A DNA stretch of 63,646 bases, filler included, from Octopus bimaculoides (taxonomy: Eukaryota): the NCBI RefSeq assembly GCF_001194135.2. It is 5 parts of 4 records of this genome, joined end to end, with 100 filler letters (N's around TTAATTAATTAA, not from the genome) between each part and the next. Parts side by side here need not be neighbours in the genome. Positions count along the whole stretch, not along the records: positions 1 to 14,431 come from NC_069007.1; 4 more parts are not named here. One strand, 5' to 3'. The notes below the pieces were generated by a model. The model worked only from the letters and a program-made list of their open reading frames with translations. It had not been told where the DNA came from and ran no database searches. Positions 1 to 63,646 of the stretch are shown here, piece after piece. Positions within the stretch are counted from its first letter, which is position 1. Every line of letters starts with the position of its first letter. Position numbers and translations under genes: made by a program.

Positions 1-325
1 AAATTTTGTGAGGAGAACAGCTCTTCCAGGATGCGAGTGCTTCACTTTCGATGATGCAGGTTTCGGATGAAGTCACTTGCCAAGAGAAATACAACTCATA
101 CATCGAATAAAAATAACGATGAATATATATATACACTCACATATATATACAGATGCATACACACACATGCATACATGAACATAGATATATACATACATAT
201 ACATTAATGCCATGAATGCATTCATTTATATGTATATATATTTATACATAAACACACGCTTGTAAACAACACTCAATATACATGTGTACATACATTTATA
301 TTTATACATATATAAACAGACACAC

Positions 326-519
326 GGCCTGAAATTTGGGGGGAAGGGGCCAGTCGATTAGATCGACCCCAGTATGCAACTGGTACTTAATTTATCGACC
401 CTGAAAAGATGAAAGGCAAAGTCGACCCTGGCGGAATTTGAACTCAGAATGTAAAGACAGATGAAATACCGCTAAGCATTTCACCCGGCGTGCTAACGGT
501 TCTGCCAGCTCACCACCTT
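326..519 (-). mobile_element. tRNA-derived SINE, family A (head GGCGAGCTGGCAGAA; core GGTCGACTTTGCCTTTCATC...GGTCGATAAATTAAGTACCAG)
   Basis: Homologous to copies at 16257, 26016, 27355, 34686, 45520, 48428 and 51920. Confidence 0.8.
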
Positions 520-631
520 TATATATGATTATTATATAAGGAAGTAGCACTTAAGTTTTGCTTAGTGCCTGGTCATAACTGCATCCTGTATAACATCTAT
601 GTGTCCGACAATTTCTCCTGCATATACATAT

Positions 632-668
<37 letters not shown>

Positions 669-748
669 CAATAATATAAATGATATATGTATGCATATAT
701 ACATACGTATATGTACATACCTACATATATATGTATATATATACATGC

Positions 749-1020
749 ATATATGGGTACAGGACATTAAAAAAAATGTGAACGAAATGAAAAATGAAAG
801 AAACAAATAGAAAAATGAGACAGGCAACATTGTTTGAAACGCAGAGTAGACAAAACAGGGGACAACTGATGAAGGGACTTTCTTTATGTTGCCTGTCTCG
901 TTTCTCTATCTGTTTCTTTTGTTGTTCAAAAAAAGTTCGTTTTCCATGTTTTTGTTTTTTTATGTTCTTGTTTTTCATTTTGTTCAGGTTTTTTTTTTTT
1001 AATGTCCTGTACCCATATAT
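749..1020. repeat. TA-flanked fold-back element with nested inverted repeats
   Basis: ATATATGGGTACAGGACATTAAAAAAAA (749-776) is the reverse complement of 993-1020; an inner pair GAGACAGGCAACAT / ATGTTGCCTGTCTC is also present. Confidence 0.8.
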
Positions 1021-1135
1021 ACATATGTAGGTATGTACGTATGTGTAAGTAAATATTCATATATATATATTATTTATATTATTATATGATAGAACACCAC
1101 ACATCCATTTCTAAGTAAGTTTTACCTATATACAT

Positions 1136-1178
<43 letters not shown>

Positions 1179-1415
1179 CATATGTACATACATATTTATA
1201 TGTACATGTTTCTCTACAGTCACACACATCTCTATACAGACAAAAGTTTGTATATGCACGCACACACACACACACTTGTTTAGACACATTCATACATACT
1301 AACACCTATATTCAAAACTCAACATAGATACCACAATAATAAAAAAAGACCATATTCCAAATTATTATTATTATTATTATAAAAGCATATAAATAATTAA
1401 TGGAAAAATTAAAAT

Positions 1416-1447
1416 TTAAACAGTTATTTGTAGCCGCTGCATGGATG
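1416..1447 (-). CDS. Candidate short terminal coding exon (phase 1: ASMQRLQITV-stop)
   Basis: Strong polypyrimidine acceptor cttcttttgctttttccAG|CA; in frame with exon 2417-2349; TAA at 1418-1416; no good donor seen nearby. Confidence 0.3.
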
Positions 1448-1499
1448 CTGGAAAAAGCAAAAGAAGTGGCTATTGTTTATCCGTTAGAAAAATTGCTAC

Positions 1500-2190
1500 A
1501 CTAACCCGTTCAGTTTTTTAATTTCTGAAAATGAACTGGGACATACTGGCAAAATGGGATTAATTTTATTTCATGATTGAGGAGGTTTTTATGACAGAAC
1601 AGAATGGCTTTTTACTGAAATAAGCAAAGCTGACAAATATCTCTCTATTGGTTGTAGGCTCTTACCAACTTACAAATTTACCCATTTTATATGTAAATTT
1701 CAATTTCTGGATTTCAAATTCCAAATATATTTGGACGAAGTTGTATCAAATTTTGTGACTAGGGCAAATATGTATGTTTGTGTTGGTTATAATGCAGTTT
1801 GAAATGGTTTGCTGTTAAGCAATCAATGTTTAACATTAAACAATATGATTGTGTGGTTGGCAACTAATTTGTTTCCCCTCTTGTGTTCATATTGGATAAT
1901 ATAGTCCTCAAGAGGTCTTGACTGTAGAATGTAAGTGGAGATTTAATAACAGAATGCCAGGTAAATTTCAATTTCTGGAATTCAAATTCCAAATATATTT
2001 GGACAAAGTTGGATCAGATTTCCTGACTAGAGCAAAAGGTATATTTGTGCTGGTTATATTAGGCTTGAAAGAATTTTCTGTTAAGCTATATATTTTTAAC
2101 ATTGAACAATATGTTTGGGTGGTTGGCAACTAAGCCATCTCCCCTCTTTCATCCACATTGAATAATACGGTCTTCAGAAGGCTCTGAATG
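1500..2190 (-). mobile_element. Degenerate Penelope-like element 3' end (GIY-YIG), internally duplicated (~270 bp tandem)
   Basis: Minus-strand remnants LTENSFK..YNQHKYTF (frameshifted), TLSKYIWNL and ICQLCLF; 1690-1925 and 1960-2190 are diverged direct copies. Confidence 0.65.
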
Positions 2191-2348
2191 CAAAACTTCA
2201 GGAAAAATTACAACTGAATGGCAGGGAGAAGGCAATTTTGTCCGATGTTCTACTGACTGGTCAGTCCACTGCCACCCTGTCCAGTAAAAATTATATAAAG
2301 TGTTAGTGTAGTTAATTATTACAGGTGGAATGGTTAGTGAATATTTAC

Positions 2349-2417
2349 CTGTTGATACTGAGGAATTAGGGAATGCTGCAGCAAAAGCTGCATCAGTGGT
2401 AAATGCTGATTCTCCGG
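2349..2417 (-). CDS. PICALM: Likely downstream 69-nt symmetric exon of the same AP180/CALM-like gene (xGESAFTTDAAFAAAFPNSSVST)
   Basis: Acceptor tttcatttgattttctAG|CC and donor ACAG|GTaaat; phase 1 to 1, compatible with the phase-1 end of exon 9328-9013; Phe-spaced low-complexity peptide typical of endocytic adaptor tails. Confidence 0.6.
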
Positions 2418-3639
2418 CTAGAAAATCAAATGAAATAAAATAAAGAACACAAATATTAAATGGTACCCTACAGAAACACACATTTATTCTTTCGATAATT
2501 TCAGTCATTGGACAACAGCCATGTTAGGGGTTTTTAGAACCATCTTAGGGGATTTTAGATGATTGATTCTCATACTTTGGTACTTATTTTATTAATTGCT
2601 TTTGCTGAATGGTTAAGTCCCAATTAAGATACATAACTTGGAAGAGACAACAAAAGGTACTTTTGTTTGATGCACCAAATTTCCCAACCATGTTCTTTTG
2701 CCAATAAACAACAACATGTACACATGTGATGAAATTTCTGCACAGTTTCCGTGCACCAAATTTCGTTGACAGGGCATGGCTTATCTTGATGCTTTGGAGA
2801 TGATACTTGCCTATGTTTCTGCATACAGGGATTGAAATGAAAACAATGAAATTGTTAAGAAGTGAACACTATTAACCAAGCAACTATGCCTACACACACA
2901 TCATCACATGTCCACAACAATTTTTGTTTCATTTAACGAATGTCTAATTAAAATGAGAAGGGGTAAAGGATGAGGTCTGTGGAATATAAGTATGGGTTCT
3001 ATGATTTGGAGGAAAATCATATAAAGGTTTTGTGCCAATTTAAGTTTGGAAACTGGGCTACACGAGGACCACTTAGGTATGGACTGAGTTCATAGATCAA
3101 ATCCAGCTTGAAACTACGTACTCAGGAATAAGACAATTGATGATGATCGGGCTAAATTGATTGAAACACAGTACAGATGGGAATATAAAAAAAAAAAACA
3201 ATATGGTAAACAAATACCAGGATTGGTAGATCACCAGATAATATGCTGAGTATTATTGGATGTCTTAAATTATTTTGCATTCTCAGCTCAAATCCTACTC
3301 TTACCCAATTTGCTTTCCATCCCACCTGGGATTTAAAGAGTCCAACACAAGGTCCAGCATCCTTGTTGCAGTGTGGTAGCTTGTATGCTTCAATGACCCT
3401 GAGAGTTATTCCAGCAGAGTGCAAGCCCCTGGTAGAGCTTCCCATATTGGACAGATCAAAGGATTGGGGCCCATACTAGTATGGACCACCTCTTCCCAGA
3501 GGTAAAAAATAGGTTTGTGTAGAGCCAATACCCCTCCCTAGAAATGAGCAAAGCTAGAGTAGGGTCAACAATTCCAAAACCAGCAAGACCTGGGTGAAGA
3601 AGGCCATCCCTTAGGGGAACCTGACACAGTTCAGAAAAA

Positions 3640-3887
3640 TCTGAAAATAAGCGGGAATGGTTAGGCCACACCTTAAGGAATCTAACTGCAAGCAGGCCCT
3701 GATTTGGAACCCACGAAGGAAGCAGAAGAGCGGATGCCCTAAAAACTGCTGGAGATGAGATACTGAGGTAGAGCTGAAAAAACAGAGATTCAACTGCAGA
3801 AAAGAGACAGTCTAGAGTCAAGAACAGTAAAGAAAATTTGTTGATAGGCTCTACTCCACAGGGAGCTAAGGGCTGAAGTAAGTAAGG
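3640..3887 (+). mobile_element. RTE-clade LINE 3' end, degenerate
   Basis: EWLGHTLR..KQALIWNPRRKQKSGCPKNCWR resembles the RTE C-terminal [29 protein letters not shown]; ends in a GAAGTAAGTAAG tail. Confidence 0.7.
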
Positions 3888-4299
3888 TAAAAAAAATAAG
3901 CACTAGGAGTGAAGTAAGTGATTCTGCTCTAAAAGGTGATGCCCCAGTATGGCCATAGTCCAATGAGTGAAACTACTTAAAGAATGAAACAAATCTTTAA
4001 AGATGAGGGTTAGTAATCTGAAAAATTTAAATCTTATCATGAATAAAAATGAAATATTTTAGCGAGTCATTTATACAATTTATTCATATTTTCATGGATA
4101 AATCACATGGAAGCAACTGAAATGAGATGAGATATATAACTAGGTTAGTCATTGGTTGAGCAACTCTGATCAGGTGGAGACCAAGTGACTGATGAGGTTT
4201 TTTTCCCCAATGGTGAATGCTAAAAGCTGAGATAAAACCAGAAGGATATGTAAACCTAATTTGAGAGAGAGAAAAACAATTTAAATTGAGAATTGAACA

Positions 4300-5045
4300 C
4301 CAGTAATGTTTGTCAAACAAGCAATTGATGCAGGATTTGAATCGGTTCAAAATGGTGAATTTCAGTAGGAGTGTTTATCAAACAAGCAATTGACATGGTT
4401 TGAATCAAAACCTGTGACGTGATGAACGTCAGTGTTTGTCAAACAAGCAATTGACACATGGTTTGAATAAAAATCAGTGCTGTGTACTTCGGTTACATGT
4501 TTGTCAAACAAGCAATTGTCAAACAAGTGCTTTGAATTCAGATCAGCACAGCAAATGTCAGTAATGTTTGTCAAACAAGCAACTGATACATGCTTTGGTT
4601 TATATCAACAGTGAATTTCAGTAATACGTTTGTCAAACAAGCAACAGATATGTGCTTTCAATTCGCATCAGTGCAGTGAACGTTAATAATGTGTTTGTCA
4701 AACAAGCAATTGATACATGCTGTAATTAACATGCTCATCAGACAAGCAATTGTCACATGCAGTGAGCCACACTGGTGAGGTGAACTAACATTGTGTTCAT
4801 CAAACAAGCAAGTGATACAAGGTTCAAATCAAATTACAGTACTGTGTAGTGAACACAGTACTGCAAGTGCTAACAATTGAGACACATTTGGCTATACCAT
4901 AGTAATAAATACATGCTTGGAGTCCTATGACTCTTGTGAATTTAGTAATGTGCTCATTGAGCAAGCGGTTGGTACATGCCTTAAGTGACATCAATGCCAT
5001 GAACTAAGCATATATGTGTTCATTGTCAAGCAAGCAACTAAAACA
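4300..5045. repeat. Degenerate minisatellite, ~12 units of ~40-90 bp (mostly 61-67 bp), with conserved core TGTTTGTCAAACAAGCAATTGA
   Basis: Core starts at 4307, 4372, 4433, 4498, 4565, 4627, 4692, 4732, 4794, ~4862, 4951 and ~5017. Confidence 0.85.
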
Positions 5046-5327
5046 TACAGCAATGAGAAAAGTGAAATGTGTTGATCATCATTTGATGTCCCGTCTCTGC
5101 TGCTTGCGGCATATTGATAGAAGAAAATCTCCCATCACATTTTATGGTCTGTTGACTGCTCCTCAAAAGATACAGCTGGCTTCTCTCCCCAACCAATAAT
5201 ATATAGCAGTATCTAGTTATATAAAGTACTGATAAATTAGGCCATCACTACAGTGGATGAACCAACCAGCATATTAGTAAATTTAAGGGCTTACTGTTTT
5301 ATGTGTGTGTACATGTAGATATATGTG

Positions 5328-5363
<36 letters not shown>

Positions 5364-5372
<9 letters not shown>

Positions 5373-5625
5373 TAGTTACAGAATAAAAGCATTACATTTG
5401 GGTCAACGACTCAACATACAACAGTCCCCTCAATAAACAATCATATATAAAGAAATACATCAAAGTCCACAAAAACATAAGAAAATATATATTAAAAAAT
5501 AATAAAATGATATAAAAAAAAAAAAAATTTTTTTTAATATATATATGATCGTTTATTGAGGGGACTGTTGTATGTTGAGTCGTTGACCCAAATGTAATGC
5601 TTTTATTCCGTAACTAATAATTTTA
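5364..5625. repeat. Near-perfect inverted repeat, 86-bp arms, 90-nt A-rich loop
   Basis: 5364-5449 versus the reverse complement of 5540-5625: 84/86 identical; the left arm directly follows a (TA)n run. Confidence 0.95.
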
Positions 5626-7090
5626 CATCCCTGTCTCAATTAACTTGAGCACTTCTCTTTGCAGCCCTGTAAAAAACTAATTTGTTTCCTAATTACTATT
5701 ACCTATATATATACACACATATATACACATACACACACAAACATGAGTGAGTAGGCAACCGAAAGGGCACTCAACACATTTATTAGGAGTTACATGTATG
5801 GATCAAAACAGTTTGATTCAAACTCCCTGGTACTCTGAATGAGAGATTGAGTGAAGAGAGTCAATGTTTAATACAAGACATTAGCTGTATGTATATATAT
5901 ATGTATATATATATATATATATATGATCAACATCACATTGGTGGATAAAGATTCTTTATTTGTGAATTAATTTGTGAATTACCATTAGTTTCATGTTAAG
6001 GAAGACCTCAACAATTATCAAGCCTCTCACATGGAACATCATTGTTCATGTGATGTGACAGGCTTGAAAACTGTTGCAGTCTTCCATAACATGAAACCAA
6101 TGATAGCCTTAATACATAAAGTGTGTGTGTGTGTGTGCGTAACAGATGGGTCGTCTATTCTTCCTACCTTTAACCAGTCAACTGTGTAAGTAGCATTTTT
6201 GACTGACCACCAGTGAAGCAAGGCTGAGCTAACAACAAGTTAGTGTGACTTGCAGTAAAGCGGAAAGAGCAATGTAAATGTTTCAGCCAAGAGGTCCTGT
6301 GAAGAAAAGATTCCCTTCAAAGAGAGGAGCAGGAAGGGTCAGAAATAGCCCCTGCTCAGATGTCTGGAGTGAAATATCAATGAGACTTCACTTCTCCCGT
6401 ATATCACAATGACATTATATATTTGCTAGCTTTATGGACCTGGTCTTTTTTTTTTTATTAACACAGTTCTCACCCGACTCCCACCTCAACCACTGAAGGT
6501 AACAGTTTCTTATGATCCTCAGATTTTCCTGGTCTGACATTTTTTTACGTAGGGTGCACTTGATGTCTCCTTCAATGAGCTGACACAATGCAAAAATGTG
6601 CATCAGTAAAATGCTTTGTTTTGAACTCAGAACAATGTGATCTCAAATATGCCAGAACTTTAGTGTCATCAAGTAAGCCCAGCATTCCAGATGTGCTAGA
6701 AATAACAGCCAAATCTTCCTTAAATCATATGCTGGCAAATATATAAATAAAGGTATTTTCCTCTTATCATCAGCTAATATTTTTTTTATCAACAGCCAAT
6801 ATTTAAGTAAACTAGTGAGACACGTAGCTAGATGATCAGAGGACTTTCAGAACAATTATTACTACCTCATGGAGAAAGAAAAGAACAAAGAATTAGGTGA
6901 TTGTTTCTTTCAATATTTTTTTACTCTTGTTTTCAATGAAAAGCCAAATTTAGAAGCATTTAACTTAATCCTGAAATATATTTCTTTGCTGGAGTGCAGC
7001 ACTGGAATAAATGAATTATATTGATGTTATAAAACAAGAATTCTTCTATGTATTAGCAACAGAGGTATTTGAGATCATGTTTGGTCTTAC

Positions 7091-7189
7091 CAATGATAGA
7101 ACAGTCGGGTGTCCATCATTGATAAAACCATATAAGGTCACGTGATCTGGTATTCTTGGCACTGGAGGTAGCAGGAATTTATCTCCCAG
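7091..7189 (-). other. Candidate 99-nt exon (open only in phase 0: LGDKFLLPPVPRIPDHVTLYGFINDGHPTVLSL)
   Basis: Acceptor cttatttttattgctAG and donor ATTG|GTaaga; phases 1 and 2 contain stop codons. Confidence 0.35.
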
Positions 7190-7252
7190 CTAGCAATAAA
7201 AATAAGAGCGCTTTTTAAAAAGCCAATGTGAGTTCCTCTAATGGTAACTTAC

Positions 7253-7295
7253 CACAATATAGTTTGTTCCATATTTAAATAGGAATAAATATTAT
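7253..7295 (-). other. Candidate 43-nt exon (open only in phase 1: DNIYSYLNMEQTIL)
   Basis: Acceptor gttcttacAG and consensus donor GTG|GTAAGT; a 63-nt intron separates it from 7189. Confidence 0.3.
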
Positions 7296-8159
7296 CTGTA
7301 AGAACTTTTATATCTTCAATACTTATGTATTCATACTCCTTTTTTTTTTATTGTTCTTAATTTTATTTTACTTAACATTAATTCTATAATCATAGTTAAA
7401 TTGAATAAAAATCATCTAGTTTATATAAATCACAGTATGTATGTGTATATTGACTAATGCATACATTTCCACAATTCACAACCTATTTTCACCAAACTTT
7501 ATACATACATTACTTATGTAAAAAGGATGGTCACACACTATAACATTTTGCCCAGAGCTCCTGAGTAAATGGACAAACTGGGAAAAATGGTGGTTTACAT
7601 GGGTTTTTCTCCAATTCATTGTATGCACATAGTTTTTTTTGTATGTAGGGTCTTCCATACTTTTTTAATCTATATGGTCATATATTGGCATTAGAGAATA
7701 TTTTTTAGTGGTTTTCACATTTTTTTTTTATTTATTATTTATTTATATGTTGTAATTGTGCATTATTACTTTCATTACTTTTTTATATATGAATTGGCGT
7801 GTATTGTTTGAGGGTTTTGGTTAGTGAATATTATAAAAGTAAAAGGATTTTTGTCTATTTATTTACTTTGACTGTTCTCCATACTTTTTAAATCAATATA
7901 GTTGTATATTTGCATTACAGAATATTCTTTAGTTGTTTTCACATTTTTTGAGTTATTATTTATTTATTTATTTATATGTTAAACTGCCCAAAGGATAGGT
8001 GCATTTGCTAGTGAAAAAGAAATCCAAAACATTTAGGCTTTAAATATTTTTGTCCTCATATTCCATACCATTTGCTGGTAAATTTTTACGGGGACTTTTC
8101 TCAATGAGAGAGGAATAGCCATTTTGAAAGTTTGCCAATCAATTATTACACCTGTCTTT

Positions 8160-8490
8160 GACTTTGTTTCAGTCTTTGGACTGTGGCCATGCTGGGGCCC
8201 TGCTTCACTCAAGCAAATCAACCTCAGTGCCTATTTTTAAGTCTTGTACTTATTCCATTGGAATCATTTTGCTGACCTGCTAAGTTACAGGGGCATAAAC
8301 AAAGCAACACCGGTTGTCAGGTAGTGGGGGAGGGGACAAACAAATACACACAAACATACAAAACAGATTTCTCTCACTTTCCATCAATAAATCTATTCAC
8401 AAGGCTTTGGTCAGCCAAGGGCTACAGTGGAATACATTTGCTGAAGGTACCACGCAGTGGGACTGATCCCATGACCACATGCTGTGAAGC
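8160..8490 (-). mobile_element. Old tRNA-derived SINE, family B
   Basis: Reverse-complement match to the full copy at 28547-28972; heavy CpG decay. Confidence 0.75.
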
Positions 8491-8499
8491 AAGCTTCTG

Positions 8500-8631
8500 A
8501 CTACAGAGTCAAGCCACATGGTCCTGAGTTCAGTCTTACAGCATGGCACCTAGGCAAATGTCTTCTACTAAAGCTACCAGCTGACCAAAGCCTTTTGAGT
8601 GGATTTGCTAAACGGAAACTAATAGAAGCCC

Positions 8632-8668
<37 letters not shown>

Positions 8669-8862
8669 ATATTTGTCCCATCATCACCGTTTGACAATTG
8701 GTGTTGGTTTGTTTCTGTTATGTCCCCCATAACTTACAGGTGTAGCAAAAGAGACCGATAGAATAAGTACTGGGCTTTAAAATAAAATAAATGTACTGGG
8801 GTCAATCTGTTCGACAAAACCCCTTCAAAGCAGTGCTGCAGCATGGCTACAGACCGATAATA
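8500..8862 (+). mobile_element. Old tRNA-derived SINE, family B with internal (TG)n
   Basis: CACATGGTCCTGAGTTCAGTC...GGCAAATGTCTTCTACTA...GAGACCGATAGAATAAGTACT...GCATGGC. Confidence 0.8.
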
Positions 8863-9012
8863 AAACAGTTGATCTCAGTCAAGATTAACCAACAACAACA
8901 ACTACTACTATACATAAAACACACAGAAAATCAATAAATGTAACTCTAATAAAACAAAAATGTTCTACATATATACATATATATATAAAACGGTATTTTT
9001 TGTTGAATATAC

Positions 9013-9328
9013 CTTGGTTTGTGGCATTCATGGCGGGGGATGCTGGTTTCGCTGTCCAGCCCATCGAAGTCATTGTGGTGGTTTGACCAGGTGACACTGC
9101 ATTTGTGGGAAGACTGTCGACGAATGGGTTAGTGGAGGCAGACAGACCGAGCAGGTCACTGATTGGTTTTGCGGGTTGTGTGGTTGTCAAACTAGTATCG
9201 AGGAGCAGGTCAGAGGTGACGGCCTCTGCTGGGCCACTGCTGAATGGGTTCGTCGACGCATACGTAGCTGGCTGATTCTGTGGGGAGGTCTGTGGAGAGG
9301 TCTGGTTTAATTCCTTAATTCGTTGATC
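9013..9328 (-). CDS. PICALM: Internal coding exon of an AP180/CALM (PICALM/SNAP91/lap/unc-11 family) clathrin-assembly protein, start of the disordered post-ANTH region
   Basis: Acceptor atctcttcccAG|GAT and donor CAAG|GTatat; 316 nt, phase 0 to 1. Open frame DQRIKELNQTSPQ...STNPFSS...SDLLLD...SDLLGLSASTNPFVD...MGWTAKPASPAMNATNQ. DQRIKEL matches the exon-initial EQRLKEL of PICALM as I recall it; NPF and DLL motifs are typical of AP180/CALM. Confidence 0.75.
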
Positions 9329-9906
9329 CTGGGAAGAGATATCAAACAATTATATATATNNNNNNNNNNNNNNNNNNNNNNNNNNNNNNNNNNNNNNNNN
9401 NNNNNNNNNNNNNNNNNNNNNNNNNNNNNNNNNNNNNNNNNNNNNNNNNNNNNNNNNNNNNNNNNNNNNNNNNNNNNNNNNNNNNNNNNNNNNNNNNNNN
9501 NNNNNNNNNNNNNNNNNNNNNNNNNNNNNNNNNNNNNNNNNNNNNNNNNNNNNNNNNNNNNNNNNNNNNNNNNNNNNNNNNNNNNNNNNNNNNNNNNNNN
9601 NNNNNNNNNNNNNNNNNNNNNNNNNNNNNNNNNNNNNNNNNNNNNNNNNNNNNNNNNNNNNNNNNNNNNNNNNNNNNNNNNNNNNNNNNNNNNNNNNNNN
9701 NNNNNNNNNNNNNNNNNNNNNNNNNNNNNNNNNNNNNNNNNNNNNNNNNNNNNNNNNNNNNNNNNNNNNNNNNNNNNNNNNNNNNNNNNNNNNNNNNNNN
9801 NNNNNNNNNNNNNNNNNNNNNNNNNNNNNNNNNNNNNNNNNNNNNNNNNNNNNNNNNNNNNNNNNNNNNNNNNNNNNNNNNNNNNNNNNNNNNNNNNNNN
9901 NNNNNN

Positions 9907-9907
<1 letters not shown>

Positions 9908-9967
<60 letters not shown>

Positions 9968-10040
9968 GAGATAGATAGATAGATAGATAGAGAGATAGAT
10001 AGATTGAGAGATAGATAGATACACACACACACACACATAC
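9908..10040. repeat. (AGAT)n and (CA)n microsatellite next to a gap
   Basis: Directly visible. Confidence 0.95.
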
Positions 10041-10489
10041 AAAGAGAGAAAGAGGGACAGGGAAACATGCCATCGTCATCTCTTCAGCATCCACTTTTCC
10101 ATGCTTGCATATGTCAGATGAAGTTTACTAATACTGATTTTCCATAGCTGGATGCCTTTCCTATCACTAACTCTCACCTGTTCCCAAGCAGAGTAATAAT
10201 ATTTCCCTATGAACAGACATGTTTCTCACCGAATACTGGAAATGATTGACACTGCTTGTATGATGGTGCCAGTCATTTACAACTATCATGTAATGTTAAG
10301 ACAAGGACACACACACAACAAGCTTCTTTCAGTTTCTGCCTACCGAATCTATTCAAAAGGTTTTGTAGTTGAGGAACACTTGTGGGCCGTAGACCAAACT
10401 GGCCTCAGATGTTGCATTGTGGGACTGAACCATAAACCACATGGCCATGAAGTAAATTTCTTAATCACACAGCTCTTCTTCAATACCAT

Positions 10490-10665
10490 CATCATCATCA
10501 TCATCATCATTTAATGTCCATGTTTGATGCTGACATGGACTGTACACAGTTTGACATAATGCAATGGGCCCAGGAGCTGCACTGTACTCCAGTGTCTGCT
10601 TTGGCAAGGTTTGTGTGGTCGGATGTCCTTCCTAACACCAACCACTTTGCAGTGCGTCCTGGCTG
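10490..10665 (-). mobile_element. SINE 3' part with V-domain-like GGATGTCCTTCCTAACACCAACCAC and (CAT)n tail
   Basis: (CAT)n followed by TTTAATGTCC; similar starts at ~10075 and ~59575. Confidence 0.55.
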
Positions 10666-11945
10666 CTTTTTTATTTTTTGTGCAACTTGTACAAGTGAGG
10701 TCACTATGTCACTTGCAAAACTACATACCCCAAGGGGGCAGCTATGAGCTAGGAGATGAGAAGTATGGGAGAAGAAGGTTCAGAACAGAACAGGCAGACA
10801 AATCGGGCATATCTAGTCCACATATTCTACATAATATAAGTACCAGTTGAACACTGGGGTTGATTTTATATGATCTGATGGGTCTATGGACTGAATACTG
10901 CTCCAGTGTTATATATCACTAGTTAGTCCCATGCCATCAAATATCATGGTTAATTGTAGTATTTTATATATAAATATGGATGGTAAATCAAATTAATACA
11001 CTTGTCAATGTTCACATAAATTCACATACTTCCCTTACACACACACATACTCACATAGAGTTGAAACGCTGTTTGATTTTTCTTTTCAGTGTTGAATGTT
11101 CACCATCCCACCACCCCTTCCTTCCTCATTCATCTATCACTCCTTCGTTTCTCATTCATATATTGTGACAGAGAAAAACACAAGAGCATTATGATAGATT
11201 CTTTTGAAATAGTATATTTCAAAATACACATACAAAACTATAAAGAACAAAAGAGGTTTTCAACCCAATATTTATACACTATTGTTAATAGCTTTATGTG
11301 TGTGCTTTATGACATACTATTCCGGAAAAGAATTATTTCACATTCTCTTGAAAGTTCATCAATTTTTATGATGTCAACAATATACGTATACTAATTAAAT
11401 GTGTTTATAATAAAATGGGGTTAATAAAGCAAGCAAATTGGATGGCAGGACTAAAAACGAAATATTTAAGAAAAACATAATTTTAAAAATAAACCCTGAA
11501 AAAAAAAAGTAATGGCAATATCAATGAAACAAGAAATAACAATTGGTAATTAAATTTGAGTTAGTAATGAGAGAAAGAGAGAGACAAAGAGGGGGAAGAA
11601 TTTTGTTAAGTTTCACTGGTTCATTAAAAGAAATTGGTTAAGAGGACAAGAAATACTTACTAGTAAAACATAAGAAGGAAAGCTAACCTTTTTCATACAA
11701 ACATATATTGAAAAATACTTATTGATTGAACAATTGGTAAAGAGTAATAATGGTGACAATCATGAATAATAATAATAATAATAATAATGATAATTGGACA
11801 GTAATGGTAAACTTAAAAAGCTGATGAGACAGTAAATTAATTAAACTGCATTAAGAGATGCTGCATGCTTCAAATAATATACATATGTACACATACACAC
11901 ATTACTAATAGGTACTATATACATACACACAAATGCATATATATA

Positions 11946-12008
11946 TATAAGGTTTTTAACTTTTAAATTTTCATATTCAAAAGAGATTTAAAAGTTAAAA
12001 ACCTTATA
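11946..12008. repeat. Perfect 23-bp inverted repeat (mini-hairpin) in (TA)n context
   Basis: TATAAGGTTTTTAACTTTTAAAT ... ATTTAAAAGTTAAAAACCTTATA. Confidence 0.9.
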
Positions 12009-12117
12009 ATATAAATATAAACTGTGAGAACAACCCTTAAGGAATCTAGTTAATGATCCCCTAAGGTAAGTTCTTATGCTATATTGGTAACGGTTGCTAC
12101 ATCCTTTGGAAAATTAT

Positions 12118-12154
<37 letters not shown>

Positions 12155-13308
12155 CATTACAAGAACACTAAATTTTGTTTACCAACATTCTCAGTATTGA
12201 GTAATCGATCTTCCAGTTTATAACACACACAAACCCTCCAAATATACACAACTGTTTGTATGTATGTATACATATATATACACAGACACACACACTCACA
12301 TCCTGGTGTTACCTGTTCAGAGGAAAATGGTAAGACCACTGACAATAAAAAAGAAAGCTCAAAATATTAGGACAGTGTCCAGAAATTTATCACAGAACAA
12401 TGAGTCAAACAAAATGTTTTTAGTTGGACTCGTTTAATTATATACACACACACACAGCATTGTTAATACAGAGCACTAAAAGAATTGTGGGAGGAGAGAA
12501 CTGTTTTACAAGAGACAAGCTCCACTCACAAAGAGACTAGATTCTGCTCAACAACAGACTCCACTCATCCATATGCCTATACTCAACAGAGTACATTAAT
12601 CAGGTGATCTCTACTTCACAACAAACTCCACTCATTTGGGAATTTATTCCCCACTGCACAACTGCTGATTGCACTCGGCTGACAAGACTCAGGACAAGAA
12701 ATTTGCAAAGCAACACTTTTTATTCAGCCGTTTAACCTGAAATTCCAAACAGATATTACTTACCAGGAAATCTCCTCAGCAGAGTTAAAGAGAATCAGGA
12801 GCAACAATGCATGCTGAATCATTCCTTCACACACCAAATATACATTCTGAACATCATCATAGCAACCATTGCAATTATCAAAATCACCTCCATCAAAAGT
12901 AGCAATATTGTGCATACATGCATACAAATATATACATATGTATAGTCAAACATTTCTATTGCTCAGAGCAACTACGAATAGTGAAAAGAGGAAAACTTAG
13001 AGTAGAAATAAAATGAAGTGTGTCAACTTCAAATAAATGAATGAACTTGACAACATACATTGCGGCATCAAATAATTTTAAAAATTTGTATGTAAAATTA
13101 AATGCATACAAAAGCACGCACATACAGTCAATTATTTTAAGAAATATATTAAGGACTCAGAAACTTATCTGTTTGAAACTGTAACAACAGTTTGAAACTG
13201 ACAGTAATCCTGAGTCCGTAATGAATTTTTAAATTTATATCTTGTACAAACACACACATATATAAATGAGTGCTATCTTATTTTGACTTCTCAACTGGCA
13301 ATCACTGT

Positions 13309-13350
<42 letters not shown>

Positions 13351-13764
13351 TATATATTTAGACCTATCTAGTAGACGTGCAGACATGTCAAATATACCTA
13401 TTTCTCCATAGTTTGTAAAAATGACGAACAACCTTGATTTTCAGGCTTTATTGGGGTCTCGTCAGGTGTCAACATCACTTGACCAACCCGAGAGAAATAA
13501 GTAGCTAATATATATATACATGTATACACACATATCAAATCTAGTAACTCCAGAGAGCAGGAGCCACTGCGTTGCATGTGTACAAGCATGTAACAATTAC
13601 ATTATTCGAAAGTCATAACATTCATTTCAAACGCACATCATTATATACACTCCTATTTTATTTTACAACAAGTATTGCTCATTCAGAAACGACAAAAGAT
13701 TCCCTGTTCCATCTACAATATGGTCACAGGCAGTAATCCACTTGCCAAGCATGTAAGACAGAGT

Positions 13765-14088
13765 AAAGACCCCCTTCGGTTATGAATGACTATGGGATTG
13801 TACCTTGAAAGTTACCCACCAAGGCACAAATCCAGGCAAGATTATTTATGGAAGAGTAGTAGTCACCCATGCATAACAAACTCCCCTCTCCATACCACTG
13901 ATGTTATCCAAGGGGTAAGGCTTCGGACCAGTGATGTCGCAACTCATTTCTACAGATGAGCGAACTGGAGCAACATGAAATAAAGTGTATTGCTCAAGAA
14001 CACCACACACATCTTGGTCCAGGGATCGAACTCACTACTTCATGATTGTGAGCTCAATGCTCTAACCACTAAGCCATATGCCTTCATA
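13765..14088 (-). mobile_element. tRNA-derived SINE (distinct family)
   Basis: A-box-like TGGCTTAGTGGTTAGAG and B-box-like GTTCGATCCC on the minus strand at 14020-14085; a related plus-strand head lies at 24665-24800. Confidence 0.65.
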
Positions 14089-14531
14089 TGCCAAGCATGT
14101 ACAACTCCAACTTATACACACACACACACACACACACATCAATTACAGTTTGACTCAGCTCGACATGACTTAGTCTCATGGGTTACGTGCTCATGCTTCC
14201 AGCATAGACATGTCCAACATGTCTATGCCAAGATAGACATGTCCAACACACACATGAAACTAAAAGTCATTTGGAACTGAGTCAAACAATTGAATAACTT
14301 CTGCCAGATGTATTGAGTACTGCTTTCCTTCATCTGTTCGCACACATGTGCATATAGATAAATTTATGTATATATACACACACACATACACACAAAAATT
14401 TTGTAGAAGCTACAGAGGATACATGCAACTANNNNNNNNNNNNNNNNNNNNNNNNNNNNNNNNNNNNNNNNNNNNTTAATTAATTAANNNNNNNNNNNNN
14501 NNNNNNNNNNNNNNNNNNNNNNNNNNNNNNN

Positions 14532-14587
<56 letters not shown>

Positions 14588-14603
14588 CTTGTTTTATATT
14601 TTT

Positions 14604-14995
14604 TCTTTCACCTGTTTCAGTGTTTCAGTCGTCAGAATGTGGTCATACTGGGACACCACCTTGAAGAATGAATCAACCCAGTACTTATTTTGTAAAGCCC
14701 TGTACTCATTCAATCGATGTTTTCTTACGAACCGCTAAGTCTGAGGGTACGTAACCACATCAAAACCGATTTTCAAGCAGTGGTGGGGGACAAAAACGGA
14801 TAAAACACACATACACTTAGTATATATTTATATATACGACGGTTTTCTTTCAGTTTCCGTCTACCAAATCCACTCACAAGGCTTTGATCGGCCCGAGGTT
14901 ATAATAGAAGACACTTGCCGAAGGTGCCACGCAGAGGGACTGAACCCGGAACCATGTGGTTGGTAGGGAAGCTACTTACCACACAACCACTCCTG
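14604..14995 (-). mobile_element. SINE family B, near full length
   Basis: CTTTCAGTTTCCGTCTACCAAATCCACTCACAAGGC...CCATGTGGTTGGTAGGGAAGCTACTTACCACACAACCACTCCTG. Confidence 0.85.
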
Positions 14996-15981
14996 TTGAG
15001 AGTCCATGTATTGTTTTGGTTTAAATGTACATATTGCTAGAAACAGTTGGGTTTCTTTTTCTGTTGTTCTACATAGTTCAGACTACACAAGTTAATGTCT
15101 GACAAGCAAAATAGGAATTTTGAAAGATGTATCTCTAAGACTAGTTTTTAAACATCCAATGGTTATGGGGTCCACCAAAATAAAATAGTAACCAAAGGGG
15201 TGGAGGTATAGGTAAAAAATTGTTTTCGGAACCATTGATATAGAGTATATACAGCATATATTTTTTTTATCTTTTATCTTTTACTTGTTTCAATCATTTG
15301 GACCACGACCATGCTGGGGCACCTCCTGGAAGAATTTTACTCGAACGAGTCGACCCCAGAATTTTTTCTTCTTTTAATGGCTAGTACTTATTTTATTGGG
15401 GCTATTTACTAAACCGCTAATTTATGCAGACGTAAACACGCCGACTGCGCTTGACAAGCGGAGGTGGGATATACAAATATTAAGACCCGCGCACACGCAC
15501 AAACACACACACACACACACACACATTCGACAAGCTTCTTTCAGTTTCTGTCTACCAAATTATTTGGTTGGAAAACCAGCTTCCTACGACACAGCCCCGC
15601 CTGTGTCTCCCAGGTTTTCTTATATATCTTTAATAATACGAAAGATAAGTAACTATTCAGAGATGCCTTAGCTGTTATAAATATTCATGTACTTTATACA
15701 CGTACGAGGACAGATACGCATTTACATATTAGCATATGCATATTTTTACTCCCATTGCTTCGTCCATTCTCGCTGTCTTTAACTTGTTAGTAATAACCAA
15801 GTGGTAACGAGTAAAACTCCACCCACATGGGACTGATGAAGTGGAGAGAATATCAGATAAACATGAAGGTAGAGGAAGAGGGTGAGAAAGATAGTTAGAA
15901 TACATAGGATAAACGTGAGGGAGAGAGCGAGATTAACAGGACAGCGCACGCGCACTGACTGACTTGAGTCATTTCTGTTAA

Positions 15982-16216
15982 TATTAGGTTGTCCGGAAAG
16001 TTCGTGCCGATTTTTTTAAAGGAAAGAAAAAGGTCAAATAAATGCTTGCCATTACATTTTTAATCAACCAAATATGAAACATTTTGTTGTACAATACGTC
16101 TCCATCTTTCCTTTAACTTGAAAATACCCTCTTCCCAGAATTGAGATGGTTTCATGGCAGATAAGTCGAAAGGTAAGCTACTATAAATCGGCACGAACTT
16201 TCCGGACAACCCAATA
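15982..16216. mobile_element. Non-autonomous mariner MITE
   Basis: TIRs TA-TTAGGTTGTCCGGAAAGTTCGTGCCGATTT / AAATCGGCACGAACTTTCCGGACAACCCAA-TA with TA target duplication. Confidence 0.9.
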
Positions 16217-16948
16217 GTATTGTCTTGTATGAAAGAATTATTATTTCTATGTTTGAAGGCGGCAAACTGGCAGAATAGTTAGGACGCCTGGGAAAATGTT
16301 TTTTCGTCTGTCTACACGTTCTGAGTTAACATTCCGCCGGAGTCGATAGATAGACAGACAGACAGACAGACTGGTAGATAGATAGATAGATAGATAGATA
16401 GATTGATTGATTGATTGATTGACTGAAAGAAATGATGTCTTTACAGTTGTCTAAAGAGGGCCATATACGAGTTAGAAACACATGAATTTCTTTATCACTG
16501 GTGACTTGAAATCAGTATTGAATTCTATATCGCGTTTTTTATATTTTACAAAATTTCAATGAATGGCATTCTATTAGAGTAATCTCCCTTGCTTCACACT
16601 ATTACGTTCTACTTATATTCAATGGGGAGTTGTTGCTCACTAATCGTGCGGTGATGGTTGTATTATATCATATATAAGTACCTAGCTTATTTGTATTTAA
16701 TACTGCATTATGGCTTCCCCAGGGTATTTTATTTCCGTCCCCTTTATTATGCGCATCAGTGTGTGTGTCTCTCTCTTTCTTGCTCTCTGTCTCTGTCTGT
16801 CTGTCTGTCTGTCTGTCTTTCTGTCTGTCTGTCTATCTGTCTCTTTTTGTCTGTGTGTGTGTGTGTATATATGGAAAATATNNNNNNNNNNNNNNNNNNN
16901 NNNNNNNNNNNNNNNNNNNNNNNNNNNNNNNNNNNNNNNNNNNNNNNN

Positions 16949-17005
<57 letters not shown>

Positions 17006-17061
17006 CTTGCTAGATACATAGATAAGTAGATAGATAGATAGACAGATAGATAGATAGATAA

Positions 17062-17106
<45 letters not shown>

Positions 17107-17255
17107 ACGATATAGTGATATGTACATATATATCCATATACCAATATATCTATGCATCGTGCTACATTATCATGCTCATAACATATATACATATTATATA
17201 TATATATATATATACACTCACGCACACATACAAGCATACATATATGTGTGTATAT

Positions 17256-17343
<88 letters not shown>

Positions 17344-17794
17344 AGACGGGTGAATGAACAAATGAAAGAACGAGGCACTCAGTACATGTAGTAGAAGTTA
17401 CATATATTTTATTATTTAAAACAATTTGATTTGGCTTCATGCGACTTAAAACGCTTTCGTACACTTTACAGAAACCTAAATCCTCGCGCATAAATAATGT
17501 GTGTGTGTGTGTGTGTAGTAGTAGTAGTTGTAGTAGTAGTAGTAGTAGTAGTAGTAGTGTTCTGCTATTGGCGGGCTGAACAAGAAAAGTACTCCATCCA
17601 ACGAGAGATAACTATCATTTAAAATATAAGGAAAAAACATGGCTATCTTATTTTTCCCGTAAGACCGGCCATGTTGGGTATTCGATCCTGAAGAATGCTT
17701 GGAGGCACAACACACAATTTATAAATCTGCCGAATTATTGTGTTTCTACAGCATGAAACTATTAGTACCCTGTATTTAAATACTATATTAAATC

Positions 17795-17920
<126 letters not shown>

Positions 17921-18549
17921 AAATGGGTGTGTGTGTGAGAGTATAAATGTGTTTGTAAATGCGTGAGGGTGTAGGTATTTCATAGCCCTGTTTTGTATGG
18001 TATGTATTCCGCGTGGGTCCAGGTTCGAACATGTCTTTCTTCATTTGGCCCGGCCGATCCTGTCCAAGTGTGCGATGCTGACCTCTCAAATATCTTCTCT
18101 TCGTTTATCTGCACATGAATAATTCCTTATATGAGCTTTCATTATCTCCTTTAGCTGATTTGTACAGCTCCCTTGCAGACCATTTGCTCATCACTGCGGC
18201 CTTCATGTCCATGCCAGACATGTTCCAGGAAAAGATATCACTTTCCTGATCATCATTACGTATCTATGAATATCTTGTCCAAATTAATCAACCATCAACA
18301 CATATTTGCGAATGGCTTGATTTAAATTATCAAAAGTATTGCTCAGCGAAATACCCATATCTCCATAATAGACAATAATCGTTAATGTTTTATAGGGTTT
18401 GCTAAGTCTCAGATCCATATATATATATATANNNNNNNNNNNNNNNNNNNNNNNNNNNNNNNNNNNNNNNNNNNNNNNNNNNNNNNNNNNNNNNNNNNNN
18501 NNNNNNNNNNNNNNNNNNNNNNNNNNNNNNNNNNNNNNNNNNNNNNNAT

Positions 18550-18720
18550 GAATGGAACAAAAACGCAAATAGAGTACAATAAAAACAATCGGACAGATAG
18601 ACGATACAAGGCGGACAAGAAAAACAACAATTAGAAGGACAGGCAAAAATAGACGGGTCATTCGTGGCCTTCTTTCCTCAGTCAAGTCCCGTACATGCAT
18701 AATGTCCGCTCCTAGTCATA
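18550..18720 (+). repeat. TA-adjacent purine-rich dispersed repeat (same family as 41725-41785 reverse and 62700-62835)
   Basis: Shared GACGxGTCATTCGTxGCCTTCTTTCCTCAGTCAAGT with 62798-62833. Confidence 0.75.
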
Positions 18721-19892
18721 TATAACCATTCCCTAAAGCCTCAAACGGCTTAAATCTACTCTCTCTGTTAAAAACCTGCCTGGGTTTAAAAAGTCTAACA
18801 GTCTTTGTAAAACGTAATCATCTGTCCCAGAAGTGCCTTGCGAGAACGCGGAAAACATTTCGACTCCCATGCGCCTCGTTAATGGTGTGTATTCGCAGCC
18901 AACCACGTGGTTAGACTAGACTTGACGCTTCCGGTATATAGGTAAACTGTAAAAGGCTTTCACAGGAATTCCGAATAGATGCGCGAGAGAATGAAGTACA
19001 CAGCTAAATGTAACTTCATAATATTCATTTGTCAATTATTCAGAAATCACTGACGATGATAAATGTACGGCAATGGTTACGTGTGAAATCGTCATTTGTC
19101 ACAATTACCGGTATTACTAATTTACTAAGTTATTATTCAGTGGTAATGCTACCCTTTACGATGCGCGTACTGTCATCAAGTTTAATTGTCGTGTGTAGAG
19201 TGATGAAAATTCTCACGAGACACTTCATCATTGCTTTCAAACGGTGACGGTTATTGGTTGAGCTGGCAACACAACGTATATCGTTATGGTTCGTATTTTC
19301 GTGTCTGCTATACAAGGAATATCTAATTCGAATTCATGAAAGAAAAAGTTTTGGTACCATAGAATAAAACGACAAGAATACTTCTGAACAAGAAACTGCA
19401 CTAGTAAACTTAGGACCATATGTACGACAATTCCTTAACGCATAATTTACAAGAAGTCGGTCGGGTAGAGAACGGGGTAAATTTAGGTCACATAGAAACC
19501 GCGATCTCACTCGTTTAGATTTTTTCTTTGGGAACTGGGAACTATATTTCGAATCAAGTCTGCAGAACTGAAACCACAGATGTTGAGCATTTAGAGCAAG
19601 AATCGAAGTTGTGATGAAAATTCCAAATGCAAATTTCTTGTCGGATTAGACATTAGCAGATAAAATTTACATATATATTTACATATGTGGATGTATTGTT
19701 ACAATGTCTTAGAATGGTGGCAGCTGATGAAGAAAATGTTCTCTATGTGGCCTGTGTGTTTTCTGTACTCTGTTCCTCATTTTTTCTGTTTTGTTTGCAA
19801 CGGCCTGTACCCGGATAGGCATCTATATATACAGGTAGATGTAGGTATGTACATACATGTACGTATATATGCATATACTCATTTATTATTTG

Positions 19893-19926
<34 letters not shown>

Positions 19927-20624
19927 NNNNNNNNNNNNNNNNNNNNNNNNNNNNNNNNNNNNNNNNNNNNNNNNNNNNNNNNNNNNNNNNNNNNNNNNNN
20001 NNNNNNNNNNNNNNNNNNNNNNNNNNNNNNNNNNNNNNNNNNNNNNNNNNNNNNNNNNNNNNNNNNNNNNNNNNNNNNNNNNNNNNNNNNNNNNNNNNNN
20101 NNNNNNNNNNNNNNNNNNNNNNNNNNNNNNNNNNNNNNNNNNNNNNNNNNNNNNNNNNNNNNNNNNNNNNNNNNNNNNNNNNNNNNNNNNNNNNNNNNNN
20201 NNNNNNNNNNNNNNNNNNNNNNNNNNNNNNNNNNNNNNNNNNNNNNNNNNNNNNNNNNNNNNNNNNNNNNNNNNNNNNNNNNNNNNNNNNNNNNNNNNNN
20301 NNNNNNNNNNNNNNNNNNNNNNNNNNNNNNNNNNNNNNNNNNNNNNNNNNNNNNNNNNNNNNNNNNNNNNNNNNNNNNNNNNNNNNNNNNNNNNNNNNNN
20401 NNNNNNNNNNNNNNNNNNNNNNNNNNNNNNNNNNNNNNNNNNNNNNNNNNNNNNNNNNNNNNNNNNNNNNNNNNNNNNNNNNNNNNNNNNNNNNNNNNNN
20501 NNNNNNNNNNNNNNNNNNNNNNNNNNNNNNNNNNNNNNNNNNNNNNNNNNNNNNNNNNNNNNNNNNNNNNNNNNNNNNNNNNNNNNNNNNNNNNNNNNNN
20601 NNNNNNNNNNNNNNNNNNNNNNNN

Positions 20625-20658
<34 letters not shown>

Positions 20659-22901
20659 AAATATATGTATGTATTATATGCAACTGTTTATATCTGTGCG
20701 CGTGTAATTGTGTGTATCCACGCATATGAAGTGTATGTATATAATTATATATGTATGCATGCATGTATGTATATATGTATGTATGTATATGCTTCTATGG
20801 TGCAAAAAATTGTTCAAATCGTAATTTGGTGAACGAGAAGAAGCTTCCGTTCCTTCAGGCATGCATTTCAAATGGCCTCTAGAAACCGAGTCTCTAGAAA
20901 CCTGGTTTCCCGTGCAGCTTCGTTCAAGAAATTCTATTTTAGTAAGATGAGAATGGCTGTTCTTGTAAAGCCAATAATTCGTGGGAGAAGAATTGTCAGG
21001 TAGTAAAGCCACTTTCAATGCGAGGAGGGAAAAATTCCGATTTCAAACTTCGGCTGAATAACATTTACTCAAATTGATGACAAATAAATCTGAAGTAACA
21101 AATCTAAGAGAGTTTAAACGGTGGTGGTGGTGGGGGGGGGGTCATCTCCTTTCTTGGAAGTTTTACACGATAGTTGTTCATGCTTTGTATTGACAGTTAT
21201 CATTCACTTGTAAAGAATCGAAGGTTTAAAGAGCGGATCTTTCTACAATAAGAAATGGTTTCTGATGAGAAATTCGTGAAAGAGTAAGCCATGGAAAGGA
21301 TATTAGAGCGATGATTCGTCAGGAGACATGAAGGGGTAAGAGGTAAGAAGTAACCTAAAGGTACTGTGCCAGAAACAAAGTAACTGCATCGAAACAACAA
21401 CGATCTACAAGGAATTATAGTGAATCTTTTAGTGTTTCATTTAGCTTGATGTCTTAAGTCACACCAAATATTGTGGTACAACAAAAGAGTGAACTACACG
21501 AAATCAGGTGACAATACACGAGTAACAATAACTAAAGACAGGTGCATACACACATACATACATCCATCCATACATACATACGTATGTACGTACATACATA
21601 CATATATACATACATACATACACAAATACATACATACGTACACACATACATATATATATTGTTATATTTATAAATGCATGTGTGCATATGTGTTCATGTA
21701 TGCATAAATTCATATATATATATATGTATACATATATATATATTATGTATTGTATATATNNNNNNNNNNNNNNNNNNNNNNNNNNNNNNNNNNNNNNNNN
21801 NNNNNNNNNNNNNNNNNNNNNNNNNNNNNNNNNNNNNNNNNNNNNNNNNNNNNNNNNNNNNNNNNNNNNNNNNNNNNNNNNNNNNNNNNNNNNNNNNNNN
21901 NNNNNNNNNNNNNNNNNNNNNNNNNNNNNNNNNNNNNNNNNNNNNNNNNNNNNNNNNNNNNNNNNNNNNNNNNNNNNNNNNNNNNNNNNNNNNNNNNNNN
22001 NNNNNNNNNNNNNNNNNNNNNNNNNNNNNNNNNNNNNNNNNNNNNNNNNNNNNNNNNNNNNNNNNNNNNNNNNNNNNNNNNNNNNNNNNNNNNNNNNNNN
22101 NNNNNNNNNNNNNNNNNNNNNNNNNNNNNNNNNNNNNNNNNNNNNNNNNNNNNNNNNNNNNNNNNNNNNNNNNNNNNNNNNNNNNNNNNNNNNNNNNNNN
22201 NNNNNNNNNNNNNNNNNNNNNNNNNNNNNNNNNNNNNNNNNNNNNNNNNNNNNNNNNNNNNNNNNNNNNNNNNNNNNNNNNNNNNNNNNNNNNNNNNNNN
22301 NNNNNNNNNNNNNNNNNNNNNNNNNNNNNNNNNNNNNNNNNNNNNNNNNNNNNNNNNNNNNNNNNNNNNNNNNNNNNNNNNNNNNNNNNNNNNNNNNNNN
22401 NNNNNNNNNNNNNNNNNNNNNNNNNNNNNNNNNNNNNNNNNNNNNNNNNNNNNNNNNNNNNNNNNNNNNNNNNNNNNNNNNNNNNNNNNNNNNNNNNNNN
22501 NNNNNNNNNNNNNNNNNNNNNNNNNNNNNNNNNNNNNNNNNNNNNNNNNNNNNNNNNNNNNNNNNNNNNNATATATATATATATATACATGTATGTATAT
22601 ATGTTTGTATGTGTACATGCATGCGTGTGTGTATGCATGTATGTAAGTATGTATATAAATTTCTATAGGAGAAAAATTCATACATGAATACATTTCTGTG
22701 TGTGTGTGTGTGTGTGTGTGGTTGTTCGTACATGCAGTGAGATAGGGGGCGGAGCGCTTGAGAAAGATTAAAAGATATAATCCGGTATATACAAACCAAG
22801 TTCTATGCATACATATACTCACACACAGTCACAGAAGTGTGTGTACACACATATGCAGATACATACACACACACACACACGCACACACACACACGCACAC
22901 A

Positions 22902-22957
<56 letters not shown>

Positions 22958-25941
22958 CATATGTATNNNNNNNNNNNNNNNNNNNNNNNNNNNNNNNNNN
23001 NNNNNNNNNNTTAATTAATTAANNNNNNNNNNNNNNNNNNNNNNNNNNNNNNNNNNNNNNNNNNNNTGCCATGTTTATCACTGGGAATGTAGAGGTTCTT
23101 TTCATCTCCATCTCTAGAACATCCAACATACAACTGACCATGTGAGAAGGAAGGTTGAAGGAGGTTCAATGTTTGGAAATACTTTTTTATATTCGAAATC
23201 TACAAGATATAACACATATTCGTAGAACATTTTATAAAAAAATATCCATTTTTCTGAAAGTTATGATCATTCAAAGTCGTTGTGGGGTGGGGGTGGGGGG
23301 CAGAAATCTGTAGTTATGCCGACAAATTCGACACTTTCCTTCTTGGCATGGTTATATTATGTATACAGAAATACACGAGTGCAGAATATAGTAAACAATG
23401 AAAATAACTTGGTAACGAAAATTATCTATCTTGATACGACAGGCAGAAAGTAAATAAGAAATTTTAACGGAAAATAAAGTATTGCATGGGTTGAAGCGAA
23501 ATTTGTCAGTCAGTGAACCAAAGAGTCAGTATCAAAGGAACCAGAAAGAAACCGTCAACAACAGTAAAACGCAAAACCGTACGGATTGAAGTGAAATTTA
23601 TGAAGATACTTCTGGTAGTAAATTATGAAATTAATTACATCACTAATTGTGAACTTCTTTCGGTCAGTAATTTGTCGTTGTTTCTTTGTAAATAGCGATT
23701 GAAAACTTCAACTTACAGTGAAAACAATAACATGGAAGTTAAACAATGGCGTATGAAAATTGAAAGTGAAAAGAATAGCGCTTGGAAAATGTTAGTGAAA
23801 ACAAGAGATATAGATAGACAGATATGTTACAGAGAAATAGAAATAGACAGAGAGTGAGATGGATAGAGAGATATACATAAAGAGATATGTTACGTCAGTG
23901 ACGCTAGAAAACCGGAAGTAAATATTTTAAAAACTTTCAAAGGCGTGAATGTAATATAAAAAGCAATATTTTTCATTTTTAATAATTATTAATAAGAAAA
24001 TCAACTGAATAGCCTATTATTTGTCTGAGGTCAAATTATTCAAGCATCACAAGTATGAAAGTAATTGGTGAAGCTGTTTTCGCGTGAAAAGTGAATACGC
24101 ACACATCTCTATTATGTGTTTGTGCGTGTGTGCGTGTGTGTGTGTGCGTGCGTGTGCGTGCGTGTGAGCGAGTGCGTGTGTGCGTGCGAGTGTGTGTGTG
24201 TGTGTGTGTGTGTGTATCTGTATCAAATGAATACACTGTTTGTTCCTTCACCTGCTTTCATCTTTTGTTTTCCGTAAATTTGAACTACACACACACACAC
24301 ACACACACAGGTACATATGTATGTATACATATATAGACAAATACAATATAAAATATATTAAAAAGTATATTAAAACTATGTAAAGTGTGTGCATTTTCCT
24401 TCTCTTATTATATATATATATATATATTCATATACATATATATGTATATATAAATGTATGCATTCCCTCTCTCTTTCTCTCTCTGTTCTTCCCCCATCTC
24501 ACCCACCATCTATATAAAGAACGAAGAAAAAGACAACAATGAATATAAATTACCAAATGAAACTCGTCAATGTGTTCTGTAAGGTGTTCATTCTGTAACG
24601 AGAGCTCTCTAGTGACACAACTGGGAGTATTTGCACAGCAAAGCCAAATTATCTGTATCAAGCATACGCATGGCTTAGTGGGTCGGTTGTTGGACTCATG
24701 AACGTAAGATTGTAGTTTCGATTCCTGGATCGGACGATGCGTTGTGTCCTTGAACAAAACACTTCGTTTCACGTCGCTTCAGTCCACTCAGCTGGCCGTT
24801 GCTTCAGTCCACTCGGAGTTGCTAAAAATGAGCACTTCTGCGACGGTCTGCCATTCCATTTAGGGAGGAATATATGGACCAGAGAAACTGAGAAACCGAC
24901 CCTAAGCTTCTTACGAACTTATGTAGATTAACCTAACATACGCCTTTAAATTTAACTCAGTATTTACATCTCCTGTATATGTAAGAAGTATCCAAGGATA
25001 AAAGATGTAGTTATACATACGCAAATGGTATATGAACATACTTTTATATACGTCTATATTTATGTAGATATTGATNNNNNNNNNNNNNNNNNNNNNNNNN
25101 NNNNNNNNNNNNNNNNNNNNNNNNNNNNNNNNNNNNNNNNNNNNNNNNNNNNNNNNNNNNNNNNNNNNNNNNNNNNNNNNNNNNNNNNNNNNNNNNNNNN
25201 NNNNNNNNNNNNNNNNNNNNNNNNNNNNNNNNNNNNNNNNNNNNNNNNNNNNNNNNNNNNNNNNNNNNNNNNNNNNNNNNNNNNNNNNNNNNNNNNNNNN
25301 NNNNNNNNNNNNNNNNNNNNNNNNNNNNNNNNNNNNNNNNNNNNNNNNNNNNNNNNNNNNNNNNNNNNNNNNNNNNNNNNNNNNNNNNNNNNNNNNNNNN
25401 NNNNNNNNNNNNNNNNNNNNNNNNNNNNNNNNNNNNNNNNNNNNNNNNNNNNNNNNNNNNNNNNNNNNNNNNNNNNNNNNNNNNNNNNNNNNNNNNNNNN
25501 NNNNNNNNNNNNNNNNNNNNNNNNNNNNNNNNNNNNNNNNNNNNNNNNNNNNNNNNNNNNNNNNNNNNNNNNNNNNNNNNNNNNNNNNNNNNNNNNNNNN
25601 NNNNNNNNNNNNNNNNNNNNNNNNNNNNNNNNNNNNNNNNNNNNNNNNNNNNNNNNNNNNNNNNNNNNNNNNNNNNNNNNNNNNNNNNNNNNNNNNNNNN
25701 NNNNNNNNNNNNNNNNNNNNNNNNNNNNNNNNNNNNNNNNNNNNNNNNNNNNNNNNNNNNNNNNNNNNNNNNNNNNNNNNNNNNNNNNNNNNNNNNNNNN
25801 NNNNNNNNNNNNNNNNNNNNNNNNNNNNNNNNNNNNNNNNNNNNNNNNNNNNNNNNNNNNNNNNNNNNNNNNNNNNNNNNNNNNNNNNNNNNNNNNNNNN
25901 NNNNNNNNNNNNNNNNNNNNNNNNNNNNNNNNNNNNNNNNN

Positions 25942-26016
<75 letters not shown>

Positions 26017-26149
26017 GGGTAGCAAGCTGGTAGAACTAGCACCCTGATCAAGATGCTTAGCGGAATTTCGTCCGTCTTTGTGTTATGAGTTCAAATTTCA
26101 CCGAGGTCTAACTTTGCTCTGATTTCTTCTCCTGCAGTGCTTCACTCTC

Positions 26150-27050
26150 TGACAAATACGAAAACTTTATCTTTGTTTGGTGTGGTGGTTCACTCATTAT
26201 TTCACGTAGCTCCTTCATCATTTGCTATTGTTGATATTCCCTTTTTGACTTATGTTGGTATTTCATAGTTGGCTAAATTGGGGCAGGAAGTTTGCTCTTT
26301 GATTCATACAGATAGTATTTCATCAGTGGCTAATTAGAAAATCCACTTTCCGGTCTCTCATTCTTGTTGATACGTCAACATTGCTTAGTGGTGATGTTCA
26401 ATTCTAGCTAGCTTATGAGGTCAGCTCACTCACTGGCTTGTATGGGATACGATATTCAGTTTCTGATCTCTAACTCATCTAAATAAGTATTCTATTATTT
26501 CTTAGTGTGAAGAGTCACTTATCGACTCCTGTAAAGGTTTCTTCATTGCGTGATAGCTGACTCTCTGTTTCATTATAGATGCTTATTCAATGGACAATGT
26601 AAGCTTATTTGGTTCTCTCGTTAGGTTTGTTTCTGAATATAGTTGATTTTAAGCATCTACATTTTCCCGTTTTTGTATATCAATTCATTTTTTTTCGCCT
26701 CATTCAAAACTGCCGTGTATTATCATTGATGGTGACTTTGTTTGATGATACCGTTTCATGGCTTACTGTTCTATAGTTATCGCCATCAATTTTAACCATT
26801 TCGACATTATGCAACATGCAATTCCCTTGTTCCAACAATGAATAATAACTTTTGATGAAACCTTACTGAGTTTAATGTTTTTGCTTTGTTTTTTTTCTGT
26901 AATTTTCAGATAAATCACTGAAATATTCAGTCTTTCAATAACCTCACTTGCAAAAACGATATTCCAACTGTGCATCATTAGATATGAGGAATATATGACG
27001 CTAGTTGATTTGTCCATTAAGTAAGAATCATCAATAGATTTCTGCTGAAT
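26150..27050 (-). mobile_element. Highly degenerate LINE ORF remnant, possibly Dong/R4 clade
   Basis: Broken frames; weak resemblance only (GVDK.LFTLRK versus DVDRLYxxRK). Confidence 0.3.
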
Positions 27051-27989
27051 TTATTTCTCTCATTATTTGATATCGCTTCCAGCTTCATTTCATTTCAACC
27101 AAAAATAGAGTAAATTCCAGACACTGAGACAAATTTTGAAAATTCTCTCTTTCTTTTCTCGCTTGTTTGTTAACCTAGTCACGTAGTTTTACTCAATGTT
27201 GTTTGTTATCAAAAACATTTAAAACTTTACTTAGCTTAACTAGAATAGATTGAACATCAGAACTCTGTAAATTACGGGTGCTAAAAATATTTCGTTTTTA
27301 TACTTAAAGTATCGTGGCAGTGTTATCGTCATGAATAATGTTATCGAAAATCACAAATTGGGAGGAGCGGCTCAGTAGACTTAATCTACCCTAGTACTCG
27401 TCTGGTATTTCATTTCATCAACCCTCAGAAGCACAACAATGCACAGACTGAACCCTGGCAGGATTTGAAATCAGAACATAAAGATACTTCATTACTAAAT
27501 ACTGCAGGAATTTAGTTCACTGCTTTTGTGTTGTGAATTTAAAACCTACAAGGGTTGGCTTCAATTTTCATGGTTCTTGGGAGTGATGAAATACCAGACT
27601 AGTACTGGACTAGATCCACACCACAGAATCATTCTTCCCAATTGGTAACTTTGGATAATATTATTCATTGTACAAAGCCTTAGATATTTAGATTAAAGTA
27701 GTGAGGAAAGGCAAACAATAATTTAATTCAATCTAATTTAGCTACATAACGAATGGTAAAAAATAATAAAAAATAGTCTCCGACAGTTGTTTCTGGGATA
27801 TCCCAGTTATGGGAGCATCGTATCGAGCGAAGACTGTGTAAGTTGGGTATTCCATTATCGGAGAGATATAGGTTAGACAATGGAAGAAAGTTCCTTATCA
27901 ATGATATTTGTTGTGGTTCATTAAGTCCAGGAGTGTGGAAGGGTCCAATTAGGTCCAGTTAGATCGGGTATTCGTGGAGCTTTGGGTGT

Positions 27990-28090
27990 TTTCGCTCAAT
28001 AAACACTCACAACGCCCGGTCTGGGAATCGAAACCGCGATCCTATGACCGCGAGTCTGCTGCTCCAATCACTGGGCCATTGCGCTTCCAC
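27990..28090 (-). mobile_element. 5' head of SINE family C
   Basis: Reverse complement of 40206-40310. Confidence 0.85.
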
Positions 28091-28546
28091 CTCTTCCACG
28101 ATACACTAAACAAAACCAAACAGGGAGAATATGATTTAATTTAGCTCGTTAAATGACTTGTAAATAATATGGTGGATTAAACTATATTAATTGTAGTAAA
28201 ACAAAAAAGAAAAAATTCTCATCGTCGTATTAATACAATAATCTTTCAACACGTTATGGTTACCTAGTCCTACCTAGACAATGTTGTCTCCAATATTTCA
28301 TTCCACAACCGAAAACACCCACACTTAACATTTTCATTCCAACAGCCAAATTGTAGCTCTTGAAATCACTCTACTTTCAAAACCAATTGACATTAAACTG
28401 AAGGATTACTGAATACTTTTTTATTATTAGAGTGCATATTTATTTACTTTCACAACGGAAAGTGATCACCAAGTTTTGGGTTGTTCATCATTATCAGACC
28501 CTCTGATGAAGGCTGCCCATCTCTTCCTTTTAAAAGTTAAACTATA

Positions 28547-28972
28547 GGCGCAGGAGTGGCTGTGTGGTAAGTAGCTTGCTTACCAACCACATGGTTCCGG
28601 GTTCAGTCCCACTGCGTGGCATCTTGGGCAAGTGTCTTCTACTATAGCCTCGGGCCGACCAAAGCCTTGTGAGCGGATTTGGTAGACGGAAACTGAAAGA
28701 AGCCCATCGTATATATGTGTATATATATATATATGTGTGTGTGTGTGTCTGTCTGTTTGTGTGTCTGTGTTTGTCCTCCCACCATCGCTTGACAACCGAT
28801 GGTGGTGTGTTTACGTCCCCGTAACTTAGCGGTTCGGCAAAAGACCCCGATAGAATAAGTACTAGGCTTCCAAAGAATAAATCTTGTGGTTGATTTGCTC
28901 GACTAAAGGCGGTGCTCCAGCATGGCCGCAGTTAAATGACTGAAACAAGTAAAAGAGTAAAAGAGTAAAAGA
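28547..28972 (+). mobile_element. Full-length SINE family B
   Basis: GGCGCAGGAGTGGCTGTGTGGTAAG A-box region, GGTTCAGTCCC B-box-like motif, central microsatellite, tail GTAAAAGAGTAAAAGAG. Confidence 0.9.
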
Positions 28973-29010
28973 GAGTATCTGTTTGTCGACCTATCGATCA
29001 AACAATAAAT

Positions 29011-29049
<39 letters not shown>

Positions 29050-29841
29050 TCGATCAATCTGTCGCTTCAACCCCTGTGTGAGTGTGTGTGTGTGTGTGTG
29101 TGTGTATGAGAGAGAGGAAGAGAGAGAAAGAAAGTGAGAGACAGACAGAAATTAATGATCAATAGTTGAAAAGATAGAAGACGTTTAGATATAGAGCGCA
29201 GATGCGTAATTCGGGAATGTTCTTCATCCCTTGAAATTGTGAGTTCAATGACCCCTGCGCGGTGCTTTGGGTTGGTACCGTCTGTCATAACATCGACTCA
29301 CTAAAGCCTTGTAATTGAAGTTTCATTGTCTGTGTGTTAAAATCCATCTTGCATATGTGGATGAGCATACATGCATGTCGGCGAGGATATAAAAAAAAAA
29401 TCTACCTATATTGTGATAAACATATATGTAAGTATGTGTGTTTGTGTAACATACATGTAACACGTATGTGCGTGTGCGTGTGAGAAAAAAGAGAGAGAAA
29501 GAGAGAAGAGGAAAGAGAGTGAATGAGAAGGAGGACATGGTGAGAAAAGCAGAAATAACAAAGGGTCTGAATCCTTTTAAAAGAGAAACATGAGCAGAGA
29601 TTGACAGACAAGAGGAAGCAAGTGAGAAAGGAATAGCGCAACTGAAAAGTAAAGTAAAGGGAATCACTATCTATCTATCTATCTATCTATCTGTCAGTCT
29701 GTCTGTCTATCTGTATGTCTGCTTGTCTGCTTGTCTGTCTGTCTAGCCGCCTTTCTATATAGTGTGTTTTTGCTTCTGTGCATGTACAAAGTGGGTGAGA
29801 TAGAGATTCATAGAGAAAGAGAGAGAGAGAGAGGGGGGGAT

Positions 29842-29939
<98 letters not shown>

Positions 29940-30847
29940 GGAAAGAGAGAGAAAGAGGTGAAGGGATATCAAGAATGCAAGTGGATATGGAAGTGAAAAC
30001 TGTCGTCTGTTGAAAAGCAGCTGTAGAAGCTTCAGGCTATTTACGCAAAATTACAAAGCCGAAATAGTTGCGACAGGTGCAATGATATGCACACGAGAGT
30101 GCAACCAATGGAAGTGCGTGCAACAGCAGCAATATTGTCTGCTGTATGCACCCACTTGTCAGATATTACTATCTTCCCTTTTTGTTGTTGCACTCCTCTT
30201 CTGCAACGTGTCTACTATAGCATCCAACAATTTAGCTCTCCTTACTTTACAAGTGATTTTAATACCTAACTCTGTCTACATTTAGTTACATCTATTTACC
30301 TTATAACACTCTCCAGTTTAGTGTGGCTATGTATCAATGTCTAGTTTACTGTCCACCTATGTGTATTTCTCTTTACCTCAGATTAATTATTCCTCTCCAA
30401 TATTATGCCCATCATATATCACAAAGTCTGTTACAGTTGCTCTTGCTCGCTTCTAGAGCTTACATTAGTCTATCAGTCTCTATCAATCTCCATTGATATT
30501 TACAACTGCCTTCCTTTGTATACCATCATTGTTTTCTCTAATAGGCCAACAAAATTAAGCAGAAATCTAAAATGCTGCAACTGTAGAATACAGAAATATA
30601 TGTAAGATTGTAAACAATAAAAAGCTTAAGATTAACCTCATGCGACATTTCTATTAATACTGCAATAAATTTTGATGATTTCTTTTGCAATAAATTATCT
30701 TTCTCGGAAATGATTATTTTGTAAAACCTGCCTTTCATTTTTTTTGTTTTTTGTAAAGAATCTATTTTCAACAAATTTTTCTTTTGCAAGAATCTTACAT
30801 TTGCAAGAAACTGTTTCTTTGTTACTTTATTGATTTACAAGAATTAC

Positions 30848-30901
<54 letters not shown>

Positions 30902-31374
30902 TATTATTATTATTATTAGCAAAAGTCTTTTTTTTTCTTTGCAAGAACATTAATTGCAAACGTATTTTGCTTTACAAAATATTTTTTCCAACAGAAAATT
31001 CTCGGTGTTTTTTTTTTTTCATATTTATATTTTGATTTTTTAGTCAAATTGATTTTTCTTCTTTTTATTTTGTCGAGAAAGTTTCATTTTATAGAATCTA
31101 ATATTTTAGAATATTCAAGAATTTATCTGATCATAATATTAAACTGCATTCGAATGGTGTTTGTGAATCATAGCAAAAATTAACTGAATAATATAAAGCA
31201 TACAAAATTTGAACTTAAAATGATCAATATTATATTCGCTCTTTTGTCTTTAGATTCTGGAATGCATAAGTGTTTCATCTAGTTTCTAAGCCGGCTTTGG
31301 AAAATACTCTCCACTGTTAGTAGATAGCTAATAATATCCGTACTCATGTTTTTGCCTATACTGGGCAACTTGAG

Positions 31375-31620
31375 ACTATACGTCAACAATGGGCGTTATG
31401 TTCGCCTGTCTGTCTGTCCGTCTGTCTCTCTGTCTATCTGTCTGTCCGTCCATCTGTCTGTCTGTTCTCTCTTCACGGATATTATTTCGTGGATATCGAT
31501 TTTTGAACTGATAAACCACCTTCGCATTTTTATTAAAAATTCACCGACCACGTGTAATTCTGGATTTTCATCGTATAGTTCGTGGCCCCATCGTAGGTAC
31601 GAAGGGGGTCGCGAGGACGG
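31375..31620 (+). mobile_element. Possible Helentron/HINE-like non-autonomous fragment
   Basis: Internal (CTGT)n tract preceded and followed by unique sequence, DINE-1-like layout; from memory only. Confidence 0.3.
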
Positions 31621-32746
31621 TTAATAGCGAATATAAAATGGAAAAAGTGTGTCTCAGTATATAGTGTGTGTGATTATGTAGTGGTTATTGAAGTGTGTCT
31701 GTCTCGAGCAAGATTCGAAACGGCTAATCGAAGTGGCTGTTGTGTACATTTCAGTTTTGTCAATCAAACCAGAACATCCAGGCATTATTCGCATAGAATT
31801 GTGAGAGGTAAGTCTTAGCTTGATTTTTTTGCAATCCTAAAGATTCCGTTCGTTCATTCACAGCAAACAAGGCAGAGGACCAGTCTTTAAATCGTGTAGG
31901 TGTATTTTTTTCCACTCCGATGTTTACACACGGCCAGTTATATGTCACTATGAGTAGAGCAACAGACTCCAGTAATTTGAAAATTAGTGTCGACCAAACA
32001 GAAAATATCACGTACAAAGAAGTTTTGTAATCATATTGATATTATCGAAAGGAATATGGTTCATGATTTAGATAAGGAAATTTGTGAACTTTGAATGTAT
32101 AAGAGTATAAACAAGCGTAAAATAGTGTAAACAACTAAAATAAAGTACATCTAAATAACATTTTTTTCTTAATACTTTTTATGTAGTGGTCGAAGGAAGC
32201 TCTGGCTTTCGTCGGGAGTGGTCCACATAATCATTCATGATACAGAGGCTGGGAGCCTATTTCAGTCCGGGAGTGAATCGTCATCACATGCCACTTAGTC
32301 GCAAACACGTGTTATATGGCTACAATAGAATGCTGTATCACCAACGATAGTGTGATTTCTCTTAGACATCACCCAATAATCTATTAGGTCCATTTACCCA
32401 TTTCTCAATACATACTGCTGTTATGACCTCCCTCCCTCATTTTATGCCTCCATCGTAGTTGGGTAGATTTGCTAGTATTAGTTATACGTGGTCACTGCAC
32501 AATCATCAAATGACACGATGAGCTTCGACTGTTATAAATTGTATTTATTGGTTATGGCTACTGCATTGGGGGAACAATGCGATACTTCAAGGTTAGATGG
32601 AACCCTCTATTTTATCCTTCTCTTACTGTTTGTCGGTCTCCTTGTCTCTTTCTCCATACACTTAAATGATTATACGCAAACGTGCATATATTCACACATA
32701 CACAAACACACATATATGTATACACATACATGCTTACAAACATAAT

Positions 32747-32855
<109 letters not shown>

Positions 32856-32875
32856 CACACACGCACACACACACA

Positions 32876-33094
32876 TGCGAGTGGGTGTTGAAAAGCTCCT
32901 GGCTTTGGGTAAAAGAAAATACAGAAGGATCAGTTAATTATGATTTTATTCAACATATTCCTCACTTCAGATTCACACACTTATTGCAGCGGTCCGTCAG
33001 TTTTTCTAAGCCCCGAAAAAACTCGGAAGGTTAGGCCTCCAACCAGAGCTTTCGTGATACCCTTAAAGCCAGGAAATTTTTAGCTCCCCTCGTA
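32876..33094. mobile_element. Mariner-derived MITE, copy 1
   Basis: TIR consensus TACGAGGGGGTGCTGAAAAGTTCCTGGCTTT; interior is the reverse complement of a mariner transposase 3' end. Confidence 0.85.
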
Positions 33095-33199
33095 TACATA
33101 CATACATAATACATACATACATACATACATACATAATACATACATACATACATACATACATAATACATACATACATACATACATGCTTACATACATATA

Positions 33200-33375
33200 T
33201 ATATAAAACTGAGAATGCGTGTCTGTCTGTGTGTCTGTATGTGTTTCATCACGAAAACTCGAGAACTACCCAACCGATTTTATTCAAATTTTACACATGC
33301 CTTACTTAGGGTCCATGGAGTGTCAAAACATTTTGAACTTCTTGCCTAATGCAAGCCCAGAGCAAACTCTTATCT
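33200..33375 (+). mobile_element. Helitron-like 5' terminal fragment
   Basis: TATATATATAAAACTGAGAATGCGTGTCTGTCTG...CAACCGATTTTATTCAAATTTTACACATG layout. Confidence 0.55.
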
Positions 33376-33799
33376 CTTACACTGTTTCGGTATTACGTGT
33401 CAAAAGTGAAACAATAACATCTCTATTGCAATGTGATATGATACTTACATTATTATATGGTTTCAATTTTAATTAGTTTCACTATATATATATATATTCA
33501 AATATTCAAAGGCTGCCCTTTTCCACTCTGCATAAATATCCATTCCTCTGTGCGTTTATATATATGGTCTACTTTGCACCATGGTTTTCTATTCTGTTTC
33601 ATAGTTGATGTACTTTATCAGCCAGCAGAATGTAATTGGGCAAGACTTTGTTTCTCCTCTTATCAATATTCATGATGAGTCTATGCTTTTTATGTCTTGA
33701 TAAGTCTCTCAAAGACATTACGTAATCATTTGGTGAAATTCCAAGTATTGACGTTACCAGTCCTGGAGCCTCTATAAATAATATTCTTGACTTTGTTTT

Positions 33800-34550
33800 G
33801 AGTTCAGTAACTTTGTTTAATTTTATTCACGTTTATCTGTTTCTTTTACATTGGTATTACATGGAACATAGCTAATTCGAAAATATCCACCCACAAACGA
33901 AAAGTTTCAATACATTCATAAATCATCTAATTACCTCAAGAATTCAAAAATTACCTCAAGAATTTTGCTGAAGACAACTTTATACTCAAATGTACAAGGT
34001 TTTGATATCTAATAATTACAAAGAAACTCTCAGTAGAGGCGGCTACATTGGGAAAGAAAAAAATTTAATATTAACATTAAACAATAAAAGGAAAGAAACA
34101 TATAGAGTGATATAATATATCCTTTGACAAAACATTGGAACAGCAGTATATAAAAATTTCCTAAGGGAAAGAATCAGTCCATTATGCATTAGTGGAAACT
34201 AACTAAGCTGCTATATCTTAATCCAAGCAAACCAATTTTTAACTTTTTGAAGTTTGTCTGCTAACTCTTTTATAATTGAATTTTATCAACACCCTCACTC
34301 GTACGACTTCAGAAAACCGAATAGAAAATTCGATAAATCTCTATCGAGCTACATTTTTCTAAAAGTCAGTCGACACTCCTTTTGATATTAATTGGAAAAT
34401 TTAATCTTTTGTAAAACCGTGAATACACAATAACACGCCACATCATCTCTGCATATCAGCATTTGCATATCAGAATTATATAAAGATATATTCTCCTGCT
34501 CCAAGTTACTTGAAATTCAAAATTAGCTTCATCTTTTAGACAGAGGATAT
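33800..34550 (+). mobile_element. Degenerate Penelope-like element (RT C-terminus and GIY-YIG remnants)
   Basis: QYIHKSSNY, YKETLSRGGY, LSSYIF..FDINWKI and HHLCIS remnants across broken frames. Confidence 0.55.
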
Positions 34551-35620
34551 TTACAAAATGTGATTAAATCGGTGATAGTTAATTGAACACACACTTCTAC
34601 TGACTTTTAATATGCGTATGCTTTTAATGGCCTCTGAATTCTATGATATATCTTTTCATCTAAATAAATATTATGTGTGGTTGTTAAGGCGGTGAGCTGG
34701 CAGAATCGTTACTATACCTAGCAACATGCTTAGCGGCATTTCGTCCGTCTTTATGCGGCTAAGTTCAAATTCCGCCGAGGTCGACTGTACCAGTTGAACA
34801 CTCGGGTCGATACGATCGACTTACCCAAAATTTGAAATCAATATTATATTCGTTGCTACATAAACTCACGGATTATTTTCAATTACAGCAATTACTTCTT
34901 CATTCAATATAACTTTTCATGATTGTATTAATATCACAGAGTAAGTATCTTATAAGCGTAGAACGTTGATCTTGACAAAATCCCATCTTTTAAGCCGTCT
35001 ATATAATTACTTAAACGCGGAGTTGGTCATTGTTAAAGTTTTAAATTTCTATTAAACTATAAAGCTTTTATTTTGCTTCATCAAACCTATGTTAGTATAG
35101 AATTATCTCTACAAACAGACATCTACCGTACGCTATTTAAAATTTTATATTTTACTTGTTTCAGCCAGTAGACTGCATCCATGTTGGGGCACCTCCTTGA
35201 AGAACTTTAGTGGAACGAATCGACTCCTGTACTATCGGTCTTTTTTGCTGAGCAACTAGCTTACGGGGATGTAAACACGGTTGTCAAGCGGTGGTAAGGG
35301 TCAAACACAGACACAAAGACACACACGCACTCACGAACACACACACACAGTACACAACACGCACAACACACACACACATACATACGCACATATACACGCA
35401 CATACATTTACGACGGGCTTCTTTCAGTGGGACTGAACCCGAAACCATGTGGTTGGTAAGCAAGCTGCTTACCACACACCCAATCCTGAAACGAAATCTG
35501 CAAATTTTATGTATTCCATAATTTAAGCTGTTAACTTACCAATTTTTATTTTGAATTGATCCTAATTATTTAGGTTCGTTAATCGAAATAATTTTCAAAG
35601 TGATCATAACACGCTTTATC

Positions 35621-35841
35621 TATGAGGGGATGCTGGAAAGTACCTGGCATTGGGTAAAAGAAAATACAGGAGGATCAGTAAATTATGATTTTATCCAACA
35701 TATTCCCCTCTCAGATTCACACACTTATCGCAGCGGTTCTTAAGTTTTTCTAAGCCCTGTAAAAGAACTCAGAAGGTTGGGCCTCCAACGAGGCTTTTCG
35801 TGATACCCTTAAAGCCAGGAACTTTTCAGCACCCCCTCATA
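35621..35841. mobile_element. Mariner-derived MITE, copy 2
   Basis: Same TIRs and interior as 32876-33094; minus-strand interior reads GLEKLKNRCDKCVNLRGEYVG-stop. Confidence 0.85.
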
Positions 35842-36569
35842 GTTGTTCTTATTTATAGTTCAAATATATGTGAGTTAATTTGTTTCGTTTGGCCAGCAAA
35901 AGTCATTGATAATGCTCCTTTTTCCAAACTCAATAAGAAAAGAAAATATGATAGTAAAATAAAAATAACAATTATCGTATTGAAGTCAAAGAAATATATA
36001 TATGTTGTAGCACCTTTGATTTCTTAAACTGCTTNNNNNNNNNNNNNNNNNNNNNNNNNNNNNNNNNNNNNNNNNNNNNNNNNNNNNNNNNNNNNNNNNN
36101 NNNNNNNNNNNNNNNNNNNNNNNNNNNNNNNNNNNNNNNNNNNNNNNNNNNNNNNNNNNNNNNNNNNNNNNNNNNNNNNNNNNNNNNNNNNNNNNNNNNN
36201 NNNNNNNNNNNNNNNNNNNNNNNNNNNNNNNNNNNNNNNNNNNNNNNNNNNNNNNNNNNNNNNNNNNNNNNNNNNNNNNNNNNTATCTAAATTCATCTAC
36301 TCGTAATTCTTTGCAGTAGAGGAAATAGAATTAACTTATTTAATACTGACATATATCTAATTCATTTGTGCATTCTTCTATTTAAGTATTTGAATTTCAA
36401 ACCAAATATTTTACGTAATATTCAATATTGTAAAAGAGAGATTGTGTGCATTTTTCTCTAAAAGCAGGTTTGCTAAATTAATGAACGTGTTGTCCTGTTA
36501 TTATACGCATTCAATTATAATTATTCGGTTATAAAGAACAATAAATAGATGAATGAATAAATGAATGAA

Positions 36570-36604
<35 letters not shown>

Positions 36605-36607
36605 ATA

Positions 36608-36990
36608 GGTGCAGGTGTGGTTGTGTGGTAAGAAGCCCGTTTCCTAATCACAGGGTTCCACGTGGCACCTTCTACAAGTGTTTCCGACTATAGTCCGGGA
36701 TCAACTGAAGCCTTCTGAGTGGATTTGGTAGTGAGAAACCGAAAGAATCCCGTCGTATAAATGTATGCATATACTGTGTATGTGTGTATCTTTGTGTTTT
36801 TTCTCACCCCCGCTTGACAACCGGTACTGGTGTGTCTATATCCCTGTAACTTAGCGGTTCGGCCTAAGAGCATTAAAAGAAGCACTAGATTAAAAAAAAA
36901 AAAAATACTGGGCGTCAACTTATTCGACTAACGTTCTTCAAGGCGATGTCAAGGCATGGCCGCAGTCCAATTGACTGCAAAGCTAAAGAG
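36608..36990 (+). mobile_element. SINE family B, diverged, preceded by (AAAT)n
   Basis: GGTGCAGGTGTGGTTGTGTGGTAAG...GCATGGCCGCAGTCCAATTGACTG. Confidence 0.8.
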
Positions 36991-37162
36991 AAAAAGAAAA
37001 TAAAGATATTTTCAAAAATAATTCTTCAGTAACACATCTTAGTTATAAATCATATCCGTTTTTAACGAACACAACCATTTTTAAACTTTCAGTATTAAAA
37101 GCTTCTTCGTTTGTCATTTGTTTGTAAATCCTAAGAACCATTCATACAATCACAAGTATAAA

Positions 37163-37211
<49 letters not shown>

Positions 37212-37699
37212 TCTCACGCATACACACAAACATAATCTCAGACAAAAACACTGTCATTGTTTCAACCCCACTATGTTCTTATCTTAATGTTCTACTTCCC
37301 TTTTGTTTTGTATTATATACAAACAACTCTACTCCAGTAGTTTTATTTGTTAGTTTTTCTTTTTTTTTACCTTCTTAGATAATGCTACTACATACATTGC
37401 TATTAATTATATATTTCTTCTATATTTCTAATCTTTCTGCATGACCAGGTTCTATTATTTCAACACGGTACTGTTCATACACACACATATATATATATAT
37501 ATATCTTATTTCTGAATAAATTAATTAGCACGAGTTCTACCTAGAGAGACTTCAGGGTCACGTAACTGTCCTGAAGATTCACAAAAAAACTCTACAAAGT
37601 AATAAATTTATACAGTCATAATACATGTATGTGTACGTATGTCTTCTCTTTCTCTTCTTAATTTAGAGAAAATTTTGACCGGTCACCGAATTGATAGCA

Positions 37700-38022
37700 A
37701 GGTTGTGAAGGAAACTATCTCGTTTTAACCATCATCTTTTAAATCATAAGACGGTCTTGCAGATTTTTGTCGTCCCAGATATCGTGACCATTCATAGCGT
37801 ATGAATTAACGATTTCCATTCTCTTCTCAGGATTTCAAGTTCAGCCACTCTTTGCTCCAGACGGGATTGTATGTATCCTATTGCTCCAATAATAACAGGT
37901 ATGAAGCTGAAAGTGCATCTTGAGCACTGTATTTGCCAACTCCTTATCAATGGTCCATAGGTGTCTTCTTTCTTTTGTATTTTTCTAACTACATTCGTGT
38001 CAAGGGAGCAGCTGATATCCAT
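37700..38022 (-). mobile_element. Dong/R4-clade LINE 3' end with restriction-like endonuclease remnant
   Basis: DISCSLDTNVVRKIQKKEDTYGPLIRSWQI...FSFIPVIIGAIGYI resembles the RLE C-terminus of R4/Dong elements; truncated at a (TATG)n run. Confidence 0.7.
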
Positions 38023-38399
38023 GTATGTATGTACGCATGTATGTATGTATGTATGTATGTATGTATGTTTTCTTTAGGATTTGTTTAAGTTTATTATTAT
38101 CATTATTTATTTTTTTTTTTGAGAATTCAAGCTGCTCACTAATCAAATGGTAAGGCGTTTTCTTCTTTCTCCAGTTAAGACAGGTGTTGGGAGTTTGTAG
38201 TTGTCTGAATATTTGCGCTCATGAATAATTTGTATTTGTGTGGCGGATATAAATTTTACTTTAGTGTGTGTGTATACATATATGTATGTATGTATTTATC
38301 TATATACATGTGTGTGTATGTGTGTGTATGTGCGTGTATATATATATATATATATATATGCATAAAAACACATATATCGAGATAGATAGATAGGTGGAT

Positions 38400-38433
<34 letters not shown>

Positions 38434-38434
38434 T

Positions 38435-38472
<38 letters not shown>

Positions 38473-39003
38473 AGAAAGGGGTAGCTGGAAATTCATATAT
38501 CTATATATATCATCTATTCGCTGTGAAAGGTGACAATCTAAAATAAAAGAGCATGCTTATAACGAACAGATGCAGACCCAGGTAAGGACATATCAACGTG
38601 CCCCCCCCCCACCTTCATTCCTCCACCATCTCTTGTTGCTATTTATGCAATAGGTGTGTCTGCCAGCCCTGTGCGTTCTATTGTTTAACTGGTATACTCT
38701 ATACGTGAATCAATTTATATAAAGACAATATTACCTAAACTGTAATCTGTATAAACTGTATTCTTTACAAATTCTGTTTAAAGAAAGTGAATTAAATTAT
38801 ACAGAATAATAATAAAAAGGTGTTAAAACTGTTTGAAATATTGTTCCTGTCGTTGTTGACGTTGTTATCTACATAGAATCTTATTAAATAAGTGTGTGTA
38901 TGTGTGTGTATGAGTGCGTATGAGAGAGAGGGAGAGAGACAGAGAAAGACGAATGTTTGCATGTATATCTATATCTATGAAGTTGTGTAAACGTATGTGT
39001 GTG

Positions 39004-39041
<38 letters not shown>

Positions 39042-39042
39042 C

Positions 39043-39098
<56 letters not shown>

Positions 39099-39479
39099 GC
39101 ATACATACATACATACATGCATACATGCATACGTATATATGTCTATATATACGTGTGTTTGTATACATATACGCACACACATATGACAGATGACCGCTAA
39201 TGTCAGACGAAGATCAACTTTGAGCAAACTCAGTAATGACAGTTGAATGCTAGGTTCAATAATACTTGCACAATACCTCGCAGATCCTCTCCAGTATAGG
39301 AATGATACAGATATCAGCCATGACAATGTAACCGGTGTCAATATTGGTTTCAGCCTCAGGAGTATAGAAGTGTTGTAATCTTGTGTTAGCTTTGAAAATT
39401 TCCAAAATGGCAATTGCTTTGTGAGAAGTTTTTTTTTATATATTTAAATCAGAGTAACATTTTGTGGTAAATTTTAACT

Positions 39480-41000
39480 AATGTTTAAAGGTTGTTTCAG
39501 ATTCTGTAATGTTACAATAACTCACTCATTCTGCTCTTTGGTTAAAAATTGCAAAAGAATATAATCGGATGTTAAAATTCTGTTGAGAGACTTGGATCAC
39601 ACCTTCTGAAACCAATAATGTAAGAGGACTCTTCTTTTCTAATAGACCAATCAGTAATTGTTGATATTGTTTTTTGTTAATATTCAGACATATTTGGAGA
39701 AAGAAACAATGAAGATTTTTTTCTGTGTGCCTGTGTGCACATATGAGCTGCAAGAATCCTTTTAAAAATACATTCAGTAAGTCCTGTATAGCTATTTATT
39801 TCACTGTCGTTTAGAAATAAGGTCTTTGGTCTTTGAAAGTCATTACTAAAAGGTAAGTTGCTATGGTTGTTGGAATTAAACAGGAAGAAGAACGTTTTGT
39901 GTATATTCTTAATAGAAAGTTTTCTTTTGCTTATATTAACTAAGGAAGTAGCAATGTTTTTGGTGCAACCTGCTCATCTAAATATCATTTTTATTAAACA
40001 TCTTATGATATACATAGTCTGCAAAGAGATATTATTTATAAGATTTATTAATATCCTGGTAATATTAGAACCAACTTTTACACAACGGCGAGGGCTATAT
40101 CATTTAATAGTTCGTTTAATTTTTATGTTTTGGAAAATTAGTATAGCTCTGAATGTAATCTATTCTAATTTTGGAGGTACTATTTACTAATGTGTTGTAA
40201 GGAGTGGAGGCGCAATGGCCCAGTGGTTAGGGCAGCGGACTCGTGGTCATAAGATCGCGGTTTCGATTCCCAGACTGGGCGTTGTGAGTGTTTATTGAAC
40301 GAAAACACCTAAAGCTCCACGAGGCTCCGGCAGGGGATGGTGGTGAACCCTGATGTATTCTTCCACCACAACTTTCTCTTACTTCCTATTTCTGTTGTGC
40401 CTGTAATTCAAAGGGTCAGCCTTGTCACACTGTGTCACGCTGAATATCCCCGAGAACTACGTTAAGGGTCCACGTGTCTGTGGCGTGCTCAGCCACTTGC
40501 ACGTTAATTCCACGAGCAGGCTGTTCCGTTGATCGGATCAACTGGAACCCTCGACGTCGTAAGCGACGGAGTGCCAACAACACCAACAACAACAACGTTG
40601 TAAGGATAAATAACACTGTGAAAAGATTTTTTTCATCCGAAGACAAGCTGAATATGTATTTACTAATGTTATTAATTTTGAAAGAATTACTGGAAGATGG
40701 ATGGAATTTATATTAGTATACCACAATTTCTCTATAAGTTTCTTAAAGGATCTTATTAGTCTCTAAAACTAAAGTTACATCTCAGAAATTAATTATACTT
40801 AGATTCGTATCTAATAGGATCTTTATCTCTAAATAATGTTGATGAACTTCTTCTGAACAGCATGCATTATAATATTATTCATACTTTATAAAATAGAGAA
40901 TCCACCAATACGGCAATAACCGAATCAGAATCTTTTCTGAATTTTACAATGTCCAGTCCTATTAATTAACAACCCGATGCTTCGTCATACAATTTGCAGT
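39480..41000 (-). mobile_element. Degenerate Penelope-like element split by a SINE insertion
   Basis: INF*DVTL and ISKYIFSLSSDEK (~40780-40620); after the SINE, YTGLTECIFKRILAAH and DWSIRKEESSYIIGFRRCDPSLSTE (GIY-YIG). Confidence 0.7.
40204..40596 (+). mobile_element. Young full-length tRNA-derived SINE family C with 10-bp TSD
   Basis: A box TGGCCCAGTGG, B box GGTTTCGATTCCC, (CAA)n tail; TSD GTTGTAAGGA at 40194-40203 and 40597-40606. Confidence 0.95.
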
Positions 41001-41687
41001 TACATCAAATAATTCTTGGTCAATTTATTCATTAACGACAAAACTACAGTAGCAGCAGTCGCCTCCTTTGCTTACGAACAATTTATATGAATGATAAGGA
41101 AAACATAAAATAAGGGATTTTGCATACGGTTACATGAAAACATAACGTGTTCTGCTCATGGCAACTGAACAGATGAATATACAGCGTATTTGCTAACGTC
41201 TTTTTTTACCTTTGGGAAAGCATTCAAATCTTTGTGCTGCTGTCTAATCTTATTTCGATGAGTTTACGAGTAATTTTATTTATATAATATTGCACTACTT
41301 CCATAATCCAATCGTTTGAACAAATGGTAGCGAGAAACACAGTAACTTTTAAAGAATCTTTAGTTTCTGATATCACATATATACTTTATAAATAGTATTT
41401 TCCCAATTTTTGTAAGCATGCACTTTCACAAACCTGTCTGTTTAATGCACACATATACATACACAAGCACACACACACACACGAAAACACACACACAGAC
41501 ACACACACACGCACAGGCATGTATATGTGCGTAAACATGCGTGCATGCGCACATACATATGTAAATATAGCTAGACAGATATAGCTACATATATATATAT
41601 ATGCTTATATACATACTGACATATGTGTGTGTGTAGAGTTCAAATTTACAGAAAACAAACGAAGACAGGTGAGGGAACAACAAGCAG

Positions 41688-41727
<40 letters not shown>

Positions 41728-42049
41728 CCCGTCCTTTTTTTTCCTGTTCGCCTTTGTATCATCTATCTGTCCGGTTGCTTTATTGNNNNNNNNNNNNNNN
41801 NNNNNNNNNNNNNNNNNNNNNNNNNNNNNTTAATTAATTAANNNNNNNNNNNNNNNNNNNNNNNNNNNNNNNNNNNNNNNNNNNNTATATATGCATATAT
41901 ATATATATATAGGTAAAACGTCTGAGTCCCTCTTTCTGTATGTAATACACGGCGGTGCGAGAACTAACCTACACAAATAACTGTGCCTTCATTACTCTGT
42001 ACTTGTATGTCTTTGCTTACGCTGTGTATACACCTCTATGCATTCCTGT

Positions 42050-42299
42050 ATGTGTGTGCAGGTTCTATGCGCATGTGCGCGTCTGTGTGTGCGCTGCGTG
42101 CGTTTAAGGAAATGAGGTGACGTGTAAATCTGTTATGTCGGCCGATGTTCGTACTGACACAGACAAATATTTAGGTCTGTGTGACAGTCTGTGTATGTAG
42201 ATGTGGCTGTGTGAGTGTCTGTGCTTATTGCTCGCTAAAGTGTGTACGTATAACGATCCTGTGTTTTATAATTGCGTACGAATGCGCGTGCGTGCGCTC

Positions 42300-42362
<63 letters not shown>

Positions 42363-42372
42363 NNNNNNNNNN

Positions 42373-42433
<61 letters not shown>

Positions 42434-42934
42434 ATTGATTGCGTTTAAGACAACGAATGCAAATGAAGTTGTGTATGTATTACGAGCGCGTATAAGAGTT
42501 TGAAGAATTAAATGTACGCAGGTGTGTGTATGTAAGGGTTTATACATGCATGCGTGTGTGCGTGTGCATGTGTATATGTGTGTGTGAAATGGATGTGTGT
42601 GTCAATGTATATTAATGTGTTTGTATGCTAGCAGTGTGTGCGTGAGATAGTGCGTTTAGGGGTGAGTGTGTATGTATGTGTGTGTGTGCGTGTGCATGTG
42701 TATATGTGTGTGTGAGTGTGTGTGTGTGTGTCAAATGGATCTGTGTCAAGGTTTATTAGTGTGTTTGTATTATGGTGAAATGTGTGTAAAATTGTGGATT
42801 TATGTGTGAGTGAGTATGTATTTATGTATGTATGTGTGTGTGTGTGTGTGTGTGGCAAATGCATCTGTGCGTCAATGTTTATTATGTTATTAATGTGTTT
42901 GTATTATAGCAATGCGTATGTAAGATAGTGCATT

Positions 42935-42969
<35 letters not shown>

Positions 42970-43514
42970 CGGGTTTAAGTGCGTGTGTGCGCGCGTGTTA
43001 GTGTGTATATGTGCTTGTATATGAATATACATATGTGCGTTTGTGTTATTTATGTGGGTGTGTGATACGGCGTTACGAGTGTGTCTATGGATATCTTTAT
43101 GTGCATACATGTACATGTGTATATGTGTGCTTACGTGTGTATGTATATATGTGTGTGTGTGTGTGTGTGTACGTGTGTTTGACTTTGCGTTTGTATTTGT
43201 ATCTGCGTGCTTGTGTATGCGCTTCTGTGTGTGTATGTATATGCGTGCTTGTGTGTATGTGTGTTTGCACGGGTGTCCGTGTACGTTTGTGCTTGTGCGT
43301 GTATTTGCATGTCTTTATACGTGAGTGTGTGTCTTTGTGTGTGTGTGTGTGTGTGTATGTGTGTGTGATTATGTGTGTGTATATGCGTGTGTAAGTGTTC
43401 GTGTGTGAACGTGCATATGTATGTATTCATGTGTGTGTGTGTACGCGCGTGTTTATATGCGTTTATAAATGTTTATGTGTGAACATACATGTGTATGTAC
43501 TTATGTGTGCGTGC

Positions 43515-43545
<31 letters not shown>

Positions 43546-43850
43546 TGTGTTCGCGCGCGTGTGAGTGCCTGTTTCTATCTCTATGTCTGCTGAACTGACG
43601 GTTCTTGGTTTTTGCACTCAGACAGACAGAAATGTAACTTAATAATATTGCGTATGTATATGTGCATAGCTGTGATACTCATTGTTTCTCTATGTGTACA
43701 TCTTCGTGCATATCTATATATGTATATATATATATATGTGATCTGCAAAAGTATGTGTGTAACATTATAAGTGCGTATAACTTTGTGTGATTGTATGTGT
43801 GCATATATATATACATATAACGTATTCACTGTATATGTATGTGTTTATTT
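42050..43850. repeat. Long cryptic (TG/TA)-rich purine-pyrimidine alternating region
   Basis: About 1.8 kb of degenerate GT/AT microsatellite. Confidence 0.9.
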
Positions 43851-44342
43851 CGACAGTAGTGAATCGTTAAGTCACGCCTATTGATACAATACCGGTTTTA
43901 AAACTCAAACATACCCTTAGATTCGGACATGGACAAACGCAAAGACACAGTATAGATATATTCATAGATGTGTACATGAAATCATGCATACGTATAGATT
44001 CATGTATATATATATATATATATNNNNNNNNNNNNNNNNNNNNNNNNNNNNNNNNNNNNNNNNNNNNNNNNNNNNNNNNNNNNNNNNNNNNNNNNNNNNN
44101 NNNNNNNNNNNNNNNNNNNNNNNNNNNNNNNNNNNNNNNNNNNNNNNNNNNNNNNNNNNNNNNNNNNNNNNNNNNNNNNNNNNNNNNNNNNNNNNNNNNN
44201 NNNNNNNNNNNNNNNNNNNNNNNNNGTTCCAAGTTCAGTCCCACTACGTGTGGTAACTTGGGTTGGTGTCTTCTACTATAGCCTTGGGCCAAACAAAAAC
44301 CTGTGAGTGGATTTGGTTGACAGAAACTGACAGAAGCCCGTC

Positions 44343-44380
<38 letters not shown>

Positions 44381-44387
44381 TTCTCTC

Positions 44388-44418
<31 letters not shown>

Positions 44419-44487
44419 ATCTGTGTTTGAGTAGTCTACTAACCCCATGATTCCGAGTTCGATTGCAGGCAGTGGAATATAATAATA

Positions 44488-44555
<68 letters not shown>

Positions 44556-44780
44556 TAATTCGTTTTATTGGCCACAAGGACTAATATCAATTAAAAACAT
44601 GTAAGGACAAAGACAGGACGAAGGTTACAAAGGGTTTTTTTCCGAAAGGTAGAAAACGTTCAGGTTCGAAATTTCCCCAAGACACCTGATGAAAGCGGGG
44701 AGGGTATATCAGCCGAAACGTTATGTTAACAACAAACAAGATGAGGACAAATATCCGGCAAATGTAAATAATATAAATAA
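44556..44780 (+). mobile_element. Small (AAT)n/(TA)n-flanked element carrying a decayed type I hammerhead motif
   Basis: GACAC-CTGATGA-A-AGCGG..CAGCC-GAAACGTT-ATGTT at 44681-44727. Confidence 0.55.
44681..44727 (+). ncRNA. Decayed minimal hammerhead ribozyme motif
   Basis: CUGAUGA and GAAA cores in correct order, palindromic AACGUU stem III, stem I GACAC/AUGUU, stem II 3 of 5 pairs. Confidence 0.5.
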
Positions 44781-46107
44781 TATATATATATTGACATATA
44801 TCTATATATGTCTGTGTCTGTGTTTGTCCCCCACCACCACTTGTCAACCTCTGTTGGTGTGTTTACGACCCAGTAATCTAGCGGTTGTACAAAAATGGCC
44901 AATAGAGTAAGAACCAAGCTTAAAAAAGAAAGAATAATAAGTAGCGGGGTCAATTCGTTCGACTACAGTTCTTCCAGGCAGTGCCCCAGCATGGCCGCAG
45001 TCTAAATGATTAAAAGCACCAAAAGATGAAAGATATCCGCACGAGCGCGTGTATGTGTGTGCGTGTATAGAAAGTGTCATCACTTAGTTTAAAGGCTTGC
45101 GTATGTACTAATAATTAAACATTTATCATTTCCGGCCATTTAATTGTTTACTTTTCAAAACTGTTTATAAAATGGAGAGACGTTCTCTCTCGTCTAAAGG
45201 TCGGAAGTTTAAACACTCTAAAAAATTCATTAGCCTTTTCTAATTATTGACATTATTAAGAAAGCTACAGTAATTAATGCCATTTCAGACTATTTTAATT
45301 TTGAAATTTGATTATTATGCTATATTTTGGTTGTTTTAATGTTTATATTTGATTTTAATTGTTCTCGATGAGATAGTGTTGTAATGGCTGAGTGGTTGAA
45401 GAGCTCGCTATGCAACCATTTGTTTTCGGTTTCAGTTCTATTACACCGTTCCTATTCACTTTAAATTAGTTCTTTCCTTTTCCAACTCATATTCCCTTTC
45501 ACGTCATTATTATTGTTGTTTGGCAGAACCGTTGGCACGCCGAGCAAGATGCTTAGCAGCATTTCGTAAGTCTTTACTTTCTGAGTTAAAATTCCGCCGA
45601 GGTCGGCTTTACCTTTCATTCGCTCGGAGTCGATAAAATAAGTACCAGCTGGTTACTAGGGTCAGCATATATGTATACATGCATGTATGAATGCATGTCT
45701 CTATGTATGTATATATGCATGTATGTATGCATGCATGTATGTATGTATGTATGTATTTATAGTCCTGGGAGGGTTGATTGTTTTCGTCGTGGAGCTCCAG
45801 CATAGCCGCATTCCAATGACTGCGTCAAGTAAAACATAAAATGATAAAATACAATGTGTTTGCGTGTGTGGGTGTGTGGGTGTCATTGTCCTTGAGTCTA
45901 CCTTAAAGGTTAACACCCTTGATGTTTGGACGTCTGCAGTTATAGGCTATTGTTTAGACATTATATACAACCTATTTGAATGTCTATATAAACATAAGAG
46001 ACAGAGACCTCGCTATCGTGTCGTTTCATTAACGAGAGCGTGACAAGGAAAAACGCGCATGCACACAGACAGACCTATATACATGTCTGTCAGCTTGCCT
46101 GCCTGTC

Positions 46108-46156
<49 letters not shown>

Positions 46157-46172
46157 TTATCTATCCATCTAT

Positions 46173-46220
<48 letters not shown>

Positions 46221-46270
46221 TTATCTATCCATCTATCTATCTATCTATCTATCTATCTATTTATCTATCC

Positions 46271-46310
<40 letters not shown>

Positions 46311-46374
46311 CTCTGTCTCTCTCTCTCTCTCTCTCCCTCTCTCTCTCTTTACATATATATATATATACATATAC

Positions 46375-46760
46375 ATGGCTGTGTGGTAGGAGGCTTCCTT
46401 CCCAACCACATGATTCCGGGTTCGGTCCCACTGCGTGGCACCCTCGGCAAGTGTCTTCTACTATAGCCTCGGGCCGACCAAAGCCTTGTGACTGGATTTG
46501 GTAGACGGAAACTGAAAGAAGCTCATCGCATATATATACACACATATATGTGTGTGTGTGTTTGTATTTGTCACCCCACCATCGCTTGACACCGATGTTG
46601 GTGTGCTTAAGTCTCCCGTAACCTAACAATTCGGCAAAAGAGACCGATGGAATAAGTACTAGACTTACAAAGAATAAATCCTGGGGTCGATTTGTTCGAC
46701 TAAAGGTGGTGCTCCAGCATGGCCGCAGTCAAATGAATGAAACAAATAAAAAAATAAAAG
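46375..46760 (+). mobile_element. Full-length SINE family B
   Basis: Colinear with 28547-28972. Confidence 0.9.
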
Positions 46761-46919
46761 AAAAAAACTATATACGTATGTATACAACCTGATGCTTTTG
46801 AAAGGGTTTCAACGCATGGAACCTTGGGCAAGTTTTTCGACTATAGTCCCGGGCCTATCAATTTCTTGTGAGTAAATTCGGTAGACAAAATCTGCGAAGA
46901 AGCTCGTTGTATACATATA

Positions 46920-47552
46920 TACCAGGTTGGCCAAAAGTCACCTGACAGTAAATCAATACCATGCAATTGCAAGAGTAAAACAAAAAATTATTTTTTTATG
47001 AGACTTCACTAATAAATAGACAAATATTCTTTTACTTGTTTCAGTCATTTGACTGCGGCCATGCTGAAGCACCGCCTTTAGTCGAGAAAATCGACCCCAG
47101 GACTTATTCTTTGTAAGCCTAGTACTTATTCTATCGGTCTCTTTTTGCCGAACCGCTAGCTTACGGGGACGTAAACACACCAGCATCGGTTGTCAAGCGA
47201 TTTTGTGGGGACAAACACAGAAGCACAAACACATACATATATATATACATATACATATATACGACGGGCTTCTTTCAGTTTCCGTCTACCAAATCTACTC
47301 ACAAGGCTTTGGTCGGCCCGAGACTATAGTAGAAGACACTTGCCTAAGGTGCCACGCAGTGGGACTGAACCCAGAACCATGTGGTTGGTAAGCAAGCTAC
47401 TTACCACTGAAAATAGAAAAACAAAGAAAACGGTGATTTTAACTCACAGCATTCAATTATCAAACATTCATGATTGGAATGAATAGATAAAATTAAATGT
47501 TAAGTATTTATGGAATTTTGATTTACTGTCGGGTGACTTTTGGCCACTCCTA
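46920..47552. mobile_element. Tc1-like MITE interrupted by a SINE
   Basis: TIRs TGGCCAAAAGTCACCTGACAGTAAATCAA / TTGATTTACTGTCGGGTGACTTTTGGCCA. Confidence 0.75.
47030..47408 (-). mobile_element. Full-length SINE family B, reverse orientation
   Basis: Reverse complement of 46375-46760 and 28547-28972. Confidence 0.9.
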
Positions 47553-47936
47553 TTTGTGCTTGTATGTATGTACGCTTGGCTTCTACACAGTTTATATATA
47601 AACTATATATACACACGAGATGGGATAGCCATGGTTGGCATCCTTTGCTTATGGTTTGATCGAACAGTTCTGAAGTAGGTCTAAACAACAGCAGTAGCAG
47701 CAACAACAACAGAGGTATATAGCACCGTAACGCGAGTCCACTATGTGACAATGTACTTTAGAAGATTCGTCAATGCATGTCGGAATGCGCAGCAGAGCAA
47801 TCACCTGGAGGACATTTTGATATAACTCGAACACCATATATACATGCTTATAGACATGTGTGTGTGTATGCGCATATATATATATGTGTGTGTGTATGTG
47901 TGTGTAGGTATATATGAAAGCGTATGTGTGTGTGCT

Positions 47937-47999
<63 letters not shown>

Positions 48000-48427
48000 G
48001 TATGTATATGTATGTATCTGAATGTGTGTATATACATATATATTATATACATATGGACATATGTATATATATGTACATATATATGTAAAAATGTATACAC
48101 CCACACACTTATATACATATATACGTACTTATACAAATAAACACACACAGACGCACGCTCACACATGCATACATGTGCATATATATACACATAGGTTGAG
48201 GCTTGCTGCTCGGCCAACGTCCTATGTGATATGATTCGGTTCAATAGTTGGTAACCCATGGTTACACAGCAGCAACTTTATTGTCATCAAGTTGCCTCTT
48301 ATACTTCATTAATTGCTGTTTTAATTGCGAAATTATTACTATTTTGCATAATGATAAAATTTATGTCACCACTCTACTATTTATACCATTCTGATAACAT
48401 TTAATAAATATTAATATTAATGACGAC

Positions 48428-48965
48428 GTAAGGTTGTGAGCTGGCAGAAACGTTAGCACGCCGGGTGAAATGCTTAGCGGTATTTCGTCTGTCTTTACGT
48501 TCTGAGTTCAAATTCAGCCGAGGTCGATTTAGCCTTTCATTCTTTCGGTATTCGATTAAATAATTACCAGTTACGCACTGGGGTCGATATAATCGACTTA
48601 ATCCGTTTGTCTGTCCTTGTTTGTCCCCCCTGAGTGCAGCCCCGTTAAGGGGTCGATAAATTAAGTACCAGTTGCGTACTGATGTCGGGCCTTGTGCATA
48701 GAGCAGAAAAGAATCGTTAGCACGCCGAGCGAAATGCATAGCGGTATTTCGTCTGCCGCTACGTTCTGAGTTCAAATTAGGGAACTGGCAGAATTGTTAG
48801 CCAGGCAAATTGCTTGGCAGCCCTTCGTCTGACTTTGTGTTCTGAGTTCAAATTACTCCCAAGGTCGACTTTGTCTTTCATTATTTCGGGATCGATAAAT
48901 CAAGTACTAGTTGCGTACTGGGGCCGACCTAATCGACTGATCCCTTCCCAAAAAATTTCGATCGG
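48428..48965 (+). mobile_element. Stack of tandem family-A SINE copies and fragments
   Basis: GTTCTGAGTTCAAATT occurs three times; GGTCGATAAATTAAGTACCAGTTGCGTACTG variants occur three times. Confidence 0.85.
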
Positions 48966-50553
48966 TGAAGTAAGTACCAGAGATACACTACCTGTTTTTC
49001 ACCACGTTTCTAGTATTAAAAGTCGAGTAACCCTCTAACTTCTCTTTTTGGCGTACTCAGAATGCCACGCTCCCTCTCGATTTTTTGAGAAGCAAAGGCA
49101 TATCGCTATTTTACTTGAGCCTTCTCGATGAAATCCTCAATCAAGGAGAGACAGTCTTCCTTAACGTAACTCTATCATATTCTTTTGCCTTCCTTCCTGA
49201 GCTGTCCCCTTCCTAGATCACAAGGTTAGTAAAAGGTCTCTCACCTATGTTGTTGCCATCATTGTAAACATTTGCCTGTTACCAAAATAGAGTTTATTAA
49301 AGGACGAAAACCTGCTTTCACAAATAAAGCATTTTGTAGAAATGTCATATTTTAAAGTACATTATTCAAAATAATGTCTACATTCGTAATGTCTGTAAGT
49401 TTTTTTGTCTTGATTTGTTTTCTTTCAAATTTATAATTTTGTTTTGAATTTCCTTTTTCTCTTTTCGAATTTCTTTTTTCTTGGTTTATTCGTTTCTACT
49501 ACGTTTATGGTTAGCGTCTCTTACTGCTACTCCACGGGAAACCATATTTAAAAAGAAGTAGAAGAATTTTTACAAAATACGAAATATAAAAATGTCCGAC
49601 GACAAATCATATTTATTTCCACTCCACGATAAACATGGCGGACGCTCAAACAGTCTAACTACAGCAAATGAAACGTGGCACATCCATGTCGTCCACACAT
49701 ACGCTCGCAACAGCAACAAAAACAAATTCTAACAGAGATATCTTATTTGAAGCCATAAGACACTTTTTCTTTAACTAAAAAAAAAAAAAAAGAGCAAGAA
49801 TTCCTGAAAAAACCATTCCGGGGCCTATGAGAAGTGGGGCCTCCTCTAACTTAATTTTGCTCTAACGCTCACTTAACTTTAATCCAGACTGACTCTTCTA
49901 TCTAGTTTGACTTCTTGCTTTATGTTCAACTGTACTATTAACTTTTGATGCACAGTAATTTTTTCTGCTATAGCTAGGGTACTTCTGTAATGTTTTGTAA
50001 TGCACTGTTTGGCTGCATTACATGCTTCGGCATGGTTCTCGATCGGTCACGACGACGACGAGTGTCCCAGTTCATTCGATCGACCGAACAGCTTGCTCGT
50101 GAAATTGATGCGAAGTGGCTGAAAACTCCTCAGACTTGAGTACCCTAAACGTAGTTCGTTGTTAGAGAGATTCAGCGTGACACAATTTGACAGGTTTGGC
50201 CCTTTTAATTACAGGTATTGATCGTTTCTGCCAACTTAGTGGACTGGAGCAACAAGAAATAAAATATCTTGCACAAAAATACATCGTGCTGCCGGAATCG
50301 CTCAGGACTTCATGATCATAAACCGAATTACATGCCTATATGGTCTTATGCTTCCGAGGAAGTCGGTGTATTTTAAATTGATGTAATGCTTGCATTGTTC
50401 GATTAAATGGAGTCGCCTGAAACGGTCCTGATGCACTAATAGCTTGACATCCTTGTTATTTATTTGCTTCCTATTCACCTAAACTGTGCCGAATAAACAG
50501 AACTGACTTGGTACCTCAACATAAGTACCTAATTCAACTGAATCTTAATTATT

Positions 50554-50591
<38 letters not shown>

Positions 50592-50602
50592 GCCGCACGC
50601 AC

Positions 50603-50670
<68 letters not shown>

Positions 50671-52159
50671 NNNNNNNNNNNNNNNNNNNNNNNNNNNNNN
50701 NNNNNNNNNNNNNNNNNNNNNNNNNNNNNNNNNNNNNNNNNNNNNNNNNNNNNNNNNNNNNNNNNNNNNNNNNNNNNNNNNNNNNNNNNNNNNNNNNNNN
50801 NNNNNNNNNNNNNNNNNNNNNNNNNNNNNNNNNNNNNNNNNNNNNNNNNNNNNNNNNNNNNNNNNNNNNNNNNNNNNNNNNNNNNNNNNNNNNNNNNNNN
50901 NNNNNNNNNNNNNNNNNNNNNNNNNNNNNNNNNNNNNNNNNNNNNNNNNNNNNNNNNNNNNNNNNNNNNNNNNNNNNNNNNNNNNNNNNNNNNNNNNNNN
51001 NNNNNNNNNNNNNNNNNNNNNNNNNNNNNNNNNNNNNNNNNNNNNNNNNNNNNNNNNNNNNNNNNNNNNNNNNNNNNNNNNNNNNNNNNNNNNNNNNNNN
51101 NNNNNNNNNNNNNNNNNNNNNNNNNNNNNNNNNNNNNNNNNNNNNNNNNNNNNNNNNNNNNNNNNNNNNNNNNNNNNNNNNNNNNNNNNNNNNNNNNNNN
51201 NNNNNNNNNNNNNNNNNNNNNNNNNNNNNNNNNNNNNNNNNNNNNNNNNNNNNNNNNNNNNNNNNNNNNNNNNNNNNNNNNNNNNNNNNNNNNNNNNNNN
51301 NNNNNNNNNNNNNNNNNNNNNNNNNNNNNNNNNNNNNNNNNNNNNNNNNNNNNNNNNNNNNNNNNNNNNNNNNNNNNNNNNNNNNNNNNNNNNNNNNNNN
51401 NNNNNNNNNNNNNNNNNNNNNNNNNNNNNNNNNNNNNNNNNNNNNNNNNNNNNNNNNNNNNNNNNNNNNNNNNNNNNNNNNNNNNNNNNNNNNNNNNNNN
51501 NNNNNNNNNNNNNNNNNNNNNNNNNNNNNNNNNNNNNNNNNNNNNNNNNATATATATATACGTGTGTGTGTACGCTATGACGATTAACTTACCGAAAAAA
51601 TTTATTGCAAAAATTTTAGAGATGTTAAAAATACACCGGAATTTGTTTGTACCTCATTAGTTTTAGTATATGAGAAATGGTAAGAATAATTTCAATAACT
51701 GTACCTTTTGTCATCAGTCGCTTGTAAACATGGCGTACTGAATATTGTCTTTTAAACTCTTTATGAAGTTTCCAGAGTCATAATTTTAGCTTTATTTTTC
51801 TTAAGCCCTAGGACTCATAGGACTAGTTACTCGGTTTACATGGCGTATAAATAAACGAGATCACAATATTCCCCACTGAGTCGGACGCCGATCCGTTGCA
51901 CGTTTCAAGGCCAACTATTTTGAGGGGAAGGGACAAGTTGATTACAGCAATCCCAGTACTTGACTATTCTGTTTTATCTACCTCGGTGGGATTTGAACTC
52001 AGAACGTAAAAATGTGGATAAAATATTGTTAAACGTTTTGTTCGACGCTCGCTCATGATTTTGTCAGTTTGCCGCCTTCTAGAACCATTTTGTTCATATC
52101 AAATTAAACGTTCATTTTTACCCATTTTCATCCCTGTTTCTCTTCCTTTAATCTTCTGC

Positions 52160-52312
52160 AATTAACCGAAATTGATGCTATTTTGGAATGCAATTAACCG
52201 AGAAATTTGATACAAATTTGATACTAATCGGTTAAATGTTTTGTAAAGTTGAGCAATTGACCGAATTGCGCAATCATCAGGTATGCAATTAAGCGGGGTC
52301 GACTGTATCGGA
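52160..52312. mobile_element. Possible pogo/Tigger-like MITE end
   Basis: GCAATTAAGCGGGGTCGACTGTA terminus with repeated GCAATTAACCG subterminal motifs; no partner TIR found. Confidence 0.35.
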
Positions 52313-52349
52313 AAATTGAATAAGTATTGATATATTCATGTGTATCAAT

Positions 52350-52744
52350 GTTGTTGTTGTTGTTGGCACTCCGTCGCTTACGTCGTCGAGGGTTCCAGTT
52401 GATCCGATCAACGGAACAGCCTGCTCGTGAAATTAACGTGCAAGTGGCTGAGCACTCCACAGACACGTGTACCCTTAACGTAGTTCTCGGGGATATTCAG
52501 CGTGACACAGTGTGACAAGGCTGACCCTTTGAATTACAGGCACAACAGAAACAGGAAGTAAGAGTGAGAGAAAGTTGTGGTGGAAGAGTACAGCAGGGTT
52601 CACCACCATCCCCTGCCGGAGCCTCGTGAAGCTTTAGGTGTTTTCGCTCAATAAACACTCACAACGCCCGGTCTGGGAATCGAAACCTCGATCCTATGAC
52701 CGCGAGTCCGCTGCCCTAACCACTGGGCCATTGCGCCTCCACAC
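52350..52744 (-). mobile_element. Young full-length SINE family C with 10-bp TSD
   Basis: TSD GTGTATCAAT at 52340-52349 and 52745-52754; nearly identical to 40204-40596. Confidence 0.95.
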
Positions 52745-53537
52745 GTGTATCAATAAAGTGAGTCGAATGATACTCGCAGGATTTCAGACCAGTGATAGGG
52801 GTTCAAATAGTTGTAAATTCCCCATCGCGTAGGTTCGGATGAGTTTACTATTTCCTAATTAAGTTGGGGGATGCTGAGAATTTTATTCCTGCAAATCCTT
52901 TAGTTACTCTTATTTATATTAAGCCTGAATGATACATTTTATTTGCGTATGCTATTTTACGGTCAATTCCTAATACGTTATGGTGTGTGTTTAGTTTGGC
53001 AATATATCCATTATCGTTTTGGTTATTTGTCTCATTTTACATATTAGAGGATGTATAGGGTTGAGTTATAACTTTCTGGGGCAATTTTGTTTTTGATTTT
53101 TGGTTGGTGTATTTTTTATTTTGACTTGAATTGGGAGTTGTCCTGTTGAGTATCGATATGAAATGATTGGACGAATTTTTAGGGTTATGTATTTTTTTTT
53201 GTTTTTTTCTTTCGGACTATTTTAGATGTAGTGTAGATATATAAAAAGTCATCGCGTATGATCGGATGAGATTTTAAACGTGTGTGCATATGAACATATG
53301 CGTTTGTGTGAGAAGATATCTATGTATGCTTCTGCGGCAAATAAAATGTTAACACAAGAAATAAAAGGACATGTAGCCATTATGGACATATAGGCGCAGG
53401 AGTGGCTGCGTAGTAAGTAGCTTGCTTACCAACCACANNNNNNNNNNNNNNNNNNNNNNNNNNNNNNNNNNNNNNNNNNNNNNNNNNNNNNNNNNNNNNN
53501 NNNNNNNNNNNNNNNNNNNNNNNNNNNNNNNNNNNNN

Positions 53538-53580
<43 letters not shown>

Positions 53581-53631
53581 CATGTTTCAATACTTATAGA
53601 TGTATATCTATGTACCTATCTATTTACCACT

Positions 53632-53950
53632 CTTTTACTTCTTTCAGTCATTTAACTGCGGTCATGCTGGAGCACCACTTTTTAGGCGAATAAGTTGACG
53701 CTAGGACTTATTCTGTGTAAGCCTAGTACTTATTCTATCGGCCACTTTTGCCGAACCGCTAAGGTACAGGAACGTAAACACACCAGTATCGGGTTTCTTT
53801 CAATTTCCGTCTACCAAATCCACTCACAAGCATTTGGTCGGCCAGAGACTGTAGTAGAAGTCACTTTTTCCAAGGTGCCACGCAGTGAGACTGAACTAGG
53901 AACAATGTGGTGGTTAACAGGCTTTTTGCCCCACAGTCACTCCTGCGCCT
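53632..53950 (-). mobile_element. SINE family B, diverged
   Basis: TTTCAGTCATTTAACTGCGGTCATGCTGGAGCACC...CACAGTCACTCCTGCGCC. Confidence 0.8.
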
Positions 53951-54205
53951 ATATATACGGTACTAAAACAAAAATTTAAAAATCGAAGTGCTCAATGCTA
54001 TCCATTATTCATGCTTCACCTCTTACCACCTGCTATTCTTTCATACTACATCTTGTTCATGTATGACGCTTCCGTTGTCCTGGTTTCCTTATCAATTCCA
54101 GTCAGTCTATCTTAGAGGATGGAAAATTTACAGCCTATTCTCTCTAGGTTAGAGGATGTAAAACTACGATGTATTTCATTAATTTTTCTGTGGTTACCTC
54201 TTCTT

Positions 54206-54238
54206 ACCGTGAAGAAGGACTTTGACCGAAACGTCGGT
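54206..54238 (+). ncRNA. Decayed minimal hammerhead ribozyme motif (second type)
   Basis: ACC-GTGAAGA-A-GGACTTTGACC-GAAACGTC-GGT: GUC cleavage triplet, stem I ACC/GGT, C3 replaced by G, one stem II mismatch. Confidence 0.4.
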
Positions 54239-55062
54239 TTTGTACTCTTCCCGGCAAACGCACTGTACTCTTTTTATCGACCTTACTAAATAATACAGTC
54301 CTTCTAACGTAAACCTGCACCACTTTTGGGGGTTTCTATTCATATATATATTAACAGAATCTGTGATCTGAGGTAAGAAGCTTGCTACCTAACCACATGG
54401 TTCCGAGTTCAGTCCCGGATATATATATATATATATATATATANNNNNNNNNNNNNNNNNNNNNNNNNNNNNNNNNNNNNNNNNNNNTTAATTAATTAAN
54501 NNNNNNNNNNNNNNNNNNNNNNNNNNNNNNNNNNNNNNNNNNNTATATATATATATACATAAATATATATATACATACACATATATATATATACTTACTA
54601 ATTTATATAGAGAAATCACACACACTCACATATATACTTATACCCATATATATACATAAGTACATACATAAATATACATATATATACATATACACAAAAG
54701 CGTTCATATATATATATATATCAATATATACACCCTAATAAACATTCACACAAATAAATATATAAAGAAGGAATATTATAAAACAAAACCACATTCACAC
54801 ACTCACTCACACACAATATATATATAAATATACATCTATATTCACAAATACATATATTTATACATGCATCTAAATACAAATATACATTTACCATACACAA
54901 ACATATATAAACACAAACACATATATATACTTAAACCTATATAAATATATACGTAAACATATATACATACATACTAACACATATAGACTAAACCACGCAC
55001 ACTCATATATATACATATACACATACCCATATGTATATAAAAAAACTACATATACACAACCA

Positions 55063-55100
<38 letters not shown>

Positions 55101-55131
55101 CTTAAATAACTCCCACATATAATAAAAAACA

Positions 55132-56601
55132 TTAGCTAAAGTTTTTATATAAATAAAGTAATTTATGTCTACATTTTATTTGTCGTTCATCAAAAGAATT
55201 AAGTAAATTATTATCTCTTTAAATTCTTTATTACATAAATTACAAAAGTTATTACCTATATGATAGGATTTAGCTTTACAAACTATCTCCCATTTTAAAA
55301 TATAGTTAATATTTCTACATTTAAGTTCCCAAATATATTTACTGAGTAGAAGTATTCAAATTTCTATTCTTAAATGAGTGCATATGTTGAGCCACTCTTA
55401 ATTTAATTTTATTAGAAGTCGATCCTATATAAATCTTATTTAAATTATAACCATTATGTTTATTCCCATTCAATAAATTCACTATACATTTATACACTAC
55501 ATCTTTCAAATTACATTTATTATTAAAATTACATTTAGTTTCATCTAAACATGTACAATTAATTATATCGTGGTCAACATTATTATTATTAATATTATTA
55601 TTAGAATAATTATTAAATTTAAATTTATAATACTTATTTAACTTAAATCTATTAAAAGAAGAGATAATATTAGCAACATTATTAGTAGTAGAATAACCTA
55701 CACCACAATTATTTGTAGAAAATATATAATGATATTTTTTAGTATCTCTAAGTGATAAATCAATAACTTTTAAAATTCCATTAATAATGTTAGTTTTAAC
55801 TTGAACGCCGTATGGAATAATTAGCCAGAGTTTGTTCTTATTATAGAAATTATTGAATTTATTATTAATATTATTAAATTTATTATTATCATTAAAAAAT
55901 TTAAATTATATTTTAAATTGTCTCCATTAAAATTAAGTTTATGTTTAGGTAATTTATTATCAAAATACCTATTATTCTTATTATTACCTAAGAAGACATT
56001 ATCATGAGTATAAAAGTTATGTTTATTAAAAAGGTCATTACTATCATAATTATTAGTAATAAAATTATAAAAATATTTAGGATTATTAAAAAGTTTTATA
56101 TCATTAGTATATCCCGCCTCTTGAAGGGCTTTATTGTAATAAGGTGCATGTTTTTCAAAGATCTCTATATTCGAAAATAATAAAGATATTCTTTGACTTA
56201 TAGTAAATGTTAATGATTTTTTAATTGAGGGTGGGTGATTGTTTTTCGCATGAATGTATTTAATATTTTCATTAATCTTATGGTAAGGTTGGGTATTACC
56301 AGTAGATAAGTTAAAATTAGCATCTAAATAATTAACGTTATAGTACTCATTATAAATAGTAATCTTTAAACCATTTCATTAAAAAAACCTATATATTCTC
56401 TTCTTATATAATTCTAGTTTTCTATTAGTGCAATTTTTAGTAAGTAATAAAAGGTCATCCCTATATAAACCACCCTCCAATTTTAAGTTTTCAAGTTCAA
56501 GTTCAGATAATAAATATATACCTACTAAATCAGTTACCTGTGCTGAATCAGGCGCCCCCATTGGTATATCAAAATAATCTCTAGTATCTTTCCTAGCCCA
56601 C
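55132..56601 (-). mobile_element. Penelope-like retroelement, RT C-half plus GIY-YIG endonuclease, lightly disrupted
   Basis: FDIPMGAPDSAQVTDLVG, GLYRDD, NVNYLDANFNL, YIHAKNNHPPSIKK, YNKALQEAGY, NCTC..KC..KC, VVYKC..IYIGST..R..H, SKYIWELK, CNLC and KCRH-stop (55134-55132). The 5' part falls in the gap 56602-57500. Confidence 0.92.
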
Positions 56602-57556
56602 NNNNNNNNNNNNNNNNNNNNNNNNNNNNNNNNNNNNNNNNNNNNNNNNNNNNNNNNNNNNNNNNNNNNNNNNNNNNNNNNNNNNNNNNNNNNNNNNNNN
56701 NNNNNNNNNNNNNNNNNNNNNNNNNNNNNNNNNNNNNNNNNNNNNNNNNNNNNNNNNNNNNNNNNNNNNNNNNNNNNNNNNNNNNNNNNNNNNNNNNNNN
56801 NNNNNNNNNNNNNNNNNNNNNNNNNNNNNNNNNNNNNNNNNNNNNNNNNNNNNNNNNNNNNNNNNNNNNNNNNNNNNNNNNNNNNNNNNNNNNNNNNNNN
56901 NNNNNNNNNNNNNNNNNNNNNNNNNNNNNNNNNNNNNNNNNNNNNNNNNNNNNNNNNNNNNNNNNNNNNNNNNNNNNNNNNNNNNNNNNNNNNNNNNNNN
57001 NNNNNNNNNNNNNNNNNNNNNNNNNNNNNNNNNNNNNNNNNNNNNNNNNNNNNNNNNNNNNNNNNNNNNNNNNNNNNNNNNNNNNNNNNNNNNNNNNNNN
57101 NNNNNNNNNNNNNNNNNNNNNNNNNNNNNNNNNNNNNNNNNNNNNNNNNNNNNNNNNNNNNNNNNNNNNNNNNNNNNNNNNNNNNNNNNNNNNNNNNNNN
57201 NNNNNNNNNNNNNNNNNNNNNNNNNNNNNNNNNNNNNNNNNNNNNNNNNNNNNNNNNNNNNNNNNNNNNNNNNNNNNNNNNNNNNNNNNNNNNNNNNNNN
57301 NNNNNNNNNNNNNNNNNNNNNNNNNNNNNNNNNNNNNNNNNNNNNNNNNNNNNNNNNNNNNNNNNNNNNNNNNNNNNNNNNNNNNNNNNNNNNNNNNNNN
57401 NNNNNNNNNNNNNNNNNNNNNNNNNNNNNNNNNNNNNNNNNNNNNNNNNNNNNNNNNNNNNNNNNNNNNNNNNNNNNNNNNNNNNNNNNNNNNNNNNNNN
57501 TATATATATATATATATATATATATTAGTCCATCTATCTATCTATCTATCTCTCTC

Positions 57557-57588
<32 letters not shown>

Positions 57589-57814
57589 CCTACCTACCTA
57601 TCTATCTATCTATCTGTCTGTTTGTCTGTTCGTCTGTCTATCTATCTATCTATCTTTCTAGCCAGCCATCTCTCTGCTTGCCTGTCTATCTCTCCATCCA
57701 TCTATTTGTCCATCTAACTGTGTGTCCCCACTCCATCCGTCTGCCTGTCTATTTATCTATCTTAAAACTGTCAAATCTTGACAATTTCTTTATTATCCCA
57801 TTTGTGTTGGTGGG

Positions 57815-58070
57815 CTCAGCACCAGGACAATGTACCAATCCACAACTCCATCCTAGTAACCAACTACTTGACAGAGATGGCCAACAAAACTGCCCCTCAC
57901 CCCTCTACAGTCCAGACGTGACTTTTGGTTGTTCCCCAAGCTGAAGTAGAACCTCGGGGGGCAGTCGTTTTGAAGACATTTAAAAGATGAAGGAAGCTGT
58001 AACAAAGTTACAGGATACCTTCATTTTGGAGGACTTCCATGGGACCTCAGCATATGGGAACTAAATGTTG
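57815..58070 (+). mobile_element. Mariner transposase fragment (pseudogenised)
   Basis: HQDNVPIHNSILVTNYLTEM..HPLYSPD..GSRFEDI..KEAV matches the mariner HDNA / YSPDL catalytic region. Confidence 0.85.
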
Positions 58071-58458
58071 GGAATTTACTGCATTATGTTTAGCTTCTGA
58101 GGTACCATGTCTTTCATTTCATGTTTCCTAAAGTGATCTTTGTCAAATGAATTTATAAAGTATTGATTACCTAAACTAATCACAGGAATCTTCTACAAGG
58201 CTGCTCAACATGAAAGAAATAACAACTAATTTTTATCCAAATGACACTACTATTTTAGAAATAATAGAAAGAGGAGTTGTAAAAATCGATGGGATGGTTA
58301 TCATTGGAATTCCTACTTAACCAGGGCTGGTCTGATGCTGAACATTAATAAATGATGATAAAATGGCAGAAATATTTGAGATTGTAATAGTCATTTTGGT
58401 TCTCTATGCCCTGACATGACTTTTCATTCTTTTGGGGTTGATAAAGTATTAAAGATAA

Positions 58459-58489
<31 letters not shown>

Positions 58490-59569
58490 CCTGGGATTGT
58501 GCCTGTAATTTAAAGGTCTGTATTATTCTCATAGATTCATCCAAAAAACTGCATTAACTCACAGTGGAATATTCAGCTGCTTACAGATTCATTTTGTATA
58601 TAGGGATTCAACTAAATGTGAATCACTGTAATTTATTGATGCTCCATTAAATATAAAACAAGCTACATCTCTCACTTCTACCATTACCCCACTGTATTTT
58701 GTACAGAGACAGCTGGTTTCAAACATCCATCACTCCATCTTGGCAAAACTGAAATATTTGAACTCAGTACTGCAAGATATAAAACATTCTAAACTTTTAC
58801 AGTACTCCCACTACTTACAATGGTACACAATACTTATTTATGGAAATGGTTTATCCCTTGGTGAAATTGTTAAGTTCTCTGTTTTGGCCATAAATTCAGC
58901 CAAGGGCTGATGATTGTGGACTAACATATCAATTGTCTGCCACACCACTGTTGACTCAAGCAACTGTGACTCCCATGATGCAGAAAGTCAATTACATGTT
59001 AAAGTAAAACTTGCTGATGCAACAATATTTTATTACCTGTTCACATAAAACATAGTCTAATACACCCAAACCTCATCACTAAACTAATTTAATTTGATTG
59101 ATATTAAACAACTTGAATACAAATAATGATTATCAAACTGATTACTGCAATTTCCCCTCTAAAGGCTCCACATAACTTTTTTAAATAATGACAAAGTTGA
59201 GACTAATAAAAAAAATAATGCTAATAGAAAGCTTTCAGACTTTAACCATAATTAAAAACAGACAAGTATTCTGACTAACTTTTTAATTATGTTTTATGCT
59301 AATATTATTTCTGAAAAATGTTTTAGTTATTTTATAAATTTTTGTTAATTTGTCTCTAATCATTTCAATTATTCTTCATTAAATTATGTGCCTTCAAATT
59401 CATTTTTCTACATCATCTTAAGTCTTTTCTTTCATTTGTTAAAACATTGAAGTCATGACCCATTTGCAACAATAGACATCAACAGGAGCATTGTGCATAT
59501 AAGTATGTGTGTGTATGTGTGTCTTGATAGCTGTGTTTGTCCACCACCACTACTTGACAACTGATATAT

Positions 59570-59608
<39 letters not shown>

Positions 59609-60744
59609 GTTTAACGTCCGCTTTCGATGATATATATATATATATATANNNNNNNNNNNNNNNNNNNNNNNNNNNNNNNNNNNNNNNNNNNNNNNNNNNN
59701 NNNNNNNNNNNNNNNNNNNNNNNNNNNNNNNNNNNNNNNNNNNNNNNNNNNNNNNNNNNNNNNNNNNNNNNNNNNNNNNNNNNNNNNNNNNNNNNNNNNN
59801 NNNNNNNNNNNNNNNNNNNNNNNNNNNNNNNNNNNNNNNNNNNNNNNNNNNNNNNNNNNNNNNNNNNNNNNNNNNNNNNNNNNNNNNNNNNNNNNNNNNN
59901 NNNNNAATTCCCTTTCTATCAATGTAAAGACAGAATCTCTACACAAGAATCACCAAGGAAAATCTTTTTATAGAGAAATTCCAAACACTTCTTAACATAC
60001 AAACCCCTCGGTGACCATATTCCCTTCTCTCGCCTACCCAATGAAATACATATAAACTTACTTGTTTCTCTAAGAACAGACATAAACTTCCTGTTGACAA
60101 AGAGTCAAGAACTCCAACTAAGGAGTATAAAACCAACAGAATTGTCTTCCCTTACACACACCTCCAGTTTTGACACCGAACTTCCTGTTTAACACATAAA
60201 CTTTCAGCCCCTATTTTAAAATACAACACTACTCTTAATTCCATGCATCCTAATCTTTCTAACAATCATCTACACGGATTACCATTGAACTTTAAAAGCT
60301 CAAAGACAATATAATGTATTGGTATATTTATTTTTTATATATTATTTTTTATTTTTTTGTAAAAAACATTTTCATTCTCCCTCTTCCTGAAAATTTGCCA
60401 AGCAATGAAAGCCGGTTAGAAATCCTTTTTAATCCTCCTTATACACATCTATATTAAAATATGCTTTCAGTTTAGGATTCTGCTTAATTATTATTTTTTA
60501 TTTTCCTATTATTCTCCACGTGCAGTTAACACAACCCCACCATTTACTGACTTATATATATATATAAATTCAAATTACGATGAACGTAAACAAACAAATG
60601 AAGTTTGCTTTTAGAAGCGCTGAGATGTCTTAGAAAGTTACAGAAGTGATTTTTAAATTCTCAAACGCAGGATAATACTAATAATATAGTCTGAACAGGA
60701 TAAGCTACCCCTATTTTGAAGAAAAAAGCGTGGGCGGCTAGCTA

Positions 60745-63256
60745 TATATATATATACTGGAAATGGATGCGTGGCGTTCAGTTAGATAATGATATAAATA
60801 TATATGTGTGTATATATAAGTACAGGACGTCACCAACAGTAAACAACATGAAATATGAAAACAAATGAGTTAAATACGAAAAAATGGAAAACAAGACAAG
60901 AAACACAAGGAACGAACTTTCATCAGTTGTTGGCTGTCTATCTAATCCTCATTTCGAGCAGCGAACGACAATATGAGTCTTCGAAGACATTGTTGCTCCC
61001 AAAAATACCAAAATAAAATTTTGGATTTATGGTGCGTCAACGTTAAGAACAAAAACACGACAGTGGAGACATACAAGGAAACTGAACGAAAACAAACATG
61101 GAGGGTCATTAGACCAGAACGAGTGGAAAATAGCGAACGCTGAGAAAAATATTTTCTTTGAAAAGAAAAAAAGATAGAAGAGAGAGATAGAAGACATCCA
61201 GTCTTTAGGACGTTGTGGATGAAAAGGAAGATCGTTACGTGAGGAAAAGTAAGATGGACAATGGTGACGTAAAAGCAACCAGAGAGAGAAAAGAAAAAGA
61301 AGGGAAAGAGAGACAGATAGAAAACGATGAAGGGAAAAAAGGGAATTAGAGGATGGGGGAGAAAACAGTATAGTGTAGAGTCGTATCAAAAAGGTTAAGA
61401 TAAACTTATTGGAAACGGATGCGTGGCGCTCAATTAGATGATAATAAAAATTATATATATATANNNNNNNNNNNNNNNNNNNNNNNNNNNNNNNNNNNNN
61501 NNNNNNNNNNNNNNNNNNNNNNNNNNNNNNNNNNNNNNNNNNNNNNNNNNNNNNNNNNNNNNNNNNNNNNNNNNNNNNNNNNNNNNNNNNNNNNNNNNNN
61601 NNNNNNNNNNNNNNNNNNNNNNNNNNNNNNNNNNNNNNNNNNNNNNNNNNNNNNNNNNNNNNNNNNNNNNNNNNNNNNNNNNNNNNNNNNNNNNNNNNNN
61701 NNNNNNNNNNNNNNNNNNNNNNNNNNNNNNNNNNNNNNNNNNNNNNNNNNNNNNNNNNNNNNNNNNNNNNNNNNNNNNNNNNNNNNNNNNNNNNNNNNNN
61801 NNNNNNNNNNNNNNNNNNNNNNNNNNNNNNNNNNNNNNNNNNNNNNNNNNNNNNNNNNNNNNNNNNNNNNNNNNNNNNNNNNNNNNNNNNNNNNNNNNNN
61901 NNNNNNNNNNNNNNNNNNNNNNNNNNNNNNNNNNNNNNNNNNNNNNNNNNNNNNNNNNNNNNNNNNNNNNNNNNNNNNNNNNNNNNNNNNNNNNNNNNNN
62001 NNNNNNNNNNNNNNNNNNNNNNNNNNNNNNNNNNNNNNNNNNNNNNNNNNNNNNNNNNNNNNNNNNNNNNNNNNNNNNNNNNNNNNNNNNNNNNNNNNNN
62101 NNNNNNNNNNNNNNNNNNNNNNNNNNNNNNNNNNNNNNNNNNNNNNNNNNNNNNNNNNNNNNNNNNNNNNNNNNNNNNNNNNNNNNNNNNNNNNNNNNNN
62201 NNNNNNNNNNNNNNNNNNNNNNNNNNNNNNNNNNNNNNNNNNNNNNNNNNNNNNNNNNNNNNNNNNNNNNNNCATTAAAAAGACGTACTAAAATACCACG
62301 AAAATATTACAAAAATTTAAGATTCCATCTACCGGCCGTTTCAGAGACATGCCAAGTAATATGATATATTTCATATTCTTAAGGTCATGAAGGGTCGTTA
62401 GACCAGAACGAGCGGAAAATAGCGAACGCTGAGAAAAATATTTTCTTTGAAAAGAGAAAAGATAGGAATGGTACAGGAGAGATAAACGAGGAGGAAAAGT
62501 GGGAGTTAAAGAAAGAGAGGGCCAAGAAATCTGAGAGAGAGAAAGAAAGGGGAAGCGAGAAAAAGAAAAGAGGAAGAAAGTATGAGGGGGACTAAAAGAT
62601 AGAGTAAAAGAGTCGTACAAAATTTAGATAATATCTACTATAAGGTGAGCACAAGTGTGTACGTACGCCACTCTATGTATATATAAATATAAAAAATGGG
62701 ACAAAAACGCAGTAGAGGACAATAAAACATTCGGAAAGTTACATGACACAAAGGTGGACAGGAGAAACAACAATCAAAAAAGGACAAGCAAAAAAAGACG
62801 CGTCATTCGTTGCCTTCTTTCCTCAGTCAAGTTACCAGAAGTCCAATGCCACGCATCCATTTTAAAGTTAGTTTATCTTAAACTTTTTCGATGCTACTCT
62901 ACTCTATACTGTTTTTTCCTCCATCCTTCTCTAATTCCTTTTTTCTCCCCTGCACCGTTTTATAGCTATCTGTCTTTCTCTCTCCTGTTGCTCACACGTG
63001 ACCATCGTCCATCTTTCTTTTCCTCGCGTGATCATCTTTCTTTTCCTCCACAACGTCTTCTGTCTCTCTCTTCTATCTTTTCTCTTTTCGACAAAAATAT
63101 TTCTCTCAGCGTTCGCTATTTTCGCTCGTTCTAGTCTAATGACCCTCTATGTTTTTTTTCGTTCGGTTTCCTTGTATGTCTCCACTGTCCTGTTTTTGTT
63201 CCCAACTTTGACCGTCCATAAATCCAAAATTTTATTTTGGTATTTTTGGGAGCAAC
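60745..63256. repeat. Complex of inverted and direct copies of a purine-skewed TA-flanked repeat
   Basis: 60992-61427 is the reverse complement of 62848-63256; partial direct copy at 62383-62635; GGATGCGTGGCG..AxTTAGAT at both ~60765 and ~61417. Confidence 0.85.
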
Positions 63257-63555
63257 TGTCATCAAGCCAATCAACAAACAACGTGGCATTAGCAGCTTGT
63301 TACCATTACAATCACACGCTGTGTTGTAGTTCAGTTGTCTGTGCCGCTGTTTATATTGATTTTCACACTCGATTCTTCAAAACACGAGCTTATTTTCACC
63401 CTCTTTTTTTGTTTTAATTTTTCTGTGTGTTAGCATATTACATATTTTTCTGTGCTTCCGTGTGTTAGTTGTTGACTAGTGTTATTCTTATCGTAGTTTA
63501 CAAATCCAAACATGAAAACGTTACTCAACTTTAGAGTTTTGGAGAAAGACGCCCC

Positions 63556-63601
<46 letters not shown>

Positions 63602-63646
63602 AATGCATAAATGTACATATAAACTTATATATGAATACATACACCC

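What the first reader, a model, noticed from the sequence alone, without database searches (positions are those of the whole stretch)
4300..5045. CRISPR-like intronic array: conserved palindromic core with faster-diverging spacers
About 12 units share TGTTTGTCAAACAAGCAATTGA. It contains a perfect TGTTTG-T-CAAACA inverted pair (forkhead-type half sites) and the palindrome CAATTG. The 35-45 bp spacers are much more diverged, and the core decays progressively toward 5045. Periods of 61-67 bp are mostly not multiples of 3, so the array is non-coding. The spacers keep traces of a shared ancestor (CATG.TTTGAAT...CAGTGAA), so this is an old minisatellite in which the core appears preferentially preserved. 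One reading is a homotypic Fox or RNA-binding-protein site cluster regulating the synaptic AP180 gene or its alternative exons.
Basis: partly seen in the sequence, partly recalled or inferred. Interest (0 to 1): 0.7.

Follow-up and report, generated by a model that had tools for sequence, protein, structure and literature searches.

The report
Intronic minisatellite with one conserved box
A non-coding stretch of about twelve head-to-tail 61-67-bp copies sits inside a gene's intron; a 17-22-bp box in each copy has stayed almost unchanged while the rest has mutated nearly beyond recognition. This suggests the box is a protein docking site, but that kind of repeat is already known and no function could be tested here.

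Summary
The array is real. It has nine clear units (4302-4852) and three decayed ones, reaching about 5075. Periods are 61-67 bp. It occurs on one strand only and nowhere else in the 14.4-kb piece.

In units U1-U7 the 22-bp box shows 0.27 inferred changes per site against 1.34 outside it (P about 8e-6). The box has no indels. Transversions alone are 7-fold rarer in it, so CpG decay does not explain the contrast. The spacers are homologous but close to saturation.

Three corrections apply:
- The best-kept stretch is the asymmetric TCAAACAAGCAA, not the palindrome's left arm and not CAATTG.
- The perfect TGTTTG-T-CAAACA palindrome is confined to the 5' block.
- No canonical forkhead site is present.

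The array is not coding. No unit-wise RNA hairpin, Rfam family or tRNA was found. "CRISPR-like" is only a visual analogy.

The array lies antisense in a predicted 6.6-kb intron between two phase-compatible minus-strand exons. The DLL and NPF motifs fit AP180/CALM, but no homologue was found.

Best reading: a conserved-box minisatellite whose box is a protein-recognition site. I could not decide whether the constraint acted at this locus or in a mobile or satellite family, because no cephalopod genome was reachable. It is a new member of a known kind, of moderate-low interest.

The parts
4283..5075 (.). Whole tandem array: a leading partial spacer, 9 clear units and 3 decayed units.
   Evidence: The left edge is sharp. 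By eye, GAGAATTGAACACCAGTAATG at 4286-4306 resembles a unit tail. The right edge is fuzzy.
4307..4371 (+). U1, 65 bp; box 4307-4328 is identical to the consensus.
   Evidence: E 8e-15.
4372..4432 (+). U2, 61 bp; box 4372-4393 has 1 mismatch (TGTTTATC).
4433..4497 (+). U3, 65 bp; box 4433-4454 is identical to the consensus.
   Evidence: E 3e-18.
4498..4564 (+). U4, 67 bp; box 4498-4519 has 1 mismatch. GTCAAACAAG is duplicated at 4503-4512 and 4518-4527.
4565..4626 (+). U5, 62 bp; box 4565-4586 has 1 mismatch (CAACTG).
4627..4691 (+). U6, 65 bp; box 4627-4648 has 3 mismatches (CGTTTG..., CAACAG).
4692..4731 (+). U7, truncated to 40 bp; box 4692-4713 is identical to the consensus and the spacer is cut to about 20 nt.
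4732..4793 (+). U8, 62 bp; box 4732-4753 has 5 mismatches (TGCTCATCAGACAAGCAATTGT).
   Evidence: (E 8e-15).
4794..4857 (+). U9, 64 bp; box 4794-4815 has 3 mismatches (TGTTCATC..., CAAGTG).
4858..4950 (+). U10, a composite of about 93 bp. A box remnant at 4858-4879 matches 11/22; the second half is a spacer-like segment with no box.
   Evidence: (4905-4940, E 1.9).
4951..5016 (+). U11, 66 bp; box remnant 4951-4972 matches 13/22.
   Evidence: (E 4e-4).
5017..5075 (+). U12, a vestigial unit. The box remnant carries a 3-nt insertion (GTTCATTGTCAAGCAAGCAACTAA).
   Evidence: (E 0.02).
9013..9328 (-). Predicted upstream exon A, 316 nt. Acceptor ttcccag|GAT, donor AAG|gtatat. It encodes an S/T/P/A-rich peptide with 2 DLL and 2 NPF motifs.
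   Evidence: motif context. No homologue was found, so the gene name is unconfirmed.
2349..2417 (-). Predicted downstream exon B, 69 nt. Acceptor ttttctag|CC, donor CAG|gtaaat. Its phase is compatible with exon A. The array lies in the 6.6-kb interval between the two exons, antisense to the + strand reading.
   Evidence: the phase arithmetic was done on the printed sequence.

Best explanation
This is an old, decaying, non-coding minisatellite. It has about 12 units of 61-67 bp and lies in a 6.6-kb intron of a minus-strand gene.

Shown: a 17-22-bp box, GTTT(G/A)TCAAACAAGCAA(TTGA), evolves at least 5-fold more slowly than the rest of the unit in the seven to nine units at the low-coordinate end. 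In the last three units the box is about as degraded as the spacers.

Inferred: the box is held by purifying selection because it is the recognition site of a sequence-specific double-stranded-DNA-binding protein with a long footprint. Candidates include a multi-zinc-finger protein or a transposase-derived protein, rather than a forkhead or homeodomain protein. The array would then be a homotypic cluster of 7-9 sites spaced about 64 bp apart, giving high-avidity recruitment. At this position it would act as an intronic regulatory or chromatin-organising element.

Not resolved: whether this constraint acted at this locus, or earlier in a mobile-element or satellite family that delivered the array.
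For: The array and its units are shown.

Rate contrast between box and spacer:
- Pairwise identity is 0.926 against 0.589 in U1-U7, and a scan-statistic permutation gives P<5e-5.
- Parsimony on a spacer-only tree gives 6 changes in 22 box columns against 52 in 38 other columns, P 6e-6.
- A star-tree neutral expectation is 35.8 box changes against 6 seen, P 1e-9.

The contrast is not a mutational or alignment artefact. Transversions alone are 7-fold lower in the box, and the box has no indel column against 18/79 outside it. CpG observed/expected is the same in the array (0.32) and the window (0.30).

The spacers really are homologous but near saturation, so the units are old.

The left edge of the conserved block is sharp in the per-column profile, and TCAAACAAGCAA is exact in 8 units.

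Other uses of the sequence were tested and failed:
- There is no periodic ORF.
- There is no Rfam family and no tRNA.
- There are no unit-wise hairpins; MFE is -6 to -19 kcal/mol with inconsistent shapes.
- Whole-array z-scores are -1.1 and -2.4.
- The consensus fold is -0.6 and -3.4 kcal/mol with 0 compensatory pairs.

Precedent exists for short tandem repeats that share a 19-bp dyad-containing box amid 32-51 % identical monomers, interpreted as a protein-binding constraint (PMC8097292).
Against: - There are no binding, accessibility or expression data and no orthologous or paralogous copy, so selection is inferred from a single locus.
- Units of one array are not independent lineages. Box-limited gene conversion would give the same pattern.
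- The box matches no transcription-factor consensus convincingly: no canonical forkhead site, and only generic short hits such as TGTCA and CANNTG.
- The last three to four boxes have been allowed to decay.
- Two box variants lie in blocks (U1-U7 against U8-U12), which could reflect amplification history rather than function.
- The spacing of 61-67 bp is too variable for strict helical phasing.
Confidence: 0.45

Rival explanations
1. The array is the internal tandem-repeat region of a mobile element or a copy of a dispersed satellite family. The box was conserved by selection on the element, for example as a transposase or host-factor site, not by any function at this locus. Here it is a passive, decaying insertion.
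For: - In molluscs, short arrays of about 6 monomers regularly form the central part of Helitron/Helentron elements, next to a microsatellite, and the same repeats also occur standalone (PMC8268682).
- A TG/TA microsatellite block at 5300-5365 lies 230 bp from the array.
- The neighbourhood is rich in transposable elements: a decayed LINE tail at about 3640-3895 and a 268-bp MITE-like palindrome at 5361-5628.
- The left edge of the array is sharp.
- Family-level selection would explain a conserved box with saturated spacers without requiring a host function.
Against: - There is no second copy of the unit on either strand in 14.4 kb.
- No terminal inverted repeats flank the array. The best inverted match of the flanks, 11 nt at 4133/5213, scores 22.0, which equals the shuffle mean (P 0.47).
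- No target-site duplication was recognised.
- Pattern scans of the metagenome and viral collections gave only unrelated repeats. Those collections evidently do not hold this animal's genome, so that result is uninformative.
Confidence: 0.3
2. This is a neutral minisatellite in which the box is kept uniform by a sequence-limited turnover process, not by selection. Either short-tract gene conversion or the box acting as the preferred breakpoint for slippage and illegitimate recombination would do this. The box would then be a recombination-promoting motif.
For: - Rearrangement scars touch the box. GTCAAACAAG is duplicated 5 nt apart in U4 (4503-4527). The second half of U10 lacks a box. The U7 spacer is cut to 20 nt just before the next box.
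- The two box variants are distributed in blocks.
- The spacer-only tree does not separate the U1-U7 block from U9 and U10, as expected if the boxes were exchanged independently of the spacers (the tree is weak).
- Conserved motifs at monomer junctions have been proposed as promoters of satellite rearrangement (PMC3694981).
Against: - Conversion tracts would have to be about 20 bp long with the same sharp edges in every unit (profile), which is unusual.
- The 6+6 palindrome is too short and AT-rich for a stable hairpin or cruciform. As RNA it folds at -6.3 kcal/mol on one strand and does not form on the other.
- The best conserved part lies outside the palindrome.
Confidence: 0.15
3. The constraint acts on the pre-mRNA. 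Read on the gene-sense (minus) strand, each unit carries UCAAUUGCUUGUUUGACAAACA, which is GU-rich and YGCY-like. Several units also carry GCAUG. The array would be a distal intronic splicing regulator, for example of the 69-nt downstream exon.
For: - The array lies within the predicted intron, upstream of a 69-nt cassette-sized exon.
- GCATG occurs 6 times on the sense strand and 0 times on the other strand within the array.
Against: - The array is 1.9 kb from the downstream exon and 3.9 kb from the upstream one.
- GCAUG lies in the spacers, is absent from 6 of 12 units and is less conserved than the box. Only one full UGCAUG is present.
- There is no conserved RNA structure.
- The box matches no well-defined RNA-binding-protein motif; this rests on my own knowledge and was not tested.
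Confidence: 0.07
4. The array is a tandem cluster of small-RNA precursors such as miRNAs or snoRNAs. The 22-nt box would be the mature product, and the period of about 64 nt would be the hairpin length.
For: - The box length (22 nt) and the period (61-67 nt) are suggestive.
- The array is intronic.
Against: - No unit folds into a consistent hairpin that pairs the box with the spacer. MFEs are -6 to -19 kcal/mol and most z-scores are above -2.5.
- There is no periodic structure in whole-array folds.
- The consensus fold has 0 compensatory pairs.
- Rfam matches reach at most 20 bits, against gathering scores of 37-315.
- No C/D box pattern recurs across units.
Confidence: 0.02
5. The array is a CRISPR-like adaptive array, meaning identical repeats separating acquired, unrelated spacers.
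For: There is only a visual resemblance: a conserved stretch of about 22 bp alternating with variable stretches of about 40 bp.
Against: - The spacers are homologous to each other and share blocks such as CATG-TTTGAAT and CAGTGAA. They therefore arose by duplication and divergence, not by acquisition.
- The context is a eukaryotic intron with splice sites and microsatellites.
Confidence: 0.01

Closest known systems
Conserved-box tandem repeats: the 19-bp box repeats of Meloidogyne holocentromeres (PMC8097292) and the CENP-B box in alpha satellite.
   Same: Both have short monomers (45-84 bp in Meloidogyne) in short arrays. The monomers are highly divergent (32-51 % identity) yet share one 17-19-bp box that contains a dyad. 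The box is read as a protein-recognition site held under constraint.
   Different: Those boxes are shared by many arrays genome-wide and are tied experimentally to CenH3 or CENP-B. Here only one array of about 12 units is known, it lies inside a gene's intron, and there are no binding data. The Meloidogyne box is GC-rich, whereas this one is AT-rich. A centromeric role is not suggested.
Short satellite arrays inside molluscan Helitron/Helentron and MITE-like elements (PMC8268682).
   Same: Both are molluscan. Arrays have about 6-12 monomers and are scattered in euchromatin and introns. A microsatellite lies nearby, and the same repeat may occur standalone.
   Different: No element termini, conserved flanking boxes or second copy could be found here. 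Monomers in those families are usually longer (130-2000 bp) and are homogenised along their whole length.
Arrays of binding sites carried by retroelements, such as the 12 Su(Hw) sites of the Drosophila gypsy insulator (from my own knowledge, not checked here).
   Same: Both have about a dozen copies of a conserved core separated by poorly conserved AT-rich spacers. The array works by multimerising one DNA-binding protein.
   Different: The gypsy spacing is about 25-30 bp and its core is about 12 bp. That array is part of a defined element's 5' UTR. Here the carrier and the binding protein are both unknown.
Intronic VNTRs and homotypic transcription-factor-site clusters acting as enhancers or silencers.
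   Same: Both are intronic minisatellites whose repeated unit carries a candidate binding site, so copy number would set site number.
   Different: Typical VNTRs are young and homogeneous along the whole unit. This one is old, with saturated spacers and only the box preserved.
CRISPR arrays
   Same: Both show alternation of a conserved stretch of about 22 bp with variable stretches of about 40 bp.
   Different: The spacers here are diverged copies of one ancestral spacer. The array is eukaryotic and intronic, with no acquisition machinery. It is not a member of this family and does not work like one.

Membership tests
Minisatellite (tandem repeat with 10-100-bp unit) | Head-to-tail copies of one unit of 10-100 bp. 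| tested here: met
   TRF finds periods of 63 and 65. There are 9 strong and 3 weak profile matches, all on one strand and contiguous.
Minisatellite (tandem repeat with 10-100-bp unit) | Non-coding: no periodic reading frame. | tested here: met
   Periods of 61, 62, 65 and 67 are not multiples of 3. The longest ORF is 70 aa and reads the box in different frames.
Minisatellite (tandem repeat with 10-100-bp unit) | Copy-number variation between individuals. | not testable with these tools
   Only one sequence is available.
Conserved-box satellite or tandem repeat | A short box is significantly better conserved than the rest of otherwise divergent monomers. | tested here: met
   0.27 against 1.34 changes per site, P 8e-6; transversions are 7-fold lower; the box has no indels.
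Conserved-box satellite or tandem repeat | The box is shared by many arrays or families in the genome. | not testable with these tools
   No genome of the source organism could be reached. No other copy lies in the window.
Conserved-box satellite or tandem repeat | The box is bound by a specific protein. | not testable with these tools
   This needs EMSA, pull-down or ChIP.
Forkhead-site homotypic cluster | A canonical forkhead core (GTAAACA/TGTTTAC, or at least RYAAAYA) in each unit. | tested here: not met
   There are 0 canonical sites. The loose consensus occurs 7 times, at 9.0 per kb against 4.1 per kb in the background.
Forkhead-site homotypic cluster | Conservation centred on the half-sites. 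| tested here: not met
   The left arm TGTTTG varies in U2, U6, U8, U9, U11 and U12. The invariant part is TCAAACAAGCAA, which extends 6 nt beyond the inverted pair.
CRISPR array | The spacers are unrelated to one another. | tested here: not met
   Spacers align with score 19.3 against 4.4 +/- 1.1 for shuffles and share blocks.
CRISPR array | Prokaryotic or viral context with an adjacent leader and cas genes. | tested here: not met
   The array is flanked by spliced exons, microsatellites and a LINE tail.
Tandem miRNA or snoRNA cluster | Each unit folds into a stable, conserved hairpin or carries box motifs, and covariation keeps the pairing. | tested here: not met
   Searches show 0 compensatory pairs. 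There is no Rfam match near a gathering score.
Internal array of a transposable element (Helitron, Helentron or MITE) | Element termini (inverted repeats, a hairpin or conserved boxes) and a target-site duplication flank the array. | tested here: inconclusive
   The best inverted match between the flanks is no better than shuffles. Helitron-type ends cannot be recognised without a family consensus.
Internal array of a transposable element (Helitron, Helentron or MITE) | Many dispersed copies share the same flanks. | not testable with these tools
   There are none in the window, and no source genome is available.
AP180/CALM host gene | Sequence homology to AP180/CALM (ANTH domain or assembly domain). 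| tested here: inconclusive
   The word-indexed library gave no hit. Exhaustive HMMER gave one repetitive 2326-aa protein at E 2e-7. PDB gave none. No ANTH exon lies in the window.
AP180/CALM host gene | A disordered assembly domain with DLL clathrin motifs and, in invertebrate members, NPF motifs. | tested here: met
   Exon A encodes SDLLLD, SDLLGL and 2 copies of TNPF in an S/T/P/A-rich stretch. The motif definitions come from PMC4194041. This is suggestive only.

The most novel reading that the evidence does not exclude
The array is locus-specific and maintained by the host. It would be a bank of 7-9 high-affinity sites for a long-footprint DNA-binding protein, for example one of the lineage-expanded C2H2 zinc-finger proteins of cephalopods. 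In that reading it serves as an intronic regulatory or chromatin-architectural element of a synaptic endocytosis gene, with the box kept over a time long enough to saturate the spacers.
Probability: 0.2. Interest if true: 0.55.

Novelty: new member of a known kind. Interest (0 to 1): 0.3.

Why it matters
If the box is a real binding site, the array gives a ready-made 22-bp probe for fishing out a sequence-specific DNA-binding protein in an animal group whose regulatory code is almost unknown. It would also be an example of a tandem repeat kept as a multi-site regulatory module inside a neuronal gene.

If the unit instead belongs to a dispersed family, it marks a mobile element or satellite with an internally conserved recognition site. 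That is useful for repeat annotation but has no special consequence for the gene. In either case the statistical signature, a box at least 5 times slower than a saturated spacer, is clean and could be used as a genome-wide screen for similar arrays.

Tried and rejected
1. Small-RNA cluster. Whole-array folds, 36 unit-window folds and alignment folds on both strands show no unit-wise hairpin and no covariation. Rfam found nothing at gathering thresholds, and only chance-level hits at E up to 10.

2. tRNA- or SINE-like units. GGTTTGAATC in the spacers resembles a decayed box B. ARAGORN finds no tRNA in the window, and the box cannot form an anticodon arm.

3. Terminal inverted repeats around the array. 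The 11-nt perfect pair at 4133-4143 and 5213-5223 looked promising, but local alignment of the flanks scores 22.0, equal to the shuffle mean (P 0.47).

4. A link to the LINE fragment upstream. Its ORF2 tail ends near 3895, 400 bp before the array, so no connection is evident.

5. CpG decay as the cause of fast spacers. This is rejected because transversions alone show a 7-fold contrast.

6. Relatives elsewhere.
- A two-box pattern scan of the metagenome collection (50 loci) and the viral collection (3 loci) gave only unrelated repeats that happen to contain the 12-mer. None matches the unit profile at E<=1e-3.
- Exact look-ups of two window ORFs found nothing.
- A full-text search for the 12-mer found only Drosophila hsp70 primer sequences.

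7. Gene identity. The protein searches returned nothing usable.

9. Polarity of the palindrome. I first read TGTTTGTC as derived from TGTTCATC. Without an outgroup the two block-wise variants cannot be polarised, so I make no claim.

10. I ran no further search on the array's 70-aa ORF. The failure to recover even the exon showed that the libraries lack this genome.
Full report
**What is there**

Reading 4000-5400 shows a head-to-tail array on the + strand. None is expected from 200 dinucleotide-preserving shuffles. Tandem Repeats Finder reports periods of 63 and 65, and the repeat finder gives a 9-copy family.

A profile HMM built from the first nine units recovers those nine at E 3e-18 to 2e-12 (4302-4852). 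It also recovers U11 (4944-5006, E 4e-4), U12 (5015-5039, E 0.02) and a trace of U10. Nothing else scores below E 0.05 on either strand of the 14.4-kb piece.

Start-to-start periods are 65, 61, 65, 67, 62, 65, 40 and 62, then about 64, 93 and 66. U7 has lost the second half of its spacer. U10 is a composite whose second half has no box. U4 carries an internal duplication of GTCAAACAAG (4503-4512 and 4518-4527). The array starts sharply at about 4283 with a partial spacer tail and fades out at about 5075.

**Box against spacer**

In a MAFFT alignment of the twelve units, mean pairwise identity in U1-U7 is 0.926 for the 22 box columns and 0.589 for the other 38. The best 22-column window coincides with the box and was never reached in 20000 column permutations.

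Units share ancestry, so I also counted parsimony changes on neighbour-joining trees, including a tree built from spacer columns only.

| Units | Box changes per site | Other columns, changes per site | P |
|---|---|---|---|
| U1-U7 | 0.27 (6 changes) | 1.34-1.37 (51-52 changes) | 6e-6 to 8e-6 |
| U1-U9 | 0.59 | 1.8 | 2e-5 |

- The contrast is not due to CpG decay. Transversions alone are 0.026 against 0.191 per compared site, and CpG observed/expected is equally low in the array and the window.
- It is not an alignment artefact. No box column has an indel among the full-length units, against 18 of 79 columns outside.
- A star-tree neutral expectation from spacer divergence predicts about 36 changes in the seven boxes; 6 are seen (Poisson P 1e-9).
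- The spacers are truly homologous. Global alignment score is 19.3 against 4.4 +/- 1.1 for shuffles, with shared blocks CATG-(G/C)TTTGAAT and CAGTGAA. They match at only 59 % of positions against 52 % for shuffles, which is near saturation.

The units are old and the box has been protected.

**Corrections to the description**

- The really invariant stretch is GTTT(G/A)TCAAACAAGCAA. TCAAACAAGCAA is exact in 8 units, and CAAACAAGCAA has one mismatch in two more.
- The CAATTG palindrome is not conserved as such. It reads CAACTG in U5, CAACAG in U6 and CAAGTG in U9.
- The perfect TGTTTG-T-CAAACA inverted pair exists in only five units.
- U8, U9, U11 and U12 share TG(T/C)TCAT instead, and U2 has TGTTTAT. 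Two box variants therefore sit in blocks, U1-U7 against U8-U12. Which is ancestral cannot be decided without an outgroup.
- The palindrome is weak as a structure. As RNA it folds at -6.3 kcal/mol on the + strand and does not form on the gene-sense strand.

**Context**

On the minus strand there is an open, GC-richer segment with a good acceptor (ttcccag|GAT at 9328) and donor (AAG|gtatat after 9013). It encodes an S/T/P/A-rich peptide with two DLL and two NPF motifs.

Downstream at 2417..2349 lies a 69-nt segment with acceptor ttttctag|CC and donor CAG|gtaaat. Exon A ends with one extra base and exon B begins with two, so they join in frame.

The array therefore lies in a predicted 6.6-kb intron. 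It is 3.9 kb from exon A and 1.9 kb from exon B, and it is antisense to the reading used above.

DLL and NPF motifs in a disordered domain fit an invertebrate AP180/CALM (PMC4194041). Homology could not be shown. The word-indexed library gave nothing. An exhaustive HMMER search of 1.84 billion representatives gave one repetitive protein at E 2e-7. PDB gave nothing.

**What it is not**

- It is not coding.
- It is not a known RNA. There is no Rfam match at gathering thresholds anywhere in the window. In a permissive scan of the array the best hits reach 20 bits or less, against cut-offs of 37-315. No tRNA was found.
- It is probably not a small-RNA cluster. The 22-nt box and the period of about 64 nt suggested one, so I tested that.
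  - Whole-array folds have z-scores of -1.1 (sense) and -2.4 and no periodic structure.
  - Thirty-six unit-sized windows fold at only -6 to -19 kcal/mol with inconsistent shapes.
  - Alignment folds give -0.6 and -3.4 kcal/mol with no compensatory pair.
- It is not CRISPR-like in any mechanistic sense, because the spacers are diverged copies of each other.
- It is not a forkhead-site cluster in the usual sense.
  - The array has no GTAAACA/TGTTTAC, and the loose RYAAAYA consensus is only twice the background.
  - The left arm is the least conserved part of the box.
  - The protected stretch (17 or more bp) is much longer than a forkhead footprint.
- The Rbfox reading is weak. GCAUG occurs six times on the sense strand, but in spacers and in only some units.

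**Is it part of a mobile element or a dispersed satellite?**

Within the window there is no second copy. The flanks have no significant inverted repeat; the 11-nt pair at 4133/5213 scores exactly the shuffle mean.

A two-box pattern scan of the metagenome and viral collections returned 53 loci. All are unrelated repeats, and none matches the unit profile. Exact ORF look-ups found nothing. These collections evidently do not contain this genome, so the negative results carry no weight.

The literature shows that in molluscs, short arrays of about six monomers commonly form the centre of Helitron/Helentron elements next to a microsatellite, and also occur standalone (PMC8268682). The window is rich in transposable elements, with a LINE tail and a MITE-like palindrome. 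A TG/TA microsatellite lies 230 bp from the array. This rival stays strong.

**Most likely mechanism**

What is shown is a rate contrast of at least 5-fold, confined to a sharply bounded box of 17-22 bp, in units old enough for their spacers to be near saturation.

The simplest cause is purifying selection on the box as a recognition site for a sequence-specific DNA-binding protein with a long footprint. That makes the array a homotypic bank of 7-9 sites. This is an inference.

The same signature is known from conserved-box tandem repeats. One example is the 19-bp dyad-containing box shared by 45-84-bp monomers that are otherwise 32-51 % identical in Meloidogyne (PMC8097292). The CENP-B box of alpha satellite is another.

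I put 0.45 on this reading, without deciding whether the selection acted here or in a parent element family. The rivals are:
- A purely passive mobile-element or satellite-derived array gets 0.30.
- Box-limited conversion, or the box as a recombination-promoting motif, gets 0.15. It has some support from the rearrangement scars at boxes and from the block-wise variants (precedent PMC3694981).
- A pre-mRNA element gets 0.07.
- A small-RNA cluster gets 0.02.

**Verdict**

This is a real and statistically clean observation of a known kind of object: a conserved-box minisatellite in an intron. Interest is moderate-low unless a genome-wide search shows the array to be locus-specific and conserved across species.

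Noticed in passing
window 5361-5628: A 268-bp palindromic MITE-like element. Its arms, 5361-5449 and 5540-5628, are 89 nt long and 97 % complementary, separated by an A/T-rich 90-nt centre. It starts at the end of a (TA)17 run, so it looks like a young insertion.
   Followed up: partly
window 5976-6109: A 126-134-nt hairpin with 53-nt arms that are 85 % complementary. As RNA it folds at -74.9 kcal/mol (z -13.4) on the gene-sense minus strand, against -58.3 (z -9.4) on the plus strand. All four transition differences between the arms give G.U pairs on the sense strand, which alone is only P about 0.06. It has no Rfam match. It could be a foldback element or a sense-strand structured RNA or ADAR-type substrate.
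   Followed up: partly
window ~3640-3895, + strand: A decayed LINE ORF2 C-terminal tail with stops (...WNPRRKQKSGCPKNCWR*DTEVELKKQRFNCRKETV*SQEQ*RKFVDRLYSTGS*GLK), followed by an AAGT/A-rich tail. It ends 400 bp before the array.
   Followed up: partly
window 9013-9328 and 2349-2417, minus strand: Two predicted exons with canonical splice sites and compatible phases. The first encodes 2 DLL and 2 NPF motifs, and the second is a 69-nt cassette-sized exon (GESAFTTDAAFAAAFPNSSVST). No homologue was found in 5.8 billion clusters, 1.84 billion representatives or PDB.
   Followed up: yes
window 9360-9906 and 9907-10021: A 547-N assembly gap lies directly next to exon A's acceptor region. It is followed by (ATAG)29 and (AC)n, so the upstream intron boundary region is unassembled.
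   Followed up: no
window 2519-2559: A 21-bp tandem duplication, CCATCTTAGGGGATTTTAGAA, in 2.0 copies at 90 % identity, about 100 bp upstream (gene sense) of exon B.
   Followed up: no
whole window: CpG observed/expected is 0.30 at 35 % GC. Microsatellites are dense: TA, AC/TG, ATAG, ATAC-type and (CAT)8. This fits a CpG-depleted, repeat-rich animal genome. The organism could not be identified with the tools.
   Followed up: no
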